Shown here: positions 1 through 64,000 of the stretch, one piece after another
Layout of the letters: each line of letters begins with the position of its first letter
Position numbering within the stretch: the stretch's first letter is position 1
DNA from: a virus
Lineage: Duplodnaviria; Heunggongvirae; Uroviricota; Caudoviricetes
IMG/VR virus record: IMGVR_UViG_3300045988_150439
Length of the DNA stretch: 64,000 bases
Reading direction: 5' to 3' (one strand)
Position numbers and translations under genes: made by a program
Notes under the pieces: generated by a model
What the model was told of the DNA's origin: nothing
Seen by the model: only the letters and a program-made list of their open reading frames with translations
Databases searched by the model: none

Positions 1-760
1 GAGGATCGTCACACATAACGGGACAAAAGGTATCTTTTGGGACTTTAGTGATCTTAACGGAGGAACTTTAATTTTTCCAGGCAGTGGTGGTTATCTTAAG
101 ATGGGGAACTGCCTCATGTCGTATGGTGTGCGGGGAAGTAACGCGCTTATTAAGTTTGATTACACCGACACATTACAGATCAAATATGCTAATCATGGGT
201 CAACCATGACATTAACCACACAGGGATCCGCTCACGCTGGCGTAACAACTAGACTATGGGGTAATTCTAGCCGTCCGGTTGTTTATGAAGTTGGCGTAGA
301 TGAGGCTCTGTATATGTTCTACGCACAGAAAACTACCAGCAATACCTACGAATTAACGGTTAACGGCGCGTGCAATGCAAGTGCATTTAATCAAGGCTCT
401 GACCGGGATCTGAAAGACAATATTCAGGTGATCGATAATGCAACCGACCGCATTCGTAAAATGAACGGCTATACATACACGCTTAAAGAAAACGGTATGC
501 CTTACGCTGGTGTTATTGCACAAGAAGCCCTGGAAGCCATCCCCGAAGTCGTAGGGTCTATGATGAAATATCCAGACGGTGGGAGTGGATTAGATGGAGA
601 AGAAGGTGAACGGTATTACACTGTAGATTATTCTGGTGTTACTGGCTTGCTTGTTCAGGTAGCCAGAGAGTCAGACGACAGGATAACAGCACTGGAAGAA
701 GAAAACGCAGAATTAAGACAAAGATTATCTGCAATTGAGGCGGCGCTTGCGTCTAAATAA
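1..760 (+). CDS. tail fibre/tailspike protein, C-terminal fragment with intramolecular-chaperone (peptidase S74-like) domain; 5' end outside window
   Basis: Frame open from window edge into ORF 101..760 (no stop from nt 2). Last ~120 aa show SDRDLKDNI / GYTYTLKENG / GVIAQE then coiled coil ALEEENAELRQRL, typical of self-cleaving fibre chaperone domains. Confidence 0.7.
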   Translation, partial: RIVTHNGTKGIFWDFSDLNGGTLIFPGSGGYLKMGNCLMSYGVRGSNALIKFDYTDTLQIKYANHGSTMTLTTQGSAHAGVTTRLWGNSSRPVVYEVGVDEALYMFYAQKTTSNTYELTVNGACNASAFNQGSDRDLKDNIQVIDNATDRIRKMNGYTYTLKENGMPYAGVIAQEALEAIPEVVGSMMKYPDGGSGLDGEEGERYYTVDYSGVTGLLVQVARESDDRITALEEENAELRQRLSAIEAALASK

Positions 761-766
761 TATTAA

Positions 767-789
767 GGGGCCGAGCGCCCCGTTTTATT
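767..789 (+). terminator. rho-independent terminator
   Basis: Hairpin ggggc-cgagc-gcccc followed by gtttta, directly after the fibre stop codon. Confidence 0.6.
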
Positions 790-802
790 GGGTAGGATGA
801 AA

Positions 803-1087
803 ATGGATATAACACCTTTCCTTCATGCGCTTTGTGCTGTGGCTGCGCAGCTACTGATTGGTCTTTTTACCGGGAACTGGGCTTACGGGGCGATAGCCGG
901 TTGTACGTTCTTCATTGCGCGTGAACACACCCAGGCAGAATATCGCTGGATTGAAATGTTCGGGCATGGCAAGCGTATGAATATGCCGTGGTGGGGCGGT
1001 TTTGATCCGCGCGCTTGGGATGTGGCAAGTCTGATGGATTTTGCGATTCCACTTTTAGCGTGCACATTATTATATATTTTTATTTAA
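803..1087 (+). CDS. small hydrophobic membrane protein (holin/antiholin candidate)
   Basis: ORF 788..1087; ATG at 803 follows AGGA. Product is largely hydrophobic with 2-3 likely TM segments. Confidence 0.45.
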   Translation: MDITPFLHALCAVAAQLLIGLFTGNWAYGAIAGCTFFIAREHTQAEYRWIEMFGHGKRMNMPWWGGFDPRAWDVASLMDFAIPLLACTLLYIFI

Positions 1088-1268
1088 TATAAGATTAACT
1101 GAGATATAGCTTACGCAAAGAAGGTAATAAATATAAAGAGAGATGTTCTGAGGTAATTTATTGTTGGTATTTAAGGTTATTTACAGATAGGTAAGTGCAT
1201 ACCTATATAAAAAAGATAAAATGTGATATAAATCCGCCATCCCGATTTGACTTTTCATGGAGGAAAAT

Positions 1269-1592
1269 ATGTCGAACGAGATGGCGGGCGTAACAACAGA
1301 GCAAGTTGAGCGCATTGCCGCGATCGTTGCTCGGGAGGTTGTCGGCAAATTAGGTAAAGAGCTACGTGAAGAAATTGGCCAGGAGGTCAACGATCAGCTG
1401 AAAACCTACTTTGGTGATATGACCCCGGCGCAACATAGTATTCAACACTCCAACCTGGACAAACTCCTTAACCGGTTAGATTCCATCTCCAGTGGGTTCT
1501 TTGGCGGCATTGTTTCTAAAATAACGTCGTTCATTATTACCGCACTGCTTTTGGGGTTAGCCGCGTATGGCGTGAAAAATGGACTGCAATAA
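1269..1592 (+). CDS. hypothetical protein with C-terminal transmembrane anchor
   Basis: ORF 1257..1592; ATG 1269 lies 5 nt after GGAGG. C-terminal ITSFIITALLLGLAAYGV is a TM helix. Confidence 0.45.
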   Translation: MSNEMAGVTTEQVERIAAIVAREVVGKLGKELREEIGQEVNDQLKTYFGDMTPAQHSIQHSNLDKLLNRLDSISSGFFGGIVSKITSFIITALLLGLAAYGVKNGLQ

Positions 1593-1605
1593 CAGGAGAT
1601 CAAGG

Positions 1606-2298
1606 ATGCAGACTCCGAGAGGCATTCGTAATAATAACCCCGGTAATCTGGATAAAGGATCACCGTGGCAAGGTCTGGTTGCGAATCCAGACGAACCGCG
1701 CTTTTGCACGTTTAAAGACCCTGTTTGGGGGATTCGTGCGCTGGCGGTGACTCTAATTACCTACCACGATAAACGTCGCGCAAAAGACGGCTCAAGTATC
1801 GATACCATTCGTGAAGTTATTGAACGCTGGGCACCGCCGAATGAAAACAATACTGACGCCTACATTAATGAGGTGTCTAAAGCCGTTGGTGTAACCGCAG
1901 ACATGATCATCGATCTGCATGATTACGACATCCTTCGACCTTTAGTTGAGGCAATCATTCGCCACGAGAATGGCCGAGGCCCGCTAAAAACGCTGAACAC
2001 CTGGTATGCGGCAGAAGTTATTGAGGAAGGTCTGCGTCGAGCTGGCGTTGTTAAGCCGGTGAAAACCGTGAAGGCTGTTCCTGTAACTAAAGAAACCGCA
2101 GGCGCAACTGTTACAGCAGGTATTGGTCTGGCGCAGCTGGCCGATGTTATGCCGCAGGTTTCCGCTGCTATGGATAAAGCACAAGGTCATATCTCTAGCG
2201 GGGATACAGTACGCATCATCTTCGGTATTGCCACTATTGTTGTGGCAGGATTCATTGCCTGGTCGCAGGTAAGAAAACACCAGAAAGGGATGGTCTAA
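1606..2298 (+). CDS. membrane-anchored protein of unknown function in endolysin position of a lysis-like cluster
   Basis: ORF 1579..2298; probable ATG 1606 after AGGAG. N-terminal RNNNPGN motif, C-terminal TM helix; no catalytic motif recognised. Confidence 0.4.
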   Translation: MQTPRGIRNNNPGNLDKGSPWQGLVANPDEPRFCTFKDPVWGIRALAVTLITYHDKRRAKDGSSIDTIREVIERWAPPNENNTDAYINEVSKAVGVTADMIIDLHDYDILRPLVEAIIRHENGRGPLKTLNTWYAAEVIEEGLRRAGVVKPVKTVKAVPVTKETAGATVTAGIGLAQLADVMPQVSAAMDKAQGHISSGDTVRIIFGIATIVVAGFIAWSQVRKHQKGMV

Positions 2299-2299
2299 T

Positions 2300-2551
2300 A
2301 TGCTAGGCAGCCTGATGACAAAGCTAAAAGTTGCTTTGATTACGCTGGCTGCCGTTCTTTTCGTTCTTGTCGGCGCTTACACGATGGGCGGGAATGCGGC
2401 GCGACGAGCAATGGAAGAGAAGGCAAAACAGGAAGACAGAAAACGACTTCAAAACACAGTGAAAGTGGTGAATGAGACGAGCAGTAAAATACGTCAGAAA
2501 GATGCTTCTGCCGTTCATCGTGAGTTGTATGATAAGTGGGTGCGTCATTAA
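2300..2551 (+). CDS. i-spanin-like (Rz-like) membrane protein
   Basis: N-terminal TM helix then charged region; 3' end overlapped out of frame by a lipoprotein gene. Confidence 0.45.
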   Translation: MLGSLMTKLKVALITLAAVLFVLVGAYTMGGNAARRAMEEKAKQEDRKRLQNTVKVVNETSSKIRQKDASAVHRELYDKWVRH

Positions 2552-2687
2552 ACCACAAACAGCCAGCGTGTTGTTCTGCGATGGGGCTGAGCCTATCTAT
2601 ATCAGCAATAATGATGTAATGACTGAAGAAACCGAACGCCAAATCCTTTTTCACAATACGATGGGAGAGAGGGTTTGTGGTTGGTGA
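2472..2687 (+). CDS. o-spanin-like (Rz1-like) lipoprotein
   Basis: Signal peptide with lipobox ISGC; overlaps the 3' end of the upstream gene in another frame (Rz/Rz1 arrangement). Confidence 0.45.
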   Translation: MRRAVKYVRKMLLPFIVSCMISGCVIKPQTASVLFCDGAEPIYISNNDVMTEETERQILFHNTMGERVCGW

Positions 2688-2719
2688 TGTCGAAGTTCCC
2701 CTCAAATGAGGGGAACACA

Positions 2720-3241
2720 TTATTCTTCGAACAATTTTTCGATAGATTTTGTAGGATAGAACAAAGAACGCTCGTTGTTACCAACCAGCTGGATAAAGCC
2801 TAAACTTTTATAAAACGCCTTGGCTTTGTCATTTAACGCCTCAACGAAAAGTCCATGAATGCCTACAGCAAGAGATGCATTGTACACAACGCGCATTGCA
2901 TGTGTTACAAGCATTGAGCCAAATCCTTGACCTTGAAGGGACTTGTCCAAAGCCAGCCTACCCAAAGTAACACTTGGAACATTCCGATAAGGAACCTTCT
3001 TTTGTTTGCTTCTTGAAGGTAAGGACTCCTTTTCAAAACAACTACCTGACAAAGTGTAATATCCTAACACTTTTGGCCTTTCTTCTTGAGTGCAAAGCAC
3101 ATAAGCACGAAGAATTTTTCCCTCATGCTGCCTTTTTAAGTGGTTGGCTAAAAAGGCGTTTAGTGACTCTTCGCCGCAATCAAAACCGTTTAGATCATAA
3201 TCTTTCTCTCCAGAGAAAATCTCTATCGTTGTATTGCTCAC
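2720..3241 (-). CDS. GNAT-family acetyltransferase toxin (TacT/AtaT-like)
   Basis: 173 aa, GNAT motif QGQGFGSMLV; GTG start 8 nt after the stop of a DUF1778-type gene on the same strand. Confidence 0.7.
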   Translation of the reverse strand: MSNTTIEIFSGEKDYDLNGFDCGEESLNAFLANHLKRQHEGKILRAYVLCTQEERPKVLGYYTLSGSCFEKESLPSRSKQKKVPYRNVPSVTLGRLALDKSLQGQGFGSMLVTHAMRVVYNASLAVGIHGLFVEALNDKAKAFYKSLGFIQLVGNNERSLFYPTKSIEKLFEE

Positions 3242-3248
3242 GAGTAAA

Positions 3249-3518
3249 CTACTCCATGCTTTTCAGACGATCAGCAGCTCGTTTCAGCTTGTCGTTCGGT
3301 GCCGGAGGATTGCTTATAGCGTCCATAACCAGATTCCAGGATTCTTCATTCAGAACTAGTCTACGGTGTTGCTCTATAACTTTCACGGCACGTTCAGATG
3401 CACTGCTAACCATAAACTGAGTAATGCTCTGGTTAGACATTGCGGCAGCTTCCTCGATGATGCTTTTATCGTCATCGGTTAATCTCAAATCGATGCGCTG
3501 CTTTTTTAGTGCTGACAT
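3249..3518 (-). CDS. DUF1778-type ribbon-helix-helix antitoxin (TacA/AtaR-like)
   Basis: ORF 3249..3557; probable ATG 3518 follows GGAGG. About 89 aa with KKQRIDLRL strand then helices and PPAPN tail; precedes the GNAT gene. Confidence 0.65.
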   Translation of the reverse strand: MSALKKQRIDLRLTDDDKSIIEEAAAMSNQSITQFMVSSASERAVKVIEQHRRLVLNEESWNLVMDAISNPPAPNDKLKRAADRLKSME

Positions 3519-3836
3519 GTATTCCTCCTGATGGCCGTGATATAGGAAGGCCATCAATCTCCTCTGTTCAAACTGAGTTTTCGACTCAAAAATTACTTTA
3601 AAAGGCTATAGCCCATTACGTGTGCATTATCAAATTGTGTACGGCATATCACCGTACTTGTAATATAGAGGTCATTGTTACTTTTTTCAACAGGCAAATA
3701 CAAGCAATGATTGCCAATTGTTAACCACAACCTACCATTTTACCTTTACACCGCAGCCGTAGGCATTTAGGCTATATCACATATAAGAAAACAAGTTGTT
3801 TCAGACGATAATTATATACGCAAAGGGAACTCTCCA

Positions 3837-4505
3837 ATGACCAAGATCTTTGTGGTTGGCGGCACAAAGGGCGGGCCTGGCAAATCCACCGTTGCCCAGC
3901 AAATTGCCGTTTGCCTGAAAGTCAAAAAGAAGAAGAAGGTTTATATCACTGATATAGATATTCAGCGCACGACAACAAGCTGGTGTGAAGACCGTCGACA
4001 GAACGAAGATCTTGAGCTGATTCCTTTTGCATACGTTCAGGATGACATCATTAAGCACCTAAAATCGCTTCAGGGTAGAGCTGAGTTTGTAGTGGTAGAT
4101 GCTGGTGGCTTCGACTCCGAAATTCAGCGACAAGCGATGCTGATGGCTGACGTTATCATTATCCCGCTGCGTCCTAAGCGTCGTGATTTGAAATCTTTAC
4201 GTGACATCGATCCTATTATCGACAATGTTCGCAATGTAAACGATAAAGTGAAGGTCCGCGCGGTCATGAACCAGTGCCCGGCTTTGCCATCACAAGTGTC
4301 TCGCATTCTGGCGGCTAAAGAGATTGTTGAGACGTTTGGAATCGAGTCTGCGCCAGTCAATCTATATAACCGCAACGTCTATGATGATGCGGAAGAGTCT
4401 GGTCGTTCTATCTTTGAAATGACCGGTAGCGAGCGCGACAAAAAGGCGGAAGCCGAGTTTGAAGAATTTGTAGATTATCTGTTGAGTCTGGAGGAAGAAG
4501 AATAA
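3837..4505 (+). CDS. parA: ParA/Soj-type partition ATPase
   Basis: Deviant Walker A GGTKGGPGKST at N-terminus; 222 aa; stop overlaps start of downstream gene (TAATG). Confidence 0.8.
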   Translation: MTKIFVVGGTKGGPGKSTVAQQIAVCLKVKKKKKVYITDIDIQRTTTSWCEDRRQNEDLELIPFAYVQDDIIKHLKSLQGRAEFVVVDAGGFDSEIQRQAMLMADVIIIPLRPKRRDLKSLRDIDPIIDNVRNVNDKVKVRAVMNQCPALPSQVSRILAAKEIVETFGIESAPVNLYNRNVYDDAEESGRSIFEMTGSERDKKAEAEFEEFVDYLLSLEEEE

Positions 4506-4864
4506 TGTCCATGAAAATGGGTGACCTAGCAAAGCGCAAAGAGCCTGATGCACCGGCTAAGAACACAACTCCTTTGCGCCAACCAGTCAGACCACAGGGA
4601 CGCCCGACTCGTGGCAAAGAGAAAATTAAAAGCCGCACAATGTCACTGGAAGACGAATACTTCGAACTGCTGGAGATGATGAAGTTCATCCCTCGCTTCG
4701 AGAAGTTCACTCGTTCTGACGTGATTCGAGCAGCCATTTTCCATCTGGCAGAGAAGTCACCGCAGGAAATCGAGGACATCGTGAAGCTTAACGAGGCGAT
4801 CACAGCTGCCGACGTTACGATGCGTACCGATGAAATTAAACGAGAGTTGATGAAGAAAGGTTGA
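4505..4864 (+). CDS. small partition DNA-binding protein (ParG-like ribbon-helix-helix)
   Basis: 119 aa; basic N-terminus then RHH-like segment RTMSLEDEYFELLEMM...RSDVIRAAI; translationally coupled to parA. Confidence 0.5.
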   Translation: MSMKMGDLAKRKEPDAPAKNTTPLRQPVRPQGRPTRGKEKIKSRTMSLEDEYFELLEMMKFIPRFEKFTRSDVIRAAIFHLAEKSPQEIEDIVKLNEAITAADVTMRTDEIKRELMKKG

Positions 4865-4867
4865 TTA

Positions 4868-4890
4868 TATTGGGCGTTTGTTACGCCCAA
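4868..4890. repeat. perfect inverted repeat ttgggcgt / acgcccaa (hairpin or protein-binding site)
   Basis: Read directly; lies between the par operon and the AT-rich KAP gene. Confidence 0.4.
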
Positions 4891-4915
4891 TATATGAATT
4901 AAAGGATTGATACTA

Positions 4916-6610
4916 ATGGAATCGATAGAATCATTTCTAAAAAATTTTCTAGTTTCAGATCATCGGGTTGCCGTCATAAAAGGAGATTGGGGCGTTGGTA
5001 AAACTCATTATTGGAATAGTTTTTATACTAAGCATTCTGAAGGATTAGATTTTAATGCATATTCGTATGTTTCTTTGTTTGGGGTTAACTCTATTGGTGA
5101 TATTAAAAAAACTCTTTATCATTGTGCCACACCAATTAATGAAAAGAAATATAAAGAACTAATTTTATCTGAAACGGATCGAACTATGATTCGTTATAGA
5201 AATGGGTTTTGGGGATGGTTGAAATACAACTCCTTGTCAAAATTTTTAATACATTTCGGAAAGAACGATTTTTTTGGGTTCAAAACAGATAACCTGCTGT
5301 CATCTCTTGAGTATAAATTTGTTAATAATTATTTGGTTTGTATTGATGATGTTGAAAGAAAAGGTAATTCGCTAGAAGTTAAAGAAATTATGGGGGTAAT
5401 TGATGAATTAGCAAGAAGAAAAGGTTGCAAAGTTGTTCTAATTTTAAATGAAGATAATTTACATGATGAAACTGCAAAAAAACAGTTTTTAGAGTACAGA
5501 GAAAAAGTAATTGATGTCGAAATAAAATACGATCCTACGCCTGAGAAGAACTTACGTAAAGTTTTTTATGAAACTGATTCTGATTTTCTTTTGTTAAAAG
5601 TCTTAGCAAATGACTTAGGCATTAAAAATATCCGTATATTAAATAAAATAAAAACATCTCTGGTTAATCTTAGGAATGAGCTAAGCTTGGCAGAGGATAA
5701 GGTTAGAGAAAGTTTTATCAATAGATTGGTTCTGTTTTCAGTGGTTTACTATTCTGGTGTTCCAGGTGTTGATTATGCCTTGTTTAAAGAATCAATTAAA
5801 AACATACATGTATTTGATTACATGTTAGATGATAAAAAGGATGATTCTGTATATTCATTTATTAATAGTCTTGATATTATTTATGAACGAGCGGAAATTG
5901 CTTTCGATGATGACATAGATTTTTATCTCAAGAATGGTTATCTTTCTACTGAAAGCAATATTCGAGGTATAATAGAAGAAAAAAATAAACAATATAAAGA
6001 ACACAAGGCTTTATGTGAGGTTAACAATGTTTGGGATATTTTTAGTGACTCATTCAAGGACAATGAATCTGAGTTTATTTCTAAGATAAAATGTGTAATT
6101 AACGACAATCTTTCACACATACCTGTTGCTCACTTCATAGGCTTGATTGATATCTTAAATAGATTGTTGATTGATTGTGATAGTTATATAGAGGCATATG
6201 CAGATGCCTTTGTTAGCCAAGATGATGCTTATACTGCTTTTCGGAATTTGTATGTAGAGATATTTGGTAACGAAAAGTTAGGTCTGCTAATTCAAAAAAA
6301 ATTGATGGATAAGAAGCCTGAAGAGACTAATTTAGAGAATGTTTTATACAAAATAATTGAAGGCAAATTTAATCATAGTGACATAGCATATCTTAACAGT
6401 TTCTCTGAAGATGATTATTTAAAGTGGATATTATCCCGCAATCAGGATGCTTTGGATTTAGTGAGAAAGGGGTTGCTCAGATTCAAAAGTATGCAAGAAC
6501 TAACAGAAGAACAGCAAAAAATCACGAATAAAGCAATAGGTGCATTAACGAAACTGGCCTCTAGATCAAGTCTTAACAAACTACGTGTGAGCAGATTGCT
6601 TAATAATTAA
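4916..6610 (+). CDS. KAP-family P-loop NTPase
   Basis: ORF 4907..6610; ATG 4916 follows AAAGGA. Walker A GDWGVGKTHYW near N-terminus, DDVER Walker B-like; coding region clearly AT-rich relative to neighbours. Confidence 0.6.
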   Translation: MESIESFLKNFLVSDHRVAVIKGDWGVGKTHYWNSFYTKHSEGLDFNAYSYVSLFGVNSIGDIKKTLYHCATPINEKKYKELILSETDRTMIRYRNGFWGWLKYNSLSKFLIHFGKNDFFGFKTDNLLSSLEYKFVNNYLVCIDDVERKGNSLEVKEIMGVIDELARRKGCKVVLILNEDNLHDETAKKQFLEYREKVIDVEIKYDPTPEKNLRKVFYETDSDFLLLKVLANDLGIKNIRILNKIKTSLVNLRNELSLAEDKVRESFINRLVLFSVVYYSGVPGVDYALFKESIKNIHVFDYMLDDKKDDSVYSFINSLDIIYERAEIAFDDDIDFYLKNGYLSTESNIRGIIEEKNKQYKEHKALCEVNNVWDIFSDSFKDNESEFISKIKCVINDNLSHIPVAHFIGLIDILNRLLIDCDSYIEAYADAFVSQDDAYTAFRNLYVEIFGNEKLGLLIQKKLMDKKPEETNLENVLYKIIEGKFNHSDIAYLNSFSEDDYLKWILSRNQDALDLVRKGLLRFKSMQELTEEQQKITNKAIGALTKLASRSSLNKLRVSRLLNN

Positions 6611-6620
6611 GTATTCATGA

Positions 6621-6671
6621 CCTGTTTCTGTATATAAATAATAAGTAACTTATTAAATATACGGAAGCAGG
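6621..6671 (+). repeat. AT-loop hairpin element copy 1 (probable terminator)
   Basis: 15-bp stem cctgtttctgtatat / atatacggaagcagg with AT-rich loop; near-identical element at 56885..56941. Confidence 0.5.
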
Positions 6672-6788
6672 TCTTTCAAAAGATACCCACCAGAACAACT
6701 CCCTTCCGTTTCCACTTCCAAAAACTGCCACCAATCGCTATCATCAGCTCATTGTGATAAGTAAGTAACTACCTACCAGGTGAGCCAC

Positions 6789-7529
6789 ATGAGCCAAATC
6801 TTTTTCGACACCATCGACAACGACCAGTACGACTTCATGACAGAGTGGAATACCGCTGTTATGGATAAGTGGGTTGCTGAAAACATTGGTTTGTCGCGCT
6901 GCAAAGACGAGGCTGAACTCTTCGATACGAAGTGGTTTGATTACCGCGACATGCATCCTCTTATGGCCACCTGTCTGTTTACGGAGGCATACAAACGTCA
7001 GTACTCAAATATCATGCTGACGCACGGTCGCGAACACTTTGAAACAGCTCCGTTCACCACCGGGTTAAAACGCCTGCCTTATCAGGAGTTGTCGACTGCC
7101 AATAAAACGTCGCTATGGAAAGCACGCCAGTTTGCTGACCGCTATTGCTGCTCATACGACTACTTTATCTCCACCGTTCTTTCCGCAGCTGCACGACGTC
7201 TGTGGGACAAGCTGCCTCGCCCACAGCATTTGTGGCAGCCAGAACTGATTGAGATATTTGAAGAGAAATTAGCCAGACGCGCAACAACCCGTCTGGATGA
7301 CTCTCTGGTTAGCTTTAAGCATATAGGAGACATGCAGTTCAACCCGATCCAGGAAAGCTATTTTGAGTGGATTCTGGAGCGTTTACGCACCATCCCCCGC
7401 AGCAAGCGCATACGCGCAATTTTCTCCGCTATCTGGCTAATGGAAATCGTTCCAGAGCGCCTTATTTCCGCCCACTTTCCAGAAGAACTGGAAGAAGCAC
7501 GGCGGTTTATTGATCCCCTATCCAATTAA
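6789..7529 (+). CDS. hypothetical protein
   Basis: ORF 6780..7529; ATG 6789 follows AGGTGA; no motif recognised. Confidence 0.5.
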   Translation: MSQIFFDTIDNDQYDFMTEWNTAVMDKWVAENIGLSRCKDEAELFDTKWFDYRDMHPLMATCLFTEAYKRQYSNIMLTHGREHFETAPFTTGLKRLPYQELSTANKTSLWKARQFADRYCCSYDYFISTVLSAAARRLWDKLPRPQHLWQPELIEIFEEKLARRATTRLDDSLVSFKHIGDMQFNPIQESYFEWILERLRTIPRSKRIRAIFSAIWLMEIVPERLISAHFPEELEEARRFIDPLSN

Positions 7530-7572
7530 CTAATACTAGAAAACAATTTGTTTAAAAAACAAAGGAAAGCAC

Positions 7573-8913
7573 ATGACCGAACTTTGCCATACAGGACGCG
7601 GGCTGTCCGAAGAGTTTGATGAAGATTTCCAGAACAGACTGACGGCATATTTTTGTCGTGATCACGAGTTTCTTACTCGTGCGGGAGATCTGGTTGTGCC
7701 TAGCCAATTTGCCAATGCGGCCAATGCCATATTGGTTAATATGGTTTCGGGCTATTACCGTATGTACAAGAGCGCGCCCTCTTCATCTGCAATTCTGGAT
7801 ATGCTTAAGCGTGCGAAACGCGATAAGACTATCCGTGAGGAACTATTCGCCGATGTTGTTGCTGCGTTTAAGCGCATCCTTGCAGAAAAATTGTCCGATA
7901 CCTCGTACATGGTTGACCAGGTATCAACCTTCGCAAAAAGCGTAGCGTTTGATGATGCTCTGATTAAGGCTGCTGAACTGAAAGAGAAGGGCGACTTTCA
8001 GGGGGCGATGGCAATCATGGCCAAGGTTCAGCAGATTGGATCGAACGAAGCGACCGGAATCTATGACTACTACACCTCAGCAAGTGAGCGACTGAAAGCG
8101 CGTGAATATGAGGCCTCAGAGGAGTATGTGCCAAACAGTATTACAACTGGACTCCCTCTTCTCGATAGGTTGCTGTACCAAAAAGGCTGGGCAAAGCGCG
8201 AAATGGTGCTCTTCATGGGGTTCGCTAAATCCGGTAAATCGACCGCAATGGGTGAGTTTTCCATAAACGCAACGCTTGCTGGCTACAATGTTCTGTATCT
8301 CTCGCTGGAGGTTCACACCACCATTTTATCCGACCGTTTTGACGCAAGATTGTCGGAGACAGAAATGTCCAAGCTGGTGGAACGGCGCGATGAGGTTCAT
8401 CGTAAGTTGGCAGAGTTGGGAGCCACGAAGGGGATTGGTAGTTTGTGGGTGGTTGAGCGTCCGTCAGGAAGTATATCACCGGCAGATCTGGATCGTATGC
8501 TCAACAGCATGAAAGCCAATGGCATGGTGCCTGACATGGTTGTTGTCGACTACGCAGATTTGATGCGTGCCAGTTATGACCTTCGTGATGATCGCGCCAA
8601 CATTCGTAGTATCTACACCGATTTGCGTGCTCTTTATGACAAGCATAACGTTGCTGGGATCACGGCATCGCAGACAAACCGTGAAGGTGGCGCGTCAGAA
8701 GTTGCCACAATGATGCACGCTGCCGACAACATCGAAAAAGTACGTATTGCTGACCTGGTAATAACGATCAACAAAACCGAAGAAGAAGAAGCGAAAGGAG
8801 AGGCTCGTCTCTACTTTGCTGGTTCACGTAACCAGCAGGGAGGGATCAGCATTCGCGTTAAACAAAACCTCGAACAAATGCGCTTCATTGAGCGAATCTT
8901 AGACGTTACCTAA
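7573..8913 (+). CDS. DnaB-like replicative DNA helicase
   Basis: 446 aa; Walker A GFAKSGKST mid-protein, Walker B-like DMVVVDYADL, ASQTNREG region; primase gene follows. Confidence 0.7.
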   Translation: MTELCHTGRGLSEEFDEDFQNRLTAYFCRDHEFLTRAGDLVVPSQFANAANAILVNMVSGYYRMYKSAPSSSAILDMLKRAKRDKTIREELFADVVAAFKRILAEKLSDTSYMVDQVSTFAKSVAFDDALIKAAELKEKGDFQGAMAIMAKVQQIGSNEATGIYDYYTSASERLKAREYEASEEYVPNSITTGLPLLDRLLYQKGWAKREMVLFMGFAKSGKSTAMGEFSINATLAGYNVLYLSLEVHTTILSDRFDARLSETEMSKLVERRDEVHRKLAELGATKGIGSLWVVERPSGSISPADLDRMLNSMKANGMVPDMVVVDYADLMRASYDLRDDRANIRSIYTDLRALYDKHNVAGITASQTNREGGASEVATMMHAADNIEKVRIADLVITINKTEEEEAKGEARLYFAGSRNQQGGISIRVKQNLEQMRFIERILDVT

Positions 8914-8994
8914 AAAATAAGCGTGGAGAACACCTCCACGCTTGATTCATTTGTGAAACAACTTTTCTTTTGCCAAACCACAAAAGAAAAACAC

Positions 8995-10173
8995 ATGAGC
9001 CTTTATGTTATATCAACATTTAGGTTGGTCACAATATTGCCTATTAAAAGTGGAATTATCGTGAGCGAGCTGAAAGAGCTAATTACCGAATTAGATTTTG
9101 AACAATGGTTGGACACTGAAGGTATCGTTTATCGACGTGGAGGCGTGAGTGCTCGCGGTCGTGAAGTGAATATCAAGGAGTGTCCGGTATGCGGCAGCTC
9201 CAACTGGAAGGTATATTTCAATCTGACCAGTGGTGTGGGTAAATGTTTCGCTGGCGACCATCCTGAAGAAATACAATTTAATAAGCTGGTGTTCCTCAAG
9301 CACTACAGCGGTAAATCACGGCGACAGTTCGAAGAATATGTGCAGAACGCCCTTCTTTCTCAGGGTTGGGCACCAAAGAAAGAAGAGATAGTGCTTGCAA
9401 GCACAGTCGAGTTAGAGGGGCCACTTGCACTCCCTCGTCATTACGAACTTCCTATAGATGGCCGTCTTCCAGACTATCTGGTTGAACGAAACATATCGCC
9501 TGAAATGGCAAAGTATTTTGACCTACGATACTGCGTCGAAGGTAAGCACGCCTATGTAGATCCGTATACAGATCAGGTTAAAGGACAGATATTCGATATG
9601 CGAATACTGATACCGGTTTACGATCTGGATGGGGTAATGAAGACATTTCAGGGACGAGACATTACCGGTACAGCAGAACGCCGCTACCTCTTTCCTATGC
9701 AGCTTCCAGCTTCAGGTAAATTTCTCTACAACGGCCATAATGCAGTCGGCAAACAGACTGTAGTTGTCTGTGAGGGTGCGTTCGATGTTATGGGGGTCAA
9801 ACGAGCTATTTTCGACGAAGAAACATTACGTGATTACGTGGAGCCAATAGGAACGTTCGGGATGCATCTATCTGGCAACACCACTCAGGATGCAGAAGAT
9901 CAGTTGGGCGCGTTCCTGACGCTCAAAGCGCGTGGATTACGTAATGTGATCATGATGTGGGATAGTGAAAAGCAAGCTATACGTAATACGATGGCCGCAG
10001 CCAGGCGACTGACCAGTATTGGTCTTAATGTCAAAGTGGCGTGTTTGGGCGAGGAAGGACTCGACCCGGGCGATGCAACGCCAGAGCAAATCATCAAAGC
10101 CTATTATCGGGCAAAACCGTATACCAAGCAGTTGGAGTTACAAAGCAAGGTTTTGGGCATTAAGGCTCTATGA
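8995..10173 (+). CDS. DNA primase (zinc ribbon + TOPRIM)
   Basis: ORF 8923..10173; probable ATG 8995 in conserved aaaaacacATG context. Zinc ribbon CPVCGSS..GKC, TOPRIM-like VVVCEGAFDVMG. Confidence 0.7.
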   Translation: MSLYVISTFRLVTILPIKSGIIVSELKELITELDFEQWLDTEGIVYRRGGVSARGREVNIKECPVCGSSNWKVYFNLTSGVGKCFAGDHPEEIQFNKLVFLKHYSGKSRRQFEEYVQNALLSQGWAPKKEEIVLASTVELEGPLALPRHYELPIDGRLPDYLVERNISPEMAKYFDLRYCVEGKHAYVDPYTDQVKGQIFDMRILIPVYDLDGVMKTFQGRDITGTAERRYLFPMQLPASGKFLYNGHNAVGKQTVVVCEGAFDVMGVKRAIFDEETLRDYVEPIGTFGMHLSGNTTQDAEDQLGAFLTLKARGLRNVIMMWDSEKQAIRNTMAAARRLTSIGLNVKVACLGEEGLDPGDATPEQIIKAYYRAKPYTKQLELQSKVLGIKAL

Positions 10174-10251
10174 TAACAATCACCTTTAAAATAAGTAGAT
10201 GATTACTTATCTTTCTGTGAGAATACTTTCATCTGTTAGCTAGGAGTTGGT

Positions 10252-11028
10252 ATGAAAGACGAAATTCAGAAATTAGCCTGCGACATCATTGATAAAACTG
10301 GTTTAGAAATCAGCGAGAGCAATCGGCTAGACATCATTGAAAAAGCCGTAAAAACAGCAATGGATCATATCGCCACTCGTTTGGTCGAGATCCCGCTACC
10401 AGGGCTACCTTATCTGAAAGTTGAGTTACACGTATGGGGTGAACCTTCTTGTTCACGGCGTTCTGCATTAGTTGTTTTTATTAGCAAAGAAAACCCGCTC
10501 AGTCTTAAAGTGCAGGTTGGTGCATGGATGGATGGAAAAGTGATCTACACAAATACCGTTTTTTGTCTTTCAAACGACGAAACTATTGAAGCGGCCATTC
10601 AAGAAGCAGTTCTAGCAATGCGCAGCAGCGGTTTGATGAAGAATAACTACGAAGAGTACTTGCGTTCGATAAGTGGTGAAAAGACATTATCTCTGAAAGC
10701 AGATTTCGTTACCCCGAAAAATCTGTTGGAAGTCTTGCTTAATAAAGGGGCTAATGATGCCGTAAATGTAATCAGAGAGAGTGAGTATGCGTCTCTTTGC
10801 GACATGTGCAAAAGCCAGTTGGATCTGGTGCATATCGTTATTGATGCTGGGAAGGCATGTGATGGCGTAATGGCGGAATTTGCTTGGAAGGTGGTCAGGA
10901 TTGCTAACGAATTACCGATGATAGAGCAAGAGGCCAAATCATACGCCACCAATCATGTCACAGAGCTTCTTGTCCCCTATCGCTTAGAAAGCAATCAGCG
11001 CAAGATGGTTAGCTGGGGAAGTTGGTAA
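10252..11028 (+). CDS. hypothetical protein
   Basis: 258 aa ORF with AGGAG upstream; no motif recognised. Confidence 0.5.
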   Translation: MKDEIQKLACDIIDKTGLEISESNRLDIIEKAVKTAMDHIATRLVEIPLPGLPYLKVELHVWGEPSCSRRSALVVFISKENPLSLKVQVGAWMDGKVIYTNTVFCLSNDETIEAAIQEAVLAMRSSGLMKNNYEEYLRSISGEKTLSLKADFVTPKNLLEVLLNKGANDAVNVIRESEYASLCDMCKSQLDLVHIVIDAGKACDGVMAEFAWKVVRIANELPMIEQEAKSYATNHVTELLVPYRLESNQRKMVSWGSW

Positions 11029-11083
11029 TCTCTCCGCGCGTCGTTTTTTACGCAAATAACGATAGGTAAGTACAAGATTATTT

Positions 11084-11566
11084 ATGGCGGTAGTTGTGAA
11101 AGCTGATTTGTCAAAAATCCCTTCTATTTCAGGAAATAACGGTTATTCACTTCGTTGTGAGGAAGTAAAGATAAACGGTGAGTCGGCATATTGCAGCTAT
11201 TCCGTTTGCCAGCACACCATTCTTGCCTTCAAAGAAAACCGTCTTCCTCGAACTTCTTTCCAGTCGTGCGCAACCGCTATTAAAGCAGGCAAATGCAAGG
11301 CGTTAAAAATGATGGTTGAAGAGATTCGTAAAGGAGAATCTCTGTATTTCGAAGATATGACCGCGCTCATTAAGGAGGTTGAAGAACGGAATAAACAAGC
11401 CAGAACTATAAAACGAAAACGTGACAGTGTAACGATTAATAGCATGGTTAAGAAGAGCACCACATCACAAACAGCGATCACTGACGTGTATGCGGCGTTG
11501 CTTGAAGAAACAACAAAAGAAACACATGAGCAAATCGATCAACATATGGAGGCAAAACAACAATGA
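11084..11566 (+). CDS. hypothetical protein
   Basis: 160 aa ORF, Cys-containing N-terminus, basic C-terminus; stop overlaps ligase start. Confidence 0.45.
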   Translation: MAVVVKADLSKIPSISGNNGYSLRCEEVKINGESAYCSYSVCQHTILAFKENRLPRTSFQSCATAIKAGKCKALKMMVEEIRKGESLYFEDMTALIKEVEERNKQARTIKRKRDSVTINSMVKKSTTSQTAITDVYAALLEETTKETHEQIDQHMEAKQQ

Positions 11567-12885
11567 AAAAGTTGATCGCACTTAAGCATAAGCTGGACGA
11601 AATGAAAGCTATGGGAACCAATGCAAAAAAAGAGGCATTGGCCAACATGGATGACTTCGAGCAAAGCATGGTTTCATTGATGCTCAACCCTTTCATCCGT
11701 TTTGGGGTAAAGAAATACAAAGTGGCAGAGCCGCTTAGTGAGTCCATCCCAAGTGACGAAAAAGCCATTGATGTACTGAATAAGCTGGCCTCTCGCGAGC
11801 TAACGGGGAACGCAGCAATAGCTGCTGTTGAGTCTATCGTGGCGTCAATGTGCGCCGATGGGCAGGACGTGTTCCGTCGTTTCCTCTTAAAAGACCCGAA
11901 AGCAGGTGTTGGGATTAGCCTATGCAACAAGGTTTTTGAAAATCCCATTCCGAAATTCGAGGTGCAGCTGGCGTCACCGTATAAAGAAAAAGGCGACAAA
12001 TACCCCTTCAAGCCAAATCCTAAAGCAAAATGGCCGATGATTGGCAGTCTTAAGCTCGATGGTTTGCGAGTAATTTGTGAGGTTATTGTTGACGAGGAAG
12101 AGGTGAACTTCCTTTCTCGTACTGGTAATCCAATCACGTCTCTCGATCACCTAAAGCCAGCCATGCTCGAATTAGGCAAACTTTCAGGCCACAAACACAT
12201 CTTCTTCGATGGTGAAGGAACAGCCGGTTCATTTAACCAGTCCGTATCTGCATTGCGCAAAAAGAACGTGCAGGCAATTGGCGCTATTTATCATGTTTTC
12301 GACTTCTTCCTACCGGAATGGCGGGCACAGGCTAAATCCAAAGAGTATGCAAAGACAGGTATGAAGCTGAAAGAGCGCCTGGCTATTCTCGTGGCGTTGT
12401 TCAAAAACGATCGCAGTGAAGGCTACGCACAAGACATTCACCTGCATCCGTTCTATATCATCCATAGCCACGAAGATTTCATCGAACGCTTCATGAAACG
12501 CCTGGACGATAACGAAGAAGGGGAGATGGGCAAAGATCCGAACTCTGTTTACGAGTTTAAACGTACCCGCAGCTGGTGGAAGTTAAAAGACGAAGATTCA
12601 GAAGATGGTGAAATTATCGACTTTGAGCCGGGCGACCCGGACTCTGGTTTTGCCAACACGCTTGGAAAAATTGTTATTCGCCTTGAAAACGGTGTGATTG
12701 TTCGTGCGAGCGGCATTAAGCATAAATATCTGGACGAGATCTGGAACAACAAAGAGAAGTACCGTGGTCGTATTGTCGAGGTTCATTGTCACGAGAAAAC
12801 GCCGGATGGCAGCTTACGCCACCCACGACTGAAATGGCCGCGTTGCTTACGCGATACAGAAGATCGAATCGGAGATAAAGAATGA
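11563..12885 (+). CDS. ATP-dependent DNA ligase
   Basis: 440 aa; adenylation motif KxDG (GSLKLDGLRV), FFDGEG motif, C-terminal OB-like region. Confidence 0.75.
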   Translation: MKKLIALKHKLDEMKAMGTNAKKEALANMDDFEQSMVSLMLNPFIRFGVKKYKVAEPLSESIPSDEKAIDVLNKLASRELTGNAAIAAVESIVASMCADGQDVFRRFLLKDPKAGVGISLCNKVFENPIPKFEVQLASPYKEKGDKYPFKPNPKAKWPMIGSLKLDGLRVICEVIVDEEEVNFLSRTGNPITSLDHLKPAMLELGKLSGHKHIFFDGEGTAGSFNQSVSALRKKNVQAIGAIYHVFDFFLPEWRAQAKSKEYAKTGMKLKERLAILVALFKNDRSEGYAQDIHLHPFYIIHSHEDFIERFMKRLDDNEEGEMGKDPNSVYEFKRTRSWWKLKDEDSEDGEIIDFEPGDPDSGFANTLGKIVIRLENGVIVRASGIKHKYLDEIWNNKEKYRGRIVEVHCHEKTPDGSLRHPRLKWPRCLRDTEDRIGDKE

Positions 12886-13061
12886 TGCTCGGCTGGATGA
12901 TTGCATTTTTAGCAGTTGGTTTTTTCATCGGTATTGTGGTGATGTCCAGTTGCATTAATGACTACATTAAAAACGGTGTTATAGAAAGACGCGGTCGCAT
13001 TTATCGCATTGTAGAAATAACCAACACCGTGAAGGAGATTAAGGATGATCGTATTAAGTAA
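12882..13061 (+). CDS. small membrane protein (59 aa), paralog A
   Basis: Below ORF-track cutoff; ATG overlaps ligase stop (ATGA). One TM helix then GRRGRIYRIVEITNT tail. Confidence 0.4.
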   Translation: MMLGWMIAFLAVGFFIGIVVMSSCINDYIKNGVIERRGRIYRIVEITNTVKEIKDDRIK

Positions 13062-13260
13062 ACGGGAGAAGGAAACGCTTCATGAAATCAGTAAGTGGCC
13101 GGAGTTCCCTGAGTACTGGAAGCCTAAAACGCGAGCTAAGTTAGAGCGTTTAGGGTTGGTTGCAAACGTTTCTGAAACGTGGTGTTCGGCCAACTACCAG
13201 TTAACTGATAAAGGGAAAGTATTGCTACAGCAATTAGTAGAATCAGGAGCGTTAAAATGA
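13045..13260 (+). CDS. hypothetical protein (71 aa)
   Basis: ORF in track; part of a translationally coupled gene chain. Confidence 0.45.
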   Translation: MIVLSKREKETLHEISKWPEFPEYWKPKTRAKLERLGLVANVSETWCSANYQLTDKGKVLLQQLVESGALK

Positions 13261-13409
13261 TTCCATACATCTCATTAGCTTTTATGGGTGGCTTCCTTAT
13301 CGGCTTCGGCATCTGTCGTGATTTAATTAAGCAGGAACTTAAAACCAAAACACTGTGCATCGGAAAGCGTGTGTATCGGGTAGTTCATGAAACAAAGGTG
13401 AAAAAATGA
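13257..13409 (+). CDS. small membrane protein (50 aa), paralog B
   Basis: Below cutoff; ATGA overlap with upstream stop. TM helix then GKRVYRVVHETKV tail resembling the 12882..13061 product. Confidence 0.4.
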   Translation: MIPYISLAFMGGFLIGFGICRDLIKQELKTKTLCIGKRVYRVVHETKVKK

Positions 13410-13696
13410 GCAATTTAACTTCTTGGGAATGGTGGTTGGCCACCTATTTCTTAGCGACCGGAGTCGCATTCGCCTTTTACGTAGGTCAGTTAGTCGTAAA
13501 ACTGTTGCTTATTAAATTTGCTAGTCATAAACGTATCGATGATGGTCTGTGGCGTCTTGGTACCCTGGTGGAAACTCGCTACGGGCAACTTAAGGAGAAC
13601 GAAACCATTACTATCCAAGCGAAACGATTCACTGCCACCATCACAAGAACACCTGATCGTAGAGTGGCCTTGATCAAAAAAGTCACAACCGAATAA
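13406..13696 (+). CDS. membrane protein (96 aa)
   Basis: ATGA overlap with upstream gene; N-terminal TM helix WWLATYFLATGVAFAFYVG. Confidence 0.45.
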   Translation: MSNLTSWEWWLATYFLATGVAFAFYVGQLVVKLLLIKFASHKRIDDGLWRLGTLVETRYGQLKENETITIQAKRFTATITRTPDRRVALIKKVTTE

Positions 13697-14086
13697 AAAC
13701 ATGGTGATAAGTATTTACTTACTTATCTTTTATGTATAAGATGACTTTGTTTTCGTTGAGACGCGACTGTTTGAACTTAAATACAAGTGCAAACGAAGAA
13801 GTCTATCTGGCAGTAGCCTAATAAGCCAAACACCAGCGAGGTCAGTTTCCAGCCTCGTTACCGAAATGGGACACACTGAGCGAGTGTGATTGCAGAACGC
13901 AGGAGGGAACATTCATGTTCCCTCCGATGAAGTAACAGAATGGGCGGTTGGTATATTTTCAACTCCATATGACTCCCGGATTCTTAGCCACTGACCGCCC
14001 ATCCTGTTACGTCATTTTGTTCAATTATGTCGTTTATACTGGGTTAAAAAGCGGCGACGTAGCCCGGCTGGTATGGTTAGCCAGCA

Positions 14087-14208
14087 CACAACGTTGAGGC
14101 CATTACATTTTTATCAATTCTAAGGTTCTATTCACAGAGATACCGGCGAGCGTTGATATGTAACATGTTGGGCAAACATTCAATCGGAGTAGTGGCCTCA
14201 ACGTTGTG
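14087..14208 (+). ncRNA. long hairpin unit 0 (possible small stable RNA)
   Basis: Perfect 16-bp inverted repeat cacaacgttgaggcca / tggcctcaacgttgtg enclosing ~90 nt; ORF-free region upstream of tRNAs. Confidence 0.3.
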
Positions 14209-14474
14209 AAGACGGGATTGTTGTGTAGGTTTAACCACTGTTGCCATTGGTGCCTGTTTTCACAACAAATGATTCCATACATCACATTGTATAAATTACA
14301 AAGTAGGTGCTGTCCTCAGAAACATCATCTACTTAAAGATTTTGCCTTCTACTATTGAGCGAAGTCGAAAGCGTCTGGCACTAACGAAAAGTGCAAGTAG
14401 CGGTGCGTTTCCTGGCAGAAACTAAACCGTCGCGATTGGCACTGTTGAGTAATAAATACTGGCAGTGCTGAATT

Positions 14475-14549
14475 GATGGTGTAGCTCAGCGGTAGAGCAG
14501 TTGGCTGTTAACCAACTGGTCGGTGGTTCGAATCCACCCACCATCGCCA
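14475..14549 (+). tRNA. tRNA-Asn (anticodon GTT)
   Basis: Cloverleaf by eye: acceptor gatggtg/caccatc, D-arm gctc..gagc, anticodon stem gttgg/ccaac loop ctGTTaa, T-arm ggtgg-ttcgaat-ccacc, encoded CCA. Confidence 0.85.
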
Positions 14550-14551
14550 AT

Positions 14552-14627
14552 GCCGGTTTAGCTCAGTTGGTAGAGCACCTGCCTTGTAAGCAGGATGTCA
14601 GCGGTTCGATCCCGTTAACCGGCACCA
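14552..14627 (+). tRNA. tRNA-Thr (anticodon TGT)
   Basis: Acceptor gccggtt/aaccggc, anticodon stem cctgc/gcagg loop ctTGTaa, T-loop ttcgatc, encoded CCA. Confidence 0.85.
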
Positions 14628-14720
14628 ACACAACAGGTAAGAGCATTGGGCGAATCGGCGATACTGACCCACAAGCCCGTAAATCGATAGAGTCAGACCA
14701 GTGCTCTTACCGTTGTGAGG
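14626..14720 (+). ncRNA. long hairpin unit 1 (possible small stable RNA)
   Basis: 15-bp stem acaacaggtaagagca / tgctcttaccgttgt (one mismatch) enclosing ~55 nt; shares stem-base cacaac/gttgtg with units 0 and 2. Confidence 0.3.
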
Positions 14721-14764
14721 AAGTGCAGCTCTTTGAAGCAACCAGAAGATAAGCATCTGGCTTC

Positions 14765-14850
14765 ACAACACAACGATAAGATCATTACGGTTAATCGTCG
14801 TTCATGTGCACAATGACTGGTCGAAAGGTAGTGATCTTACCGTTGTGATG
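14765..14850 (+). ncRNA. long hairpin unit 2 (possible small stable RNA)
   Basis: 16-bp stem cacaacgataagatca / tgatcttaccgttgtg (one mismatch); 3' flank cttaccgttgtga[g/t]gaa shared with unit 1. Confidence 0.3.
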
Positions 14851-14947
14851 AATGCACAGGCTGATGTGCCGCAACTACAGTAGTGCGCGCTTTGCGGGGC
14901 TTGCTACAACCCTGTGTCGGAGTTCAGCACCGACCATCACAATAGCT

Positions 14948-15034
14948 GGAGAGTAGGGAGCATGGTGCTCAAGCGGTCTTGAAAACCGTCCCATTGCGCA
15001 AGCGATGATGGTTCGATTCCATTACTCTCCGCCA
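14948..15034 (+). tRNA. tRNA-Ser (anticodon TGA), type II
   Basis: Acceptor ggagagt/actctcc, anticodon stem gcggt/accgt loop ctTGAaa, long variable arm, T-loop ttcgatt, encoded CCA; about 87 nt. Confidence 0.75.
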
Positions 15035-15148
15035 GACACAGCGTTGAGCGGTTTGGCCTTTTAATCACCCAGATTAAGACTCCGCTAACATAAACCAGAC
15101 CGCTCAACGCTGTGATAGACAATTACGGCAGACGTTCTTAACCATAGC

Positions 15149-15177
15149 TTGCTAACATCCTAGCAACACTTTTTTTC
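15149..15177 (+). terminator. rho-independent terminator after tRNA cluster
   Basis: Hairpin ttgcta-acatcc-tagcaa followed by cacttttttt. Confidence 0.55.
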
Positions 15178-15189
15178 AGCGCAAAATTC

Positions 15190-15210
15190 AAAGGGGCTTC
15201 GGCCCCTTTT
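15190..15210. terminator. bidirectional terminator hairpin
   Basis: aaaggggc-ttcg-gcccctttt, flanked by A/T runs on both strands, between plus-strand tRNAs and the minus-strand cassette. Confidence 0.55.
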
Positions 15211-15212
15211 CT

Positions 15213-16424
15213 TCAAAAAAGTTTTATAAATTCATAATTCTGGTCAATTAAGGATTCAATACACACCATGCAAAAATCTACATCGTTAAAATCAGGTGTG
15301 TAATATTCATCCTCATAACATTCATTTAGACCTTCAATCAATTTTTCTTTAAAAACTCCCCACGTTTCAATATGAACCATTTCCATATAAGGCGCATGTG
15401 TATGTACTTGCAATACATCCCAGGTGTCTATAACCTCGATCCGCGGCTTGCAATTAATTTTTTCTAAATATGCCCTCCCAGAATTGTAAATTTTCGACAT
15501 TGATGCCCCAAAACCTGATGGTTGGTAATGAGTGTAAATGTCATAAATTTTTTGTCCTATTCTAGGGAGTTGAGAAGCATTGGATATTTGTGGCGAATGA
15601 AAGTATCGCTCTATGGAAGAAAACGCAGAAACATTAACTAGAGTAATCGTATATGGTGCTAAAGTTCTCTCGTTCAAATTTCTACATAAAATAGCAAACC
15701 CATGGCTATTAGTCTTTTCACCGTCTGAGGACATTTTTGCCATGCTGGCTTTAATAACATTCAATTTCGAATGTAAACGAGAAGTGGAAGTCGGTTGATT
15801 ATACATTTCATCATCATACAAACATATATGAAACCCGCCAAGATGACGAAATGAGAACTTGAGTGCTTCTTCCGCAATAACTAATTTATTAATATCTAAA
15901 GGAGTAAGTGATACGTTACCTTGTAAATCATAGCAAGGTTCTAAACATAGAAAGTTTTTCTTCTGCCACACAATCATATTAAAAATAAAGTGTCTAACCA
16001 AAGGTGGCCAGTCAGGTGATATAAGTACATTGGTAATATCTCCATCAGACAAGTATGACAAGTAACTTTTTAGTTCCGCAGCATATGCCACTAGCTCAGT
16101 TCCAGCTTCCCTTGTTGGTGTTGAAAAATTTTTTAACTCAATAAGAACTAAGGATTCATTCTCTGTTGAATAAGCAACGACATCAGGTCTTAATATCTCA
16201 GATTTTGTTGCTGAGATATTTTCATCATCTGTCATTAAATGTAACAATGTTATATTCTTTAAACAAAACTGATAACTCTCCTTAATTTTTTTCTCTTCGG
16301 GTCTTTTCGGATTAAATTCATTTAATTTATCAATATTGATGATTGAATTATATAATCCATCTTGATCAGATAATTTGTCAATTATCCAATTTTGCATTTC
16401 CTTTTCGCTTAAAAATATTGACAC
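15213..16424 (-). CDS. 403-aa protein with PD-(D/E)xK-like nuclease motif; distal gene of AT-rich two-gene cassette (AbiGii position)
   Basis: GTG start; PDVVAY...SLVLIELK resembles a D..ExK restriction-endonuclease-fold motif; very AT-rich; 26 nt from upstream gene. Confidence 0.45.
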   Translation of the reverse strand: MSIFLSEKEMQNWIIDKLSDQDGLYNSIINIDKLNEFNPKRPEEKKIKESYQFCLKNITLLHLMTDDENISATKSEILRPDVVAYSTENESLVLIELKNFSTPTREAGTELVAYAAELKSYLSYLSDGDITNVLISPDWPPLVRHFIFNMIVWQKKNFLCLEPCYDLQGNVSLTPLDINKLVIAEEALKFSFRHLGGFHICLYDDEMYNQPTSTSRLHSKLNVIKASMAKMSSDGEKTNSHGFAILCRNLNERTLAPYTITLVNVSAFSSIERYFHSPQISNASQLPRIGQKIYDIYTHYQPSGFGASMSKIYNSGRAYLEKINCKPRIEVIDTWDVLQVHTHAPYMEMVHIETWGVFKEKLIEGLNECYEDEYYTPDFNDVDFCMVCIESLIDQNYEFIKLF

Positions 16425-16450
16425 TAATTAGGCTCCCGTTAAACCAAAAA

Positions 16451-17272
16451 TTAAAAATCTTGCTTTACTTTATCCATAGTCAGAATTTTGCTAATAATTG
16501 AAGATTCAAATCCATCTAAACCTGAGAGAAAGTTAATTAGCTTTTGGATATGTTGTTCTTTAGGTATAAGTATATATTTTATATCATTGAACTCAAAATC
16601 AATGCCAAACTTTGAAAATTTTGAGCTAATTTTTGCTTTGTCATCAGAAGTGATAACACGCTCCAAACTCAGACTAGGCCATAAATCACCAATAAAAGGA
16701 GCTGGCACATAACGCCACTCTTTCTCGTCTGCATATATATAATTCTCTATTGTTTTATTATCTTTTCGCTCTAGCTTGCCTCTGTAATTTTTCATATAAC
16801 GCAGTAAATTATATAGATCAGAATATTCTGCTTTCAATTTCTCAAACTCTATTCTGTTTTTGGTATCTAAATTTCCTCTAGCCTTCCAAAGCGGCACCAA
16901 CTTTTTTTTAATAAGTCGAATTCTGGCATTGTATTTAGAAAATATTTCACTGCTCTTATTCATATATAGAACTGGGTGTAGACCTTTCTTTTCCGCCCAA
17001 GACTTAGTTAGCCCAAGACCGAATTCCCCATATTTTCCGCTATGATCTCTGATTTGTGATAGTTTTATGTCACAAAACGATACCATTGGTACTGCAAACC
17101 TCCTGCGTCCCCCGACTCCTCTTATTTCCTCGCGAGCAAGAAATGGTTTAAAATATTTCTCAGCCAATATGCTATAGAAAGCATCTTCGTTTTTTGTAAA
17201 ATGAAACAACGTGGTTGGATGAAGACTATAAACAGATTCAACATTCGCATCAGGATTTTCAAGGATAGTCAT
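16451..17272 (-). CDS. AbiGi-like protein (candidate abortive-infection component)
   Basis: ORF 16451..17317; probable ATG 17272 follows AAGGTG. N-terminal LFHFTKNEDAFYSIL...PMVSFCDIKL...YGEFGLGL pattern resembles what I recall of AbiGi proteins; AT-rich. Confidence 0.4.
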   Translation of the reverse strand: MTILENPDANVESVYSLHPTTLFHFTKNEDAFYSILAEKYFKPFLAREEIRGVGGRRRFAVPMVSFCDIKLSQIRDHSGKYGEFGLGLTKSWAEKKGLHPVLYMNKSSEIFSKYNARIRLIKKKLVPLWKARGNLDTKNRIEFEKLKAEYSDLYNLLRYMKNYRGKLERKDNKTIENYIYADEKEWRYVPAPFIGDLWPSLSLERVITSDDKAKISSKFSKFGIDFEFNDIKYILIPKEQHIQKLINFLSGLDGFESSIISKILTMDKVKQDF

Positions 17273-17561
17273 TTTACACCTTGTGGAAAGCCAGTTTAGT
17301 TCTGTAAATAGTATCACACGACAGGCGGCTATTCTTCTATCAATAAAGGATAGGTAAGCACTTACTTTTTACGCGCGTTAATTGTATAGTTCTTTCGGAT
17401 ACTCACTTGAAAGGACTCAATATGGGAAATAAATGTAAACATGCGCGTCGCGCATCTCGTCAGGTGCAGAAGTCAAATCCATACATTCACGAGCACTACC
17501 ACCTCAGCTCTTTCACTAACCGCTACACGTTCCCCAGCGAAGCGCATAACGAGGCAAGGCA

Positions 17562-17807
17562 ATGACGATCACTATCTACGGACGAGATAACTGCTCATAC
17601 TGCAAACGTGCGGTCGAGCTGGCGAAGCAACTAAAGGGACATGGCTACGGTGATTATGAGTACATCGACATCACCACTGCCGGTATCGACAAGAAAAAAC
17701 TAAGTGAAATTGTTGGTAAACCGGTAGAGACTATCCCCCAGGTACTGATCGATGGCCAACCGATTGGCGGATACACAGAATTTGCTGCTTTTGCGAGCAC
17801 TCTGTAA
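17562..17807 (+). CDS. glutaredoxin-like redoxin
   Basis: 81 aa; CSYC active site near N-terminus; thioredoxin-fold size. Confidence 0.7.
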   Translation: MTITIYGRDNCSYCKRAVELAKQLKGHGYGDYEYIDITTAGIDKKKLSEIVGKPVETIPQVLIDGQPIGGYTEFAAFASTL

Positions 17808-17815
17808 TACAATAC

Positions 17816-17842
17816 GGCTCCTTTTGGGGCCATTTATTATTT
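17816..17842 (+). terminator. rho-independent terminator
   Basis: ggctcc-tttt-ggggcc hairpin followed by atttattatttg. Confidence 0.5.
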
Positions 17843-17902
17843 GTAGCTTTCATCAGCACAGCGTACACTTAGTTACGAGCCATTGAGTAGTTAAGAGGTT
17901 TT

Positions 17903-18511
17903 ATGCGTTTAGAAAATTGCCTAGAAGATATGAGTGTCATTAGCAATGCCCTTGCTACTGTGACCTCTAACGCTTCACGCTTTTCAAACGCAAAGCCTAC
18001 AGCTAAATCTGGGCGTGATTTTATTGAACCGCGTGGATATCGACGCTTCCGTGGCACGATGAAGCCCTCTGCGAAATTCACAGGATTCAAAACACAAACC
18101 TATGTGAGCACTGCGGCTATTCCTGTTCAAGAGAACCGCGATGCGGCACAGCTGGCAAAGATTGAAAGCAAGCTCGCAAAATTGACGGCGAAACACGTTC
18201 GCTTAGCCCATGCCATCTCTGGATGGAAAGCGGAAAAGATTCGCAGCAACTTCGGTGAAAGTCGTTACGAAGAACTGAAGAACGTTGACCTGACCATTCG
18301 TGGTTTGGAGGGATTCGTTAACAAGTTGATTCGCGACTCTGAGCAACCTCATCCATATTTGAAACGCTTGAGCGATTCTGTAACTGAGTATCGTTTAGCT
18401 ATCTCTGATCTGCTATTGATTTTAAATCAGTGTTTTAACGACGTAAACGTCATCGAATCGCAGACTGGCCTCATTGATGAGGACGTCTTCGCCAACTTCT
18501 CATTCCATTGA
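17903..18511 (+). CDS. hypothetical protein (possible antitoxin partner of downstream YafO-like gene)
   Basis: 202 aa ORF, Ala/Lys-rich central helix; ends 10 nt before the downstream gene. Confidence 0.4.
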   Translation: MRLENCLEDMSVISNALATVTSNASRFSNAKPTAKSGRDFIEPRGYRRFRGTMKPSAKFTGFKTQTYVSTAAIPVQENRDAAQLAKIESKLAKLTAKHVRLAHAISGWKAEKIRSNFGESRYEELKNVDLTIRGLEGFVNKLIRDSEQPHPYLKRLSDSVTEYRLAISDLLLILNQCFNDVNVIESQTGLIDEDVFANFSFH

Positions 18512-18520
18512 GGTTGAACG

Positions 18521-18931
18521 ATGAAGATCACATGGAACAGTGATAGTTACGCCCAATTTTTAAAGCCGACCTTCGATATAAAGCCTGACTTAGAGATTAC
18601 GTTACTCAACGATTTCAAGTCGTTTAAACAAGGCATGTACCCAGCCCTATTCGGCAAAGATGGCCCGTATACGGCTCCTGGTGCTATCGTGTCCTCCCGC
18701 GTTTATCACGTTCATCTCTTGTTCACGAAGCAAGAACGAACCAGCAGCCGCAGCAGATTCAATTGCACAAGCGACCGTGCACTCGTTTACAGTCAACATG
18801 CACATTTCCAAGATGTGTATAGCCTATTGGCAATCTTCCCTAACAACGCACATCAGTACGCGAAAGATCCAAAAATTATGGTCGATATCGCTGCCTACGC
18901 GGCCGCATTTCAAGCTCTCACTAACCCTTAA
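18521..18931 (+). CDS. YafO-like toxin candidate
   Basis: 136 aa; FKSFKQGMYPALFGKDG, VYHVHLLF, ALVYSQHAHF, LLAIFPNNAH blocks resemble my recollection of E. coli YafO. Confidence 0.4.
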   Translation: MKITWNSDSYAQFLKPTFDIKPDLEITLLNDFKSFKQGMYPALFGKDGPYTAPGAIVSSRVYHVHLLFTKQERTSSRSRFNCTSDRALVYSQHAHFQDVYSLLAIFPNNAHQYAKDPKIMVDIAAYAAAFQALTNP

Positions 18932-19104
18932 CAATCATATTAATAACGCCTCAGAATTTAAATTCCTCCCTTAAATGATTCCATACCTACTATGTATGGA
19001 ATCATTACTAAAAATGAGTTACTTTGACTCTTGATCCTATAAGAATCTATGCCTAATATACTGTTTACTTATACAGTGTATCGGCGTAACTCGGTGATTG
19101 TCAT

Positions 19105-20208
19105 ATGAAAAATAGCTTTGACAGAGCACGCGCAGCGGAGAACACCTCAAAAGAGGCGATTGAGTATCTCGAAAGAGCATCTCAAATGCAGGCCGTTATG
19201 ATCTCGCAGGTTAGCAATGACATGAGATTCTCAGACGCATTCATGTTATTCACTCGCTTATCTCTGCTAATAACAAGACGTCGGCCAGAGATCGCTGTTC
19301 ACTGTATTTTGATACATGTTTTGCCGCACATTGCTGATGTAAAAGTAAGTGACATTAATAGGTTCATGGTGAACCAACTGGTCAACCCACTAATACTGGA
19401 TGGCAAAATTGTTATGGGCCGCCGCGTTTTCTCTCTGATGAAGCAGTTCCTTAGCTGGTGCGCCTTCCAGGGGATGATAGACGTGTCACCGTTAAACGAT
19501 ATGTCACTTAACAAAGTTGCCGGTGGCGCAAAGCCCACACCTCGCGAGCGGAAGCTGACCGACGCAGAGGTATGGGTGTTCTGGAATATATGGGACTACT
19601 TCAATGTGTGTGCTGGTACAAAATGGGCGGCAAGGCTATGTCTTGTATCCGCAAGACGACCTGATGAAGTACTGCGGGCTAAAAAAAGTGAGTTCAATCT
19701 TAAGCGTGGGGTTTGGAATCAAGGCAAAAGAAACAAGTCAGCACGTGAGCATTCGCTGCCTTTAAGCACATTAATGCGCACATGCATTGAAGAGTTGTTC
19801 GAATACGGTAAAGATAGCCAGTGGCTCGTTCCTTCGAATAAAAAAATCGGGAAAGACCTTCCTATGTCTAAAGTGGCAATAGCCCAGGCATTACGTCGTA
19901 TTCTGGAACGACCAGAACTGATGGAGCTTGAGCCATTTACACCCCGAGATTTGCGCCGTACTGCGCGTAGTTACTTCCCAGCATTAGGCATAAGCCAGGA
20001 GGTATCACGTAAAATCATGAACCACAGTCTTGAGGGGATAGATCGGGTCTACGACCGGCACGATTATATGGACGAGATGCGAGACGCCTTAGAAAGTTTC
20101 TCGACGTACATCGCATCAATCGTAGAGCAACCGGATTTAGACGAAATTGACCACAAATTTAAGGGAGATCGTCTATCAACAGAGCTTATTCGTGTAAATT
20201 TTTCATAG
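19105..20208 (+). CDS. tyrosine site-specific recombinase
   Basis: 367 aa; C-terminal catalytic region with RDLRRTARS, HSLEG, and Tyr motif VYDRHDY. Confidence 0.7.
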   Translation: MKNSFDRARAAENTSKEAIEYLERASQMQAVMISQVSNDMRFSDAFMLFTRLSLLITRRRPEIAVHCILIHVLPHIADVKVSDINRFMVNQLVNPLILDGKIVMGRRVFSLMKQFLSWCAFQGMIDVSPLNDMSLNKVAGGAKPTPRERKLTDAEVWVFWNIWDYFNVCAGTKWAARLCLVSARRPDEVLRAKKSEFNLKRGVWNQGKRNKSAREHSLPLSTLMRTCIEELFEYGKDSQWLVPSNKKIGKDLPMSKVAIAQALRRILERPELMELEPFTPRDLRRTARSYFPALGISQEVSRKIMNHSLEGIDRVYDRHDYMDEMRDALESFSTYIASIVEQPDLDEIDHKFKGDRLSTELIRVNFS

Positions 20209-20589
20209 AGACTTTATGGCCTCAACAACCTTTTGTGATGCGCCTTTCTCTTTACCGAATCGCTCGTTATATGCAGCAAGAACCTGTTTTTCGTCCTCGT
20301 TAAGAGGAGCAGTGCCTTCTTTGTATAAAAATGCTGCGAGTTCGGGTTGACGTTCTTCCAGCACCATCATCATAAGACGACTTGGCTCAATACCCAGTGC
20401 CAGCGCCAGCGGACGAACCTTATCGATAGGCAAAGGAATTTTGCCGCTTTTAATTAAAGAAAGGTTGTTGGCGTTTTTATACCCAATTGTTTTGGCTATC
20501 TGGGCCTGGCTCATAGGTGAGGATTCAATCAACCCTGCGATAAAAGCAGCGTAGCGACTTTCTATAAATTCAATCTTGTTATCAGACAT
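20203..20589 (-). CDS. helix-turn-helix DNA-binding regulator (XRE-like)
   Basis: 128 aa; HTH segment MSQAQIAKTIGYKNANNLSLIKSG; convergent with recombinase gene. Confidence 0.6.
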   Translation of the reverse strand: MSDNKIEFIESRYAAFIAGLIESSPMSQAQIAKTIGYKNANNLSLIKSGKIPLPIDKVRPLALALGIEPSRLMMMVLEERQPELAAFLYKEGTAPLNEDEKQVLAAYNERFGKEKGASQKVVEAIKSL

Positions 20590-20840
20590 GGTTACAACCT
20601 TTGCGCGTTCAATTCTCTCTGGTAAGTGCTTACCGATATTACATCAAAGGTTAGGGTTGTAAAGCTATTATCATTTTTTTCGATAGGCACTTAAAATACC
20701 GGTTAAAGGCCATTGCACGGAGAAAAATTAGCCCAAAATAGGTAAGAAAATCAACTTTCATATGATATGAATGTATTCAGTATTGATACAAATTTTAGTA
20801 GTATTCCTTACCATAGTATAAGTTAGAATGGATTGATTGA

Positions 20841-21053
20841 ATGAAAACCACTATTTCCAGCCTAATCGCTCTTGAGATGGGACACGTACAGAAATTAGCT
20901 GATGAGTGTGTAGCTGACATCCTCACCGATCTGCCGAATGAGCAGATTCAGGTTGGTGTGAATGACACAACTGGCTTTATATTCGAACTTAACAACAAAC
21001 GCTTCACGCTTCTCAATACCGGCTCCTGGTCTTTAGCCGTCAGAATCTGTTAA
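20841..21053 (+). CDS. hypothetical protein (70 aa)
   Basis: ORF only; followed by inverted repeat ctgcgcgaa / ttcgcgcag. Confidence 0.35.
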   Translation: MKTTISSLIALEMGHVQKLADECVADILTDLPNEQIQVGVNDTTGFIFELNNKRFTLLNTGSWSLAVRIC

Positions 21054-21151
21054 CCCCTCTTCTCCCTGCGCGAATGGCTTAGTTCCCTGTTCGCGCAGTG
21101 CTACATTAAACAAACTAGTAAATAATTTGTTTTCATAACAAAGGATTAGCC

Positions 21152-23260
21152 ATGTCTAAAAAACGTTCCATCAAAGAGGTTCAGGACTTCCGTGACAGTG
21201 TAAAACGAGTAGTCGCTCTCCTTTCAGGCAAAAACATCCCTGTTGCAGAACGAGGGGACGACGCTTATGTACGCTATAACGATGATGGAGAGCCAATTCT
21301 CGTAAACATCCCATCAATCCCGGATAACGCAACACCGGCATTGATGAATGCTGTGCGCGGATTTCTCGATCATGAGGTTGCTCACATTTTGTTTACCGAT
21401 ATTCGTGTGTCCAACAAAATGAGAGAAAAAGGACGCGTTCCTTCCTGGTCGCTATGGAATGCCTTAGAAGACGTGTTCATCGAGCGAAAAATGGGTCAGG
21501 TCTTTAACGGAACAAGACGTAATCTGATGGCAACTCAGCGCCTTATAATCGAAAAAGTCTTTAAACCAAAGGCTTCAGAGGCTATTGCTTATTGTGGCAA
21601 AGATCAGCGCGCGCTTTTTCTAAACTTCTTTCTCTGTCCGGTTGTAAGAGCCTGGGATGGCCAAGCACCGTTCGTAGATTTCATGGATGAATATTGGCCT
21701 GTCATTGAGAAACCAATTTCATTATTAAAAGAACATGGTATCGATGTGGCCATGCGTAACATGTCTTGCACCGAGGATTGTGTAAAGGTGGCTGCGACCA
21801 TAGCTAAGATCCTCAAAGACACTGAAAGTGAAAGCAAAGGTAAGGAGTCAGCTCCGGGAAAAACTTCCGATCCTTCAGACGCTGACCAGACGGATGCCTC
21901 TGGAGAAAATAATGAAGATAACGAAGATCATGAGACACCCTCAGCGTTAGATAATCACAAATCTATCAAATCAGAATCACACAGTAAGCACAAACATGAT
22001 AATAACGACAGTGATGATTCAGATAATTCTGAATCATCAGAAACAATATTCAATGATACAGAAAATGATAAAGAGGTATCAGATTCTGATGCTTCTGATA
22101 ACGCGGCGTCAGAATCATTAACCGCTGACCACGAAAAAAGAAAAACGACAGAAGACGGCTCTTCAGATATTCCAACTCCGTCAAAAATGAGTCTGGAAGA
22201 GGCTTTAGAGGTGCTGGATAGCATAGAAGATGAAGTCGGAGGCATGACAGAAGATGCTCTATCCGAAACGATTAAAAGCGAGTTAACAGAAAGCTCGAAA
22301 AGCGAATACAGGCCATACAATCGCTCATACGACTTCATCGGCTCGATTGATCAGGCAGAAGCCCATATCAAACGGCTTATTAAAACATTCTCCGATATTG
22401 ATTTAGGTGGATATCCAATCAGCCGTTATCGCATCGTTCCTGAAGGCAACCAACTCTTCGACAAATATATTGAAAAGCACCTTTCGTCAGGTGTTTCGTC
22501 GACGCTGGCAAAAGACCTGGAACGTGCAATAGCAAGCAGAAACAGAGTTCAGTTTATACCTGGCCAGCGTCGGGGGCGCATTCATGGTTCAAGTATCTAC
22601 AGATTAACAATGAATGATGATCGCGTGTTTCGTAAAAAAGAAGAATCTAAAGCCGTTAACGCCTGTGTTCAACAAGTGATTGATTTATCGGGTTCAATGA
22701 GTGGCGAAACGATAAAACTAGCTCTTGCAAGTGCATATACCATCGCCGATGCACTTGATCGAATAAATGTTCCCAACATTATCACCGGCTTCACTACATT
22801 TGGCAATCATATGGCAGCAGGAGAACTTAAGGCTATCAAATATGAGTTCTCTCGCTTTGAATCTTTAATGCTACCTATCATCAAAAATTGGAATGAAAAA
22901 GCAAATTCTCGCGAAGTTCGCTCACGTATGGGGTGCGTAGGCTACACATTCCCACTTCTTAATAACGTGGATGGTGAAAGCATAGCCAGCCTTGCATCGT
23001 TATTTTCCGGTCGCTTGGAGGACAGGAAGATCATGCTTGTTCTGAGCGATGGCGAGCCGTGGGCTGTTGGGAGAGGTTTTGACGCTCATTTGCGTTCGGT
23101 TGCGAAGCAAATTGAAACGCAGACTGACATTGATTTGATGGCAATTGGCATCATGACTGACGCACCGGAGAGATTTTACTCAAATCATGCCCTGGTAACG
23201 AGCGTTGATAGTCTTGGTTCATCTGTAGTTACTGAACTATCTCGTATCATTTTGAAGTAA
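21152..23260 (+). CDS. CobT-like VWA-domain protein
   Basis: 702 aa; long Ser/Asp/Glu-rich acidic linker; C-terminal VWA with MIDAS motif DLSGSMSG; AAA+ partner follows. Confidence 0.6.
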   Translation: MSKKRSIKEVQDFRDSVKRVVALLSGKNIPVAERGDDAYVRYNDDGEPILVNIPSIPDNATPALMNAVRGFLDHEVAHILFTDIRVSNKMREKGRVPSWSLWNALEDVFIERKMGQVFNGTRRNLMATQRLIIEKVFKPKASEAIAYCGKDQRALFLNFFLCPVVRAWDGQAPFVDFMDEYWPVIEKPISLLKEHGIDVAMRNMSCTEDCVKVAATIAKILKDTESESKGKESAPGKTSDPSDADQTDASGENNEDNEDHETPSALDNHKSIKSESHSKHKHDNNDSDDSDNSESSETIFNDTENDKEVSDSDASDNAASESLTADHEKRKTTEDGSSDIPTPSKMSLEEALEVLDSIEDEVGGMTEDALSETIKSELTESSKSEYRPYNRSYDFIGSIDQAEAHIKRLIKTFSDIDLGGYPISRYRIVPEGNQLFDKYIEKHLSSGVSSTLAKDLERAIASRNRVQFIPGQRRGRIHGSSIYRLTMNDDRVFRKKEESKAVNACVQQVIDLSGSMSGETIKLALASAYTIADALDRINVPNIITGFTTFGNHMAAGELKAIKYEFSRFESLMLPIIKNWNEKANSREVRSRMGCVGYTFPLLNNVDGESIASLASLFSGRLEDRKIMLVLSDGEPWAVGRGFDAHLRSVAKQIETQTDIDLMAIGIMTDAPERFYSNHALVTSVDSLGSSVVTELSRIILK

Positions 23261-23355
23261 TTAAAACAGCCTTAAAGATAAGTAACTACTTACCATAGTT
23301 AATGGTATATTTATATAAGAACTTGAACGCTCATTAGAGAACAAAGGAAAAGCGC

Positions 23356-24591
23356 ATGACTACTACTGCACTGCAAAATGAAAAAAATCATTCTGATTAC
23401 CTTGTTTGCAAGTGGTGCGGCAAATCATTTCACTATTTTAAGTCCCATGTAGCCAATGGTAATTGCGAGGGCATTCCTGAGTCAGTAAAAGATGCCGATC
23501 CTGACACCGTACTGAAAATGTACACAACGCAGTTTCCAGATGAACCAACGCTATCGAAAAAGGCACTTGATGCAATTCAAGCTAAACGTGCCGAGCAAAA
23601 AAGCGAAATGGCGAAATCTTCTGGCTTGACCAGTAGCCCAGGCTACACAGGCACAGTTGAGTACAAGACAGATCTGGTCGCAGCTCACGAACTGCTAAAC
23701 GTAACGGTGGAAGAACTCGGAACAAAACGTGGGACGCCGCTCATGGTTAGCGTCAACGTCAATACGCCGTATCCAGAGTTCGTTCCAGAAGTGAAGAAGG
23801 GCTACGTATATGGCGACTTCGAACTGATCAAAGATATTTTCATGATGCTTGAACTTGGCATACCTGGCTATTTGTGGGGTCATGCAGGAACAGGCAAATC
23901 GTCATTGCCTACACAGCTATGTGCTTTGCTCAATCGTCCGTTGATCCGTGCCCAACATACAGCATCAATGGAAGAGGCACATGTTACGGGGCAAATTCTG
24001 GCGCGTGATGGCTCTACGTATTTCGAACCTGGCTTGCTTGCGCTCGCAATGAAGCATGGCTGGGTTTACCTCGCGGATGAATACGACTTTGCGTTTCCAC
24101 AAATTCTTGGCGTGTATCAGCCAGTGCTGGAAGGTGAGGCGTTGGTCATCAAAGAGGCAACTCCAGAATGGCGTCGCATTACTCCGCATGAACGGTTTGC
24201 TTTCATTGGCACTGGCAACACAAACGGTTCTGGTGATGAAACCGGCTTGTACCAGGGTACAAACATCCAGAACGCCGCGAACTTTTCGCGTTTTGGCATC
24301 GTTTCGAATGTGAAATACATGAGCAAAGACGCAGAGATCAACATGTTGATAAATGCCGGTATCGTGGATGAATACGCTGAAAAGATGGTTAAGTTTGCCG
24401 GTATCGTTCGCGATGGATACGAAGAACACCTTATCAGTCAGCCAATTGGCCCTCGTGAACTTTTGTTGTCGGCCAAGATTGGAATGATGCGAGGCGACTT
24501 TGTGACAGGTATTGAGCGTTCTTTCATTAACAAACTCCCTTCAGCTTCTGCACAAGCGGCTCGTGAAGTTGTTCAAAAAATATTTGGTTAA
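23356..24591 (+). CDS. MoxR/CobS-like AAA+ ATPase
   Basis: Walker A GHAGTGKSS, Walker B VYLADEYD; N-terminal Cys cluster CKWCGKSF. Confidence 0.65.
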   Translation: MTTTALQNEKNHSDYLVCKWCGKSFHYFKSHVANGNCEGIPESVKDADPDTVLKMYTTQFPDEPTLSKKALDAIQAKRAEQKSEMAKSSGLTSSPGYTGTVEYKTDLVAAHELLNVTVEELGTKRGTPLMVSVNVNTPYPEFVPEVKKGYVYGDFELIKDIFMMLELGIPGYLWGHAGTGKSSLPTQLCALLNRPLIRAQHTASMEEAHVTGQILARDGSTYFEPGLLALAMKHGWVYLADEYDFAFPQILGVYQPVLEGEALVIKEATPEWRRITPHERFAFIGTGNTNGSGDETGLYQGTNIQNAANFSRFGIVSNVKYMSKDAEINMLINAGIVDEYAEKMVKFAGIVRDGYEEHLISQPIGPRELLLSAKIGMMRGDFVTGIERSFINKLPSASAQAAREVVQKIFG

Positions 24592-24771
24592 TCGTGCGTA
24601 AAGGATGTTTCGGCTCTCTTATCGCTGCTTCTGAAACTGGCAAGGCTTGTCTGGGGTGTCCAGACAAGCCCGATTGTCACCAATCAGCAAAAGAAGTTGC
24701 GATTTCGATGTATGGGAAGTTCGTAGGCTTCCCCAATGACAAAATCAAAAAAACCAGAAAGGTAAAAACAC

Positions 24772-27700
24772 ATGAAGGCACTGATGGTTCGAACTGACTT
24801 CTCACTTGGGGAGTCGGCTCTAAAAGCAGAAAACGCGGTGAAGATTGCCAGAGAAGCTGGCTACACCGCTGTAATTTCAGCAGATAGCATGAATATTGCA
24901 AGTGTTATTCCACTACAACGTGCCGCTGGTGACGACATGGCGGTTATTTGTGGTGTGAAACTAAACATTGTTGATGATCCCACATACGAGCACCGGGCTA
25001 AACTTGCTAAAGAATCTATGAGATGTATGGAATCATTAGAGCGGGGACGCAACTACTCGTTTACCGCTCTAATTAAAAATGAGCAAGGATATCGCGACAT
25101 CTGCGAACTAATGACGGCGGCCAACACACGAGAACAGTTCTACTTTGTACCGCGTCTCTCGCTCGAACAGTTGGTTTCTACATATGCCAAAGGCAACATC
25201 ATCCTGCTTACTTCCGACATCGGTAGCGTGTTCCAACGCAACGATTTTGCAAAAATCATAAGCACACTGATTACAGCGGGTGGAAAAGACAACTTCTATA
25301 GTGTGGTTTATCCGCACCCTACCCCATTCTACGACCAGATTAACGTCCGGGCGATGAAAGTCGCCAGCGCACTGAAAATAGAGCCAGTAGCGTTTTATCC
25401 CGCTTATTACGAATCGATCGACGATGCAGACATTAAAGACATTGCGCACATGGTTACGAACAACATCAAAATCGACCAGCCGCATCGTCTGCGTATCCCC
25501 CACCAGCGAGATAACGCCATCAATGGTCGTCGCCATCTCCTTGAGGCGCTTAAAGCCTTCTCCGTTCGCATGGATGTGCCGGTAACAGCTGCAATGGCCT
25601 CAACAACGCAGGACTCCATTATCGATGCCTGCACATGGCGCTGGCATGAATTGCCACCAGCACTGCCCAAGATGGCAGACGACGAACCTGCAACGCTGAT
25701 GAAACTGGCTGTTGAAGGGCTGCGTAAACGTCTTACCACAAAAGAGTTTGGATACACACCACCTGCTTCTGAGAACAGGGTTTATGTTGAGCGGCTAAAG
25801 TACGAAATGGACACGCTGACTCGCCTGGGATTCTGTGGTTACTTCCTGATGGTACGCGATCTGATGAATCATAGTCGTGAAACTGGCATTCCCGTTGGGC
25901 CTGGTCGTGGTTCCTCTGCCGGTTCTCTGGTGGCGTGGTGCATAGGCATAACCAACGTCGACCCAATCCGTCACGGTCTTCTGTTTGAGCGTTTCATCAA
26001 CCCTGAGCGTCTCGACTTGCCGGATGCGGACTTGGACTTCAGCCAGGCACGTCGCCATGAGGTGATCGAGTATCTGAATGAACGCTACGGCGAAGATTAC
26101 GTTGCAGGCATTCCGAACTTCACCTATCTGGGCGCGGCATCTGCGCTGCGTGACACTGCACGTATTTACGGTGTCGATGCTGCGGATATGGCGGTATCCA
26201 AAGAGTTCAAGAATATGGAGGACGACAGCCTGTCTCTGGAAGAGCTGCGCGAGCAACTGGCCAGCCTGGACAAATACGCCACGAAAAACCCGGAAGCGTT
26301 CAAAGCGGCGTGTAAGCTGCAAAGCCTGATGCGTGGTTTTGGTCGTCACGCTGCGGGGATGATCGTCGCTGGCGTTCCATTAGTAGAGCGCACGCCCGTC
26401 GAGCTGCGTGGCAATGCTCGATGTATTGCGTTCGATAAACGTTACTGCGAGGCGATGGGGCTGATTAAGTTGGACGTTCTCGGTCTGGCAACACTCGATC
26501 TTCTGGATAGCGCGAAACGCTACATCAAAGAGAGCACCGGTGAAGACATCAATCTCGACGCTATCCCACTGGACGATCGCAAGGTTCTGGATGGGTTCGC
26601 TGCAGGGTACACGCAGGGCGTATTCCAGCTGGAGTCCGGCCCCATGCGTAAGCTGCTTAAAGATCTGGGCGGTGGCATCGAGCCAATGAGTTTCAAAACC
26701 GTTGTCGCAACTACCGCCCTCTTCCGACCGGGACCGATTCAATCCGGCATGTTGGATGACTATGTTTCCGTTGCGAAAGGATTTATGACGCCTACATCAC
26801 TACATCCTGTCTTGGATGAACTGACCTCTGAAACAAATGGAGTGATTCTCTATCAGGAACAAACGATGAACGCAACAAGGCTTCTTGCTGGTTTCACAAT
26901 GGCTGAGGCGGATGGTGTGCGTTCAGCAATCGGTAAGAAGAACATGGAAAAGATGAGGAGCATGGGTGAGAAATTTGTCATTCAGGCTCAAGCTGGGTGG
27001 ATCGACGTAGAGCTTGAAAATGGCGCAATACAACGGATTCATCGCGCAGAACATTTTAAATGCGAGGACGGTACTCTGAGGACAGTTGAAGAGGCGTTGG
27101 AGCATGGAGTGAAGCTGCCAATGCCAGTTGTGCGCGTTACAACGTCACATCCGGGTCTGTCTGAGACGAAGGCAAAAGAGATATGGACTGCATTTGAGAA
27201 AAACGGAGCCTATCAGTTCAATAAATCACACTCCGTTGCTTATTCTTTAATCAGTTATCAGTCTATGTGGCTAAAGACGCACTACCCTGCTGAGTTCTTC
27301 GCAGCTGCGCTCACCATTCTGGGCGAGGATAAGCATCAGGGGCTGGTGAAGGATGCGCTGACCTATGGCATTCGCGTATTGCCACCAGACGTTAATGTGT
27401 CATCTAACCGAATTGAGATCCGCACACTCGAAGACGGCAGTCAGGCACTGTATGCGCCATTCTCTGCTGTGAAAGGCTGTTCTGAAAATGGTTGTCAGGC
27501 AATTATGCGTGCGCGTGAGAAAGTTGGTGGCAAATTCGAGTCAGTGGCACAATTCGATGAAGCGGTCGAGAAGCGTGCATGTAACAGTCGTGTACGCGAG
27601 TCGCTTCATAAAGTAGGGGCTTTTGCGTCAATTGAGCCAGGCAGTCTGCCAGCAACTGATCCTGAACGACTGCGCGACCAGGCTGAGCTGATGGGCAATC

Positions 27701-28290
27701 TCATCATTGACGCTGTTAAAGCATCACGTCCGTTCGAAATGAATCCTAAGCGTTCTGCCGAAATCAACGTACTCATGACACGTATGGCGGTTGAAATGGG
27801 CTTGGGTGAGGAGTTGATACGCCCGACTATTGGTATTAAACCCAAAATCATGATCATTCTGGACAATGCGAACGGCAATGACGCTCGTACCGGCTACTTC
27901 ATGGAGAACGGATACGACGACTTTAAGGCAAAACTACTGACAGTTGGAGATCTGCGCATGGGCGATCTTTATGTCACGGGTGTTTGTAAGAAGGTTAAGG
28001 ACAAAGAGAAAGACTATACCAAAGACGAGATAGGCCAGTTCACAGACTTTATGCGGGAAGAAATTAATCTTGTACGACCAACCTACATTTTGACGTGTGG
28101 TAGTCGTTCAACCGCACTATTTAACAATAAGAGTAAACCATCAGATCTGATTGGTCGTAAGGAGTACTTCCCAGAGCTTGATGCAACCGTCTTCTACGGA
28201 TTTAACCCGAATATCCTGTACTTCCGACCGGAAGAAGGAGAGCGACTGGAGGCCATTCTGGCTGATATCGCGGAGACAATAAATAAGTAA
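24772..28290 (+). CDS. dnaE: DNA polymerase III alpha-like (family C) replicative polymerase
   Basis: 1172 aa; N-terminal PHP-like region; core motif GFCGYFLMVRDLMNHSRETGIPVGPGRGSSAGSLVAWCIGITNVDP and LDLPDADLDF. Confidence 0.85.
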   Translation: MKALMVRTDFSLGESALKAENAVKIAREAGYTAVISADSMNIASVIPLQRAAGDDMAVICGVKLNIVDDPTYEHRAKLAKESMRCMESLERGRNYSFTALIKNEQGYRDICELMTAANTREQFYFVPRLSLEQLVSTYAKGNIILLTSDIGSVFQRNDFAKIISTLITAGGKDNFYSVVYPHPTPFYDQINVRAMKVASALKIEPVAFYPAYYESIDDADIKDIAHMVTNNIKIDQPHRLRIPHQRDNAINGRRHLLEALKAFSVRMDVPVTAAMASTTQDSIIDACTWRWHELPPALPKMADDEPATLMKLAVEGLRKRLTTKEFGYTPPASENRVYVERLKYEMDTLTRLGFCGYFLMVRDLMNHSRETGIPVGPGRGSSAGSLVAWCIGITNVDPIRHGLLFERFINPERLDLPDADLDFSQARRHEVIEYLNERYGEDYVAGIPNFTYLGAASALRDTARIYGVDAADMAVSKEFKNMEDDSLSLEELREQLASLDKYATKNPEAFKAACKLQSLMRGFGRHAAGMIVAGVPLVERTPVELRGNARCIAFDKRYCEAMGLIKLDVLGLATLDLLDSAKRYIKESTGEDINLDAIPLDDRKVLDGFAAGYTQGVFQLESGPMRKLLKDLGGGIEPMSFKTVVATTALFRPGPIQSGMLDDYVSVAKGFMTPTSLHPVLDELTSETNGVILYQEQTMNATRLLAGFTMAEADGVRSAIGKKNMEKMRSMGEKFVIQAQAGWIDVELENGAIQRIHRAEHFKCEDGTLRTVEEALEHGVKLPMPVVRVTTSHPGLSETKAKEIWTAFEKNGAYQFNKSHSVAYSLISYQSMWLKTHYPAEFFAAALTILGEDKHQGLVKDALTYGIRVLPPDVNVSSNRIEIRTLEDGSQALYAPFSAVKGCSENGCQAIMRAREKVGGKFESVAQFDEAVEKRACNSRVRESLHKVGAFASIEPGSLPATDPERLRDQAELMGNLIIDAVKASRPFEMNPKRSAEINVLMTRMAVEMGLGEELIRPTIGIKPKIMIILDNANGNDARTGYFMENGYDDFKAKLLTVGDLRMGDLYVTGVCKKVKDKEKDYTKDEIGQFTDFMREEINLVRPTYILTCGSRSTALFNNKSKPSDLIGRKEYFPELDATVFYGFNPNILYFRPEEGERLEAILADIAETINK

Positions 28291-28296
28291 TAAAGA

Positions 28297-28322
28297 AAAC
28301 CCGCCTGTTGGCGGGTTTATAA
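28297..28322 (+). terminator. rho-independent terminator
   Basis: aaacccgcc-tgtt-ggcgggttt followed by ataaag. Confidence 0.6.
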
Positions 28323-28593
28323 AGAATTATGGCGCTTGTTGAGGAAGTCACTCCTCTTACGCACTTTGTTTTGCCATGCCGGCAGTTAGCTTCTGCCTTT
28401 GACTATTCATGCGGCAACCCCGCATTTCGCCACAATGGGCAATTCACTTTTATGGAATAAACTGGCCGTTGTGTCGATTTAATTAGCATGGCCTTACCAT
28501 GCTAATTTATTCAACTTGTAAAATCCTACAAATCTATCCACTCAGGCTTACACCGTCTTCGTTATTGTAGAAATGAGGATCATCAGCGTTGAA

Positions 28594-28809
28594 TCAGCTT
28601 AGAGCAACGACATTTGCTGCTGCTGGGCCTTTAGCCCCATTCTCGATAGAGAATTCGACCTGCTGGCCTTCTTCCAAAGTGCGGAAATTATTACTCTGAA
28701 TTGCCGAAAAATGTACAAAAACATCTTTACTGCCATCAGCAGGAGAAATAAAGCCAAAGCCTTTATCAGAGTTAAACCATTTTACTAAACCAGTCATTTT
28801 ATTAGACAT
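28594..28809 (-). CDS. cold-shock protein (CspA family)
   Basis: ORF 28594..28905; probable ATG 28809 follows AAGGTAG. About 71 aa with RNP1 KGFGFI and RNP2-like VFVHF. Confidence 0.8.
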
Positions 28810-29138
28810 AGATACTACCTTCTTAATTTTGTGAGCCACATAGTGCGGCGAGAATTTGATCTGTATAGATTGGGACTTACTTAGGCACTTAAGGAGGAGA
28901 CTCACGAAGAAGGGAAATCAGAAGATAACACTGAACTGAGACTGCTTTACTAAAACTGCTTACATAAGGTCTGTCTTGCAAACCAACGATGCTATTAACG
29001 CATACCCCTTCTTTTCATGCAACCTTTATTTTTCAAAGATAACTAATTTTTGTCACCATTGGTTTAGTAAACGTTAACGAACCAGACGATGCCAGACACC
29101 TTTACAGAGAACAGATGCCCGCCAATTGGCGGGCATCA

Positions 29139-29702
29139 TTATGCGCATTTCGCAATATCTTTGCGGCGTTTAATCAGTTTCTCCGCAATTTGCTCTATTT
29201 CGTTGAAATCTTTCGAGACGCTGTTTCGAAGCGCCAGATTCCATTTACTCAAAGTTCGGGCATTTTGGACAATTTGATCGCCCTCTTTAAGTCGTCCGTT
29301 ATTCATGAGCCATTCAGCCACATCAGCCCAATCCCAGAGAGGAGACTGGCCTTTTATGCGTTGTACAGGGCAAGGGAAGTCGCCGCTTCCGCGCTTACCG
29401 TCTTTGAGCAACGCCACTGCCTGGCGAGACAGGTCTGTCAGTTCCGCGATATCGCTTAAGCCCACAAGAGCCGAGTCGACGGATTCAACAATTGCACCGA
29501 TACCGGCTGATTCAATATTGTCGACCGCAGATGCGATAGCTGCATCAAGTGATTGTGCTTCGCGGTCAAATTCTACATAGACGGAGTTTCCATATGCGCA
29601 AATTAGCGCATCGTCACAGCCGTTTTGGTACAGCGCGTCTTCCAGTCCTTCCGTCTCATACGATACGCCTGAGAGCGTCAGAGTGAAGTTATAAAGCGCC
29701 AT
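29139..29702 (-). CDS. HicB-like antitoxin candidate
   Basis: ORF 29139..29738; probable ATG 29702 follows AAAGGA. N-terminal MALYNFTLTLSG..YETEGLEDALYQNGCDDALICAYGNS resembles HicB; HTH-like segment later. Confidence 0.35.
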   Translation of the reverse strand: MALYNFTLTLSGVSYETEGLEDALYQNGCDDALICAYGNSVYVEFDREAQSLDAAIASAVDNIESAGIGAIVESVDSALVGLSDIAELTDLSRQAVALLKDGKRGSGDFPCPVQRIKGQSPLWDWADVAEWLMNNGRLKEGDQIVQNARTLSKWNLALRNSVSKDFNEIEQIAEKLIKRRKDIAKCA

Positions 29703-29762
29703 AGTTTTCCTTTGAAGATAGTTGGACAGTTTCTGCAAAAGGCGGCTAATGCCGCCTTGAAA

Positions 29763-29987
29763 TCATTTACAACGATCAACCATTCGTTTGATCTGTTTGG
29801 CATGGTTTTCGGGATTACCCGGAGTCGACCATACGCTCATTTGGTGAGTTTTGTGTTCACCTTCTGGATTACCGCATCGCAGTCTGCAAAAACAATGTGC
29901 AGCACCACCAGCTGCTACCCAGATCCAGCCTTTACTTAATGCATAGTCAATGGCTGCTTGAATATGCTTATTCGGATGTTGCTTCAT
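29763..29987 (-). CDS. HicA-like toxin candidate
   Basis: 74 aa; GW..H...PG...H pattern loosely like HicA; lies upstream of the HicB-like gene. Confidence 0.3.
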   Translation of the reverse strand: MKQHPNKHIQAAIDYALSKGWIWVAAGGAAHCFCRLRCGNPEGEHKTHQMSVWSTPGNPENHAKQIKRMVDRCK

Positions 29988-30241
29988 TCGCCTCCGATAA
30001 TAGTATTCTATTCACAGTGTTGACATCTGTCAACGGCGACTGAATTTCATCCGTTCATGCCACACCCCCATCCATCTCATGTATGTGACCTAAAGATGGT
30101 CAGCACAGCTTACCAAAATAAGACAACTAATTATCTTCGGTGATCTCAATATTTTCCCCTGAACAAAGTTGACATGACGCCATAAACCCGTTCTCTGTTT
30201 GATATAATTGATACAGATTTTATAAGTAGGAACCTATTAGA

Positions 30242-30673
30242 GTGAACACTGATATTTTTTCTAAAATCATGGCCGATCTGGAGTTCGACCGCGACAACCT
30301 TGAGGAAGTATGGCGTAAACAGCCACGGCTTTTAATGGAGTATGGGTCAAAACTAGCGCAGGCAGATCGAGATGTCGCAGAGGCAAAACTTAACCTTGAA
30401 GCTGTTGAAGCAAAGCTATACGACACAGAGCGTAAGAACTTGAGTATGAACGGCATTAAGTTCAACGAGTCTGTACTGGACGCTAAGGTTAAAACAAACC
30501 CACAGTATCTGTCTAAACGGCAGAAGTTGGATGAAGCACGGCACATAGCAGACATATACAAACATGCTGTCGCCGCCTTTTCGCATCGCCGAGACATGAT
30601 CGTTCAGGCGTCAAAGATGGCCATCGTTGAATTAGAGCGATTAGGCTCTGAACGCTTTATTACTCCCCGTTGA
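30242..30673 (+). CDS. hypothetical protein
   Basis: 143 aa ORF (alternative ATG 30269); helical, charged. Confidence 0.4.
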   Translation: MNTDIFSKIMADLEFDRDNLEEVWRKQPRLLMEYGSKLAQADRDVAEAKLNLEAVEAKLYDTERKNLSMNGIKFNESVLDAKVKTNPQYLSKRQKLDEARHIADIYKHAVAAFSHRRDMIVQASKMAIVELERLGSERFITPR

Positions 30674-30790
30674 TTTTTGATAGATAATAAGTAAGTACTG
30701 ATCTATCATTTAACAGCTCGAAAGAGCCACGAATGAACGAAAGCCCAACGCGCATAGCGCCATCGGCCAAATCACAACAAGGAGAAACAC

Positions 30791-31819
30791 ATGTCTAAGA
30801 CATTACTTGATTTGCTTAACAAAACTCGTGAAGACATTGCCGCCAAACGTGGCAACAACGTTGATCTGACTCGCTTAAAAGACGGCGTCAACTATATCCG
30901 CATCTTCCCGAATAAAGACGACCCAAACGGTAAGTTCTTCCAGACTTTCGGTATGCACTACGTTAAGTATCAGAACGAGGAAGGTAAAGAAGCAACCAAC
31001 GCTTATATTTGTGAGCAACATACTCACGGTCGCGCTTGTCAGCTATGCGAAATGGTTATGGAAGGTCGCGCTCGTCACAAGGGTAACAAAGCAATGGAAG
31101 AACGCATCGGTCAAATGCGTGCCACTCCTCGCTACCTGGTCAACGGCATTCTTTCTGCTCGTGAGGATTTCGCAGATGCTGAGAAATGCCAGTTAATCGA
31201 GCTGCCGTCTACTGTATTCGATGATATCTGCAAAGCAATCACCGAAGACATCGCTGATGATATCGGCAATCCACTGAGCAAAGAGGAAGGCTACGCATTC
31301 CTGATTAAACGTACTGGCTCTGGTCGCGATACCAAATATGACGTCTCGCCTAAGCGTAAAGTCTACAAAGGCGATATCGAAGATAAATTCTGGAACACCC
31401 AGCATGATCTGATCGCATACGCAAATCAGGCTGATGAAACTCGTCTTCTGTCGACAGTTCGCACTATGGGTCGTCTGATTGGTATCGCTGCACCAACTGC
31501 CGCAGCATCTGCACCAGCAATTTCCTCAACCGCGAAAACATCGGCTGCGGCACTACCTGGATTTGGCTCTGTCACTGGTCATACAGAAGGAGCGACGGCT
31601 GTAGCAACCGCGCACACACCGGCTTCTGAACCAACCAGTCTGGTTGATGAAGAAATCCTCCGTGCCGTTGAAACTGAATTTAAACCAGAAGCAAGTTCCG
31701 CTGCCGTTGCCGTATCAGTCAAAGAGTCTGAAGCAGTCGCAGCGACATCTGTAGCAACCGCATCTGCGACGGAAGATGAAGGTCTGGATGACCTACTGAG
31801 AGAGCTGGACTCTCTGTAA
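30791..31819 (+). CDS. single-stranded DNA-binding protein (gp32-like)
   Basis: 342 aa; Cys/His cluster CEQHTHGRACQLC, Ala/Ser-rich linker, acidic tail DEGLDDLLRELDSL; conserved acaaggagaaacacATG start context. Confidence 0.55.
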   Translation: MSKTLLDLLNKTREDIAAKRGNNVDLTRLKDGVNYIRIFPNKDDPNGKFFQTFGMHYVKYQNEEGKEATNAYICEQHTHGRACQLCEMVMEGRARHKGNKAMEERIGQMRATPRYLVNGILSAREDFADAEKCQLIELPSTVFDDICKAITEDIADDIGNPLSKEEGYAFLIKRTGSGRDTKYDVSPKRKVYKGDIEDKFWNTQHDLIAYANQADETRLLSTVRTMGRLIGIAAPTAAASAPAISSTAKTSAAALPGFGSVTGHTEGATAVATAHTPASEPTSLVDEEILRAVETEFKPEASSAAVAVSVKESEAVAATSVATASATEDEGLDDLLRELDSL

Positions 31820-31835
31820 TCCCATTACGTGACCA

Positions 31836-31864
31836 GTAAGGCGTCTACGGACGCCTTACTTTTT
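31836..31864 (+). terminator. rho-independent terminator
   Basis: gtaaggcgtc-tacg-gacgccttac followed by ttttt, just after the SSB stop. Confidence 0.6.
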
Positions 31865-31879
31865 GGAAGGAATGTACCG

Positions 31880-32824
31880 GTGAATTATCTCTTCGTAGAT
31901 GGCAATAGCCTGGGTTATTACCACCAACAATCTGACAAATTGCACAACGGCGAAATGGAAGTTCAGGCTGCTTTCGGCTTTGTTAAGAACGTCCGTCGTT
32001 ATGCCTCCATCCTCCATGCCCGACCTATGATTCTTTGGGATGGATTTAGTGACAAGCGTCGCGACTTTTACCCGGACTACAAAGCAAATCGCGACGACGA
32101 TCCTGATATGAAAAAGATGAAGGAAGGCTTTGCTGTCCAGAAGCCATACATCCTCAAAATGATGACCGCGCTTGGTGTTAACCAAATCATTGCAAAAGAT
32201 GCAGAAGCGGATGATCTGGCCGGACTGCTGGTATCCCGCATGGCACCGCAGCCAACCGTTGAACACATCTATCTATTAACAGGCGATAGCGACTGGCTTC
32301 AGTTAGTTCGCGAAAACGTAAGCTGGGTAAGCCTGCGTGAAGACGCCAAAAACAAGCAGGTTAATTTTGAGCAATTTGCGGAGCTGACAGGATTCGCCAC
32401 GCCTCGCGCATTTTTGGAAGCAAAAGCATTACAAGGCGATAACTCGGACAACATTAGCGGTGTTGGTGGCATTGGTGCTGGCGGTGCGAAAGAGCTGCTG
32501 CATGAATGGGGAAGTGTCGCAACGATGGTACGCGGCATCAACGACGGCTCAATCGTGGTTAATAAAGGGCGTCATAAGACCGCCTTCAACAAACTAGCGA
32601 AGAATGCCTTCAACGAGAAAACAGGCTGTCGAATGCTCGAAGCGTTCAAGAGAAACATCACGCTAATGAACCTGATTGAGACGAAGTTTCCGCCTACCGA
32701 AATCGAAACAATCAAAGGCAATCGTGACGTGAAAGCATTCGAGCAACTGTGCTACGAGCTGAATTTCCGTTCGTTCCTTGAAGACCTTGAAGTGTTTGTT
32801 CTTCCATTCGAAAGGTATTGCTAA
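31880..32824 (+). CDS. 5'-3' exonuclease / flap endonuclease
   Basis: ORF 31829..32824 overlaps the terminator hairpin; probable GTG 31880 follows GGAAGGA. Motifs FVDGNSLGYY, DSDNISGVGGIG. Confidence 0.75.
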   Translation: MNYLFVDGNSLGYYHQQSDKLHNGEMEVQAAFGFVKNVRRYASILHARPMILWDGFSDKRRDFYPDYKANRDDDPDMKKMKEGFAVQKPYILKMMTALGVNQIIAKDAEADDLAGLLVSRMAPQPTVEHIYLLTGDSDWLQLVRENVSWVSLREDAKNKQVNFEQFAELTGFATPRAFLEAKALQGDNSDNISGVGGIGAGGAKELLHEWGSVATMVRGINDGSIVVNKGRHKTAFNKLAKNAFNEKTGCRMLEAFKRNITLMNLIETKFPPTEIETIKGNRDVKAFEQLCYELNFRSFLEDLEVFVLPFERYC

Positions 32825-33090
32825 TGCTTAAATCGATTATTAATGGCGCTACAACCACCCCTACCCAACTGGCAAAAGAGATTGTCTTTTATCACGGTGA
32901 ATACGCTGTCATCGCACTGCCGTCAATTCTGGGCGCTGCCGGAATGAAAGCGACAGATCGCGAGTTTGGATTAGTCAGCGAGCAGGTCGTAAAAATCCTC
33001 GCTCGTGTATCCAGACTCCTTAATCACGATGCGATTGTATTCGACGAATCCGCCGCTTTAAAACGAATCAACGAAACAAAAGGAGCCTGA
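32818..33090 (+). CDS. hypothetical protein (90 aa)
   Basis: ORF only; overlaps FEN stop, ends just before recA. Confidence 0.4.
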   Translation: MLMLKSIINGATTTPTQLAKEIVFYHGEYAVIALPSILGAAGMKATDREFGLVSEQVVKILARVSRLLNHDAIVFDESAALKRINETKGA

Positions 33091-33092
33091 TC

Positions 33093-35432
33093 ATGGCAAA
33101 AGGAAAATCCGCACTGGCACTTGCTCTGAAAAAGAAAATCGGTAGCAACGACGAAATTCAGAAAGTAACTCATTGGATTGACACAGGCTTTCCTCCGTTA
33201 AACAAAGCTATTTCCGGTCGTTACGATGGCGGTTTCCCATGTGGTCGTATCGTAGAAGTATTCGGGCCACCAAGCGCGGGGAAATGTGTTACCGCAGACA
33301 CCATGCTGCTGACGGAGCGTGGAATGGTAACAGTGAAAGAGTTGTTTGAGATTGAAGGGTACAAAGCGACATGCACTACTCGCGATGTAGAGCATAACGT
33401 TGGACTCATCAATGAAAATGGCGTGATAGAGAAGACCTCACACCTGACATGGAACAACCGTCGCAAATTCAAGCGTATTAAGCTGGCATCAGGCGGTTAT
33501 ATCGAGGCTACGTTCCGTCACCCAATCCGTGTGGTTGACGACTTAGGTAATGTCGTCTGGCGACATGCTGAAAAAATCAGTGTAGGCGACACGATTCCTT
33601 CAATGGTTGGCACACATCAATTCGGCGATCAGCACCTGGATGCCAATATCGCAAAACTGATGGGCTATTTAATTGCTGACGGATACGTGGCCTCTGAAAA
33701 TTCAGTGAATTTTTCTAACACAGATCCTTTCATCAAGGATGAGTACTACCGCCTCATTTCGCTGGTATCAGACAAGATGCCAGTTACGAGAAAACATAAC
33801 GGCTCGGAAGACCATGTGCTGTTTAGCAAAGAGGTGCGTTCGCTGCTTTTTAAAGAATATGGTCTGGAGTATGAGAAAGCTGCTGGCAAGCAGGTTCCGT
33901 TGAGTGTGCGTCGCGCCAATAGCGAGGCTCAAATTGCATTCCTTCGCGGCTACTTTGAGCTGGAATGCCACGTCAATGATGGTCGCTGCATTGAGGTTGT
34001 GAGCGCGAGTGGGCTGCTGCTACAGCAAATTCGCCTCATGCTCCTGAATCTGGGGATTACGTCAACTATCTCTGAAAAACACGTCGCGGGTTATGAAAAT
34101 ACATATTACCGGCTGTCATTCAGTGGCTCTAATTACGACCTTTTTCTGTCAACGATTGGTTTCGAATCTCCGGCACGTTTATCAGTGGCAACCAAACGGG
34201 ACATTGGTTTTGACCGCACTTACTCAGGCTATGTTCCGCACATCAGCGGCTTAGTGAAATCACTCTACGAGTCGCTCACCAAGACCACCCGTGAAGACTA
34301 CGCTCTGGTAGACCACGTTATTGGCCGCGGCGATCGTGTCGGAATAGACAAACTGCGAGAAATCTATGTCTCCTTCATTGGCAGAAAGAATCGTTTTAAC
34401 GAGCATCTGTTTGCACAACTGGCAGCGGTAATTGGCTCTAACTTGTTCTACGACGAAGTCGTGGCTATTGAGGAAGGTGAAGCACCAACGTTCGACGTAG
34501 CGATGCCGGAAACACACTCTTTCTGGTCTAACGGGATTATCAGCCACAACACATTCCTTGCAACAGCAGCGATGATCTCCGCACAGAAACAAGATGGTCT
34601 GGCGGTATTCCTCGATCATGAGAACAGTTTTGACGTTGGCCTGGCTGTAGCCAATGGCCTGAACGCAGATGAGGATGACGGTCAGTGGGTATACAAGCAG
34701 CCAGATACCTTCGAAGACTCTGTAGAGTTGATCGGCACAATACTTAAATTGGTTCGTGATGAAGAGCTTATCCCCGAATCAGCACCTATCTGTATCGTGG
34801 CTGACTCTCTTGCGTCTATGGTTCCGAACTCCAAAGCCGAGAAGTTCGAAAAGATGGCTGAAGGCACTGCCAAAGACAAAGATCAGCTAAACATGAACGA
34901 CAATACGGCACTGGCTCGTGCGACGAGTGCGAACTTCCCTACTCTGGCTTTGTGGGCACGCAAATACAACGCCTGCATCATCTTCTTGAATCAGGTTCGC
35001 ACAAAAATCGGTGTAATGTTTGGCGACCCTACTACGTCGCCAGGTGGAGATTCACCGAAGTTCTACGCTTCTGTACGTATCCGTCTTGGTGCATCGGTGA
35101 TGAAGGATGGTAAAGAGAAGATCGGCCAGGACGTAGGCGCAGAATGCATCAAAAACAAAGTTGCACCACCGTATGGCAAATGCACCTGGAAATTCTACTT
35201 CGATCCTACTCGTGGCCTCGACGTTATCGAATCGCTCGTCGAGTACATGCTGGAAGAAGGATACCTGCCAAAGAACGCCAGCGGGCGAGTTGAAATTGGT
35301 GACAAGAAATACACCAAATCGCAGATCGTCGAGATGTATCGGGAGAAGCCATTAGCAGAAATCATTGCTGCGTTACAGACGATAGATGACCGACGAGAGA
35401 AGACATCACCAACAGAAGAACTAGAAGATTAA
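33093..35432 (+). CDS. recA: RecA-family recombinase interrupted by an intein
   Basis: 779 aa; exteins (64 + 293 aa) match RecA: P-loop GPPSAGK|T, IIFLNQVRTKIGVMFGDPTTSPGGDSPKFYASVRIRLG. Confidence 0.8.
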   Translation: MAKGKSALALALKKKIGSNDEIQKVTHWIDTGFPPLNKAISGRYDGGFPCGRIVEVFGPPSAGKCVTADTMLLTERGMVTVKELFEIEGYKATCTTRDVEHNVGLINENGVIEKTSHLTWNNRRKFKRIKLASGGYIEATFRHPIRVVDDLGNVVWRHAEKISVGDTIPSMVGTHQFGDQHLDANIAKLMGYLIADGYVASENSVNFSNTDPFIKDEYYRLISLVSDKMPVTRKHNGSEDHVLFSKEVRSLLFKEYGLEYEKAAGKQVPLSVRRANSEAQIAFLRGYFELECHVNDGRCIEVVSASGLLLQQIRLMLLNLGITSTISEKHVAGYENTYYRLSFSGSNYDLFLSTIGFESPARLSVATKRDIGFDRTYSGYVPHISGLVKSLYESLTKTTREDYALVDHVIGRGDRVGIDKLREIYVSFIGRKNRFNEHLFAQLAAVIGSNLFYDEVVAIEEGEAPTFDVAMPETHSFWSNGIISHNTFLATAAMISAQKQDGLAVFLDHENSFDVGLAVANGLNADEDDGQWVYKQPDTFEDSVELIGTILKLVRDEELIPESAPICIVADSLASMVPNSKAEKFEKMAEGTAKDKDQLNMNDNTALARATSANFPTLALWARKYNACIIFLNQVRTKIGVMFGDPTTSPGGDSPKFYASVRIRLGASVMKDGKEKIGQDVGAECIKNKVAPPYGKCTWKFYFDPTRGLDVIESLVEYMLEEGYLPKNASGRVEIGDKKYTKSQIVEMYREKPLAEIIAALQTIDDRREKTSPTEELED
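33285..34550 (+). mobile_element. intein with LAGLIDADG homing-endonuclease domain (422 aa) inside recA
   Basis: Starts with Cys (CVTADTM), ends His-Asn before Thr +1; dodecapeptide motifs LMGYLIADGYV and FLRGYFELECHV. Confidence 0.75.
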
Positions 35433-35437
35433 TTATC

Positions 35438-35464
35438 AGGCGTCCAAACGGACGCCTTTTTTGT
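35438..35464 (+). terminator. rho-independent terminator
   Basis: aggcgtcc-aaac-ggacgcct followed by tttttg. Confidence 0.65.
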
Positions 35465-35525
35465 ATGTTGAAAATGTATAAGCACTTACTTATCATTAGC
35501 ACACAATAACCACATAGGAAAACAC

Positions 35526-35726
35526 ATGATCAAACTCTATCTTATGGCAGTAGTTACAGGTCTATCTGTAGTTTTCATCTACTGTTTGCTGGTTCCGTCG
35601 CTGATCTCTACTAAAAGCGACATTGCCGTAATGCTTGGAATCATCGTTGCTTTTGGCGCTCCTGTGATCGGGTTTATTGCAGGTCGTAAGTTTCTAAAGT
35701 CACTCATCAATTCGAAGGAGAAGTAA
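35526..35726 (+). CDS. small membrane protein (66 aa)
   Basis: Two hydrophobic segments; conserved ggaaaacacATG start context. Confidence 0.45.
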   Translation: MIKLYLMAVVTGLSVVFIYCLLVPSLISTKSDIAVMLGIIVAFGAPVIGFIAGRKFLKSLINSKEK

Positions 35727-35729
35727 GTA

Positions 35730-36560
35730 ATGAAGAAAGGTTTACTGGCAGTGATCGTGGCCGCTGTTTGCACAATGGGTCTTACTGGCTGTGATCGCGT
35801 GGAGCCTGGATACGTTGGCATCAAAGTAAACAAATTAGGTGAAGACAAAGGGATTGGTGAAGTGGTTGGCGTTGGTCGCCAATGGACAGGTCTTAACACC
35901 GAACTTTACGTATTCCCGACCTTCAAACAAATGAAGACCTACGACGAGCCGTTCACATTCCAGATGAGTGACGGTACTGCTATTGGTCACAAAATTGGCG
36001 TTGCGTATCTGGTTAATCGTGACAAGGTAACGACGGTGTTCCAGACCTATCGCAAAGGCGTAGACGATATCACCGAATCAGATCTGCGTCAGAAAATTGC
36101 CGACTCTCTAAACCGTTTGGCAAGCCGTATGACCACTGACTCATTTATCGACGGTGGTAAGGCACAATTGCTGGACAACGCACTGAAAGATATTCAGAAA
36201 GAGATGTCTCCGGTTGGTATTGAGGTACTGAGCTTGTCATGGGTTGGAAAGCCTGATTACCCAAAAACCGTCATTGAGTCTATTAACGCCAAAGTAACGG
36301 CTAACCAGCGTACTCTGCAACGTCAGCAGGAAGTTGAACAACGTAAAGCTGAGGCGAATATGCTACGTGAACAGGCTAATGGTGAAGCTGATGCTATCCG
36401 TGCTCGTGCGCAAGCAGAAGCAGACGCCATTCGTCTGCGCGGTGAAGCTCTGCGTCAAAACCCGAACGTTATGGAGCTGGAAGCCATCAATAAATGGAAT
36501 GGCCAGTTACCGCAGTACATGACTCAAGGGGCTAACACTCCTTTCATTACAGTGAAATAA
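35730..36560 (+). CDS. SPFH/band-7-like lipoprotein
   Basis: Signal peptide with lipobox LTGC; SPFH-like core; C-terminal Ala/Glu/Arg-rich coiled coil. Confidence 0.5.
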   Translation: MKKGLLAVIVAAVCTMGLTGCDRVEPGYVGIKVNKLGEDKGIGEVVGVGRQWTGLNTELYVFPTFKQMKTYDEPFTFQMSDGTAIGHKIGVAYLVNRDKVTTVFQTYRKGVDDITESDLRQKIADSLNRLASRMTTDSFIDGGKAQLLDNALKDIQKEMSPVGIEVLSLSWVGKPDYPKTVIESINAKVTANQRTLQRQQEVEQRKAEANMLREQANGEADAIRARAQAEADAIRLRGEALRQNPNVMELEAINKWNGQLPQYMTQGANTPFITVK

Positions 36561-36576
36561 CTCCCCTTAAAAGTTC

Positions 36577-36603
36577 AGGCGTCCAGTTGGACGCCTTTTT
36601 TAT
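36577..36603 (+). terminator. rho-independent terminator
   Basis: aggcgtcc-agtt-ggacgcct followed by ttttttat; same stem as 35438 terminator. Confidence 0.65.
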
Positions 36604-36651
36604 CGCAATTATCTTATTAAGAAAATAATTTGTTTAAAAGGATAAGAAAAC

Positions 36652-37077
36652 ATGACTGCTATTAAGAAACTCTACGATGCCGCAAACGTGGCTCTGGATG
36701 TTATTGATGATGAAGTAGCAAAAGGCTTTCCTGAACCTGATTGGGCGCATCAGCTACGAAACGCTATCGCAGAAATGACCCCACCAGATCCAACCCCCGA
36801 CGAGACAGACTGGCAGCGATTCATCCGTATGTACGCTCAGGAAATAGGCCCAACGCCAACGGCAGAGCAGGCAATGCTGCTGAAATACTTCAAAGAGGCG
36901 GGAGAGGATTTACCAATTGATGACTCAGCATATTGGTTCCACTGCGCATGGCGTAAGTATGACGTGATATTCACGCAAGGTATGGGAAGCAAAGATATGG
37001 TTGTGTGGCATCTACTCCATATAGACACAGCCGTTGACAGAGTTATTGAACAGTTTTTCCCTAAACAAGAAGATTGA
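36652..37077 (+). CDS. hypothetical protein
   Basis: 141 aa ORF; conserved aaaacATG context. Confidence 0.45.
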   Translation: MTAIKKLYDAANVALDVIDDEVAKGFPEPDWAHQLRNAIAEMTPPDPTPDETDWQRFIRMYAQEIGPTPTAEQAMLLKYFKEAGEDLPIDDSAYWFHCAWRKYDVIFTQGMGSKDMVVWHLLHIDTAVDRVIEQFFPKQED

Positions 37078-37132
37078 TCGCCTATTCGTAACTAACAAAA
37101 TAAGTAAACACTAACCACAAAAGGAAAAACAC

Positions 37133-37408
37133 ATGAGAGTTTTAGTTCGAATCGTTACCAGCACTGTCTATGACGTGTTTCCGCTTTTTATGGTCAAAGC
37201 CGATGGCCTTAACGACGAAGAAACTGACGCGCTTATCCAGCGTATTCTCGTTGAATATACAGGTCATGACGCTGATTCAGTGATGGTTGATGATGATGGT
37301 GTTTGTTGGCATAACGGCAACTGTTGGTACGTAGAAGAGACTCAACAAATCAGTGATGAAGATGCCGCACATCTTGAGCGTATTTTAAGCATCAGCACTT
37401 TTGAGTGA
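37133..37408 (+). CDS. hypothetical protein
   Basis: 91 aa acidic ORF; conserved aaaaggaaaaacacATG context. Confidence 0.45.
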   Translation: MRVLVRIVTSTVYDVFPLFMVKADGLNDEETDALIQRILVEYTGHDADSVMVDDDGVCWHNGNCWYVEETQQISDEDAAHLERILSISTFE

Positions 37409-37447
37409 GTTTACAGTAAAATTTATATAAGTTAGTATCTACCTATC

Positions 37448-37627
37448 ATGAAGATTTTTATTGAATACTTGTTACTCATCGTGTCAATAGCTTTTGTCAT
37501 CGACTGCATTTTCACTGGTGTCATTCGTAAAGTCTTTTCCCCGGTGAACGACGTAGTCATAAACGCTTTGGCTATCGTGCTCGTATTTAATTCAGCATTT
37601 GATGTAATCAAAGAGGTGGCAGCATGA
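37448..37627 (+). CDS. small membrane protein (59 aa)
   Basis: Below track cutoff; two hydrophobic helices; stop overlaps next start (ATGA). Confidence 0.35.
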   Translation: MKIFIEYLLLIVSIAFVIDCIFTGVIRKVFSPVNDVVINALAIVLVFNSAFDVIKEVAA

Positions 37628-37959
37628 AGGCCATCCCATTCGCGCTGTTGTTCCTTTCTTCGATCGTTGTGGCCGACACCACTGTTTATCAGTGTGAAAT
37701 GTCTGTAGCCGACGTTAAGAATGGCTCTCTTACCGACGTCATAAAAGCACCATATGGAGCGATGGTCGTAGACAGCGGCGACCAGTTCTATGTTGTGCGT
37801 GACGATCGAGTATTGTCATCCCCATATCTCACAAACCGTAATGGCAAATTAACCGGCGTCGGAGAAGACCACTTCGTATACAACAAATACAAGGGCTTCT
37901 ATGGCGTTCACGCTTCTCAGCAAAGCTACCTTTTCGATGACTGCAAGGAGGTTGGATAA
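37624..37959 (+). CDS. secreted protein with signal peptide
   Basis: N-terminal MKAIPFALLFLSSIVVA signal-like sequence; 111 aa. Confidence 0.45.
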   Translation: MKAIPFALLFLSSIVVADTTVYQCEMSVADVKNGSLTDVIKAPYGAMVVDSGDQFYVVRDDRVLSSPYLTNRNGKLTGVGEDHFVYNKYKGFYGVHASQQSYLFDDCKEVG

Positions 37960-38171
37960 TGGCATTAACACTGGCAGGTCTGGAAATCGAGAAAACAAGC
38001 GGATACTGGCGTGCTAAGGGTTTCAAGCAGCCTGGCGTTCTTGAGCGTCTGGAACGTGAAGATGGGTATATCGTCCACCAGCGGCGTGAATGGCGTATGT
38101 ACGATCCAGAAACAGGAAAACTGACTACAAAAGCCGGAACACTTTGGGGCCTGTTGAAGAAAATACACTAA
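37959..38171 (+). CDS. hypothetical protein (70 aa)
   Basis: ORF only; translationally coupled to upstream gene. Confidence 0.4.
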   Translation: MALTLAGLEIEKTSGYWRAKGFKQPGVLERLEREDGYIVHQRREWRMYDPETGKLTTKAGTLWGLLKKIH

Positions 38172-38660
38172 TAGCACCAACCACTGCGGTGAGTAGCCAG
38201 CTCACCGCATTCGTATCAGCTCATTATCCACTGTGGTCTGCAGTCCTCTCTTCCTACATATCTGCTAACCACTGTAGCGAGTAGACAACCTTTCATTCGT
38301 ATCAAACAACCACTATGGTGAGTATTGGAGTGAGATGTCCAGCGAGTATCCACTATGGTGAGTAAGCCTTTGCTGTTTTCAGTGGATATCCACTCGCCAC
38401 AGTGGATACGCTCAAAGATGAGGGCGACAACAACCACTATAGACAGTAAATTTTCCAAGATACCCAGTGACCACTAACCTCGCAGCCCTTGTTTCATCAG
38501 TGTTAGTGATCACTAACATTTAATTCAGTATTTGCATTCTACTGCCTACAGTGGTTATCAACAGATAACGATACTCACTATAGTGGATAGCGAATTACAG
38601 ATATAAGTAAGGCTCACTACAGTGGATAGTGAGCCTTACTACTAACTACAGTGGTTGGGC
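38170..38660. repeat. iteron array downstream of repA (incA-like)
   Basis: About 10 copies of core CCACT(A/G)T(A/G)G in both orientations, e.g. aaccactatggtgagta, atccactatggtgagta, cactatagtggatag, cactacagtggatagtgag. Confidence 0.7.
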
Positions 38661-39715
38661 TATTTGCGAGTCTTTGCCTTGCGCAACTCTTCGAGAAGCG
38701 CCAGTTCTTCTTTACTCAACATGACCATTTTGCCTTCTTTTTCGTCAGGCACAACGTCGATAATGTCATCTTGATTCTCATCTGGGAGGCTATATTCCGT
38801 CTCATCATTATCGATTTTTGTTGATATTTGTGCCTGGCGTAACTTTGGCCGCCTATAGTGGATGACGAAGTAGACCGAGTTTCCGCGCTTAACTTCCGTG
38901 TAATCGAGATATCCTATCTCTCGCAGCTGTTCCATAGCCTTTCTTACCGTCGCATTCTGAGTAATAGTGCGACTTGTCAGATTAAGTCTGGCGCGTAAAC
39001 GGGCTAGTGATATTGGTGCCGGATCAGGCGGCAAACTTTCAATAAAAGTATAAAGCGCCTGAGCGGATTCTTTTCTTGAGAGTTCGTTTATAGCCCGGAG
39101 TTGCAGAAGAACCTTTTTGTCGAACTGGTAGAGTTCGAAAATCTTGGGATCTGCTTTCAGTTCGACCGTATCGTGCTTGACACTATATTTTGCCGTTTGC
39201 ACAAGATGCGTTACGTAAAACTCATCAGAGCCTTTGCTACGGAACGAGATGGTATTTGTGGCAATACGGCTTAGCGAACTGTCCAGGCGTTTGCGTAACT
39301 TCGCTGATGACCTGGCGGTCGGAATGCCACACAGCCTTACAAACTCAACGAACGGCAGCGTGACAGTATCGCCAACGACCTTGTGTTTGGCAAACGCGTG
39401 GATTATTCCCACCCACGTTTTAAAGTCGTTATCCATATCAAGCCGAAGGCCAGAGATCCTTATGTCTTCGTACCCTTCGGCTTTTGCCAGAGACAGCTGT
39501 TTGAGTTCAGCAGAGGCATCCATAGAGACCATTTGCCCCTTTCTTCCTCTGGATGTCGATTTCAGCGTCGGAACGAAGAGGCCCAGACGCATCAAAGCAA
39601 CAGGCTGAACAGTGTTATTAGTGTTAGGAACCAACGTAACAACTTCGCCTGTCTTTTTATCTGTTTCTGAAAATGCTTCAACGATCGCTATGTTTTTATT
39701 GCCGTTTTCGCTCAT
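38660..39715 (-). CDS. repA: iteron-binding plasmid replication initiator (RepA-like)
   Basis: 351 aa minus-strand gene flanked on both sides by iteron arrays; start faces the origin-like region. Confidence 0.6.
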
Positions 39716-39759
39716 TCCAAATGTCTCTTGTTATTCGACGGCTTTGGTGGCCTTTGCTG

Positions 39760-40380
39760 ATTACAGTGGATAGTAGCACTCATCACAGCGGTTATCCTAC
39801 CGTCTATAGTGGTTTTTCTCCTCTCTATAGTGGTTGCTTTGCTCCCTATAGTGGATTATTCGCTCTCTATAGTGGATATCGATCATGTCTGAAGGCAGAT
39901 GGCACAACGGTTTGAGGTGGGCGGGGATCTTATTGGGTCTTTATGGGTCTCTTTGGTTCTCTTTGTGATCTGAATTACTGGATCGGGCCTGTGGATAAAA
40001 ATCAGAGGATTTCAAGAACAGGTAACTCTACTCTTCTGTGGATATTTAAGGACATAAGAATCATGACTAAGAGTAGAGTTTAAAATATATCTATGTATAT
40101 CAGTATGTTAATGAAGAATTAAGTCATTAAGTTATCCATAAAAGACAATGTGCTCTACTCTCTACAGTGGATATATACAGCTCTCCAGAGTGGTTGTTTT
40201 ACTCTTCATAGCGGTTATTCAGCTCTCTACAGAGGTTTCTTTGCTCTCCATAGTGGATGGCAACACCCTTTCAGACCAGTAACCGCAACGGCTAGAGGCG
40301 ATCGGGGATCTCTTTGGATCTTCTATTTGATCTTACTTGGGATCTCTTATTTGGATCTATCCAGTGGATAACTGGGATAA
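39760..40380. promoter_or_regulatory. plasmid-type replication origin
   Basis: Four 21-bp iterons CTCTCTATAGTGG (39801-39884) and five more (40157-40262); perfect DnaA box tgtggataa near 39990 plus two 1-mismatch boxes; AT-rich stretch 40060-40140; GATC clusters at 39915-39985 and 40300-40357. Confidence 0.7.
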
Positions 40381-40458
40381 GTAAAACAGGCAAATGCAGA
40401 TTAAGGTATGCCTAATGAGTTATCGTAGCATCGGCCAATAACTACTGAAAAAACGATT

Positions 40459-41103
40459 ATGGATCTAAAACGCACGCGCTGGGTTCGTCGTCTTGAGGAC
40501 GGCTCCTACACTATCGAATCAAATTCCAACCTGAATAAGCAGAAGTTACTTTGTGATATCTGCGGTATAGCGGCGAAGTGCCCGATCTACGAAACCAGAA
40601 TTAAACTTGATAAGGCTGGTGTGAACTTTCATTTGAATAGTTGTATCAGGTACGTTCCATTGCTCGCATTTCGTAAACCGATCATCGGATTGGATGCGCC
40701 CTACTTCAACACACTCCGTTCAGGAGTAACGTGGCGAGATCGTTTATCACCAGACAAGCTGATTTGCCTCGTATCCGCAGACACAGGGAAAATCATCCGT
40801 TTTGGGAAAGTAGACAAGGTTTACTCAGGCCCAGTTGACGAGATGTTGCGGAAACACAGCCGGTTTAATCACCTCTGCATGGGTGGTGAGAAAATCGAGA
40901 AGGTTGAAGAAGTGATCCGCAAATCCTACGGACACTTCCTGACCAAAGATAGCCTGCTCACTGCAATCTACATCAGACATGTAAAACGTGAGTTCGACCT
41001 TGAATACCATAGCGAAGAAGAACTGAACCTTGTCGATCCACGTCCTAAAGCTGGCGTCATAAGCATAAATGCAGCGCGTAAAAAGCCCACTGACGCGCTG
41101 TAA
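40459..41103 (+). CDS. hypothetical protein
   Basis: 214 aa ORF next to origin; Cys pairs near N-terminus. Confidence 0.45.
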   Translation: MDLKRTRWVRRLEDGSYTIESNSNLNKQKLLCDICGIAAKCPIYETRIKLDKAGVNFHLNSCIRYVPLLAFRKPIIGLDAPYFNTLRSGVTWRDRLSPDKLICLVSADTGKIIRFGKVDKVYSGPVDEMLRKHSRFNHLCMGGEKIEKVEEVIRKSYGHFLTKDSLLTAIYIRHVKREFDLEYHSEEELNLVDPRPKAGVISINAARKKPTDAL

Positions 41104-41357
41104 CCCTCCAGATCGTATATTGGCGTAGATAGAATCTACGCCCCCTCAAAATAGCTCTCATAGCGTTCTACAGTGATCCTGTCTTATTTTTAGTCATACA
41201 GACAAGCAAAGTTGCGCCACGATAAATAGGTATATACTTACTTATAAATTTTGTATATTAAGGCGCTCGTTTCATTCCTAACATACCGTTATGCATAGTT
41301 GTTTACCTTCTCATTGCTCTTAAAATTTGTATCAAAATAACCACAAAGGAAAAACAC

Positions 41358-42443
41358 ATGACTTTGCCATACGGCGTCATTTCTGACTGCCACTACCACA
41401 AATGGGATGCGTTCTCCACGACGAACGCTGAGGGGCTTAACTCCAGACTTGAAATACAGTTGGAAGCAACGAAAGAAGCAGCCATCGCCATGAAGAAGGC
41501 CGGTTGTAAGTACATGTTGGTTGCCGGTGATACATTTCACGTCCGAGGAACTGTGTCCCCTTCTGTTTTGCATTACGTAACTGAAACGTACAAGTGGATT
41601 ATCAACGAGCTTGATCTGACAGTAGTAATGCTGGCCGGTAATCACGATCTTGAAACCAACGATTCAGTATATAGCGCCAACGCAGCAGCATCGCTGAGTT
41701 CTATCGGCGTGGTAATCGTATGTGGCAAGCGCCCACACTCAATAAAAATTGGTGATGTGACTGTCCACCTGATTAGCTGGCGTAACAATCATGCGGAGCT
41801 TATCAGCGATCTGAAAGCATTACGTAAGAGCGTAGAAGGTGATAATCATGACGTTGTTATCCATACATCCATTAACAAAGCCATTCCAACAATGCCTGAC
41901 GTCGGTATCGATGCGCAGGAGTTAAAGGATATCGGCTTTCGTCTCGTGCTTAGTGGGCATTACCACAACCACAAAGAGGTCATTCCTGGAGTTATCAGTG
42001 TCGGTGCACTGACTCATCAAAATTGGGGAGATGTTGGATCTCTGGCTGGCTACATGATCGTAAACCCGGACGGCAGTTTCAGTCACTACGAAACCAGTGC
42101 GCCTAAATTCATTAACCTGGAAGATGATGTTGCTGATGACCAAATTCGCGGCAACTACGTGCGTTTCCGCGCCGTAATTGAGAACGATGAAGAAGGCATT
42201 AAGTACCAGAACATCCTCAAAACAATGGGTGCAAAAGGTGTCGTGTGCAACTTCATCCGTAAGTCATCAATGATGGAAGGGACAGCCAGCACAACAGAAA
42301 CCAGCAAAATCGATAGCCTGGGAGAGTCGGTATCTGCTTATTGCAAGATTGTCCACGATACTGACGGCGGATTTGATCTGAGCAAGTTGGATATTTTGTG
42401 TCAGGAAATCCTCACCGAAGCGGAGAGTTCGGAGGCTGTGTGA
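41358..42443 (+). CDS. sbcD: SbcD/Mre11-like nuclease
   Basis: Calcineurin-like phosphoesterase motifs DCHYH, GDTFH, GNHDLE, GHYHN. Confidence 0.75.
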   Translation: MTLPYGVISDCHYHKWDAFSTTNAEGLNSRLEIQLEATKEAAIAMKKAGCKYMLVAGDTFHVRGTVSPSVLHYVTETYKWIINELDLTVVMLAGNHDLETNDSVYSANAAASLSSIGVVIVCGKRPHSIKIGDVTVHLISWRNNHAELISDLKALRKSVEGDNHDVVIHTSINKAIPTMPDVGIDAQELKDIGFRLVLSGHYHNHKEVIPGVISVGALTHQNWGDVGSLAGYMIVNPDGSFSHYETSAPKFINLEDDVADDQIRGNYVRFRAVIENDEEGIKYQNILKTMGAKGVVCNFIRKSSMMEGTASTTETSKIDSLGESVSAYCKIVHDTDGGFDLSKLDILCQEILTEAESSEAV

Positions 42444-42672
42444 AGCAAAGTCGTTATGGGAGCTTTCGAGACTTTGCCATCACGATGAAAAGACTTGAAC
42501 GAGGCCAGACGGTGATGTTTCACAAGCCCTACCCGCCACAAGGAAATCCCGTAGCGTTTTATCTTGGAAGGTTAACAAGAAAAGGCGTATTGAGGCGCAG
42601 ATCCTTCCCGGCGCATACGGAGTTCAGATTGAAAGAAGGTCAAAAGCTAACACACGGTATCAAAGGTGTTAT

Positions 42673-44589
42673 ATGAAGTTTTTAAAGCTCCAGGTTGAGA
42701 ATTTTATGGCTATCGCCAGCGCGGAGGTCGAGTTAGATCAGCGTGGTTTAGTGCTCATTCAGGGTGTGAATAGTGATGATAGTTCCGCATCAAGTAATGG
42801 CTCTGGAAAGTCAACTCTAATGAATAGCCTGATGTGGTGTCTTTATGGCGAAACAGCTCATGGTGTGAAGGGGGACGATGTGTTGTCTACCGACCATGAA
42901 AAGAACTGTCGTGTTGCAGTAACCATCGAGGATGAAGGCAAGAGATACGCAATCATTCGTCACCGTAAACACAAAGAGTTCAAAAATCGTCTTATCGTTC
43001 GTGGTGAAGATGGCGATATGACGAAAGGCAAAGATGCGCTGACGCAGGAGTTCGTCGAGCGTCTGATCGGTGCATCTAAAGAGGTTTTCATGGCTTCCAT
43101 CTATGCGAGCCAAGAAGCTATGCCAGATCTACCTGGAATGTCCGACAAAAACCTCAAAACCATCGTAGAAGAAGCCGCTGGCGTTGACAGACTGACACGT
43201 GCCTACGCTATTGCTCGTGAACGAGCTAACGCAGCTGCCGCACGCATGGACGTGGTTAAAACCAAATTGGAGTCGACAATCTCGACCATTGAGGCAACAC
43301 AGTCAGAAATTGAGTCCGCGAAAGCTTCCTCTGAATCATGGGAACAAGAGCGTTCTAAACGTTATGACGATGCCCTGGCTGGGCTGGCAAGTGCCGAAGT
43401 TGAGTTAACGGAAGTTGAACTTGAGATCCGCACTCTTCCCGAACAGATCCGTGATACCGAGAAGGCAATCGAAAGTGAGCGCAAAAAGTTAGCCTCAAAA
43501 GAAGAACATGATGCCAAATTGCTCAAAGTGCGTGGTGCGATAACTGATATTCGGGCAAGCATCAAAGCTACAGAAAATAGTCAGGCTGATGCAATGAGCC
43601 GCGCGCGCAATTTTAAGACCAAAGCAGAAGAGGTTGGTACTAAAGTAGGATCACCATGCCCTACTTGTGGCAAAGCCTACTGCGAAGAAGATCTATCAAC
43701 GGTGAAGGAGAATTTCATTGAACAAGCACGTCAGGAAATTGGTCAGGCGAAGACACTTGCAGAGGCAATGGCTAAACACAAAACGAATCTTGAGAAGGCG
43801 TTAAGCATTGAGTCTGCCCTTGTTAAAACGACACCTGATGTAACGGCTATCATTGCCCGGATTGAAGAGCTTACTAAACAACTTTCATCTTTGCGTCATC
43901 GTGAGAAGGAGGTTGTTGCTATTGAGTCTCTTGTGACTCGTGCTCGTACTGAGGTCGATCGTATATCAAAAGAGATTAATCCGTTTACTGCTCTTATCGC
44001 CAGACACGAAGATAACCTGGTATCCAGTAAGTCTACCTTCAAGTCCTTAAAAGATGAGTTGAAGGCTATTCAGGAACAAACGTTGCTATTGGAAAAAGCT
44101 CGTCAGGTCTACTCTCCTGCCGGGGTGCGTTCTCATATTTTGACGTCTGTTACGCCTTTCCTGAATACACGCACAGCCGAATATCTCAATACGTTGTCTG
44201 ACGGGAACATTACTGCTGAGTGGTCGACGATGGATGTCACTAAAAAAGGTGAGTATCGCGACAAATTCAACATTAGTGTGCAGAAGAAAGGTTCAAGTAA
44301 GTCGTTCCAAACCCTCTCTGGTGGTGAGAAGCGGAAGGTTCGCATTGCGTGTTCTTTGGCATTGCAGGATCTGGTTAGTAACCGGGCGAGTAAAAACATC
44401 GATTTGTTTATCGGCGACGAAATTGACGATGCACTCGATACAGCCGGTCTTGAACGCCTCATGGGTATTCTGGAGTCCAAAGCTCGCGAGCGAGGTACTG
44501 TGCTGATTATCTCCCATAAAGAGATGAAGTCATGGTTCAGGGAAACTATTACGCTGGAAGTTAAAGAGGGGCGCAGCTATGTCGTTTAA
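42673..44589 (+). CDS. sbcC: SbcC/Rad50-like ATPase
   Basis: Walker A NGSGKSTLMNS, long coiled coil with CPTCGK hook, signature LSGGEKRKV, Walker B LFIGDEIDDALD. Confidence 0.8.
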   Translation: MKFLKLQVENFMAIASAEVELDQRGLVLIQGVNSDDSSASSNGSGKSTLMNSLMWCLYGETAHGVKGDDVLSTDHEKNCRVAVTIEDEGKRYAIIRHRKHKEFKNRLIVRGEDGDMTKGKDALTQEFVERLIGASKEVFMASIYASQEAMPDLPGMSDKNLKTIVEEAAGVDRLTRAYAIARERANAAAARMDVVKTKLESTISTIEATQSEIESAKASSESWEQERSKRYDDALAGLASAEVELTEVELEIRTLPEQIRDTEKAIESERKKLASKEEHDAKLLKVRGAITDIRASIKATENSQADAMSRARNFKTKAEEVGTKVGSPCPTCGKAYCEEDLSTVKENFIEQARQEIGQAKTLAEAMAKHKTNLEKALSIESALVKTTPDVTAIIARIEELTKQLSSLRHREKEVVAIESLVTRARTEVDRISKEINPFTALIARHEDNLVSSKSTFKSLKDELKAIQEQTLLLEKARQVYSPAGVRSHILTSVTPFLNTRTAEYLNTLSDGNITAEWSTMDVTKKGEYRDKFNISVQKKGSSKSFQTLSGGEKRKVRIACSLALQDLVSNRASKNIDLFIGDEIDDALDTAGLERLMGILESKARERGTVLIISHKEMKSWFRETITLEVKEGRSYVV

Positions 44590-45322
44590 ATTAAGCCGCT
44601 CGCAGTTTTTGCAGGTATTTGCAGTGATGCAGTCGATAAAACTGATCAATGGGCATACTTCCAATGGTGCGGCTCCACGTATTCTGTGGGGCAGCAACAA
44701 TATTGACGGAGTACAATTCGCCGCGTTGCTTGGTCTAATATCCGAGACGCCATTGATGCAAAGTTTGAAATCACTACCACCTGGATGTATTGCGCCGATC
44801 CTGATTAATCCTTTTGTTGAGGGGGGATATCTTCCCAACGTCGGGCCTGGGTTTATTGCATCCCATGAAACTGAAGATCTTAACATTAATAGCGAAGGGT
44901 TCTTTGGGGGAATGGGTGCGCATCACTGTATGGCTTTCACGAACCTTATTCGACTTGCCAATAAGCGGGTTGATAGTTTGGCATCGCCAGGTGATGCTTT
45001 TACTGGTTTCCTTATCCAAAGGAGGGATAAAAAGTACAGTGCGGACAAACTACAGTTTGTTGGTAAGTATGGGGAAATGGTGGAAATCGAACTTCAGCTC
45101 CCTCATGTTTTAGCAAACGATAGTGCAGACAGTCGGAGGCTGTTGGGCATCATGCGTCATTTCATAGCAAGTGGCGTTAAACATGCCGTAGATAAACGTG
45201 TCACGCAGGAAAATGAGTATTCAGACTTTGCAAACTATCCCCAACCAACGTTGCAAACGGCAGTAGTAACCAATTCGTTGGAGGCGAGATTATTGGAAAA
45301 CCCTATATGGGGAACATGGTAA
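44579..45322 (+). CDS. hypothetical protein
   Basis: 247 aa ORF overlapping sbcC stop. Confidence 0.45.
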   Translation: MSFKLSRSQFLQVFAVMQSIKLINGHTSNGAAPRILWGSNNIDGVQFAALLGLISETPLMQSLKSLPPGCIAPILINPFVEGGYLPNVGPGFIASHETEDLNINSEGFFGGMGAHHCMAFTNLIRLANKRVDSLASPGDAFTGFLIQRRDKKYSADKLQFVGKYGEMVEIELQLPHVLANDSADSRRLLGIMRHFIASGVKHAVDKRVTQENEYSDFANYPQPTLQTAVVTNSLEARLLENPIWGTW

Positions 45323-45331
45323 GGAGACTAT

Positions 45332-45901
45332 ATGAGTAAAAAAATCAGCGTAGTTGGTGTTGATCCCTCAATGAGCAACTTTGGGCTTGCTGTGGGCACT
45401 TTAGACCTTGAAACGGACGAACTTGAGATTCACGGCCTTACTCTTGTTGAGACTAAAGCGGGGAGTAACAAAAAGACCGTTCGTGTGAACAGTGACGATC
45501 TGCGCCGTGCCAGTGAAATATGGCGTGTTGCGAAGCCAATCATTGATAAGGCAAATATGGTTTTTTGTGAGCTACCGGTTGGGAGCCAAAACTCTCGTTC
45601 GCAGACGTCTTACGGTATTTGCATCGGTGTACTTGCGTGCGTAGATAAGCCATTGATCCAGGTTACTCCAAACGAAATTAAACATTTTATCGGCAATAAA
45701 CTTACAACATCGAAAGAAGAGATTATCCAGTGGGCTACGAAAAAACACCCTAAAGCACCGTGGCTGCGTCGTAAGCAATCTGGACAGGATGTTCTCGTGA
45801 ACAAAAACGAACATTTGGCTGATGCGGTGGCTGCCATCCATACCGGTATGCAAACAGATCAGTTTCGCCAGGTGCGCGATGTTCTCAAGTCTCTCATTTG
45901 A
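45332..45901 (+). CDS. RuvC-like Holliday junction resolvase candidate
   Basis: 189 aa; N-terminal VVGVDPS, central CELPVGSQN, C-terminal ADAVAAIHTG loosely matching RuvC catalytic blocks. Confidence 0.45.
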   Translation: MSKKISVVGVDPSMSNFGLAVGTLDLETDELEIHGLTLVETKAGSNKKTVRVNSDDLRRASEIWRVAKPIIDKANMVFCELPVGSQNSRSQTSYGICIGVLACVDKPLIQVTPNEIKHFIGNKLTTSKEEIIQWATKKHPKAPWLRRKQSGQDVLVNKNEHLADAVAAIHTGMQTDQFRQVRDVLKSLI

Positions 45902-45935
45902 TCTCATTGATAGGTAAGTGCTTATCTATTAATAT

Positions 45936-45966
45936 GGGCCACTAAATATAGTGGCCCTCTTTATTT
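45936..45966 (+). terminator. rho-independent terminator
   Basis: gggccacta-aata-tagtggccc followed by tctttatttgg. Confidence 0.6.
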
Positions 45967-45974
45967 GGTGATAC

Positions 45975-48290
45975 ATGATAAGCATCGTAAAACGTAACGG
46001 CCAAACAGAGCCGTTATCCGAAGATAAATACAACCGCGTCGTAATGTATGGCGTAGAAGACATTCGTGGCGTAAGCGCATCCGCTGTAGCAATGGGAGCT
46101 GCGGCCAGCATTTTTGATGGGATTACCACCAGCCAGTTGCATGAGGCTTTGGTTAAATCTGCCGCTGATTTGATCTCACCAGAAGCACCAAATTACTCAC
46201 AGGTGGCTGCCCGCCTGAACATTTTTAAAATCCGCAAAGATGCCTTCGGTCGTTACGACTATCCGAACTTCTACCAACACATTGTCAAGAACGTTAACAA
46301 GGGCGTTTATGACAAGGATTTGCTGACACATTATTCATTTGAAGAGATCGAAGAACTCGGCAATTACATTAAGCCTAAACGTGACGATCTTTTTGGCTAT
46401 GCAGCTACGGTGCAATTGCAAAGCAAATACCTCGTTCAAAACCGCGTTACTGGTGAGATTCATGAGGGGCCGCAACATATCTATATGCTGGTAGGCATGT
46501 GTCTGTTCCAGAATTGGGAAGACGACTGCGCTGGCAAAACACGTATGGAGATGGTCAAAGGTTTCTATGACGTTACAAGTACGTTCAAACTGTCTCTGCC
46601 CACACCAATCATGGCCGGCGTCCGTACTCCAACCCGTCAGTTCTCCAGTTGTGTGCTGATTGAGTCTGGCGATAGTCTGAAAGGGATTAGTGCAGCTTCA
46701 GCCGCAATTATCGACTACGTTTCACGTCGTGCTGGAATTGGTATTGGTTTTGGCCGTATCCGTGCGCTGGGCAGCGAGATCCGCAATGGTGAAGCCACCC
46801 ATACCGGAGTTATTCCATTCCTGAAGCATTTCCAGACGGCTGTTAAATCTTGTTCGCAAGGTGGTGTTCGTGGTGGCGCAGCAACAGCGTTTTACCCGAT
46901 CTGGCATCTTGAAGTTGAAAGTCTGCTGGTGGTGAAAAATAACCGTGGTATTGATGAAAACCGCGTTCGCCATCTTGATTACGGCGTCATGAGTAACCGT
47001 CTAATGTACCGTCGACTCGTCAGAAGCGAGAACATCACTCTGTTCAGCCCGCATGATGTGCCTGATATGTACGAAGCCTTCTTCACAGACCAGGATCTGT
47101 TTGAAAAGCTGTACCATAAATACGAAGCCGATGATTCAATTCGCAAGAAGTCAGTACCTGCCATTGAGCTGTTCTCATCTCTGATGCAGGAACGAGCGTC
47201 CACGGGCCGAATTTATATTGCGAACGTCGATCATATTAACGAGCATGGCGCTTTCATTCCTGCTCTTGCACCTGTTCGCCAGTCAAACCTGTGCATGGAG
47301 ATCACTCTACCCACTCGTCCACTGGCATTTACCGACGACCCGAACGGTGAGATCGCGCTTTGCACTTTATCCGCTTTTAACCTCGGAGCCATCCGTTCAC
47401 TGGAGTCTCTTAAAGAGGTGGCGTTCTATGCCGTTGCTGCACTGGATTCGTTACTGGATTATCAAGACTATCCGATGGAGGCAGCCGAAGTGCCAGCCAA
47501 AGCTCGCCGTAGCCTGGGAATCGGTGTAACCAACTTTGCTTATTACCTGGCAAAGAATGGCGTTCGTTATTCTGATACCGCTGGCAATAAACTGGTGCAT
47601 GAAACGTTCGAAGCTATCCAGTATTACCTTCTTGATGCCAGCTGCCGACTTGCTGAAGCAAAAGGTGAGTGTGACTGGTTTGAGCAGACCAAGTACGCAA
47701 TTGGTCAGTTGCCGATCGACCATTATCGTTCTTCATTAGACGAAAGTGGCGAAACCAACTTTGAGTTAAAGATGCCGTGGGAAGAACTGCGTGAACGTAT
47801 TGCAAAATACGGTCTTCGCAACTCCACACTGACGGCACAAATGCCATGCGAGACTTCCAGCCAGATCACTAATTCCACCAACGGCATCGAACCGCCTCGT
47901 GGCCCTGTGTCGGTGAAATCTTCTAAGGACGGCATCGTTAAGATGGTCGTGCCTGAGTTTGAAAAACTGAAGGAACAGTATGAATACCTGTGGGATATGC
48001 CGGACAACCGCGGCTATCTGACAAAGGTGGCGATCATCCAGAAGTTCTTTGACCAGGCTATTTCAGCCAATACCAACTATGACCCTTCTCGCTTTGAAGG
48101 CGATAAAGTCCCAATGATGACGCTACTGTCAGATTTGCTTCTCGCCTACAAGATGGGAGTTAAAACGCTTTACTACCACAACACCAGAGATGGTGCAGGA
48201 AAGCGTGATGACGACGAAGCGCAGAATCCACTTACGCAAGCTGTAGCCGTCGAGCCAGAAGATGAGTGCGACGGAGCCTGCAAAATCTGA
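45975..48290 (+). CDS. nrdA: ribonucleoside-diphosphate reductase alpha subunit (class I)
   Basis: 771 aa; active-site NLCMEITLP, radical-transfer STLTAQMPCETSS, C-terminal cysteines CDGACKI. Confidence 0.9.
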   Translation: MISIVKRNGQTEPLSEDKYNRVVMYGVEDIRGVSASAVAMGAAASIFDGITTSQLHEALVKSAADLISPEAPNYSQVAARLNIFKIRKDAFGRYDYPNFYQHIVKNVNKGVYDKDLLTHYSFEEIEELGNYIKPKRDDLFGYAATVQLQSKYLVQNRVTGEIHEGPQHIYMLVGMCLFQNWEDDCAGKTRMEMVKGFYDVTSTFKLSLPTPIMAGVRTPTRQFSSCVLIESGDSLKGISAASAAIIDYVSRRAGIGIGFGRIRALGSEIRNGEATHTGVIPFLKHFQTAVKSCSQGGVRGGAATAFYPIWHLEVESLLVVKNNRGIDENRVRHLDYGVMSNRLMYRRLVRSENITLFSPHDVPDMYEAFFTDQDLFEKLYHKYEADDSIRKKSVPAIELFSSLMQERASTGRIYIANVDHINEHGAFIPALAPVRQSNLCMEITLPTRPLAFTDDPNGEIALCTLSAFNLGAIRSLESLKEVAFYAVAALDSLLDYQDYPMEAAEVPAKARRSLGIGVTNFAYYLAKNGVRYSDTAGNKLVHETFEAIQYYLLDASCRLAEAKGECDWFEQTKYAIGQLPIDHYRSSLDESGETNFELKMPWEELRERIAKYGLRNSTLTAQMPCETSSQITNSTNGIEPPRGPVSVKSSKDGIVKMVVPEFEKLKEQYEYLWDMPDNRGYLTKVAIIQKFFDQAISANTNYDPSRFEGDKVPMMTLLSDLLLAYKMGVKTLYYHNTRDGAGKRDDDEAQNPLTQAVAVEPEDECDGACKI

Positions 48291-48390
48291 CATATGGTGG
48301 GGTATATCCCCACCTTATCTTTGATTTGTAAGCCTTGTTTAAACACATAAGATAACAACTTGTTTAAACACATCAAAAAAGGAAAAACAC

Positions 48391-49533
48391 ATGTCATATT
48401 CAACGTTCCGTTTGGGTGCTAATGATGCAACCAAAGAGCCTATGTTCCTCGGACAATCTGTCAACGTGGCACGTTACGATCAGCAAAAATACCGTGATTT
48501 TGAAAAGTTGATTGAACGTCAATTGTCTTTCTTCTGGCGGCCGGAAGAAGTTGATATTTCGAGCGATCGTATCGACTTCAACACGAAGCTGCGAGACCAC
48601 GAACGTCACATTTTTCTGAGCAATCTCCGTTATCAAACGTTACTCGATTCAGTTCAGGGACGTAGCCCAAATGCAACGCTGCTGCCGCTTATCTCTATTC
48701 CTGAACTGGAAACGTGGGTTGAAACATGGTCTTTCTCTGAGACTATCCATAGCCGCAGCTACACCCACATTATTCGTGGCATGGTGGACGATCCGAGTAT
48801 TGTTTTTGACGGTATTGTTACGGATGAAGAAATCATCAACCGAGCGATCAGTATCTCTGCTGAATATGACAGGCTTTATGGGATGACCTGCGAGCGCCAG
48901 TCGTTAGGTGAGAAAGAGTTTGAACGTCTGTACGTAAATGAATATGGCTGGGAGCCATACCCTTTGCACCGTCAGCTTTTCCGCACGTTGGTGTCCATTA
49001 ATGCGCTTGAGGCGATCCGTTTCTATGTAAGTTTTGCATGTACGTTTGCCTTTGGCGAACGGAAGTTGCTTGAGGGTAACACCAAAATTATGCGCTTTAT
49101 TGCCCGTGATGAAGCTCTGCATTGCGAAGGAACTGAACGCATGATCCGCTTCATGCGTACCGGTCGCGAAGGTTTATTGTGGAAAGAGATTGCTGCTGAT
49201 GAAGAAAACGTCATTTACGACACCATGAAATCAGTAGCCGAACAAGAAATGAACTGGGCAGACTATCTCTTCAAAGACGGTTCGATGATTGGTTTAAACG
49301 CGGATATTCTGAAGACCTATGTAAAATACCGCACCAATCTGGCTATGAATCGTCTTGGCCTGAAGGCTTTATTTCCAGAAGTTACCACAGATCCGCTGGT
49401 CTGGATGAACAAGTGGTTGTTAACCGACACACTGCAAATTGCACCACAAGAGGCAGAGCAAAGCACATATCTGGTAGGTCAGATCGATTCTACCGTGGAC
49501 AAGGCTTCTCTAAGCCAGTTTGCAGACCTGTAA
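48391..49533 (+). CDS. nrdB: ribonucleoside-diphosphate reductase beta subunit
   Basis: 380 aa; iron-ligand region SYTHIIR and [11 protein letters not shown]...RDEALH. Confidence 0.9.
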
Positions 49534-49610
49534 ACCGATACAAAGCATTATGTGGCCTGGCAACGCTGGGCCACAATGGATCACAAGAATTAAGAAGGAA
49601 CAAAACTAGC

Positions 49611-50480
49611 ATGAACTTTACCAAACTGACTGACCACCTGAAACTTGCCACCGATCGACTCATTGGATTTAAGCCAGAACCATATGAGTTGCATGAAGGC
49701 CATGGTGTAGCCACTGAAAGTATTTACAAGATGGTCGATCAGTTTCATGAACTCTTCCAGCATCCGAGACGCGTTATGCCGACACCAGAGCTGCTTCGTC
49801 TCCGTGCAAGCCTGATTCATGAAGAAGCTGTAGTGGAAGGTATTCCAGCCGCAATGAATGGGGATATTGAGCAACTGCTGGATGCAATGGCCGACTTTTT
49901 ATACGTTGGTGTTGGTACGATGGTCTCCATCAAAGGTGGTATTTCTACCGGCATGACCTATTACACGCAGGAACAGAGCATTGATCGCTTTATGCAGACA
50001 ATTTTTGTGCCCGGTAACACTGTTTTCGATGATATGGCAATGCCATTTCAGGAAGCTCGTGAGGCGTCATGTATGCTCGAAGAGCTGGCAGATAAACTTG
50101 AGAAGAAGACTGTTAAGGATTCTGAGCTGATTCAGGAACTGCGCCGTGTAATGAACAAAATCTATGTGGCGTGCATGATGACTTATCGACTGGCTGATTT
50201 CCTCGGTATCAATGTCGTCGAGCTGGTTGGCGAAATTCATCGGTCTAACATGACAAAATTATGGCCTGCTGATGTTGAGGAACGTCGCCAGGCTGTGGCC
50301 AACTGCAAATACGACTCTTCAGATCTGGGATTCCGCCATGCTGATGGCACCGATAAGATGATCGGTTTTCGAATTTCCGATGGAAAGATTCTGAAGTCTC
50401 CAACCTATAGTGATGTCGATTTATCCTCCTTTGTTGAGCAAGCTAAAGCCTCAGCAATGTATGGAATGATCAAAAAATAA
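49611..50480 (+). CDS. MazG-like NTP pyrophosphohydrolase candidate
   Basis: ORF 49413..50480 overlaps nrdB; probable ATG 49611 follows AAGAAGGA. Acidic helix pattern EEAVVEG...DIEQLLDAMADF. Confidence 0.35.
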   Translation: MNFTKLTDHLKLATDRLIGFKPEPYELHEGHGVATESIYKMVDQFHELFQHPRRVMPTPELLRLRASLIHEEAVVEGIPAAMNGDIEQLLDAMADFLYVGVGTMVSIKGGISTGMTYYTQEQSIDRFMQTIFVPGNTVFDDMAMPFQEAREASCMLEELADKLEKKTVKDSELIQELRRVMNKIYVACMMTYRLADFLGINVVELVGEIHRSNMTKLWPADVEERRQAVANCKYDSSDLGFRHADGTDKMIGFRISDGKILKSPTYSDVDLSSFVEQAKASAMYGMIKK

Positions 50481-50548
50481 TTGTAGGTAGTTATCTATCT
50501 GTGTATATTTAACATGCGTAATAAAACTCTGGAATGACTATTCGTTTT

Positions 50549-50575
50549 GGTGGCCTATGGCCACCATTTTTTTAT
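50549..50575 (+). terminator. rho-independent terminator
   Basis: tggtggcc-tat-ggccacca followed by ttttttta. Confidence 0.65.
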
Positions 50576-50650
50576 CTGTCTGGTCTTGTTCTCTCAATGA
50601 ATGTAAACTCACATGATGAATAAGTAATTACTTATCTTTGTGAGGTTTTT

Positions 50651-51754
50651 GTGTCACTCCTTTTGAATCGTGAGCATACGAACGGTCAGGTAACAAACGC
50701 ATCGTATGCAAAAGTTATTGAGACGGTGCTTAAAAGCGGCGTGCAGGCTGATGATCGCACAGGCACTGGTACTTTAAGCACCTGCTACGTTCCCTCTTAT
50801 TACATGCTTACTGGTGGGACTGTGCCGCTTATTTCTGGAAAGGCGGTAAATCTTAAGCCACTGCTTGTCGAACTTGAGTGGTATCTGAAAGGCACGGGCA
50901 ACATCCAATTTCTCAAGGATAACGGCGTTAAGATTTGGGATGCATGGGCCGATGAGAATGGCGATTTGGGGCCGGTTTACGGTAAGCAGTGGCGTCGATG
51001 GGAAGATACCCGCATCGTGAGCCATAGTGAATATCTGAGCAAGATCGATACTTTCCGTGAACGCGGGTACAAAGTCGAGGGATACCTGGGTATCAGTGAA
51101 GATCGCGTAGTGCTATCCCGTGAAATCGATCAGCTACAGCGTATTGTCGATACACTGCGCACGAACCCTACCGATCGTCGCATCATGCTTAACGCATGGA
51201 ACGTAGGCGAGCTTGAGGATATGAAACTGCCACCTTGCCACTTTGTCTTCTCTTTGTGGAGTCGTGAGCTGGATTTTGAAACCCGTTTAACGATGGCAAC
51301 TGACATTGGTCTTCAACACAGTCGCCTCGGTTACGAGTCTATCTACACCAAGATGCTATACGATCTGGAGATGGACGGCAGTGTTACTGAAGCTGAACTG
51401 GATGAACTTGGAATCCCCAAACGCATCCTCAACTCCTGCCTCGTACAGCGTAGCGTAGACACTTTTGTTGGTATGCCATTCAATATTGCTGGCTATGGCA
51501 TTCTCACTCATTTTCTCGCGAAGATTACGGGTCACATGGCCGGTGCATTTGTGCATTTTGGCTTTGACGTGCATTTGTACAACAACCACATGGAAGGTGT
51601 GTGTGAGCTAATGAAACGACAAGCTCCAGAGCATTCAGATCCGGTCGTTATTTTCCCTCATGAATGGTCAGAGTTGGATGATTTCAAATGGGACGAGGTT
51701 TTAATTCTTGGCTATGACCCTCTACCGTGGATCAAGGTTCCAGTGGCGGTGTGA
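50651..51754 (+). CDS. thyA: thymidylate synthase family protein (long form)
   Basis: Motifs DRTGTGT, ELEWYLKG, DLGPVYGKQWR, catalytic Cys in KLPPCH, RSVDTFVGMPFNIAGY; 367 aa with insertions. Confidence 0.75.
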   Translation: MSLLLNREHTNGQVTNASYAKVIETVLKSGVQADDRTGTGTLSTCYVPSYYMLTGGTVPLISGKAVNLKPLLVELEWYLKGTGNIQFLKDNGVKIWDAWADENGDLGPVYGKQWRRWEDTRIVSHSEYLSKIDTFRERGYKVEGYLGISEDRVVLSREIDQLQRIVDTLRTNPTDRRIMLNAWNVGELEDMKLPPCHFVFSLWSRELDFETRLTMATDIGLQHSRLGYESIYTKMLYDLEMDGSVTEAELDELGIPKRILNSCLVQRSVDTFVGMPFNIAGYGILTHFLAKITGHMAGAFVHFGFDVHLYNNHMEGVCELMKRQAPEHSDPVVIFPHEWSELDDFKWDEVLILGYDPLPWIKVPVAV

Positions 51755-51755
51755 T

Positions 51756-52169
51756 ATGGCAAGAGGTATGTATGTCTTATGCGAAATTGAAGGTGTGCTG
51801 GCAAATACCAGCCATCGTAAATCTGTATCTGACTCGGATGCAGGCCAATTCATTGCCGGTGATGAACTCATTTTCCCCACCAGCCGTATGTTGCGTGGTT
51901 TTGCTCGCTCAGGGGCTGAAGTGGTGCTTATCAGTAGCCGCTCTGAAACTCTTGAAGCGCCCACTAAACGATGGCTGAAAGATTTTGGTGTTGATTACGA
52001 CTGGCTTCATCTCGTACCGAATAGCACCAGTTATGAGAAGCATATTAAGCGCACATTAGCGGAGCATAAAGGCGATCTGCTTATCGCTGCGCTGGTGCAC
52101 GATCCTCGACTCCGTGCCGCTTTAGCTGACTCTCATCATAGACCGGTCATCTATGAGGTGAGCAAATGA
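51756..52169 (+). CDS. hypothetical protein
   Basis: ORF 51708..52169; probable ATG 51756 just after thyA stop; no motif recognised. Confidence 0.4.
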   Translation: MARGMYVLCEIEGVLANTSHRKSVSDSDAGQFIAGDELIFPTSRMLRGFARSGAEVVLISSRSETLEAPTKRWLKDFGVDYDWLHLVPNSTSYEKHIKRTLAEHKGDLLIAALVHDPRLRAALADSHHRPVIYEVSK

Positions 52170-52642
52170 AGATGATAGCTGCTGTTGGCCGTAACTATGA
52201 GATCGGCATAGCGAACGAACTGCCCTGGCGTTGTTCTACCGATCTGAAGCTATTTAAGAGACTCACCAAAAACGCCACTGTCGTTATGGGGCGTAAAACG
52301 ATGGAAAGTCTCAAACGCCCTCTTCCAGAGCGTCATAACCTCGTTTTGACGCGCTCTCATGGCTTTGTACCAAATGGATTCTACCCTGCTGGTGTGGATG
52401 ATGTGTTGCGATTACCAGAGCCTGTGTGGGTGATTGGCGGGGAACAAATTTACTCGCTATTCATGCCGCATGTTGAAGAGATTTGGCTCTCCCACATCGG
52501 CGTTGATGTGCCAAACGCCGATGCATTCTTCCCGGCAAGCATGATGCGTAATTTAGGCTTTGTGCCTGTTGAAACAGTTTTTACCCAACGAGCCAGCGAG
52601 GAAGAGCCTGGCTTTTCGCAGATCGTATACAGAAGGTCGTAA
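52166..52642 (+). CDS. folA: dihydrofolate reductase
   Basis: 158 aa; MIAAVGRNYEIG..ELPW, GRKTMESL, WVIGG. Confidence 0.85.
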   Translation: MKMIAAVGRNYEIGIANELPWRCSTDLKLFKRLTKNATVVMGRKTMESLKRPLPERHNLVLTRSHGFVPNGFYPAGVDDVLRLPEPVWVIGGEQIYSLFMPHVEEIWLSHIGVDVPNADAFFPASMMRNLGFVPVETVFTQRASEEEPGFSQIVYRRS

Positions 52643-53286
52643 TGGATTACCGGATTGGGATCACTGGTGCTCAGGGCAGTGGGAAAACAACCCTGGCTAA
52701 ATATATCGACAAACATTACGGAATCCCTTACGTGGATGCTGGTGTCGGAAGTTTGATGAGCCGCCTCGGTGTTCGAGTAGGTGATTCTATGCCTCTATAT
52801 GAGCGGCTTCAGATTCAAATGGAAATAGCAAAGCATATAGAGCTACTTACGCGTGGTGTTGAAGGCTTTGTTATCGATCGCACACCTGCTGATGTTATGG
52901 CCTACACGTTGGATTTGGTCGGCCATACAAATGAAGATCGGTGTATTGAGTTAGCCCTCGATATCGAAAAGTTTTGCCACAAAACTGCTATTTCAAACTT
53001 TAACGCCATTGCTGGCCTACGCCCGGGGGTCGCTCTCTCAGAGCGAGATTACTTGCGGTCACAACGAGCATCATTAGACCGTCTGTATGTCGCTCGTATT
53101 GATGCGTTGATGTGCGGGGAACTGACAAAAATTCACCTGCATCCGCAAAGGGGAGATCTGCAAACCTTCGTCGTTTCCAACCGGTATCGCACAGTTGAAG
53201 CAAGAGCCAGATCAGTGATGAGAATGCTAGATAACGCTGTAGAAAAGATAGAAAACCGGTTCTGTGGCCGAGTGACCGTTCATTAG
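52642..53286 (+). CDS. P-loop nucleotide kinase candidate
   Basis: N-terminal Walker A GAQGSGKTT; 214 aa; sits in nucleotide-metabolism operon. Confidence 0.5.
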   Translation: MDYRIGITGAQGSGKTTLAKYIDKHYGIPYVDAGVGSLMSRLGVRVGDSMPLYERLQIQMEIAKHIELLTRGVEGFVIDRTPADVMAYTLDLVGHTNEDRCIELALDIEKFCHKTAISNFNAIAGLRPGVALSERDYLRSQRASLDRLYVARIDALMCGELTKIHLHPQRGDLQTFVVSNRYRTVEARARSVMRMLDNAVEKIENRFCGRVTVH

Positions 53287-53347
53287 AAATTGTTCGCCTC
53301 TTCGACATTGCGACAATAAAACTCTCAAAATGGGTTAAGGATAAAAA

Positions 53348-53767
53348 ATGTTTAGTGAAATGTTGCTTGAAGATGAACTGGATCGGAAAACAACAGAGGC
53401 TTTGATTCGTGTAGCGGACGAACATTCCCGGTCGCTTATGAGCGATCGAGAGGCTCGTCTGGCTATTCGTGCCATATTCGAAACTGCGCAGGGGCTTGTT
53501 GGTACACAAGTGGGTGAAGCCATTAACATCGCCATGTCTCAGTTCAGTGAAGGCAGTAAAAAGCCTCTGTTTCCTATGCATTTGATGCTGGCTGGTGGCA
53601 CGGTGCTTTATATCTCTGTTTGTCTGGATAGCAACCAAATCAATATTCTCAACACTGTGTCAGGTAAGTGGAAAGATCCGATTGTCTGTGAAACCAGTGA
53701 AGAAACTTTGAAAAAAGCGGCTCAATTTGTACGTAGCGCACTACTTAAGGGCGCTAAGAAGTTGTAA
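53348..53767 (+). CDS. hypothetical protein
   Basis: 139 aa ORF; no motif recognised. Confidence 0.4.
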   Translation: MFSEMLLEDELDRKTTEALIRVADEHSRSLMSDREARLAIRAIFETAQGLVGTQVGEAINIAMSQFSEGSKKPLFPMHLMLAGGTVLYISVCLDSNQINILNTVSGKWKDPIVCETSEETLKKAAQFVRSALLKGAKKL

Positions 53768-53776
53768 GGAGTAGTA

Positions 53777-54571
53777 ATGGGACAACCGGTAGACATAACA
53801 GGTAAACGTTTTGGAAAGTTGGTTGCACTTAAATATTCCGGTATTTCAAACAAACAAGGGCGACTTTGGGATTGCATCTGCGATTGCGGCAACACCTGCC
53901 TGGTTAGTTACGGGAAGCTAAATCACGGGGCGACAATATCGTGTGGCTGTGTCTACAACGCACATCGCCGTAGCGTAAAGCCTCATGGTATGAGTAAAAC
54001 GCCAATTTATCGTATATGGCTGGGTATGCGGGAACGATGTGAAAAACCAACCCATCACGCCTATAAGTGGTATGGCGGCCGAGGTATCAAAGTCTGCGAG
54101 CGGTGGCAAATATTTGAAAACTTTTATGCTGACATGGGAGAGCGACCAGAGGGGATGTCTCTTGATCGCAAAGATGTGAATGGTGACTACGAACCTGAAA
54201 ATTGCAGATGGGCGACTTTTGAAGAACAGGCCAATAACACGCGTTCAAACTTAATTTTGGAGCATAAGGGGGAAAAGCTGACTCTCTCACAATGGGCTAA
54301 AAGAGCCGGGATTCAGACATCAACTCTTCACTATCGAATCAAGAAAGGGTGGCCATTAGATCGCGCGCTTAACGCCAGCGTCGACACGTATGCCAACCGA
54401 GATAGTAAGCGTCTGATCGAGTGTCGCGGCAGAACTCAGCGAATTACCGAATGGGCTAGAGAGGTTGGCTTGACTGCGACCATTATATCGCAGCGAATCT
54501 TGAGGGGGTGGGATGTTGAAGCTGCCATCTTCACACCGTCCAAACGACCAGTAAAAGGAGATAAAAAGTGA
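53777..54571 (+). CDS. free-standing HNH-type homing endonuclease
   Basis: Cys-rich N-terminal module, LDRKDVNGDYEPENCRWAT..EQANNTR motif, two C-terminal HTH-like repeats (SQWAKRAGI / TEWAREVGL). Confidence 0.6.
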   Translation: MGQPVDITGKRFGKLVALKYSGISNKQGRLWDCICDCGNTCLVSYGKLNHGATISCGCVYNAHRRSVKPHGMSKTPIYRIWLGMRERCEKPTHHAYKWYGGRGIKVCERWQIFENFYADMGERPEGMSLDRKDVNGDYEPENCRWATFEEQANNTRSNLILEHKGEKLTLSQWAKRAGIQTSTLHYRIKKGWPLDRALNASVDTYANRDSKRLIECRGRTQRITEWAREVGLTATIISQRILRGWDVEAAIFTPSKRPVKGDKK

Positions 54572-55116
54572 TTGCTACAGGGGTGGACATCGAATCAACA
54601 GGTCTTGATTTCCTCTCAGGCCATAAAATCATTGAAATCGCAATGGTGAAGTACGAAATTGAGACACAGACAATGGTTGATAGTTTTGTAATGCGGTTCA
54701 ACCCGCGTCGCAGTATCGATCCGAAAGCGCAAGCGGTACACGGCATCAGTCTTGAAGATTTAGCCGCCGAGCCGTTACTAGCCGATCACGCTTCATCTGT
54801 CGCTTCGTATCTCTCTTCTTCCGATATTTGGATAGCCCACAACGGCGAAGCGTTCGATATTCCGTTTATTAGGCATGAGCTGAAAAGTTACGGTTTTTCG
54901 CTTCCAGACATCCCATTGATTGACACTCTATTTTCCCTGTGGGCCACAGAAGACGGTAAACGTCCACGCCTTGAAGAGTTGGCCTTCTCTCTTGGCTTTA
55001 TATACGATCATGCCAAAGCACATAGTGCCTTATATGACACAAACTTAATGATGCAATGCTTCTTTAAGGCACGTAATAAGTACGGATTTTTTAAATTACC
55101 CTCTGAAATTGTGTAA
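54568..55116 (+). CDS. DnaQ-like 3'-5' exonuclease
   Basis: Exo I GVDIESTG, Exo II WIAHNGEAFD, Exo III YDHAKAHSALYD. Confidence 0.75.
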   Translation: MIATGVDIESTGLDFLSGHKIIEIAMVKYEIETQTMVDSFVMRFNPRRSIDPKAQAVHGISLEDLAAEPLLADHASSVASYLSSSDIWIAHNGEAFDIPFIRHELKSYGFSLPDIPLIDTLFSLWATEDGKRPRLEELAFSLGFIYDHAKAHSALYDTNLMMQCFFKARNKYGFFKLPSEIV

Positions 55117-55120
55117 AACA

Positions 55121-55159
55121 AAAGCCTACTTTAAAAAGTTTAAAGTAGGCTTTCTTTTA
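55121..55159 (+). terminator. rho-independent terminator
   Basis: aaagcctacttt...aaagtaggcttt hairpin followed by cttttaa. Confidence 0.6.
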
Positions 55160-55274
55160 AAGAACAGTCGCCTTTCAATCATTTCCTGCCTGTATTTAAT
55201 ACTTTTCCGCCTGATAGGTTTAGTCAAAATGTAGCCATCGAAACGCAAATGTAACCAAACAGAAGGAGACTTAC

Positions 55275-56084
55275 ATGAGTTCGGTTGAAAATGTAATGAC
55301 AAATTATGATCTGGACGAACTGACAGCCATGTTGCAATCACTTGATGAACCGGTAAAAAAAGCTGCACAGGTTGAAAATACTGATGATATTGACGATCTG
55401 CTGCTCGGCCTAGATGCTGGCGTAGCCATGAGTTCTGATGATGTTGCCGAAGAACTGTTCAATGAAGAAAAAGCAGGTGATTTCAGCTCTGCTTTAAATG
55501 AGTTGGAGTTAGCGCATGAGCCTATAAACGTAATTAACGCTGAAAGTGTTGAAGCTGCCGAAAACGAGCCAGAACAATTGGGATTTATTGAGGTTGAAGA
55601 GTGTGTTGAGGTTAATGATGAATTAAAAGTTCAACAGTCAAATGATAGCAACACAAATAAAAAAGCGCGTACTGCAAGAGGTCCTCGTTTTACTCTAAGT
55701 GATAAAGATGATGCGTTTTTCAATAAAGCGGGTTTAGAGAAAGATATTTTTTTAGATGCTTATGAGAACGCGCCTGTCAAAGCAAAGGATAAGATATTAA
55801 ACCTTCTTAATTGGTTTAGCGGAGGTCCAGATATTAGTGTTTACACGGTAATTTCCATGAGACACCTTCTCACAGAAAAGAAGGCTACAAGTAATAGTAT
55901 TAAGATTGCTTTAATGAGCAATCCAGAAAAACCGTATCCGCTTAACACTGCGTCAACTCAGGCTGGGCAAATGATGGCTGTATTTCCAGCTACAGGAATT
56001 GCTGTTAGAGACGGTGGAAATCTAACATTGAACGAAGAATCACCGATCGTTAATAAGTTTGTCGCGGAGTACACTATTGGATGA
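55275..56084 (+). CDS. acidic hypothetical protein
   Basis: 269 aa, Asp/Glu-rich N-terminal half. Confidence 0.45.
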   Translation: MSSVENVMTNYDLDELTAMLQSLDEPVKKAAQVENTDDIDDLLLGLDAGVAMSSDDVAEELFNEEKAGDFSSALNELELAHEPINVINAESVEAAENEPEQLGFIEVEECVEVNDELKVQQSNDSNTNKKARTARGPRFTLSDKDDAFFNKAGLEKDIFLDAYENAPVKAKDKILNLLNWFSGGPDISVYTVISMRHLLTEKKATSNSIKIALMSNPEKPYPLNTASTQAGQMMAVFPATGIAVRDGGNLTLNEESPIVNKFVAEYTIG

Positions 56085-56162
56085 CGTTCCCCTACTGAAA
56101 ATAAAGCCCATAGAGAGCTTTATAGTGCTGGGTAAGCCAATCACATACCCAGCACCACAAAA

Positions 56163-56208
56163 ACGCGCCAGAGAGCTTCTCGTTTGCATTTCTGGCGCGT
56201 TTTATTTG
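56163..56208 (+). terminator. rho-independent terminator
   Basis: acgcgccaga...tctggcgcgt stem followed by tttatttg. Confidence 0.55.
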
Positions 56209-56267
56209 ATTGCCAGACATAAAATCAAATGCAAAAATAGGTAATCACTTACCTATCGAGAAAGAAG

Positions 56268-56861
56268 ATGATTGCAGCCGAAAAAATCAAACAGCGAAAG
56301 CGCGACAACTCTCTTCGTGACCTCTGGAGAACACCTGATTGGCTGTTTTCTGCCATTCAACGTTATCTTGGAGTGACATTTGATGTTGACGTTGCCTGCA
56401 ACAAGGACAACGCAAAGCTGCCTAATTTCATAGGCATTGAGCGTGATGCTTTGAAATCTGAATGGGGACAGCCAGGTACAATTGCCTTCCTCAATCCACC
56501 CTACTCCAAAATCTCCCCCTGGATTGATGCTGCTATACGTGAGCAGGCTCGCGGAGTTACAACAGTGATGCTAATTCCTCAATCCCTCGATACAAAGTGG
56601 TATGAGCGTGCAACAGAGTATGCGAATGAGACGATTATTCTGTCTGGTGGCCGCGTAGCGTTTGTCGAGCCTGACGTCAATTTGGGTCAGGTAGAAGTAA
56701 ACATCAACCCCGGTGGCAGTATGCTCGTTGTTTTTCGAGGATTCTGTCAGGACGCTGGGCACTCTATAAGCAAGATCCCTTTGGACGTCATGAAAAGTCT
56801 GGGAGGGTATAATCCTGCGAATGTGATCAGGAAAAAAAGACCATCAAAGAAGGCTGCTTAG
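56268..56861 (+). CDS. DNA N6-adenine methyltransferase (phage Dam-like)
   Basis: 197 aa; FLNPPYSKI catalytic motif. Confidence 0.65.
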   Translation: MIAAEKIKQRKRDNSLRDLWRTPDWLFSAIQRYLGVTFDVDVACNKDNAKLPNFIGIERDALKSEWGQPGTIAFLNPPYSKISPWIDAAIREQARGVTTVMLIPQSLDTKWYERATEYANETIILSGGRVAFVEPDVNLGQVEVNINPGGSMLVVFRGFCQDAGHSISKIPLDVMKSLGGYNPANVIRKKRPSKKAA

Positions 56862-56884
56862 TTTGCTCTGGCGTCTGTAATTAG

Positions 56885-56941
56885 CCTGCTTCTGTATATA
56901 TATAAATAACTACATATTAATTATTAATATACGGAAGCAGG
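56885..56941 (+). repeat. AT-loop hairpin element copy 2
   Basis: Stem cctgcttctgtatat / atatacggaagcagg; matches element at 6621..6671. Confidence 0.5.
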
Positions 56942-57024
56942 CTGTTTTGTATCAGAGACTCCAGACCTGAACATCACTACAGAATCCACTAGAACCCCTT
57001 CCCAGACGCTTTAAAATCGATTTT

Positions 57025-57279
57025 ATGAACCACTTTAAGGAAACCAACATGTCATACCCGACTAATGTCGTTGCGCTCGTAGAGAGCGATTTTCTGGCTA
57101 AGGCTCGTGAAATGATGAAAGATCGCGAGCAGGCTTTCAACTTGTACGAATGGGCAATTAAGTGCTTGCATCTTGGGGAGCATCGCGAACTTGTTGAACA
57201 GCTTTTAGGTGAGTTGATCAACGAGGTGTTTGCCTTGAATGTTCAACTACATGGTCGAGAAAATAATCAATCGAAATGA
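57025..57279 (+). CDS. hypothetical protein (84 aa)
   Basis: ORF only; helical. Confidence 0.35.
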   Translation: MNHFKETNMSYPTNVVALVESDFLAKAREMMKDREQAFNLYEWAIKCLHLGEHRELVEQLLGELINEVFALNVQLHGRENNQSK

Positions 57280-57299
57280 TAGATAAGTACAAACTATTC

Positions 57300-57810
57300 A
57301 TAAAATGAATTGTAAGTGCTAAGATCTGATAGTTTCCAGTCGTAGACTGGAGACTCGACCTGATGGGTGGGGGTAAGCGTCACTGGCGTCAGGTTTAAAA
57401 AAGCTCACTACCAGCGTAGAACCGGTGCCGTTTAGGTGTCGGGGAAGGGGGAACCAAAGTGAGCGGAGACAAGGGTCACTTTATGATTGTCGAGTCTGGG
57501 GTGTTTCGAGAGGTTGAATCCAGTACTCCCCTTCATAAAGTGTGGGAAGATCTCGGTTCTGGGGTGCTGTCATCCATAACTTCCCAAGTCTAAGCTGGCA
57601 GTAGACTTAGACCATAGCTTTTCAGGTTATGAAACGACCAGGTTGGTGAGGAATTTTATACTCACCTCCCTGGGAGAGTATTACCTGAAAAGACAACCTC
57701 TCACTTCGTTCGAGGTGAACTTCACTCACTTCGTTCGTTCAGTTCAGGTTTATAAAAACCTGTTCTGGGAAGTAATTTGTTTATTTTAATAATTATTAAC
57801 ACGCACGCGT
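57300..57810. other. ORF-free structured region upstream of rnhA (candidate ncRNA or origin)
   Basis: About 510 bp with no ORF of 60 aa or more on the plus strand; several stem-forming segments and a GC palindrome acgcacgcgtgtgcgcacgcgcg near 57800. Confidence 0.3.
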
Positions 57811-57861
57811 GTGCGCACGCGCGAGGAAAAAATCGGCGCGGCGCTTGATTCAGGAGTTTAT

Positions 57862-58455
57862 ATGACGACGAAGACACCAGCCCGATCGCAAGAAAAAACT
57901 CGCAAAAAAGCCAAAAACAAAAATTCTCCCCGCGCCAATTCCACAACGCCTGTCGTAGAGTTCAATCCCCAGCTTAAAACCGTGAAAATCTTCAGTGATG
58001 GCTCTTGCCTTAAAAATCCGGGTGGCCCGGGCGGTTACGGTATAGTTCTCCAGTATCGTGGTGAGGAACGCGAGTTCTCAGATGGTTTTCATAGCACCAC
58101 CAATAACCGCATGGAGATGATGGGGGCACTTATTGGGCTGGAGCGTTTGAAATATCCATGCAACGTTATTTTGCACTCTGATAGCCAGTATCTGAAAAAC
58201 GGCATGACACAGTGGATGAAATGGTGGAAACGCAATGGATGGGTGACTTCTGACAAAAAACCGGTAAAGAATGTTGATCTGTGGAAGCGTCTGGATGAGG
58301 CCGCAAGTCGACATAATGTTCGCTGGAAGTGGGTTAAAGGTCACGCCGGGCATCGTGAAAATGAAATATGTGATCGACTCGCGAAGATCGCAGCTTTTTC
58401 CGCAGCAGATATGCCTCACAAGAAAGATATTGGTTTTGTTTACAACAAGCAGTAA
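57862..58455 (+). CDS. rnhA: ribonuclease HI
   Basis: ORF 57811..58455; probable ATG 57862 follows AGGAG. Motifs [34 protein letters not shown]; basic N-terminal extension. Confidence 0.85.
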
Positions 58456-58600
58456 GTAAGTGTTTACCTATCATTTTAAATCATGTATCTTATCAGCGTC
58501 AGGATGACAATGTGTCGGTAAGACACAGTTCCAGGATGGAACGAGAAAGGCGGCTGGCAATCGCCAGCCGCAACTCTTTCTGACACTGGATGGAGTCCAC

Positions 58601-59095
58601 ATGGCACGTCAAACCTATTTCACTTCTGCAACTAAACGTCCTCGTTCACTACGTCAAATTTTGGCCGAATTATTTAGCGGTCGTGTTCTGTCACGTCTTG
58701 ATGAACTAGAGACTGCCGTTCGGTTGCTGAATGAACGTTTAGATAAGCAAGCGTCAGTTGTTGCGAACGTGGGGGCGATTGTTACCTCTGGTTCTTCACG
58801 CGAAGCGAAAAGTACACGGCCTTTAGTGAAGGAGAAAAACAACAAGGACAGTTCGAATGGAAAATTTTCAAAGAAAGAGGCTGAAACCAATGGCCTACGT
58901 TCTCATTATAGTTTCACTGGCGACGATAGCCGTTCCAGCCGGCCAGAGCCTTTTGATGCCGGGTTCATCCATCACCACACCTCCGTCGACGACAATTACC
59001 ACCACTCCAGTAGAGCGTCCTGTCACTCTGGATGGGATGACGGTGGATGCGATACCTCAAGTTCATCCAGTTACTCAGGATCATGCTGTGACTAA
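58601..59095 (+). CDS. hypothetical protein
   Basis: 164 aa ORF; helical N-terminus, low-complexity Ser/Asp/His-rich C-terminus; an overlapping frame (58857..59108) encodes a membrane-like peptide, so the true gene structure is unclear. Confidence 0.3.
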   Translation: MARQTYFTSATKRPRSLRQILAELFSGRVLSRLDELETAVRLLNERLDKQASVVANVGAIVTSGSSREAKSTRPLVKEKNNKDSSNGKFSKKEAETNGLRSHYSFTGDDSRSSRPEPFDAGFIHHHTSVDDNYHHSSRASCHSGWDDGGCDTSSSSSYSGSCCD

Positions 59096-59104
59096 GGCGG
59101 TTGT

Positions 59105-59302
59105 ATGAACTGGTTTTCAAATCACTTTGGAAAAACTTGGCTGGCGATTCTGGCTTTCATAGCTCTCATGGCCGCCGGTTGGGTATCGAACATTGTAAAA
59201 CTCGTTTGCTCTGGTGATCTCCAGTTTCAGGCTGGTATGACCTTGGCTCGTGTTGTTGGGATTTTTGTTTTTCCAGTCGGTTCGGTACTTGGTTATTTCT
59301 GA
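59105..59302 (+). CDS. small membrane protein (65 aa)
   Basis: Two hydrophobic helices. Confidence 0.4.
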   Translation: MNWFSNHFGKTWLAILAFIALMAAGWVSNIVKLVCSGDLQFQAGMTLARVVGIFVFPVGSVLGYF

Positions 59303-59395
59303 CGGTTGTTAGTGCATATGCATTGACCGTCTTTTCGTAAGCAATTCATGTAACTAGAAAACAACTTGTTTTAACAAATAATAAAAGGAAAGCAC

Positions 59396-59821
59396 ATGTT
59401 AGGTTTATTCAAAAAGAAAACTCGTAAAGCTGTTATCGAGGTCAAAAAAATGGAGAACCGAGATGCGGTTGAAGCCACCGTGTGGGGCGCGTACATGATC
59501 TCCTATGCCGATGGCACATGCGACGCAAAGGAAATTTCCATTCTTGAGAAAACAATTGCAGCTCTGCCTGCGTTTTCTCCGTTTGCTGGTGAGATTGCCC
59601 AAATGAGCGCCAATATCCGTGCTCAATACGAAGCCTCACCGCGCCGCGCTAATGCCCAGGCTTTACGTGAGCTGGCTGATGTGGCCGGGACTAATGATGC
59701 AGTAGATGTACTGTGTCTGTGCCTTGATATTGCCGACCAAGACGGTATTGGCGAACAAGAAGAGCTGGCCCTGAAAAAGATCGCACAGGCGCTTCAGTTG
59801 TCACTGGATGCTTATCTCTAA
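59396..59821 (+). CDS. hypothetical protein (TerB-like?)
   Basis: 141 aa; helical with YADGTCDAKEISILE and DIADQDGIGEQEELALKKI segments reminiscent of TerB-type domains; conserved aaaggaaagcacATG context. Confidence 0.35.
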   Translation: MLGLFKKKTRKAVIEVKKMENRDAVEATVWGAYMISYADGTCDAKEISILEKTIAALPAFSPFAGEIAQMSANIRAQYEASPRRANAQALRELADVAGTNDAVDVLCLCLDIADQDGIGEQEELALKKIAQALQLSLDAYL

Positions 59822-59979
59822 TGCTTGAGAGATTCCGGCTTGTGACCGTCATTGCTCTTCTGGTGATGGCGGTGTTGGTGGATTTTACGGGAAAGATGAT
59901 GTCTGTCATTTCTGATGGCGTCCTCATTGGTCTGGCGATCTACTTCGCTTATCCGCTAGTCCGTAAAGCAACGTGTTAA
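59821..59979 (+). CDS. small membrane protein (52 aa)
   Basis: Below track cutoff; TAATG overlap with upstream stop; two hydrophobic segments. Confidence 0.35.
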   Translation: MLERFRLVTVIALLVMAVLVDFTGKMMSVISDGVLIGLAIYFAYPLVRKATC

Positions 59980-59981
59980 TG

Positions 59982-60010
59982 ACAAGGGCCAAATGGCCCT
60001 TGTGTTTCGT
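59982..60010 (+). terminator. rho-independent terminator
   Basis: acaagggcc-aaat-ggcccttgt followed by gtttcgtt. Confidence 0.6.
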
Positions 60011-60118
60011 TGACCGAAATAGAGAGTTTGCACCTTTACGTTTAGCTTGCTCCCCTTTTATGCCACATCACAATAAAGCCAATAAGAAAACAACTTGTTT
60101 AAGCATTAGGAAAAACAC

Positions 60119-60688
60119 ATGTGCAAGAAATGCAAAGCGATAGCTGATGAACAAAACGCCTTATTCGAAGAAATGGATGCTAATGAACTGGTCAAAATGT
60201 TAGCCATTCTTCGAGGAATAGAAGACGTTTCCATATTTGAGAGAGTGGTTACAGCACTTAATTTTGAGTCCACCTTTGAAGAGCCAACTCAGGTTGTAGC
60301 TTTAGCACATCATTTCGGTGTTCATTATCTTGCTGAAAAAGAGCGCGCTGATAAGTTGCAGGCGGCTTTGGATATGGTGAGCGAGACTCAACGAACTGAT
60401 GACACTAACAAGAGTGAGGCGATTATTGCCAGCAAAGATCGTGAAATTGCTGGGCTTAAATCCTCTCTAACGATGTTGATGTCTGCGTTCAATCTTATGT
60501 CTTCTCAGGCGGGTTATAAAATGCCATCACTAAACAGTGATGATCCGATGGCCGTTCGTCAGCTTTTGGGAGCAATGGCCGACCAACTCGACGACACAAA
60601 GAGTCGGCTTGAAGACATGATGCGTGAGTTAAGCCATCGACATAACCTCGCAACACAGCCACACAAAGCCTTTCAAAGCTCTAATTGA
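60119..60688 (+). CDS. hypothetical protein
   Basis: 189 aa; N-terminal CKKC; helical; conserved aaaaacacATG context. Confidence 0.45.
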   Translation: MCKKCKAIADEQNALFEEMDANELVKMLAILRGIEDVSIFERVVTALNFESTFEEPTQVVALAHHFGVHYLAEKERADKLQAALDMVSETQRTDDTNKSEAIIASKDREIAGLKSSLTMLMSAFNLMSSQAGYKMPSLNSDDPMAVRQLLGAMADQLDDTKSRLEDMMRELSHRHNLATQPHKAFQSSN

Positions 60689-60743
60689 TCTGATATGGCC
60701 GCATGATCGGCCATATTGTGTTGATAAAAAACAAGGATGAAAA

Positions 60744-61025
60744 ATGGCATACGGTACAGGGATTTACAACAATAAAGGAATTAACGTTACTGGCTTCCTT
60801 ACTCCTATTTTTTTTCTTGATCGATTTACTGCGTCATCAGGCTCTAAGACGTACTCCAATCCGCCACCGGGTAAATCGCTACATGCCGTGTGGTCATTGA
60901 TGCCTCTTAACAACGACAACTACATTAATTTACCTGTTCCAACAGTTACTATTAATGGAAATACGGTTAGTTGGTCAAATTTATATACGGGGCTTGGTTC
61001 TTACATATACACATACTGGGGATAA
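60744..61025 (+). CDS. hypothetical protein (93 aa, Gly/Asn/Tyr/Thr-rich)
   Basis: ATG follows AGGA; beta-rich composition. Confidence 0.4.
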   Translation: MAYGTGIYNNKGINVTGFLTPIFFLDRFTASSGSKTYSNPPPGKSLHAVWSLMPLNNDNYINLPVPTVTINGNTVSWSNLYTGLGSYIYTYWG

Positions 61026-61027
61026 TT

Positions 61028-61642
61028 ATGTTCGGGATGTCAATTACACAATCAGATGGAAGTTTGTGGATGAGTCCAGAATTTACTCCGCAAAATCTGA
61101 TTAATAAAGGGACAATGTCTACATCTAAAGGTTCTGTTTTTCAAACATCAATCCCATCAAACAAATCATGCTTTTTCTTCATAAAAAGCAGTAATAAGGC
61201 GAACATGATGTTTATTCATGAGCATAGTAACGGATACAATGCTCTCAGATTGCATCAGGTAAATGGTAGCCCCGGAACAATAACAGTTTATGCTTTTTCT
61301 GATATGGTGTTACCACATTCTGGCTATGGCATTGCCATGTATAACAGCGCAGGCGCAATGGTGTATCACGGTGAGATGATGCCCCTTGATGCGAAACTTA
61401 TCACTATTTCTGACCCTCAATTTACAATAGATATGGGGTATCCATGTGCGGTAATGCCTGCTATGGTTGGGGTATATAACTATAGACGAACCGATTACGA
61501 CAGACCTGTCTATGTAACAATGACAGGTGCAACTGGAAACCAAGTATATAACGGTCAATGGTATTCCGGTAATGTCACATGGGATATTAAGAAGATTTAT
61601 ACAAACAAAATTCTGGTGATAAATACCTCCAAGTATGATTAG
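61028..61642 (+). CDS. hypothetical protein (204 aa)
   Basis: ORF 60971..61642; probable ATG 61028 after GGGGA and upstream stop; Tyr/Asn/Gly-rich. Confidence 0.4.
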   Translation: MFGMSITQSDGSLWMSPEFTPQNLINKGTMSTSKGSVFQTSIPSNKSCFFFIKSSNKANMMFIHEHSNGYNALRLHQVNGSPGTITVYAFSDMVLPHSGYGIAMYNSAGAMVYHGEMMPLDAKLITISDPQFTIDMGYPCAVMPAMVGVYNYRRTDYDRPVYVTMTGATGNQVYNGQWYSGNVTWDIKKIYTNKILVINTSKYD

Positions 61643-61745
61643 CCAATGCCTTTATTTGAAGGATTGCCTGTTTATTTCTATTTAGTACCTTTTCATTTTT
61701 GAAATAATTGCACCATTAAACAAATCACTTCTTAATGGTGCAATT

Positions 61746-63431
61746 ATGAATACAGCCCTTTCCATCATCGACGATGCCAACTCAAACACTGCTATCGACT
61801 ATCGGCAGGAAATGAACGTCATCCACGAAATTGTGGCCGAGTGCGAGAAAGAGATCGCCTTCATGTATCAGGTACACGACTTCGTTTATGGCGACGAACG
61901 CCACAACATGATTAATCGCCTGCTGAGACTAAACCATCGACCAGATGAAGATCGCTCGCGTTTAAATCGAGGTTGGTTGGATAAAGTCGATCTGGAATGG
62001 GTGAAACAGAATATTTGGGCCGAGTACTGGAGGAAGGTCACGGACATGACTAACGTTTTGCTGATCATGCCAGCTTCCCGTCGAGATGAGTGGCGCGAGC
62101 AGTTTATAGAGGGCAAACAGGAAGTCATCAAAACTGACAGAACCGGCTACCAGATGAAGGTTAAAGAGTTCGTTGGTGTACCGGAGTTCAAAGCAGAAAC
62201 GGTCATACCCACGATGCTTAATTTGCTGAATGACAGGCACAAATATCTCTCTGAGCGCGTGTATGGCTTGTTTAAGGCGCTGAGTCCTGCGCACAAGACA
62301 AATAAGACAAACGGTTTCAGCGAGCGTCTGATAATCGCTGACTGCATTTCTGATTTCTGGCGGGACAGCGTTAGCGTGAACTATCGCAAAGAGGACTACA
62401 TCGACGATCTGCGTGTCTTGCTTCATTTCTTCGCGCACAAAGAATTTATTACCATCAACCGCACTGCTGAGGTGCTATCAGCTGCGTATCGAGCAAACGA
62501 CTGCCAGACCGGTGACTGGATTAACGTCGATGGAAATCTGATGCGCGTGAAGATGTTCAAGAACGGCAACGTTCACTTTGAAATACATCCTGACGTGGCC
62601 TGGAAGTTGAATGAGGTGCTGGCTTACAGTATGCCTGCTGCAATCCCCGCGCCATGCCGAACTGCGCCAAAAACACGGGCACCAAAGCAGTTCGGTTTAA
62701 TCCAGAAGACGATCTCCGTGCAGGTTCGCACTGCGCTTCGTGACGGGCGATTGAGCAAAGACAAAGGCGTATGGTACTTCTCTGATTCAGCTCTCCAGAA
62801 GTCGCAGGTGGAAGAGCTTGAGCGCACACTGAGCTTCATTGGCGGCGTGCAGGAGAAAAAGCACTGGCAGTTCCCGTATGACATCGGCCATACGCTAAAT
62901 ACGATTGTGGCTACCGGTTTAATACCGGATACAAAATCACACCAGTTCTACCCTACCCCACGCTTGATTGCTGAGTACGTTGCCAGAGCCACTGAATTGA
63001 AGCCTGGTGAGAAGCTGTTGGAGCCTCAAGCCGGACGTGGGGATCTTCTGGCCTATATTAACGCCGATCTGGAAGATGTTACCTGCATAGAAATCGCACC
63101 TCTCTTCGCTGATATCCTGCGTGGAAAAGGGTATACGAACACGATTTGCTGCGACTTCATAAAGTGGTCTGAGGACAACGCAGGTTATCAGTTCGACAAA
63201 ATCGTTATGAACCCGCCGTACTCGCTTGGTCGTCATAGAGAGCACACGCTGGCTGCGCTGGGGCATCTGAAAGTCGGCGGGCGTCTTGTAGCAGTATTGC
63301 CGGGCACTGCGCCAATACTGGACTGGATGACGATGGATAATTACGTTTATGCCAGAGGGAAGTCGTTTACCAACGAGTTTGAAGACACAGGGATCACAGT
63401 CAGCGTATACGTTTTCAAACGCGTTAAATGA
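61746..63431 (+). CDS. DNA methyltransferase with large N-terminal domain
   Basis: 561 aa; C-terminal FYPTPR, SAM-binding LEPQAGRGDLL, catalytic VMNPPYS (motif I before IV); N-terminal ~390 aa unassigned. Confidence 0.55.
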   Translation: MNTALSIIDDANSNTAIDYRQEMNVIHEIVAECEKEIAFMYQVHDFVYGDERHNMINRLLRLNHRPDEDRSRLNRGWLDKVDLEWVKQNIWAEYWRKVTDMTNVLLIMPASRRDEWREQFIEGKQEVIKTDRTGYQMKVKEFVGVPEFKAETVIPTMLNLLNDRHKYLSERVYGLFKALSPAHKTNKTNGFSERLIIADCISDFWRDSVSVNYRKEDYIDDLRVLLHFFAHKEFITINRTAEVLSAAYRANDCQTGDWINVDGNLMRVKMFKNGNVHFEIHPDVAWKLNEVLAYSMPAAIPAPCRTAPKTRAPKQFGLIQKTISVQVRTALRDGRLSKDKGVWYFSDSALQKSQVEELERTLSFIGGVQEKKHWQFPYDIGHTLNTIVATGLIPDTKSHQFYPTPRLIAEYVARATELKPGEKLLEPQAGRGDLLAYINADLEDVTCIEIAPLFADILRGKGYTNTICCDFIKWSEDNAGYQFDKIVMNPPYSLGRHREHTLAALGHLKVGGRLVAVLPGTAPILDWMTMDNYVYARGKSFTNEFEDTGITVSVYVFKRVK

Positions 63432-63492
63432 TAGGTAAATACTTACTTAATTTGTGTAAGAATGTAGTTACTAAACGATAAGAGAAAAACAC

Positions 63493-64000
63493 ATGAACAA
63501 CCTCCAGTTAGAGCATTTTAACGTCACAGGCCATTCTGATTTTCCTTTCAAGTTTACATTGAAAGGTTATGCAGAGGATGCGGTAGGCCAGATCATTATT
63601 GATAAAGGCATCGTTAAGTTTGAGGGGAATTTTGATGAATCCGCGAAAACATTCATAGACTTCGTTGCCAAACGTTGGAGCGAGCAATGGAAAGACCTGG
63701 AAAAGCGCGCTAGTGAGTTTGATCGGTTCATGGATGCAATGGATACAGCAAAAGAGGCTCTGGCTGCCGGGACTCCGTTAGATCTGGAGTCACTTTTCAA
63801 CGGCGAAGTGGCATCTGCGATGTTCGCTACCATGTTCGCGGGTGAGTTCGTCCGCAGCGGTGCCAAAAATTACCTTGAGCTGGATTACAACGTCCCTGCA
63901 ATTGGCGATTTCGTCGTTACCATCCAACGCAAAGAAGGTAAGACGCCAGGTGAACGCGTCGCAGAACTTGAGGCTGTTGTGGATCAGCGTAACGGAGAGT
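63493..64000 (+). CDS. hypothetical protein, 3' end outside window
   Basis: Not in ORF track because it has no stop before the window edge; ATG in conserved agagaaaaacacATG context; frame open for ~169 codons. Confidence 0.5.
   Translation, partial: MNNLQLEHFNVTGHSDFPFKFTLKGYAEDAVGQIIIDKGIVKFEGNFDESAKTFIDFVAKRWSEQWKDLEKRASEFDRFMDAMDTAKEALAAGTPLDLESLFNGEVASAMFATMFAGEFVRSGAKNYLELDYNVPAIGDFVVTIQRKEGKTPGERVAELEAVVDQRNGE

Follow-up and report, generated by a model that had tools for sequence, protein, structure and literature searches.

Profile comparisons indicate that A59 and C50, two small proteins encoded downstream of the DNA ligase gene of a phage-plasmid, are ancient paralogs that make up one lineage-restricted family of mini membrane proteins. 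The window, i.e. the whole stretch of 64,000 nucleotides that was analyzed, is an E. coli SSU5-like phage-plasmid; its identity is 100% with p88COLEC-2 and 98.7% with phage Cyrano. Elements of this kind are widespread among clinical Enterobacterales; the region has matches in about 800 PLSDB plasmids, including those of the Y. pestis pMT1 and S. Typhi pHCM2 types. Two orphan PHROGs (4381 and 6302) are hereby merged into one family, and a conserved two-gene membrane module is defined. Taken alone the result is modest, since small phage membrane proteins of unknown function are abundant.

The four small genes and their junctions

The replication genes lie upstream of the small-gene chain on the same strand. 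No large gene of the replication operon follows the ligase, at whose stop codon the chain starts (Table 1). The four small ORFs are real, conserved protein-coding genes. pN/pS ranges from 0.13 to 0.45 across all four, with the third codon position varying most, and dN/dS is 0.10-0.23 in the A59 family and mostly about 0.13-0.3 in the C50 family. All four genes are under purifying selection.

Table 1. Features of the ligase-proximal region, numbered by position in the window
Feature	Position	Strand	Details
160-aa ORF, one gene upstream of ligase	11084-11566	same-strand chain member	ATGA overlap with ligase start
ATP-dependent DNA ligase, 440 aa	11563..12885	+	phrog_114 E 1.4e-125; Pfam DNA_ligase_A_M E 5e-13
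Shine-Dalgarno (SD) motif of A59	12871-12874		GGAG
A59, 59 aa, predicted single-pass membrane protein	12882..13061	+	phrog_4381 E 5e-39
SD motif of B71	13033-13037		AGGAG
B71, 71 aa, soluble, highly conserved	13045..13260	+	phrog_4054 E 1e-45
SD motif of C50	13245-13249		AGGAG
C50, 50 aa, predicted single-pass membrane protein	13257..13409	+	phrog_6302 E 1.4e-36
SD motif of D96	13395-13400		AAGGTG
D96, 96 aa, N-terminal TM helix and conserved basic domain	13406..13696	+	phrog_4507 E 3.7e-58
AT-rich hairpin followed by a T-run, directly after the D96 stop	13699..13735	+	fold dG -12.3 kcal/mol, z -3.5

An earlier note on this DNA held that the small membrane-protein genes had been missed by length-filtered ORF calling. 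This is not the case: RefSeq annotates all four genes on the identical plasmid, they are annotated in SSU5 and pJN2-26 as well, and each gene has its own PHROG. Some records omit one small gene, and A59 is without annotation in Cyrano. The gene order after the ligase is identical in SSU5, pJN2-26, Y. pestis pG8786 and Cronobacter pH322_1. A59, C50 and D96 are full-length members of PHROGs 4381, 6302 and 4507 (SSU5 gp45, gp47 and gp48, with pHCM2 and pMT1 homologues), all of them of 'unknown function'. The genes were thus already annotated as hypothetical proteins; what is new is that phrog_4381 and phrog_6302, kept separate in the PHROG library, are joined here as one family.

Four ATGA stop/start junctions had also been described. 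Those between ligase and A59, B71 and C50, and C50 and D96 are as stated, but the A59/B71 junction is not: the B71 ATG at 13045 reads ATGA, yet its TGA does not lie in the A59 frame; A59 ends at the TAA at 13059-13061 and thereby overlaps B71 by 17 nt. Translation of A59 may begin at the second ATG (12885) instead of at 12882; this start, which is the one used in RefSeq, gives 58 aa and a 1-nt overlap with the ligase. A Shine-Dalgarno-like motif lies 6-8 nt before each of the four starts.

We compared the junction geometry over about 88 related loci that have diverged nearly to saturation at synonymous positions. The ligase and the A gene overlap by 4 nt in 57 loci and by 1 nt in 27, and the B and C genes by 4 nt in 59 and by 1 nt in 24; the A/B overlap is 17 nt in 83 of 86 loci and the C/D overlap 4 nt in 72 of 73. 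About nine overlapping same-strand junctions occur in 50 kb of the identical plasmid, and five of them belong to this run. The proposal of a gene chain with coupling-type junctions is therefore sustained by a geometry that is conserved across 88 loci and unusual within the genome. Given the overlaps and the internal Shine-Dalgarno sites, translation of each gene would be expected to depend on that of the gene upstream.

Relationship between A59 and C50

Smith-Waterman alignment of A59 with C50 gave a score of 52 (z 7.4), which none of 2000 global shuffles reached. When the TM segment and the tail were shuffled separately, z was 4.6 and 2 of 5000 shuffles reached the score. One could nevertheless argue that the likeness is convergent or compositional, coming from a TM helix and a basic tail, or that the small ORFs are non-functional. 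Such an interpretation can invoke the weak alignment of the tails alone in this single pair (z 2.6; score reached by 119 of 5000 shuffles), the absence of similarity between the two genes at the DNA level (z 0.37), and the outcome of word-indexed protein searches, in which neither A59 nor C50 retrieved the other family. Yet hhalign aligned the two profiles without gaps over their full length, with a probability of 82-85% (E 1e-5), and the invariant columns coincide. The observed score of 29.5 was never attained in 300 segment-preserving column permutations (permuted score 11.9 +/- 2.6), and the equally hydrophobic D96 profile, taken as a negative control, gave a probability of only 0.5-1.4%. 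Bridging sequences also join the families: the protein of a single-copy lineage (L090) matches both phrog_6302 (1.2e-8) and phrog_4381 (4.3e-8), and the tandem copies of another lineage (L095) cross-match both HMMs at 1.8e-7 and 5.6e-10. Purifying selection on both genes further speaks against convergence or lack of function. That interpretation is by now largely refuted, and we consider it extremely improbable. The duplicated small membrane-protein family put forward in the earlier note thus finds support in profile-profile, permutation and bridging-sequence evidence.

The shared TM helix and tail motif noted previously were also recovered, the tail motif being R-(I/V)-Y-R-(I/V)-V-x-x-T; a G-x-x-x-G in the helix is likewise common to both proteins. 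In the joint A/C alignment, four columns (A4, R39, Y41 and R42) do not vary at all, and conservation reaches 90% or more at G13, G17, V44 and T47. In the family pattern, the hydrophobic helix at the N terminus contains G-x-x-x-G, and R-(I/V)-Y-(R/K)-(I/V)-V comes about 20 residues further on.

A profile search of 1.84 billion representatives returned only 22 matches, all from SSU5-type elements or short metagenome contigs. The A/C family accordingly appears to be restricted to this lineage, with no wider family from which a function could be borrowed. A and C showed no similarity to Pfam, NCBIfam, PADLOC or PHROG families of known function. No known domain, DNA-binding ones included, was detected in A, C or D by searches of Pfam, NCBIfam, PADLOC and PDB (sequence and profile), and the PDB searches with B71, D96 and the A/C family yielded chance-level matches only.

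D96 was also considered as a third paralog, both tails containing a hydrophobic-aromatic-R-hydrophobic motif. This was rejected on the hhalign probability given above (about 1% or less) and on tail alignments with z <= 0.

A core pair with dispensable neighbors

Across every lineage examined, gene content and order identify an A/C-family gene immediately before a D-family gene as the invariant core. The position of this gene, right after the ligase and right before the D-family gene, holds in the 88 loci and in four further lineages; a directly adjacent D-like gene is present in L010, L090, L094 and L095. Around this core, the A/C gene occurs in one or two copies (single in two lineages, in tandem in L095), and the presence of B71 varies, the gene being absent from L090, L094 and L095. 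Among PLSDB plasmids, C50 is the most widespread cassette member (784 plasmids, with A59 in 542); in those from E. coli, A59 is found in 139 vs about 218 for C50. A59 is precisely deleted in pYPE3-114k, between the near-repeats GGAGAT(A/T)AAG(A/G)ATGAT. These distributions indicate that A59, the paralog of C50, and B71 are dispensable. Some Klebsiella plasmids (L008) have a disrupted C and no D, and a large Klebsiella clade (L009) has lost even the ligase, so that the function of the cassette is accessory, not essential. The precise A59 deletion and the single-copy and tandem-copy lineages are natural knock-outs that offer a testable entry into an uncharacterized section of the lytic programme.

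Predicted properties of the proteins

The TM helices anticipated in the earlier note are predicted: the 19-residue Kyte-Doolittle maximum is 2.55 for A59 (residues 7-25), and the maxima for C50 (residues 2-20) and D96 are 1.84 and 1.87. The helices are flanked by no K/R before and by 3-4 K/R within the 15 residues after, and the C50 tail has a net charge of +7. The AF2 model of A59 is one long helix with pLDDT 81-90 over the TM segment; the tail, for which the model is uninformative, comes out with low confidence (pLDDT about 59), as helix rather than strand. A59, C50 and D96 are thus predicted to be single-pass inner-membrane proteins of N-out/C-in orientation with basic cytoplasmic tails. 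The basic character of the tails may be a mere reflection of the positive-inside rule. The most conserved part of the A and C proteins is the motif in the predicted cytoplasmic tail, not the helix or the periplasmic end of 1-8 residues.

A lipoprotein exclusion protein of the T5 Llp/Cor type (signal peptide with the lipobox [LVI][ASTVI][GAS]C) was also envisaged for A59. The A59 clade has VMSSC, but the lipobox Cys is absent from the C50 orthologs and from the L010, L090 and L089 members, and a basic n-region is missing; this reading was dropped, since the Cys is not shared by the family as a whole.

B71, with a mean column identity of 82% among its orthologs, is probably a small winged-helix DNA-binding protein. 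Its matches to such proteins, though consistent, all fall below threshold: 10 of 12 orthologs match HTH_45 (best E 0.0036, under the gathering score), and there are further matches to the Csa3 winged helix (E 0.0015) and the MarR structure 2rdp (E 0.35). The single-sequence AF2 model (pLDDT 58) is unusable for the fold.

D96 has the conserved core FASHKRIDDGLWRLG.L.E, and its cytoplasmic domain is probably beta-rich. The PGAP legacy label 'C-type natriuretic protein' was rejected for D96: no natriuretic-peptide match was found in Pfam at E <= 1 or in NCBIfam, and D96 has no other Pfam match. In the literature searched, no paper treats these genes or the use of this protein name on plasmids.

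Expression and operon context

In its plasmid (lysogenic) state the element keeps the cassette transcriptionally silent. In published RNA-seq of the LF82 lysogen, CYRAN_36-39 are at floor or background level (5.0-7.6 normalised reads, compared with 96 for the repressor), while the element's known toxin-antitoxin genes are expressed (PMC9928086, S1 Table). Since A59, C50 and D96 are silent in the lysogen, they belong to the lytic programme. A type I toxin or plasmid-maintenance peptide of the Hok type was rejected as a candidate, the genes being embedded in an operon, overlapping their neighbors and expressed at background in the lysogen.

A promoter scan of positions 7500-15500 found no sigma-70-like promoter on the + strand. 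The hairpin that follows the D96 stop is kept in all lineages and is likely to be the operon end. It was not among the calls of a G+C-based terminator scan, and it overlaps a conserved promoter-like motif, TTTACT-17-TAAGAT, for a downstream RNA locus. Beside the cassette, in DNA taken to be 'non-coding' (about 13745-14010), lies a tmRNA-like element that is highly conserved but has no annotation. Its tag frame lacks a start codon and reads ANEEVYLAVA followed by two stops; an exact-pattern scan of genome contigs gave no match to the tag.

Possible function

Our best explanation, which as a whole we regard as evenly poised between right and wrong, starts from the region as the 3' end of the lytic operon for DNA replication (helicase, primase and ligase) in an SSU5-type phage-plasmid and from the paralogy of A59 and C50, and proposes that an A/C protein and D96 act as a membrane pair in lytic growth. 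A59, C50 and D96 would insert into the inner membrane N-out/C-in through one helix, which in A59 and C50 carries the GxxxG packing motif. Their short basic tails would face the cytoplasm, where the strand motif R-h-Y-R-h-V of A and C and the h-W-R-h of D (h, hydrophobic) would act. The A/C protein and D96 would be produced in a fixed ratio in the lytic phase and work together as a membrane-anchored pair, with A59 as a redundant extra copy. More tentatively still, the pair could serve as an adaptor tethered to the membrane, which would keep or arrange phage DNA under replication, or else a replication factor, on the cytoplasmic side, and B71 might be its helper.

The analogy is with phi29 p16.7 and p1, membrane proteins that organize phage DNA replication at the membrane (review PMC4974454). 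The likeness is confined to architecture and context: small proteins of the early or replication phase, with an N-terminal membrane anchor and a cytoplasmic C-terminal part. Of the traits of such an organizer, those visible here are the predicted anchor and the expression setting. No sequence similarity links p16.7 or p1 to the A, C and D proteins. Moreover, DNA binding by p16.7 resides in a defined, dimeric domain that spans about 70 residues, whereas the A/C tails comprise only about 30 residues; p16.7 also operates in a Gram-positive host with protein-primed replication. A bolder reading, in which the A/C-D pair would be a new SSU5-lineage-specific membrane module that physically links the inner membrane to lytic replication or repair (ligase, primase, helicase), and A59 with the inserted B71, as a winged-helix protein, would give some lineages a second, DNA-addressed anchor, is in our opinion a long shot.

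Alternatively, as small bitopic products of the early lytic phase, the proteins could bind some protein of the host inner membrane through helix-helix contacts and so modulate it (candidate targets being a DNA-entry channel, a transporter, the divisome or a protease), or exclude superinfecting phage, as modeled on T4 Imm and Sp, HK97 gp15 and the bacterial small proteins AcrZ and MgrB. The very small size of these single-pass proteins and their conserved GxxxG motif fit this scheme, as do the accessory, variably present nature of the cassette, its location beside a variable island holding Abi and toxin-antitoxin genes, and the restriction of the family to one lineage (the 22 matches mentioned above), which is typical of host-interaction genes. 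Conservation, however, peaks in the cytoplasmic tail motif rather than in the helix or the periplasmic end, and no similarity to PADLOC, Pfam or PHROG families of known function was found. Furthermore, since they are not expressed in the lysogen, A59, C50 and D96 cannot be classic prophage exclusion genes. On balance we think host modulation unlikely. A role in lysis timing, as holin-, antiholin- or releasin-like proteins, seems to us very improbable. It would agree with the small size, the one TM helix and the charged basic C-terminal tail, as well as with a weak match of D96 to the holin family phrog_2359 (E 0.013); but this match, the sole one to a holin family, is limited to the 27 hydrophobic residues of the TM segment, the genes lie in the replication operon by the ligase and not by an endolysin, and sequence conservation of the tail motif is unusual for holins. 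Membership in a holin family was accordingly rejected.

T4 Imm and Sp resemble the window proteins in being small, bitopic and made early in lytic infection; yet no sequence match to them was found with Pfam, PHROGs and PADLOC, and Sp functions through periplasmic parts, whereas the conserved part of the window proteins is predicted to be cytoplasmic. Proteins of the AcrZ, MgrB and MgtS class, with about 50 residues and one helix, are alike in size and probably also in acting by binding membrane partners. They are, however, encoded by stand-alone chromosomal genes with their own regulation, whereas the A and C genes are operon-embedded phage genes whose products share a conserved soluble tail motif.

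Paralogy of two small membrane proteins

Four small genes lie 3' of the ligase gene (A59, B71, C50 and D96, named by product length), and an earlier note had proposed that A59 and C50 form a duplicated small membrane-protein family. The pairwise alignment that it suggested bore this out, with a score of 52 and a z of 7.4 over global shuffles. When helix and tail were shuffled separately, z was 4.6 and the score was reached in 2/5000. The tail alone scored weakly (z 2.6) and no similarity was found at the DNA level, which argues for an old duplication.

Comparison of the two family alignments with hhalign gave an ungapped, full-length match (probability 82-85%, E 1e-5); segment-preserving column permutations (n = 300) yielded 11.9 ± 2.6, with a maximum of 22.2, against an observed 29.5. 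The control, the equally hydrophobic D96 profile, reached a probability of just 0.5-1.4%. The invariant columns of the A59 and C50 families coincide, namely G-x-x-x-G in the helix and R, Y, R, V and T in the tail. Decisive are the bridging proteins. Lineage L090 has a single-copy protein that matches the two PHROGs of this family about equally (phrog_6302 at 1.2e-8, phrog_4381 at 4.3e-8), L010, a divergent Klebsiella group, has a C-like protein that matches both, and lineage L095 carries two copies in tandem with nothing between, the A-like one matching the C HMM at 1.8e-7 and the C-like one the A HMM at 5.6e-10. With the profile match, the permutations and these bridges, the paralogy is established. 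Searched against 1.84 billion representatives, a profile of both families retrieved only 22 proteins, indicating that the A/C family is confined to SSU5-type elements.

A single, strongly hydrophobic segment lies at the N terminus of each of A59, C50 and D96 (Kyte-Doolittle 2.55, 1.84 and 1.87, respectively); B71 lacks one (0.33). The three proteins carry no K/R ahead of the helix and 3-4 within the next 15 residues, and the net charge of the tail is about +2 to +3 in A59 (+3 for the whole protein), +7 in C50 and +6 in D96, which predicts an N-out/C-in topology. An AF2 model backs the A59 helix (pLDDT 81-90) and is uninformative on the tail. No relative of A, C or D was found in Pfam, NCBIfam, PADLOC or PDB searches. 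Of the four, B71 is the best conserved (82% column identity); it repeatedly matched the recognition-helix and wing part of winged-helix families, each time below threshold.

Coding status, annotation and expression

By its sequence, the window is an SSU5-type phage-plasmid: positions 11500-14000 share 98.7% identity with Escherichia phage Cyrano (pLF82) and about 79% with Salmonella phage SSU5, and positions 12700-13800 share 100% identity with E. coli plasmid p88COLEC-2 and match 801 PLSDB plasmids from Klebsiella, Escherichia, Enterobacter, Salmonella, Yersinia and other genera. The small genes are preceded on their strand by genes for a DnaB-like helicase, a primase, two hypothetical proteins and the ATP-dependent DNA ligase; downstream of the small genes come tRNA genes and then a variable accessory island.

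For related loci compared with the window sequence, dN/dS was 0.10-0.23 for A59 and mostly 0.13-0.29 for C50. Uncorrected pN/pS was 0.13-0.45 across the four genes, each of which varied most at the third codon position. The idea that length-filtered ORF calling had missed these genes did not hold in general, since RefSeq, SSU5 and pJN2-26 annotate all four and each is a PHROG of its own, of unknown function; A59 alone is missing, from the Cyrano annotation. The products are hypothetical proteins already catalogued on a well-known element, and what is new here is that two PHROGs become one family, that this family's pairing with D96 is conserved and that its copy number varies naturally. The PGAP name of D96 and its orthologs, 'C-type natriuretic protein', is supported by no profile (Pfam, NCBIfam) and looks like a propagated legacy label.

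In the Cyrano lysogen LF82, ligase, B71, C50 and D96 stand at 5.0-7.6 normalised reads, the floor or background level also seen for structural genes, compared with 96 for the repressor and about 7000 for a moron, and all four are missing from the authors' list of lysogeny-expressed genes (PMC9928086, main text and S1 Table). These genes belong to the repressed, lytic programme.

Features of the window and of related loci
Feature	Location	Strand	Basis
ATP-dependent DNA ligase	11563-12885	+	ORF call
A59	12882-13061	+	ORF call
B71	13045-13260	+	ORF call
C50	13257-13409	+	ORF call
D96	13406-13696	+	ORF call
Near-repeat, ligase/A59 junction	12866-12886		
Near-repeat, A59/B71 junction	13029-13049		
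A59/B71 overlap	13045-13061		
Promoter-like motif	13715-13743		By eye in alignment
Structured RNA, tmRNA-like module	13745-14010		
Tag frame	13790-13825		
Insertion between tRNA-Thr and tRNA-Ser	14628-14947		Comparison with Cyrano
Ligase-B71 fusion (K. pneumoniae pF5_2)	L009 2303-2551		
tRNA, anticodon CTA	L090 8810-8885		ARAGORN

Gene junctions

The earlier note had each start ATG overlapping the preceding stop as ATGA. This is correct for ligase/A59, B71/C50 and C50/D96, but not for A59/B71, which overlap by 17 nt; B71 sits in the +1 frame relative to A59, and the TGA following its ATG is out of the A59 frame. A second ATG, chosen by RefSeq, is an alternative A59 start. An upstream 160-aa gene overlaps the ligase start by ATGA, so that the chain comprises six genes. 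Each start is preceded by a Shine-Dalgarno-like motif located within the gene before. Overlapping junctions are scarce in 50 kb of identical plasmid (about nine in all, five of them in this run). Among 88 related loci, the ligase/A overlap is 4 nt in 57 and 1 nt in 27, and the B/C overlap 4 nt in 59 and 1 nt in 24; A/B overlap by 17 nt in 83/86 loci, including the deep L010 lineage, and C/D by 4 nt in 72/73. Synonymous sites in the 88 loci are near saturation, with the junction geometry almost unchanged. This layout suggests translational coupling. One idea is that a frameshift in the A59/B71 overlap, where no slippery sequence was seen, would fuse the membrane anchor to the predicted winged-helix protein.

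Arrangements across lineages

Most loci have the order ligase-A-B-C-D. In many E. coli plasmids it is ligase-B-C-D, A59 being excised exactly between near-repeats GGAGAT(A/T)AAG(A/G)ATGAT, so that the ligase stop overlaps the B71 start. The window has GGAGATAAAGAATGAT and GGAGATTAAGGATGAT at these positions, and the absence of exactly 163 nt between them in those plasmids argues that A59 comes and goes as an exact unit, with the stop/start overlap kept. A large Klebsiella clade has the first ~70 ligase residues fused in frame to the last 12 of B71, and C-D come next. The fusion deletes the catalytic domains of the ligase together with A59 and most of B71; the ATGA junction to C50 is retained. 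The order is ligase-A-C-D in L095 and ligase-X-D in L090 and L094, X being a single A/C gene. D-like proteins of divergent lineages are distant, recognisable D96 homologues (HMM E 1.8e-19 to 1e-5), and D lies directly 3' of an A/C gene in nearly every lineage examined, the exception being some Klebsiella plasmids (L008 type) with C disrupted and D missing. PLSDB counts are 759 for ligase, 542 for A59, 637 for B71, 784 for C50 and 653 for D96. Judged from these comparisons, A59 and B71 are accessory. The 110.6-kb contig of the single-copy lineage L090 also carries an amber-reading tRNA, labelled tRNA-Pyl by ARAGORN.

Proposed role

The data demonstrate real genes, A59/C50 paralogy, a conserved A/C-D pair, a coupling-type layout and lysogenic silence. 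A59, C50 and D96 would reside in the inner membrane with their basic tails in the cytoplasm, an A/C protein and D96 would be made together and act as a pair, and A59 would be a redundant copy; this general picture has, overall, an even chance of being right. For the function itself, we lean, quite tentatively and on the model of phi29 p16.7/p1, towards an adaptor anchored in the membrane that would serve replicating DNA or a replication factor. The grounds are the position in the operon, the conserved motif predicted on the cytoplasmic side and the predicted winged-helix gene next to it. The proteins might instead serve early host-membrane modulation or exclusion, which we find doubtful too. 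Lysis control is improbable, and convergence or non-function very improbable.

A tmRNA-like RNA downstream of D96

The 'intergenic' DNA 3' of D96 is conserved far better than the genes. It holds a structured RNA, highly conserved and unannotated, whose mRNA module is tmRNA-like; the block of conservation probably continues to about 14470, just short of tRNA-Asn at 14475. The tag frame (GCA AAC GAA GAA GTC TAT CTG GCA GTA GCC TAA TAA) encodes ANEEVYLAVA followed by two stops, compared with ANDENYALAA for the E. coli ssrA tag; other lineages have ANEDTYLAVA, ANDNQYLAVA, ANEDAYLAVA, ANDTQYLAVA and ANDDVVLMAA. An in-frame start codon upstream of the tag is absent in all non-E. coli lineages, and the flanking RNA folds into conserved helices, seven with compensatory changes. 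Rfam tmRNA matches are sub-threshold only (14-22 bits in the window; L010 reaches 39 bits, with a T-arm match as well, and has a T-arm-like hairpin about 330 nt 3' of the tag), and ARAGORN at default settings found no tmRNA. Since no acceptor stem was found in the window, tmRNA membership is not established. The block occurs in 246 complete E. coli genomes, where RefSeq annotates nothing at this place, and a literature search found no paper tying tmRNA to SSU5, pHCM2 or pMT1. The element is possibly of more interest than the small-gene cassette.

Just 5' of the RNA block, all lineages keep a promoter-like TTTACT-17 nt-TAAGAT (TATGAT in Klebsiella), which overlaps the AT-rich hairpin that comes after D96. 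It was recognised by eye in the alignment and was not reported by the consensus scan, which found no sigma-70-like promoter on the + strand at 7500-15500. Transcription of the tmRNA-like RNA and of the tRNA-Asn/Thr/Ser cluster may be driven from this motif. Within that cluster, the window has an insertion of ~311 nt relative to Cyrano, with the inverted repeat CAACAGGTAAGAGCA / TGCTCTTACCGTTGTG at its ends. Motifs resembling it occur 3' of tRNA-Asn in Cronobacter and L063 loci, and part of the insertion (GGCGATACTGACCCAC...GATAGAGTCAGAC) is found again within the tmRNA-like region of L010.

Follow-up and report, generated by a model that had tools for sequence, protein, structure and literature searches.

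The five long CACAAC...GUUGUG hairpins that punctuate a protein-free stretch of the 64,000-nt viral sequence analyzed here (the window, which as a whole is an SSU5-like phage-plasmid) are members of a conserved structured-RNA family common to lambda-like, P1-like, and SSU5-like phages. This hairpin family ties together the lambda late leader, the ban operon of P1, and SSU5-type phage-plasmids, and it offers a testable signal for the processing and exchange of tRNA cassettes. We read the stretch as one RNA precursor in which the hairpins would be RNase III stalks separating the units and would also serve as recombination joints, a reading to which the sequence evidence leads us to give an even chance. 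The region also shows "ORF-poor" stretches in temperate enterobacterial phages to be densely packed with structured RNAs that escape current annotation and Rfam.

The RNA island and its hairpins

The protein-free stretch, at 13700-15210 (about 1.5 kb), holds three tRNA genes and five long hairpins (H0-H4). ARAGORN calls exactly three tRNAs in the window, all on the + strand: tRNA-Asn (GUU) at 14475..14549 and tRNA-Thr (UGU) at 14552..14627, both also found by Rfam, and the class II tRNA-Ser (UGA) at 14948..15034, which scores 44.6 bits on the Rfam Sec model, slightly below threshold. These are the three tRNAs of a preliminary description of this DNA. A Y RNA-like (YrlA) element was considered and rejected, as the Rfam YrlA matches fall on the tRNAs themselves and are sub-threshold. 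Open reading frames in the region do not exceed 83 aa, all overlap tRNAs or hairpins, and none of the seven tested against Pfam has a significant match (best E 0.033, below that model's threshold), which supports the early suspicion that they are spurious. The ORF-poor region with its tRNA cluster and hairpin units is real, yet the first list of its contents was incomplete, two hairpins and a tmRNA-like tag RNA having been overlooked.

All five hairpins are on the + strand. H1 (14087..14208, a 20-23 bp stem with a 76-nt loop; fold z -5.89), H2 (14629..14717, with a bulged A at position 7), and H3 (14766..14850, core 14769-14847; z -4.52) lie where the preliminary description had put its three units and fold far better than shuffled sequence (z -4.5 to -5.9), although their stems, given there as 15-16 bp, are actually 20-23 bp. 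H0 (13926..14016, with a GUAACAG...CUGUUAC base), recovered by inverted-repeat and folding analysis (z -5.75 against shuffles), and H4 (15037..15114; z -10.66) are two further members of the family, absent from that list. In each of H1-H4 the outer helix comprises 19-20 pairs (20-23 bp with the arm extension), which amounts to the roughly two helical turns of continuous duplex (some 20 bp or more) of an RNase III substrate. The shared stem base noticed at the outset is above chance: its 12-mer, CACAACGKTRAG, has eight matches in the 64 kb with at most one mismatch, compared with 1.1 expected, and 7/8 are at this locus.

Several of these elements recur in related phages at equivalent sites. H2 starts 1 nt past the CCA of tRNA-Thr and H4 2 nt past that of tRNA-Ser. 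The site of H0, directly 3' of the pseudoknots of the tag RNA, is that of a P1 hairpin (L002 2214-2308) and of the first CACAACAGGUAAG hairpin in lambdoid copies. In the H1 orthologues of SSU5, KPC53, and a further relative (L149), pairing is kept by compensatory changes (GCC/GGC, ACC/GGU, AUC/GAU) while the loops diverge. The GUUGUG of the H1 3' arm can also pair with a downstream CACAAC to form an alternative hairpin, seen as an inverted repeat at 14203..14266 (+ strand), and lambda has an equivalent alternative pairing (L173 553-566 with 634-647). A perfect 11-bp hairpin, GGAGGGAACAU-UC-AUGUUCCCUCC, occupies 13902..13925 (+ strand), and SSU5-like relatives keep a hairpin of different sequence at this position. 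Two spacers, both on the + strand, are also conserved: 14718..14768, which has CACAAC at its end and is near-identical in P1 and KPC53, and 14848..14943 (UGAAUGCACAGGCUGAUG ... CGGAGUUCAGCACCGACCAUCACAA), which is near-identical in P1 (L002 2981-3073) and has relatives that come after hairpins in lambdoid contigs.

We propose that 13745-15215 is a single non-coding RNA island that would be transcribed rightward as a polycistronic precursor, in the order tag RNA, H0, H1, tRNA-Asn, tRNA-Thr, H2, spacer, H3, spacer, tRNA-Ser, H4, terminator; its co-transcription we infer from sequence. By eye, a putative sigma-70 promoter (TTTACT, 17-nt spacer, TAAGAT) can be placed at 13714..13742 (+ strand), where the sequence is kept in an alignment of SSU5-like relatives; a strict promoter scan is silent here because only 8/12 consensus positions match. 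Read-through from upstream + strand genes is an equally possible alternative to a promoter of the island's own. At its far end, an intrinsic-terminator-like hairpin, GGGGC-UUCG-GCCCC followed by UUUUCUUC, was read from the sequence at 15194..15215 (+ strand) and is common to the island and the convergent AbiG genes. A simple terminator scan did not report this hairpin; Rfam gives a partial terminator-type match at 15190-15210.

Covariation and spread of the hairpin family

We gathered 63-64 distinct family hairpins from about 50 P1-like, SSU5-like, and lambdoid phage loci. Covariation across related genomes had been named in the preliminary description as a check on its hairpins, and when it was run, pairing proved to be kept, with changes on both sides at 17/21 stem pairs in 50 arm-only constructs. 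In these constructs 91.3% of cells are paired, compared with 72.9% in shuffles, a percentage that is inflated by the pattern and folding filter used to collect the hairpins; the filter does not inflate compensatory changes or the asymmetry between G.U and A.C. Covariation scores 0.554 for the real pairing and 0.197 in shuffles (0/500 reach 0.554), and it does not exceed 0.144 once the partners are slid. Read in the orientation of the tRNA strand, the stems have 86 G.U or U.G pairs versus 9 A.C or C.A mismatches, and in 51/64 hairpins it is the sense strand, not the antisense, that forms the more stable fold (mean advantage 4.4 kcal/mol). Compensatory changes, G.U excess, and sense-strand stability are indirect measures, and together they argue for selection on pairing in the sense RNA. 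Irregularities recur as well, namely the bulged A at position 7 (33/63 hairpins) and a U.U mismatch (25 cases).

The placement of family members is equally regular. A hairpin starts 1 nt after tRNA-Thr in 19/26 loci and 1-2 nt after tRNA-Ser in 14/16, one overlaps the CCA of tRNA-Asn in KPC53, and every run of RNA genes has a hairpin after it. Two P1 genes, plp and upl, overlap family hairpins from the opposite strand and are in all probability spurious annotations. No family hairpins were found in the late regions of the E. coli K-12 prophages DLP12 and Qin.

Palindromic units of 80-120 bp with similar ends could also be chance palindromes or dispersed copies of a mobile element (MITE, REP-like). 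However, such copies would not be expected to crowd 7/8 stem-base matches in 64 kb into one locus; no target-site duplications were seen; the arms covary, unlike conserved transposase-binding repeats; and when 185,579 genomes were scanned for exact matches to the palindrome arms CAACGTTGAG..CTCAACGTTG, nearly all hits were unrelated palindromes, Nostoc repeats among them. We consider this origin extremely unlikely.

While the stems are kept, the apical loops are replaced or poorly conserved, including between close relatives, and this bears on whether each hairpin could be a stable small RNA gene or a scaffold for a functional apical RNA, some of them tRNA mimics. Some family members do have a tRNA-like loop core, in which a 7-bp acceptor-like helix is combined with a second hairpin and with a GGUUCGAAUCC T-arm (P1 L002 2659-2746 and the L074 and L090 copies), so the stalk may present cargo in some copies (as in P1 unit b), and the H2 loop sequence reappears within a different stem in KPC53 (L005 2185-2245). 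Against this, no tRNA-like motif is seen in the loops of H1, H3, and H4, which differ among close relatives, the 98%-identical phage Cyrano has neither H2 nor H3, and Rfam searches (at gathering threshold on the window and 15 related loci, and by E-value on the region and P1) leave the hairpins uncovered and give just chance miRNA-type matches. Hairpin-encoded stable small RNAs, one of two roles offered in the preliminary description, are thus unsupported for the window copies, whose loops are swapped while their stems stay, and we regard this reading as quite improbable.

The closest known counterpart of the window hairpins is in lambda. There, a hairpin at 44786-44864 lies in the late-operon leader directly after tR', starting 9 nt past the tR' U-tract, and is the sole duplex of at least 20 bp in the late leader downstream of tR'. 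The arms of H2 match those of the lambda hairpin at 39/40 positions (5' arm 20/20, 3' arm 19/20) while the loops are unrelated; H0, H1, H3, and H4 are related to it more distantly, within the same covarying family. In common with H2, the lambda hairpin has the bulged A, a U.G wobble, the orientation, and a place immediately downstream of the 3' end of a structured RNA, within a long transcribed leader. Lambda differs in having one hairpin and no tRNAs or tag RNA, whereas the window has five copies punctuating RNA genes. Lambdoid contigs carry tmRNA-like and tRNA modules between two hairpins, where lambda has its single one. The title of Daniels et al. 1988 (cited in PMC7547250) refers to RNase III processing sites of the Q-dependent lambda late transcript. 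Neither of two lambda GenBank records annotates RNase III sites in the late leader, and a literature search returned no description of such sites there. We presume that the sites named in that title lie in the hairpin at 44786-44864.

A different use of the conserved motif would lie in sRNA biology, with CACAAC(A) trailers or spacers sponging host GcvB as AgvB does, or GU-rich arms mimicking GcvB; 3'ETS-leuZ is a precedent for a tRNA spacer acting as an sRNA sponge. CACAACA occurs at 14261, 14629, and 14764, 10/40 window CACAAC sites are within 13684-14847, and the 3' arm with its flank, CUUACCGUUGUGAUGAA, resembles the GcvB stretch CUUACGGUUGUGAUGUU. CACAACA is the target consensus of the GcvB R1 seed and is used by the prophage anti-sRNA AgvB, and AgvB-type sRNAs are found in lambdoid prophages downstream of pR' (PMC4104026), in the same lambdoid region as the hairpins. 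However, each AgvB-type sRNA is an independent primary transcript, 51-60 nt long, that has a Rho-independent terminator of its own and CACAACA single-stranded at the 5' end (PMC4104026), whereas here the motif is base-paired inside hairpins (at 14629 it is the H2 stem base), and neither reading of the sequence nor a terminator scan found a terminator after CACAACA at 14261, 14629, or 14764. Identity with AgvB was rejected on the definition of Tree et al. 2014 (PMC4104026), which calls for an independent transcript with a single-stranded CACAACA and a terminator; the likeness is in the CACAACA motif and the phage region downstream of pR'. Further, members based on CACAGC, CGUAAC, or CAUAAC still pair but lose the match to GcvB, which argues that selection acts on pairing, and we hold a GcvB-directed role to be highly improbable.

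A tmRNA-like RNA without a tRNA-like domain

The first unit of the island (13745..13900, + strand) was recognized from weak Rfam matches and an alignment of 23 relatives as a tmRNA-like RNA without a tRNA-like domain. It consists of a relic of the 5' motif of the tRNA-like domain (GUUUUCG..GCGAC, 13749-13767), a resume-codon context, a tag frame, and two pseudoknots. This structured RNA descends from the coding piece of a tmRNA of the permuted kind. Rfam scores do not reach gathering values (tmRNA_permuted 14-21.7 bits vs. a threshold of 47; beta_tmRNA 14.4 vs. 84), and ARAGORN reports no tmRNA at 13745-13900 or in any P1-like, SSU5-like, or lambdoid locus. A profile of the tag-RNA family matches permuted phage tmRNAs called by ARAGORN over the stretch that begins at the resume context and takes in the first pseudoknot (best E 3e-6).

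The tag frame, GCA AAC GAA GAA GUC UAU CUG GCA GUA GCC UAA UAA (13789..13824, + strand), reads ANEEVYLAVA followed by two stops. Every relative seen retains a 10-codon frame, altered by synonymous and conservative substitutions, and variants include ANDNQYLAVA, ANEDTYLAVA, ANDDLMMVAA, ANEEMYLAVA, ANDEQFLAVA, and ANDNVFLAVA. An ordinary small ORF was considered for the tag and rejected: although an ATG at 13741 is in frame with it in the window, stop codons interrupt the frame ahead of the tag in P1 and SSU5.

Both pseudoknots lie 3' of the tag; a pseudoknot 1 upstream of it is not established. Pseudoknot A (13836..13866, + strand) has a first stem GCGAGG 13836-41/CCUCGU 13853-58 and a second UUUC 13846-49/GAAA 13863-66, and in 23 sequences all four stem 2 pairs and 3/6 stem 1 pairs change on both sides. 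Pseudoknot B (13872..13900, + strand) has stem 1 CACACU 13872-77/AGUGUG 13883-88 and stem 2 GCG/CGC 13898-900; pairing in its two helices (3 and 4) reaches 90% and 87% over the family, and stem 2, weak in the window lineage, is clear in P1 and lambdoid copies (GCCC/GGGC, UCCCC/GGGGA). The short CACACU-GAGCG-AGUGUG hairpin reported earlier near 13875 is real and is stem 1 of this conserved pseudoknot. A tRNA-like domain was sought upstream (the permuted layout) and downstream in H0, and none was found in the window; nor is there a T-loop motif in the window outside the three tRNAs. Loops bearing a T-arm occur only in some P1 and lambdoid hairpins.

With two-piece (permuted) tmRNAs, including phage-borne ones, the tag RNA shares the resume-codon context (UAAAU-GCAAACGA), a 10-codon tag AN[DE]x..[YF]LA[VA]A with stop, a pseudoknot with the linker UUACC(R)AAA immediately after the tag, and a position next to phage tRNA genes. 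Unlike them, it is without acceptor stem, G3.U70, T-arm, and CCA end, and the GUUUUCG..GCGAC relic is all that is left of the 5' tRNA-like domain. The mini-tmRNA of mycobacteriophage DS6A, likewise a phage-borne partial tmRNA, consists of the tRNA-like domain only, and interference with trans-translation in the host has been proposed for it (Hudson et al. 2014, PMC4131195). DS6A thus has the opposite half, a tRNA-like domain without a tag, whereas the window RNA has the tag and pseudoknots without a tRNA-like domain.

Relatives of the tag RNA are present in at least 317 phage records, including the lytic Felix O1 type. A literature search on tmRNA-like elements of phage P1, lambdoid phages, and Felix O1, and on RNAs of the P1 ban operon, found no description, and a tag RNA without a tRNA-like domain is apparently undescribed. 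We suggest tentatively, as something rather doubtful, that these copies represent a widespread phage RNA class, a derivative of the tmRNA coding piece with a translated tag frame and two pseudoknots that would be excised by CACAAC stalks. Lambda-P22 hybrids, P22, and Mu depend on the trans-translation pathway, and the tag RNA could reprogram, hijack, or compete with host trans-translation in infection or lysogeny. In HK620, the tag RNA lies between pR' and the late terminator, so constitutive production in lysogens would be expected. In Felix O1-like phages, a tRNA-like gene that lacks annotation (L176 2702-2783) and bears G3.U70, A73, and CCA comes after the tag element, an arrangement that hints at a new split tmRNA architecture. 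If functional, a tag RNA without a tRNA-like domain would be a new phage route to ribosome rescue.

Proposed processing and recombination, and parallels in known systems

The preliminary description's other suggestion, that the hairpins are processing elements, is the one we favor: selection on sense-strand pairing, starts 1-2 nt from tRNA 3' ends, and the lambda homologue all speak for it, so that the earlier proposal of stable RNAs or processing elements is partly supported overall. The hairpins are probably RNase III cutting sites. In the mechanism we propose, the 20-23 bp stalks would be double-stranded substrates of host RNase III, and their cleavage would cut the precursor into units, free the last tRNA of each run from downstream RNA with a short 3' trailer left for exonucleolytic trimming, and release the tmRNA-like RNA; tRNA 5' ends would be made by RNase P. 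At the DNA level, the conserved arms would act as 20-25 bp patches of homology through which tRNA genes and loop inserts are gained, lost, and exchanged between phages.

Comparison with relatives points to such recombination at the hairpin arms. Cyrano, the closest relative of the window, is without the sequence from 14634 to about 14945, which removes H2 and H3 and leaves the junction ACCA(A/T)CACAA, and KPC53 is without tRNA-Thr and without the H3 module, with junctions at CACAAC; both keep H4. The tRNA sets of relatives vary in content: Asn; Asn-Ser; Asn-Thr; Asn-Thr-Ser; Asn-Tyr-Thr-Ser; or Arg-Tyr-Thr-Ser. The same comparison has a cost, as H2 and H3 appear dispensable in Cyrano, which counts against the processing reading. 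Moreover, RNase III has little sequence specificity and therefore leaves conservation of the basal CACAAC(A)GGUAAG / CUUWCCGUUGUG unexplained, so that one has to appeal to horizontal transfer in recent times, to recombination, or to some other binding partner, and a stable stem 1-2 nt from the CCA could impede tRNA 3' maturation instead of aiding it.

A primarily DNA-level role, in which the hairpins are recombination or cassette-boundary sites (attC-like folded single strands or microhomology joints) that mobilize RNA-gene cassettes, would account for the hairpin at the end of each RNA-gene run, the indels ending at CACAA(C), the cassette-like tRNA content, and the single lambda hairpin where other phages hold modules between two. 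Integron attC sites combine an AAC...GTT core and an extrahelical base with a second box and an apical part that varies, and the hairpins recall this layout as imperfect hairpins of similar size (66-134 nt in total), one per cassette. The fit is partial, however: AAC/GTT is nearly invariant and a bulged A comes after the first box in 33/63 hairpins, but the purine/pyrimidine pattern RYYYAAC/GTTRRRY fits at just 5-6/7 positions (6/7 at each of the lambda ends, GCACAAC/GTTGTGC), and the cassettes here are RNA genes. Nor is there an integron integrase; the window's only tyrosine recombinase (19105-20208, 367 aa) gives a weak generic integrase-domain match in NCBIfam and matches no integron-integrase model, and lambda and P1 are not known to encode IntI. 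Orientation and excess of G.U agree in every case with the transcribed strand, although single-stranded DNA of the top strand would give the same bias, so that this is a partial argument against a DNA-level role. Junctions at a 6-10 nt repeat are also what slippage or short-homology recombination would yield without a dedicated system. We think a primarily DNA-level role unlikely; it is compatible with the processing reading and not exclusive of it.

For RNase III processing, the nearest parallels are the stalks of rRNA operons, in which an RNase III stalk encloses a functional RNA, and of the phage T4 tRNA cluster, where RNase III processing and the species 1 and 2 RNAs were reportedly studied by Pragai and Apirion in 1981. 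As in those systems, the window hairpins are long duplexes of flanking sequence in what would be a polycistronic stable-RNA precursor, and they would be cut to part its units. In contrast to rRNA operons, the functional RNAs here sit between stalks whose own loops are for the most part not conserved. The likeness to T4 is one of setting, a phage tRNA cluster with extra non-tRNA RNAs, and at that level, of non-tRNA RNAs within a phage tRNA cluster, the analogy with T4 drawn in the preliminary description seems reasonable.

Setting and content of the RNA island

The window is an SSU5-type phage-plasmid. Over positions 13600-15300 it shares 98% identity with Escherichia phage Cyrano and 96-97% with CMS-2020a, and parts of this stretch are found in Klebsiella phage-plasmids and Salmonella phage SSU5; 14471-14941 is 86-93% identical to P1, P7, D6, and other punaviruses, in which the counterpart sits within the C1-controlled ban operon. 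Genes upstream of the island (ligase, small ORFs) are on the + strand, and an AbiGi-family gene (16451-17317, - strand) and its 403-aa partner (15213-16424, - strand) converge on it from downstream. This flank thus carries an abortive-infection-type defence pair, and because Cyrano has glutaredoxin-containing genes at the same position (15213-17317), it is a variable hotspot. Elsewhere in the window, 28569-28987 (- strand) matches the cspA thermoregulator 5' UTR over its full length (Rfam RF01766, 183.9 bits), which implies a cold-shock-protein gene with its own RNA thermosensor.

The three tRNAs of the preliminary description are confirmed by ARAGORN, with Rfam in agreement: tRNA-Asn (14475-14549), tRNA-Thr (14552-14627), and tRNA-Ser (14948-15034). 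The cluster is ordinary and already annotated in relatives. The suspicion that the ORFs called here are spurious also held: they are at most 83 aa long and overlap RNA elements, and none of seven tested has a significant Pfam match. The 266 nt that separate hairpin H1 from tRNA-Asn (14209-14474) include blocks invariant among SSU5-like relatives (AAAUGAUUCCAUACAU), a hairpin (CUGGCAC..GUGCAAGU) that covaries with one directly 5' of tRNA-Asn in P1 (CGCCGG..CCGGCAAGU), and another hairpin at about 14434-14470.

A family of long hairpins

Three long hairpins with 15-16 bp stems had been described; all are real, but the total is five, H0 (13926-14016), H1 (14087-14208), H2 (14629-14717), H3 (14766-14850), and H4 (15037-15114), with arms of 20-23 nt. 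All five fold far better than their dinucleotide-shuffled versions (z -4.5 to -10.7). Where 1.1 occurrences of the stem-base 12-mer would be expected, the window has eight, seven of them inside this locus, which excludes a dispersed mobile element or chance. H0-H4 are a real structured-RNA family, absent from Rfam.

P1 (locus L002) has family units at 2214-2308, 2659-2746, 2883-2982, and 3162-3240; the spacers between them match those of the window, whereas the hairpin interiors differ. The same units are present in lambdoid viral contigs, HK620, and one Klebsiella siphophage. The lambda member (GCACAACAGGTAAGAGCATTG...CCAGTGCTCTTTCCGTTGTGC, 44786-44864), found in 56 phage records, lies in the late leader between pR' and S and starts 9 nt past the U-tract of the late terminator tR'. 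H2 is identical to it at 39 of 40 arm positions, with unrelated loops, and the window hairpins are homologous to this late-leader element.

Altogether, 63-64 distinct family hairpins were collected. Covariation across relatives, proposed earlier as a check, was assessed on 50 arm-only constructs (bulged base deleted, loop swapped for GAAA to hold MAFFT register), and pairing is conserved: 17 of 21 stem pairs are altered on both sides, and the covariation score is 0.554, compared with 0.197 in shuffles (none of 500 scores as high) and no more than 0.144 when the partners are slid. Paired cells amount to 91.3% against 72.9% in shuffles, a percentage inflated by the folding filter used to gather the hairpins, which does not inflate compensatory changes. 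In the tRNA orientation, outer helices contain 86 G.U or U.G pairs against nine A.C or C.A mismatches, with G.U pairs at 14 of 21 stem positions; 51 of 64 hairpins fold more stably as sense than as antisense RNA (mean difference 4.4 kcal/mol); and two irregularities recur, an A bulged out behind CACAAC (33 cases) and, in 25 cases, a U.U mismatch. Together, these features point to selection on the sense RNA, although sense single-stranded DNA would formally give the same bias.

In P1, the annotated genes plp and upl (L002 2629-3198, - strand) run antisense to tRNA-Thr, to three family hairpins, and to conserved spacers; since their lengths in P1 and RCS47 track the hairpin indels, both ORFs are probably spurious. 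The spacer after a P1 family hairpin (L002 3237-3356) has a sub-threshold match (33.4 bits, E 3.8e-5) to the Salmonella sRNA candidate STnc100, and part of this leader type may thus have been detected before as an Hfq-associated RNA in Salmonella prophages.

Probable processing stalks and other readings

The hairpins start 1 nt past tRNA-Thr at 19 of 26 loci and 1-2 nt past tRNA-Ser at 14 of 16, and in KPC53 one overlaps the CCA of tRNA-Asn. Most likely, they would serve as processing stalks. A perfect duplex of at least 20 bp within a long transcript is a classic substrate of host RNase III; the family hairpin is the only such duplex in the lambda leader downstream of tR'; and Daniels et al. 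in 1988 reportedly described RNase III processing sites in the lambda late transcript, which we presume to lie in the hairpin at 44786-44864. Cuts in the stalks of H0-H4 would divide the precursor into separate units and release the 3' sides of the tRNAs, and the hairpins might secondarily provide short homology patches for module exchange; we give this reading, RNase III stalks with that secondary role, about an even chance. RNase III alone fails to account for how strongly the sequence of the stem base is conserved. A downstream CACAAC is an alternative pairing partner for the 3' GUUGUG arm (window 14203-14266, also lambda).

Cyrano is without window 14634 to about 14945 (H2, spacer, H3, spacer), the junction lying at a direct repeat, ACCA(A/T)CACAA; KPC53 is missing tRNA-Thr along with the H3 module, and its junctions are at CACAAC. 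In Klebsiella phage ZX4 (L177, about 2010-2050), the truncated 3' part of a tRNA (TTCGAATCCTGTCGCGGGAACCA) directly follows CACAACAATAA, a further deletion junction at the CACAAC motif. The tRNA sets differ among relatives, and in lambdoid contigs two hairpins flank the tag RNA and tRNAs at the place of lambda's single hairpin. A role as attC-like or cassette-boundary elements agrees with the hairpin architecture and with such indels and is compatible with processing stalks, but no integron integrase is present. A GcvB sponge or mimic is suggested by CACAACA, the GcvB R1 target consensus (PMC4104026); however, the motif is base-paired in the hairpins, and members with CACAGC, CGUAAC, or CAUAAC bases stay paired yet lose the GcvB match.

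Stable RNAs, which the preliminary description had offered beside processing elements, are unlikely to be encoded by the loops of the window's copies, even though some P1 and lambdoid members contain a tRNA-like core inside the loop. That core (P1 L002 2659-2746; lambdoid contigs L074 and L090) comprises a 7-bp acceptor-like helix (A-U then U.G), a hairpin (GCGACGUCGGAGAUCGCC), and a canonical GGUUCGAAUCC T-arm, with no free CCA end; in L090 the unit lies just upstream of the tag element, the acceptor-piece site of a permuted tmRNA.

A tmRNA-like tag RNA

The most novel item of the island, and one that merits experimental follow-up, is the tag RNA (13745-13900), which its sequence features indicate to be tmRNA-derived. 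Downstream of a tmRNA-type resume context, the conserved degradation-tag frame GCAAACGAAGAAGTCTATCTGGCAGTAGCCTAATAA (13789-13824) encodes ANEEVYLAVA and two stops. The tags of relatives (ANDNQYLAVA, ANEDTYLAVA, ANEEMYLAVA, ANDEQFLAVA, ANDDLMLAAA, ANDNVFLAVA; ANDDLMMVAA in P1 and ANDDLMMAAA in P7) all have ten codons, and synonymous switches (UAU/UAC, UUC/UUU, CUG/UUG, GCA/GCC/GCU, GCC/GCU) and stop-codon switches are common. In-frame stops just upstream in P1 and SSU5 rule out an ordinary ORF.

Rfam gives sub-threshold matches to permuted and beta-proteobacterial tmRNA over the tag and next pseudoknot, and permuted phage tmRNAs called by ARAGORN match a 23-element profile over the stretch that runs from the resume context to and including the first pseudoknot (lowest E 3e-6; for the tag part, the match is built into the scan). 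Covariation backs two H-type pseudoknots 3' of the tag, with 90.2% of cells paired against 76.9% shuffled, 11 of 19 pairs altered on both sides, and a score of 0.368 against 0.159 shuffled and at most 0.171 for slid partners. Permuted phage tmRNAs are ordered as 3' tRNA-like domain, spacer, GGGG..GGnUUCGAC 5' domain, pseudoknot 1, and tag; in the window, a GUUUUCG..GCGAC relic is the sole remnant of the tRNA-like domain, the tag RNA lacks an acceptor stem, a T-arm, and a CCA end, and none of the P1-like, SSU5-like, or lambdoid loci yields an ARAGORN tmRNA call.

Relatives of the tag element occur in 317 phage records (blastn), with homologues in P1, lambdoid phages, HK620, Felix O1-like phages, where it lies within the tRNA cluster, and 45-kb Klebsiella siphophages. 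Just downstream of it in the tRNA cluster of Escherichia phage nataliec (Felixounavirus; L176) are two unannotated tRNA-like sequences (2702-2783 and 2925-3010), neither called by ARAGORN; the first has an acceptor stem CGGGGCG/CGCCUCG with G3.U70, A73, and CCA, which are alanine identity features, as well as a T-arm and a CU-UCU-AA loop, but no normal D-arm.

We found no description of the tag RNA; it is absent from Rfam and from the viral tmRNA surveys consulted, whose entries are confined to mycobacteriophages, Bacillus phage G, and the DS6A mini-tmRNA (PMC4131195, PMC11915505), the last of which consists of the tRNA-like domain only (PMC4131195). In HK620 (L178 1188-1895), the interval from pR'/qut to the annotated late terminator tQ holds the tag element together with one family hairpin; from this location, both would belong to a leader RNA that is constitutively made and terminated in lysogens, comparable to lambda 6S RNA or StxS.

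What the first reader, a model, noticed from the sequence alone, without database searches (positions are those of the whole stretch)
15213..17317. AT-rich two-gene minus-strand cassette beside the tRNA cluster: candidate abortive-infection/defence module
Genes 16451..17272 and 15213..16424 run antisense to nearly all neighbours, are much more AT-rich than flanking genes, and are bracketed by terminators and the tRNA cluster, which is the pattern of a horizontally acquired insertion. Sizes (about 273 and 403 aa) and order match what I recall of lactococcal AbiGi/AbiGii; the first product has an LFHFT...PMVSFCD...YGEFGLGL N-terminus and the second a PD-(D/E)xK-like motif (PDVVAY...LVLIELK). In a phage-plasmid this would act as superinfection exclusion.
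Basis: partly seen in the sequence, partly recalled or inferred. Interest (0 to 1): 0.75.

Follow-up and report, generated by a model that had tools for sequence, protein, structure and literature searches.

The report
AbiGi gene stacked with orphan nuclease
An E. coli phage-plasmid carries, in a swappable slot beside its tRNA genes, an AbiGi-family gene (a predicted ADP-ribosyltransferase) without its usual AbiGii partner, followed by an uncharacterised nuclease-like gene that elsewhere travels alone in prophages; the two are most likely separate candidate anti-phage genes, not a classical AbiG pair.

Summary
Two minus-strand genes (16451-17272, 273 aa; 15213-16424, 403 aa) form a 2.3-kb AT-rich segment (GC 0.347 against 0.45; z -4) between tRNA-Ser and grxA of a ~110-kb E. 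coli phage-plasmid. Relatives carry other genes in that slot.

Gene 1 is an AbiGi-family protein (Pfam 5e-25, PADLOC 6.5e-47). Gene 2 is not AbiGii: it has no PF16873, PADLOC or NCBIfam hit, and hhalign probability is 0.15%, while genuine AbiGii proteins score 1e-44 to 1e-157.

Gene 2 belongs to an unannotated family (452 clusters at 50% identity). It has an invariant D81/E96-x-K98 PD-(D/E)xK core, which a pLDDT-92 model supports. The family is normally a lone cargo gene, most often directly after the integrase of P2/186-like prophages.

The two genes co-occur only in this phage-plasmid lineage (19 of 5,426 complete E. coli genomes). A Klebsiella relative has AbiGi alone in the same slot. Best reading: two stacked, probably co-transcribed, single-gene defence candidates. 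Function is untested.

The parts
15217..17550 (.). Variable accessory segment (2,334 bp, GC 0.347) in the tRNA-Ser/grxA slot of the phage-plasmid backbone
   Evidence: Homology to cassette-less relatives (pYPE3-114k, phage Cyrano) stops at 15216 and resumes at 17551. Composition. The slot holds a Gp49-family gene, a 302-aa hypothetical gene or IS3 in relatives.
16451..17272 (-). AbiGi-family gene (273 aa), a predicted DarT-like ADP-ribosyltransferase with no AbiGii partner
17195..17209 (-). AbiGi residues 22-26, LFHFT: candidate ART motif I (H-x-T, NAD binding)
   Evidence: Nearly invariant in 41 homologues. Replaced by K/N-x-M in the three AbiGii-partnered Firmicutes proteins. Coordinates checked. 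Assignment as motif I is an inference from the published signature.
17069..17089 (-). AbiGi residues 62-68, PMVSFCD: conserved block, candidate ART motif II (S-x-C)
   Evidence: P62, M63, S65, F66 and D68 are invariant in A2; F66, C67 and D68 are invariant in A4.
16712..16732 (-). AbiGi residues 181-187, ADEKEWR: candidate ART motif III (ExE catalytic glutamates E183 and E185)
   Evidence: E183, E185, W186 and R187 are invariant in every AbiGi aligned, including canonical ones.
16425..16450 (-). 26-nt intergenic spacer with a GGGAG ribosome-binding site (16433-16437) 8 nt before the GTG start; no terminator
   Evidence: Co-transcription is inferred, not shown.
15213..16424 (-). 403-aa protein of an unannotated family: N-terminal PD-(D/E)xK nuclease domain plus a C-terminal alpha/beta region with no solved counterpart; not AbiGii
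16083..16187 (-). Nuclease core, residues 80-114: PDVVAY...LVLIELK...TREAGTELVAY (D81, E96-x-K98, ExxxY)
   Evidence: P80, D81, E96, K98, R105, G108, T109, E110, A113 and Y114 are invariant in 37 sequences. Weak HSDR_N_2 hit at residues 64-129, E 0.008, repeated in long relatives. Coordinates checked.
15190..15209 (-). Hairpin AAAGGGGC-CGAA-GCCCCTTT with a T-rich tail, directly after the 403-aa stop codon; backbone terminator shared with cassette-less relatives
   Evidence: Fold energy -13.2 kcal/mol, z only -1.83. Sequence. Lies inside the homology block that ends at 15216.
17384..17491 (.). phoH-derived remnant upstream of AbiGi (deletion scar); contains a terminator-like site at 17441-17455 (-)
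   Evidence: About 87-89% identity to phoH of related phage-plasmids. The Klebsiella relative keeps phoH-gp49-grxA next to AbiGi. Terminator scan.
14475..15034 (+). tRNA-Asn, tRNA-Thr, tRNA-Ser cluster that forms the left border of the slot (context)
   Evidence: ARAGORN; Rfam.

Best explanation
The cassette is a stack of two independent single-gene accessory modules, most likely anti-phage, in the tRNA-Ser/grxA swap slot of a ~110-kb E. coli phage-plasmid. They are probably transcribed together from the minus strand.

Module 1 is an AbiGi-family protein of the Gram-negative clade that has no AbiGii. It is a predicted DarT-like ADP-ribosyltransferase (H-x-T ... S-x-C ... ExE). When triggered by infection it would use NAD+ to ADP-ribosylate a target, most plausibly nucleic acid, and so block phage replication or transcription.

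Module 2 is a ~400-aa protein of an undescribed family. It has an N-terminal PD-(D/E)xK nuclease domain with an intact D/ExK catalytic centre, and a C-terminal alpha/beta region that I infer to be a sensor or regulator. It would cleave DNA on activation.

Shown here: family memberships, non-membership in AbiGii, predicted folds, conserved catalytic residues, independent genomic distributions, the breakpoints of the segment, and the swap-slot behaviour. Inferred: enzymatic activities, targets, triggers, co-transcription, and the defence phenotype itself.
For: Identity of gene 1: PF10899 E 5e-25 and PADLOC AbiGi E 6.5e-47.

Gene 2 is not AbiGii: no PF16873, PADLOC or NCBIfam hit at E<=1. BLASTP E is 0.49 and 0.74 against lactococcal and enterococcal AbiGii. 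hhalign probability is 0.15%. Controls score 1e-44 to 1e-157.

Independence: none of 13 non-plasmid loci of the 403-aa family has AbiGi, and none of 16 further viral loci does. Eleven viral loci are CI-integrase-403aa in P2/186-like prophages, which is a documented minor defence hotspot (PMC13586616). None of 80 genomic AbiGi loci and none of 15 non-phage-plasmid viral AbiGi loci has the 403-aa family. No neighbour family recurs: at most 3 loci by BLAST clustering, at most 2 of 78 tightly linked neighbours by Pfam, and there is no AbiGii HMM hit. The Klebsiella phage-plasmid has AbiGi alone in the same slot, ending 15 nt from the tRNA-Ser/terminator block. IncF plasmids carry a 71%-identical AbiGi without AbiGii, beside Avs4.

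Accessory nature: the cassette is in 19 of 5,426 complete E. coli genomes and 18 of 1,241 related plasmid hits, and the slot holds other cargo in relatives.
Against: In E. coli the two genes are always found together (19 of 19 genomes). They share a strand, are 26 nt apart and have no terminator between them, which is also what a functional pair would look like. All 19 copies are 98.8-100% identical, so they amount to one acquisition and give no independent support either way.

One AbiGi homologue is fused to an HNH nuclease domain (P0091), so AbiGi can work together with a nuclease.

No phenotype is known for any AbiGi that lacks AbiGii, or for the 403-aa family. PADLOC (2023) does not contain the 403-aa family.

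The AbiGi locus sample was selected with patterns specific to the PMVSFCD clade, so 'no partner' applies to that clade only.
Confidence: 0.6

Rival explanations
1. The two genes form a new functional two-component system in which the PD-(D/E)xK protein replaces AbiGii as AbiGi's partner. One protein would sense or mark, the other would execute.
For: Same strand, a 26-nt gap with a ribosome-binding site, and no intervening terminator. The genes are always together in the 19 E. coli genomes. The size and order mimic abiGi-abiGii, which are 1-2 nt apart in Lactococcus, Enterococcus and Bacillus. An HNH-AbiGi fusion exists.
Against: The pairing occurs in one nearly clonal phage-plasmid lineage only. 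It is absent from 80 genomic and 15 viral AbiGi loci, and from about 29 loci of the 403-aa family. The Klebsiella relative keeps AbiGi alone in the same slot. Each gene is common as a lone cargo gene elsewhere.
Confidence: 0.2
2. One reading: a canonical lactococcal-type AbiG (AbiGi/AbiGii) abortive-infection system.
For: Gene 1 is in the AbiGi family. The gene sizes (273 and 403 aa against 293 and 397 aa) and the gene order match.
Against: Gene 2 fails every AbiGii test while controls pass. Gene 1 scores 51 bits against the AbiGI equivalog cut-off of 300. Motif I differs between this clade and the AbiGii-partnered proteins.
Confidence: 0.02
3. The genes are not defence genes. They serve the phage-plasmid itself. 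The ADP-ribosyltransferase could reprogram host proteins during lytic growth, as T4 Alt/ModA/ModB do (my own knowledge), and the nuclease could act in DNA processing, host DNA degradation, plasmid addiction, or as a solitary modification-dependent (type IV-like) restriction enzyme.
For: Phage-encoded ARTs that modify host proteins exist (established knowledge, not tested here). HSDR_N/Mrr-like and McrC-like similarities fit a restriction-type nuclease. No phenotype data exist. In P2-like prophages the 403-aa gene follows int and is probably expressed in lysogens, which fits any lysogenic-conversion function.
Against: The distribution is sporadic and the locus swappable, and most close relatives lack both genes, so they are dispensable for the element's life cycle. 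Both families sit in documented defence hotspots or beside defence genes such as Avs4, the P2 int-att hotspot, STING, RM genes and ArdA. A type IV restriction role would still count as defence.
Confidence: 0.15

Closest known systems
Lactococcal AbiG system (abiGi + abiGii, plasmid pCI750 type)
   Same: Gene 1 belongs to the same Pfam/PADLOC family as AbiGi, with the conserved F-C-D, Y-G and ExE-W-R blocks. Both have a two-gene, same-strand layout on a mobile element and similar protein sizes.
   Different: The second gene is unrelated to AbiGii. AbiGi here is only about 25-29% identical to the lactococcal protein and far below the equivalog cut-off. It keeps an H-x-T motif that the three AbiGii-partnered proteins lack. 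AbiG's own mechanism is still unknown; its reported trigger is a phage major tail protein (PMC13064643).
DarT of the DarTG toxin-antitoxin/defence system (DNA ADP-ribosyltransferase)
   Different: There is no detectable sequence similarity to PDB DarT sequences. No DarG-like macrodomain antitoxin lies next to it: none in the window, and none among the Pfam families listed for 78 neighbours. AbiGi has a long helical insertion (residues 110-157) and an extra C-terminal region of about 80 aa. The activity and target are untested.
Standalone or effector PD-(D/E)xK nucleases (NucS/EndoMS, XisH-like, McrC, Mrr/HSDR_N, LmuA)
   Same: The 403-aa protein has the D...ExK catalytic triad followed by an ExxxY motif, and the core fold. 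It is a single gene carried by mobile elements, like several defence nucleases.
   Different: No family-level membership: HSDR_N_2 scores 16.7 bits against a cut-off of 25, there is no PADLOC model, and the profile finds no PDB sequence. The C-terminal ~230 residues have no convincing structural counterpart. Many relatives carry a further unknown extension of about 350 aa.
Defence hotspots of temperate phages (P2 int-att hotspot; accessory slots near tRNA loci in SSU5-type phage-plasmids)
   Same: The slot behaves like a hotspot, with alternative cargo at identical breakpoints. The 403-aa family recurs in the P2 int-att position described in PMC13586616. Insertions near tRNA loci in SSU5-group phage-plasmids are reported in 10.1101/2025.09.12.675607.
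   Different: This particular cargo has not been reported. The phage-plasmid survey lists no AbiG among its complete defence systems, and searches for the protein accessions and PHROG ids found no paper.

Membership tests
AbiG two-gene system (AbiGi + AbiGii) | First protein matches the AbiGi family model | tested here: met
   PF10899 E 5.2e-25 (89 bits, cut-off 22.4); PADLOC AbiGi E 6.5e-47 over residues 27-288.
AbiG two-gene system (AbiGi + AbiGii) | First protein is an equivalog of lactococcal AbiGI (NCBIfam NF042957) | tested here: not met
   51 bits against a curated cut-off of 300.
AbiG two-gene system (AbiGi + AbiGii) | Adjacent downstream protein matches AbiGii (PF16873 or the PADLOC/NCBIfam AbiGii models) | tested here: not met
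   No hit at E<=1 in Pfam, PADLOC or NCBIfam. BLASTP E 0.49 and 0.74. hhalign probability 0.15%. No hit with an AbiGii HMM at E<=10. Genuine AbiGii controls score 1e-44 to 1e-157.
AbiG two-gene system (AbiGi + AbiGii) | Abortive-infection phenotype that needs the operon | not testable with these tools
   No experimental data exist for this locus. The original AbiG paper (PMC168098) is not held.
ADP-ribosyltransferase superfamily (DarT-like) | ART fold | tested here: met
ADP-ribosyltransferase superfamily (DarT-like) | [quoted passage not shown] | tested here: inconclusive
   H24-F25-T26, S65-F66-C67 and E183-K184-E185 are conserved and fit the published signature. I could not superpose coordinates to confirm that they occupy the active-site positions.
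ADP-ribosyltransferase superfamily (DarT-like) | Sequence-level relationship to a solved ART | tested here: not met
   The A2 profile finds no PDB sequence at E<=10. Only weak DUF2971 hits, in 8 of 41 members, best E 0.047. The published relationship rests on FFAS/HHsearch.
DarTG system | Adjacent DarG-type macrodomain antitoxin | tested here: not met
   No macrodomain in the window cassette, and none among the 25 Pfam families listed (of 98 found) for 78 tightly linked neighbours of AbiGi homologues; no family recurs in more than 2 of them.
ADP-ribosyltransferase superfamily (DarT-like) | NAD+-dependent ADP-ribosylation activity | not testable with these tools
   Needs biochemistry.
PD-(D/E)xK nuclease superfamily (403-aa protein) | Catalytic D ... 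(D/E)xK residues conserved | tested here: met
   P80-D81, E96 and K98 are invariant in 37 sequences spanning 32-52% identity.
PD-(D/E)xK nuclease superfamily (403-aa protein) | Restriction-endonuclease-like core fold | tested here: met
Pfam HSDR_N / HSDR_N_2 (Mrr-like nuclease domain) | Score above the gathering threshold | tested here: not met
   16.7 and 12.7 bits against cut-offs of 25. Similar sub-threshold hits recur in long relatives.
Known anti-phage systems in PADLOC-DB v2 (2023) | 403-aa protein or its long relatives match a model | tested here: not met
   No family for the 403-aa protein. Ten relatives gave only two marginal hits, E 6e-4 and 1e-3.
Type IV toxin-antitoxin (the 'AbiGi antitoxin' label) | A toxic partner neutralised by AbiGi | not tested
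   Dy et al. 2014 found neither lactococcal AbiGi nor AbiGii toxic in E. coli (PMC3985639). Nothing is known for this locus.

The most novel reading that the evidence does not exclude
A 'mark-and-cut' pair. AbiGi ADP-ribosylates invading (or replicating) DNA as DarT does, and the downstream PD-(D/E)xK protein is a modification-dependent nuclease whose C-terminal domain recognises ADP-ribosylated DNA and cleaves it. The phage-plasmid lineage would then have assembled a new two-step immunity from two parts that also work alone. A more modest version: the 403-aa family is a new single-gene defence system, and AbiGi proteins without AbiGii are autonomous ART effectors.
Probability: 0.04. Interest if true: 0.85.

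Novelty: new variant of a known kind. Interest (0 to 1): 0.45.

Why it matters
Three things follow if the reading holds.

1. The widespread database label 'AbiGi antitoxin' is misleading. In Gram-negative bacteria and Bacteroidota, AbiGi is a partner-less, motif-complete predicted ADP-ribosyltransferase scattered through mobile elements. That makes AbiG's long-unknown mechanism directly testable (NAD+ use; H24 and E183/E185 mutants).

2. The 403-aa family (452 clusters at 50% identity) is an unannotated candidate single-gene defence nuclease. It recurs right after the integrase of P2/186-like prophages, where it is probably expressed in lysogens. It is absent from PADLOC 2023.

3. Defence finders that require both AbiG components will miss loci like this one, so the defence cargo of phage-plasmids circulating in clinical and livestock E. 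coli is under-counted.

None of this is a new principle. It is a cheap and specific set of experiments.

Tried and rejected
- Sequence searches of both proteins and both family profiles against PDB sequences found nothing useful: no hit, or E 1.2 to an unrelated protein.
- PADLOC, NCBIfam and Pfam gave no family for the 403-aa protein beyond a sub-threshold HSDR_N hit. PADLOC and Pfam on ten long relatives did not identify their C-terminal extension.
- I looked for a hidden RNA antitoxin or repeat array in the cassette. There are no tandem repeats and no Rfam match other than the tRNAs.
- I considered that ORF 17407-17565 was a remnant of the Gp49-family gene. Rejected: homology to Gp49-carrying relatives resumes only at 17551, and the stretch matches phoH instead.
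- I considered that the terminator after the 403-aa gene marks the cassette's end. Rejected: it is backbone sequence.
- I considered a DarG-like partner or any other conserved AbiGi partner. None was found by BLAST clustering, an AbiGii HMM or a Pfam scan of neighbours.
- Literature searches for the RefSeq accessions and PHROG ids returned nothing. The original AbiG paper is not held.
- A ligase-based search meant to place the element in a named phage-plasmid group was not decisive, because the 'spread' listing hid the close hits. I therefore call it only 'SSU5-type-like' and mark that as untested.
- My first breakpoint script mixed several records held in one file. I redid it per record.
- I could not cut the models into domains or superpose coordinates. 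The fold of the C-terminal domain and the placement of the active-site residues remain open.
Full report

Yes. The window has two adjacent minus-strand ORFs. One is at 15213-16424 (403 aa, GTG start). The other is at 16451-17272 (273 aa from ATG); the mechanical ORF extends to a GTG at 17317. RefSeq annotates the same two genes in a 99.6%-identical plasmid. tRNA-Asn, tRNA-Thr and tRNA-Ser lie at 14475-15034 on the + strand, and nearly all flanking genes are also on the + strand.

GC is 0.331 and 0.341 for the two genes and 0.347 for the 2,334-bp variable segment, against 0.4505 for the window. That is z = -3.98 relative to non-overlapping windows of the same size.

A hairpin (15190-15209, -13.2 kcal/mol) with a T-rich tail follows the 403-aa stop codon. 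A terminator-like site lies upstream of AbiGi at 17441-17455.

**2. What element is this, and is the segment an insertion?**

The region matches circular, non-mobilizable E. coli plasmids of about 110 kb at 97-99.6% identity. It matches phages Cyrano and CMS-2020a only in the flanks. The element is therefore a phage-plasmid, probably of the SSU5 type, though I did not test that placement.

Only 18 of 1,241 matching plasmid records carry the cassette. Among complete E. coli genomes it is in 19 of 5,426, always on a plasmid and always with both genes.

Alignment with relatives places the breakpoints at 15216/15217 and 17550/17551. The same slot holds other cargo elsewhere:
- a Gp49-family gene in pYPE3-114k and phage Cyrano;
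- a 302-aa hypothetical gene in pEcoFMU073332c;
- IS3 in another plasmid.

The hairpin after the 403-aa gene lies inside the shared backbone, so it belongs to the tRNA cluster and not to the insert. The stretch 17384-17491 is a remnant of phoH.

**3. Gene 1 is an AbiGi-family protein.**

Pfam PF10899 gives E 5.2e-25 and PADLOC AbiGi gives E 6.5e-47. It is not an equivalog of lactococcal AbiGI: 51 bits against a cut-off of 300.

**4. Gene 2 is not AbiGii.**

It has no hit to PF16873 or to the PADLOC and NCBIfam AbiGii models at E <= 1. I retrieved genuine abiGi-abiGii operons from Lactococcus, Enterococcus and Bacillus plasmids, in which the two genes are 1-2 nt apart. Their AbiGii proteins score 1e-157, 1e-44 and 1e-74 on PF16873. 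Against the 403-aa protein, BLASTP gives E 0.49 and 0.74. Profile-profile comparison gives a probability of 0.15%.

**5. What gene 2 is.**

It belongs to a family with no Pfam domain and only 'hypothetical' names. There are 54 clusters in the word-indexed search and 452 clusters at 50% identity in the exhaustive profile search. Many of those are 700-750 aa long, with the 403-aa-like module at the N-terminus followed by an unidentified extension.

In 37 aligned members (32-52% identity to the window protein) the invariant residues include P80-D81, E96-x-K98 and R105, G108-T109-E110-x-x-A113-Y114. That is a complete PD-(D/E)xK signature followed by a RecB-like ExxxY motif.

The C-terminal ~230 residues give only generic ferredoxin-like or Rep-like matches. 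I could not search that region on its own.

**6. What AbiGi is likely to be.**

This is not a new idea. A 2025 survey of ART families lists AbiGi (PF10899) as a known but poorly studied ART-like family. [quoted passage not shown] In contrast, the 2026 review of lactococcal Abi systems states that AbiGi and AbiGii have no structural matches and that AbiG's mechanism is unknown; its trigger is a phage major tail protein (PMC13064643).

In the window protein the candidate motifs are H24-F25-T26, S65-F66-C67 and E183-K184-E185. The ExE, F-C-D and Y-G blocks are invariant in all AbiGi proteins I aligned. The H-x-T motif is kept in the Gram-negative clade but replaced by K/N-x-M in the three AbiGii-partnered Firmicutes proteins. 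That is a small sample.

Neither lactococcal AbiG protein was toxic in E. coli (PMC3985639), so the 'antitoxin' and 'toxin' names are not experimentally grounded.

**7. Do the two genes belong together?**

The evidence says mostly not.

*The 403-aa family without AbiGi.*
- Thirteen non-plasmid loci from eight homologues lack AbiGi, confirmed by tblastn.
- Six of those loci are directly after the integrase of P2/186-like prophages.
- Two lie inside a conjugative element. The rest are in integrase/ArdA, umuDC or defence-like islands, or after uvrB.
- In IMG/VR, 11 of 18 loci show CI -> integrase -> 403-aa gene. The gap after the integrase is 1-20 nt, or a small overlap, in ten of them.
- Only the two contigs of this same phage-plasmid have AbiGi.
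- The integrase-att interval of P2 is a documented minor defence hotspot (PMC13586616).

*AbiGi without the 403-aa family.*
- None of 80 AbiGi loci from reference genomes holds a member of the 403-aa family.
- None of the 15 viral AbiGi loci outside this phage-plasmid does either.
- No neighbour family recurs. BLAST clustering gives at most 3 loci. An AbiGii HMM finds nothing at E <= 10. Among 78 tightly linked same-strand neighbours, no Pfam family appears more than twice, and neither AbiGii_2 nor a macrodomain is among the families listed.

*Close relatives.*
- A Klebsiella phage-plasmid with the same backbone has AbiGi (about 70% nucleotide identity) alone in the same slot. It ends 15 nt from the tRNA-Ser/terminator block. 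The 403-aa gene is therefore exactly the extra piece in the E. coli lineage.
- IncF plasmids carry a 71%-identical AbiGi without AbiGii in the leading region, next to Avs4.

*Against independence.*
- In E. coli the two genes are always together. They are 26 nt apart, with a GGGAG site 8 nt before the GTG and no terminator between them.
- One AbiGi homologue is fused to an N-terminal HNH domain.
- The 19 E. coli copies are 98.8-100% identical, so they represent essentially one event.

**8. Most likely mechanism.**

I commit to two stacked, co-oriented and probably co-transcribed single-gene modules.
- AbiGi acts as an infection-activated, DarT-like ADP-ribosyltransferase. A nucleic-acid target would fit the transcription and replication blocks reported for lactococcal AbiG and what is known of DarT (my own knowledge).
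- The 403-aa protein acts as a self-regulated PD-(D/E)xK DNase whose C-terminal region senses a trigger.

Shown: family identities, the exclusion of AbiGii, predicted folds, conserved catalytic residues, distributions and breakpoints. Inferred: activities, targets, triggers, co-transcription and the defence phenotype.

Confidence is about 0.9 for the identity statements and about 0.6 for the full statement.

Rivals:
- a genuine new two-component system (0.2);
- functions that serve the phage-plasmid itself, or a type IV-like restriction role (0.15);
- canonical AbiG (0.02).

**9. Novelty and score.**

AbiGi's presence is already annotated in RefSeq, and its ART affinity is published. New here:
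- the partner is shown not to be AbiGii;
- this AbiGi clade has no conserved partner;
- the 403-aa family is delineated as a recurrent lone cargo nuclease of prophage int-att sites.

No paper mentions these proteins. The phage-plasmid survey lists no AbiG among its complete systems. I rate the finding a new variant of a known kind, interest 0.45. It gives specific, cheap experiments, but nothing here overturns current views.

Noticed in passing
window 3500-7800 (ORFs 3837-4505, 4505-4864, 4907-6610, 6780-7529): This is the only other island in the window as AT-rich as the cassette (2,334-bp GC minimum 0.340). It holds a ParA/MipZ-like ATPase and a 567-aa KAP-family P-loop NTPase that matches the PADLOC candidate PDC-S49 (E 6.9e-22), so it may be another defence candidate.
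   Followed up: partly
window 17903-18931: A second swap slot lies between grxA and the integrase. Here it holds a 202-aa protein of no known family plus a YafO-family toxin (PF13957, E 8e-22). Both are absent from pYPE3-114k, and phage Cyrano has a 184-aa minus-strand gene there instead.
   Followed up: partly
window 17384-17491: This stretch is about 87-89% identical to part of phoH in related phage-plasmids. The Klebsiella relative keeps phoH-gp49-grxA next to AbiGi, so the window lineage seems to have lost phoH and gp49, leaving a scar.
   Followed up: partly
window 14634-14932: About 300 bp between tRNA-Thr and tRNA-Ser are absent from pEC16-2 and phage Cyrano but present in pYPE3-114k. 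No tRNA or Rfam family was found there. Part of it (14702-14769) is conserved in the Klebsiella relative.
   Followed up: no
L099 (Salmonella Dublin plasmid pSD_88), 4001-4822 and 5361 onward: IncF plasmids of E. coli and Salmonella carry a 71%-identical AbiGi without AbiGii in the leading region (psiB, ParB, DUF905), convergent with an Avs4 gene. This is a small defence cluster in a region that enters the recipient first.
   Followed up: no
P0091 (411 aa; alignment A4): An AbiGi homologue has an N-terminal HNH nuclease domain (PF01844, PF14279). It is the only domain fusion seen among the 120 listed homologues.
   Followed up: no
P0220-P0318 (proteins): A large branch of the 403-aa superfamily is 700-750 aa long. 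The nuclease module sits at the N-terminus and is followed by a ~350-aa extension with no Pfam or PADLOC match.
   Followed up: partly
L012 2976-3908 and L016 3414-3965: In some P2/186-like prophages a further cargo gene lies between the CI repressor and the integrase (a 310-aa unknown, or a bPH_3/SHOCT protein), upstream of the int-403aa pair. This is a second small variable position in the lysogeny operon.
   Followed up: no
alignment A4: The putative NAD-binding H-x-T motif is present in AbiGi proteins of the Gram-negative clade but is K/N-x-M in the three AbiGii-partnered Firmicutes proteins. This may mean partnered AbiGi proteins have a degenerate motif I. The sample is only three canonical sequences.
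   Followed up: partly
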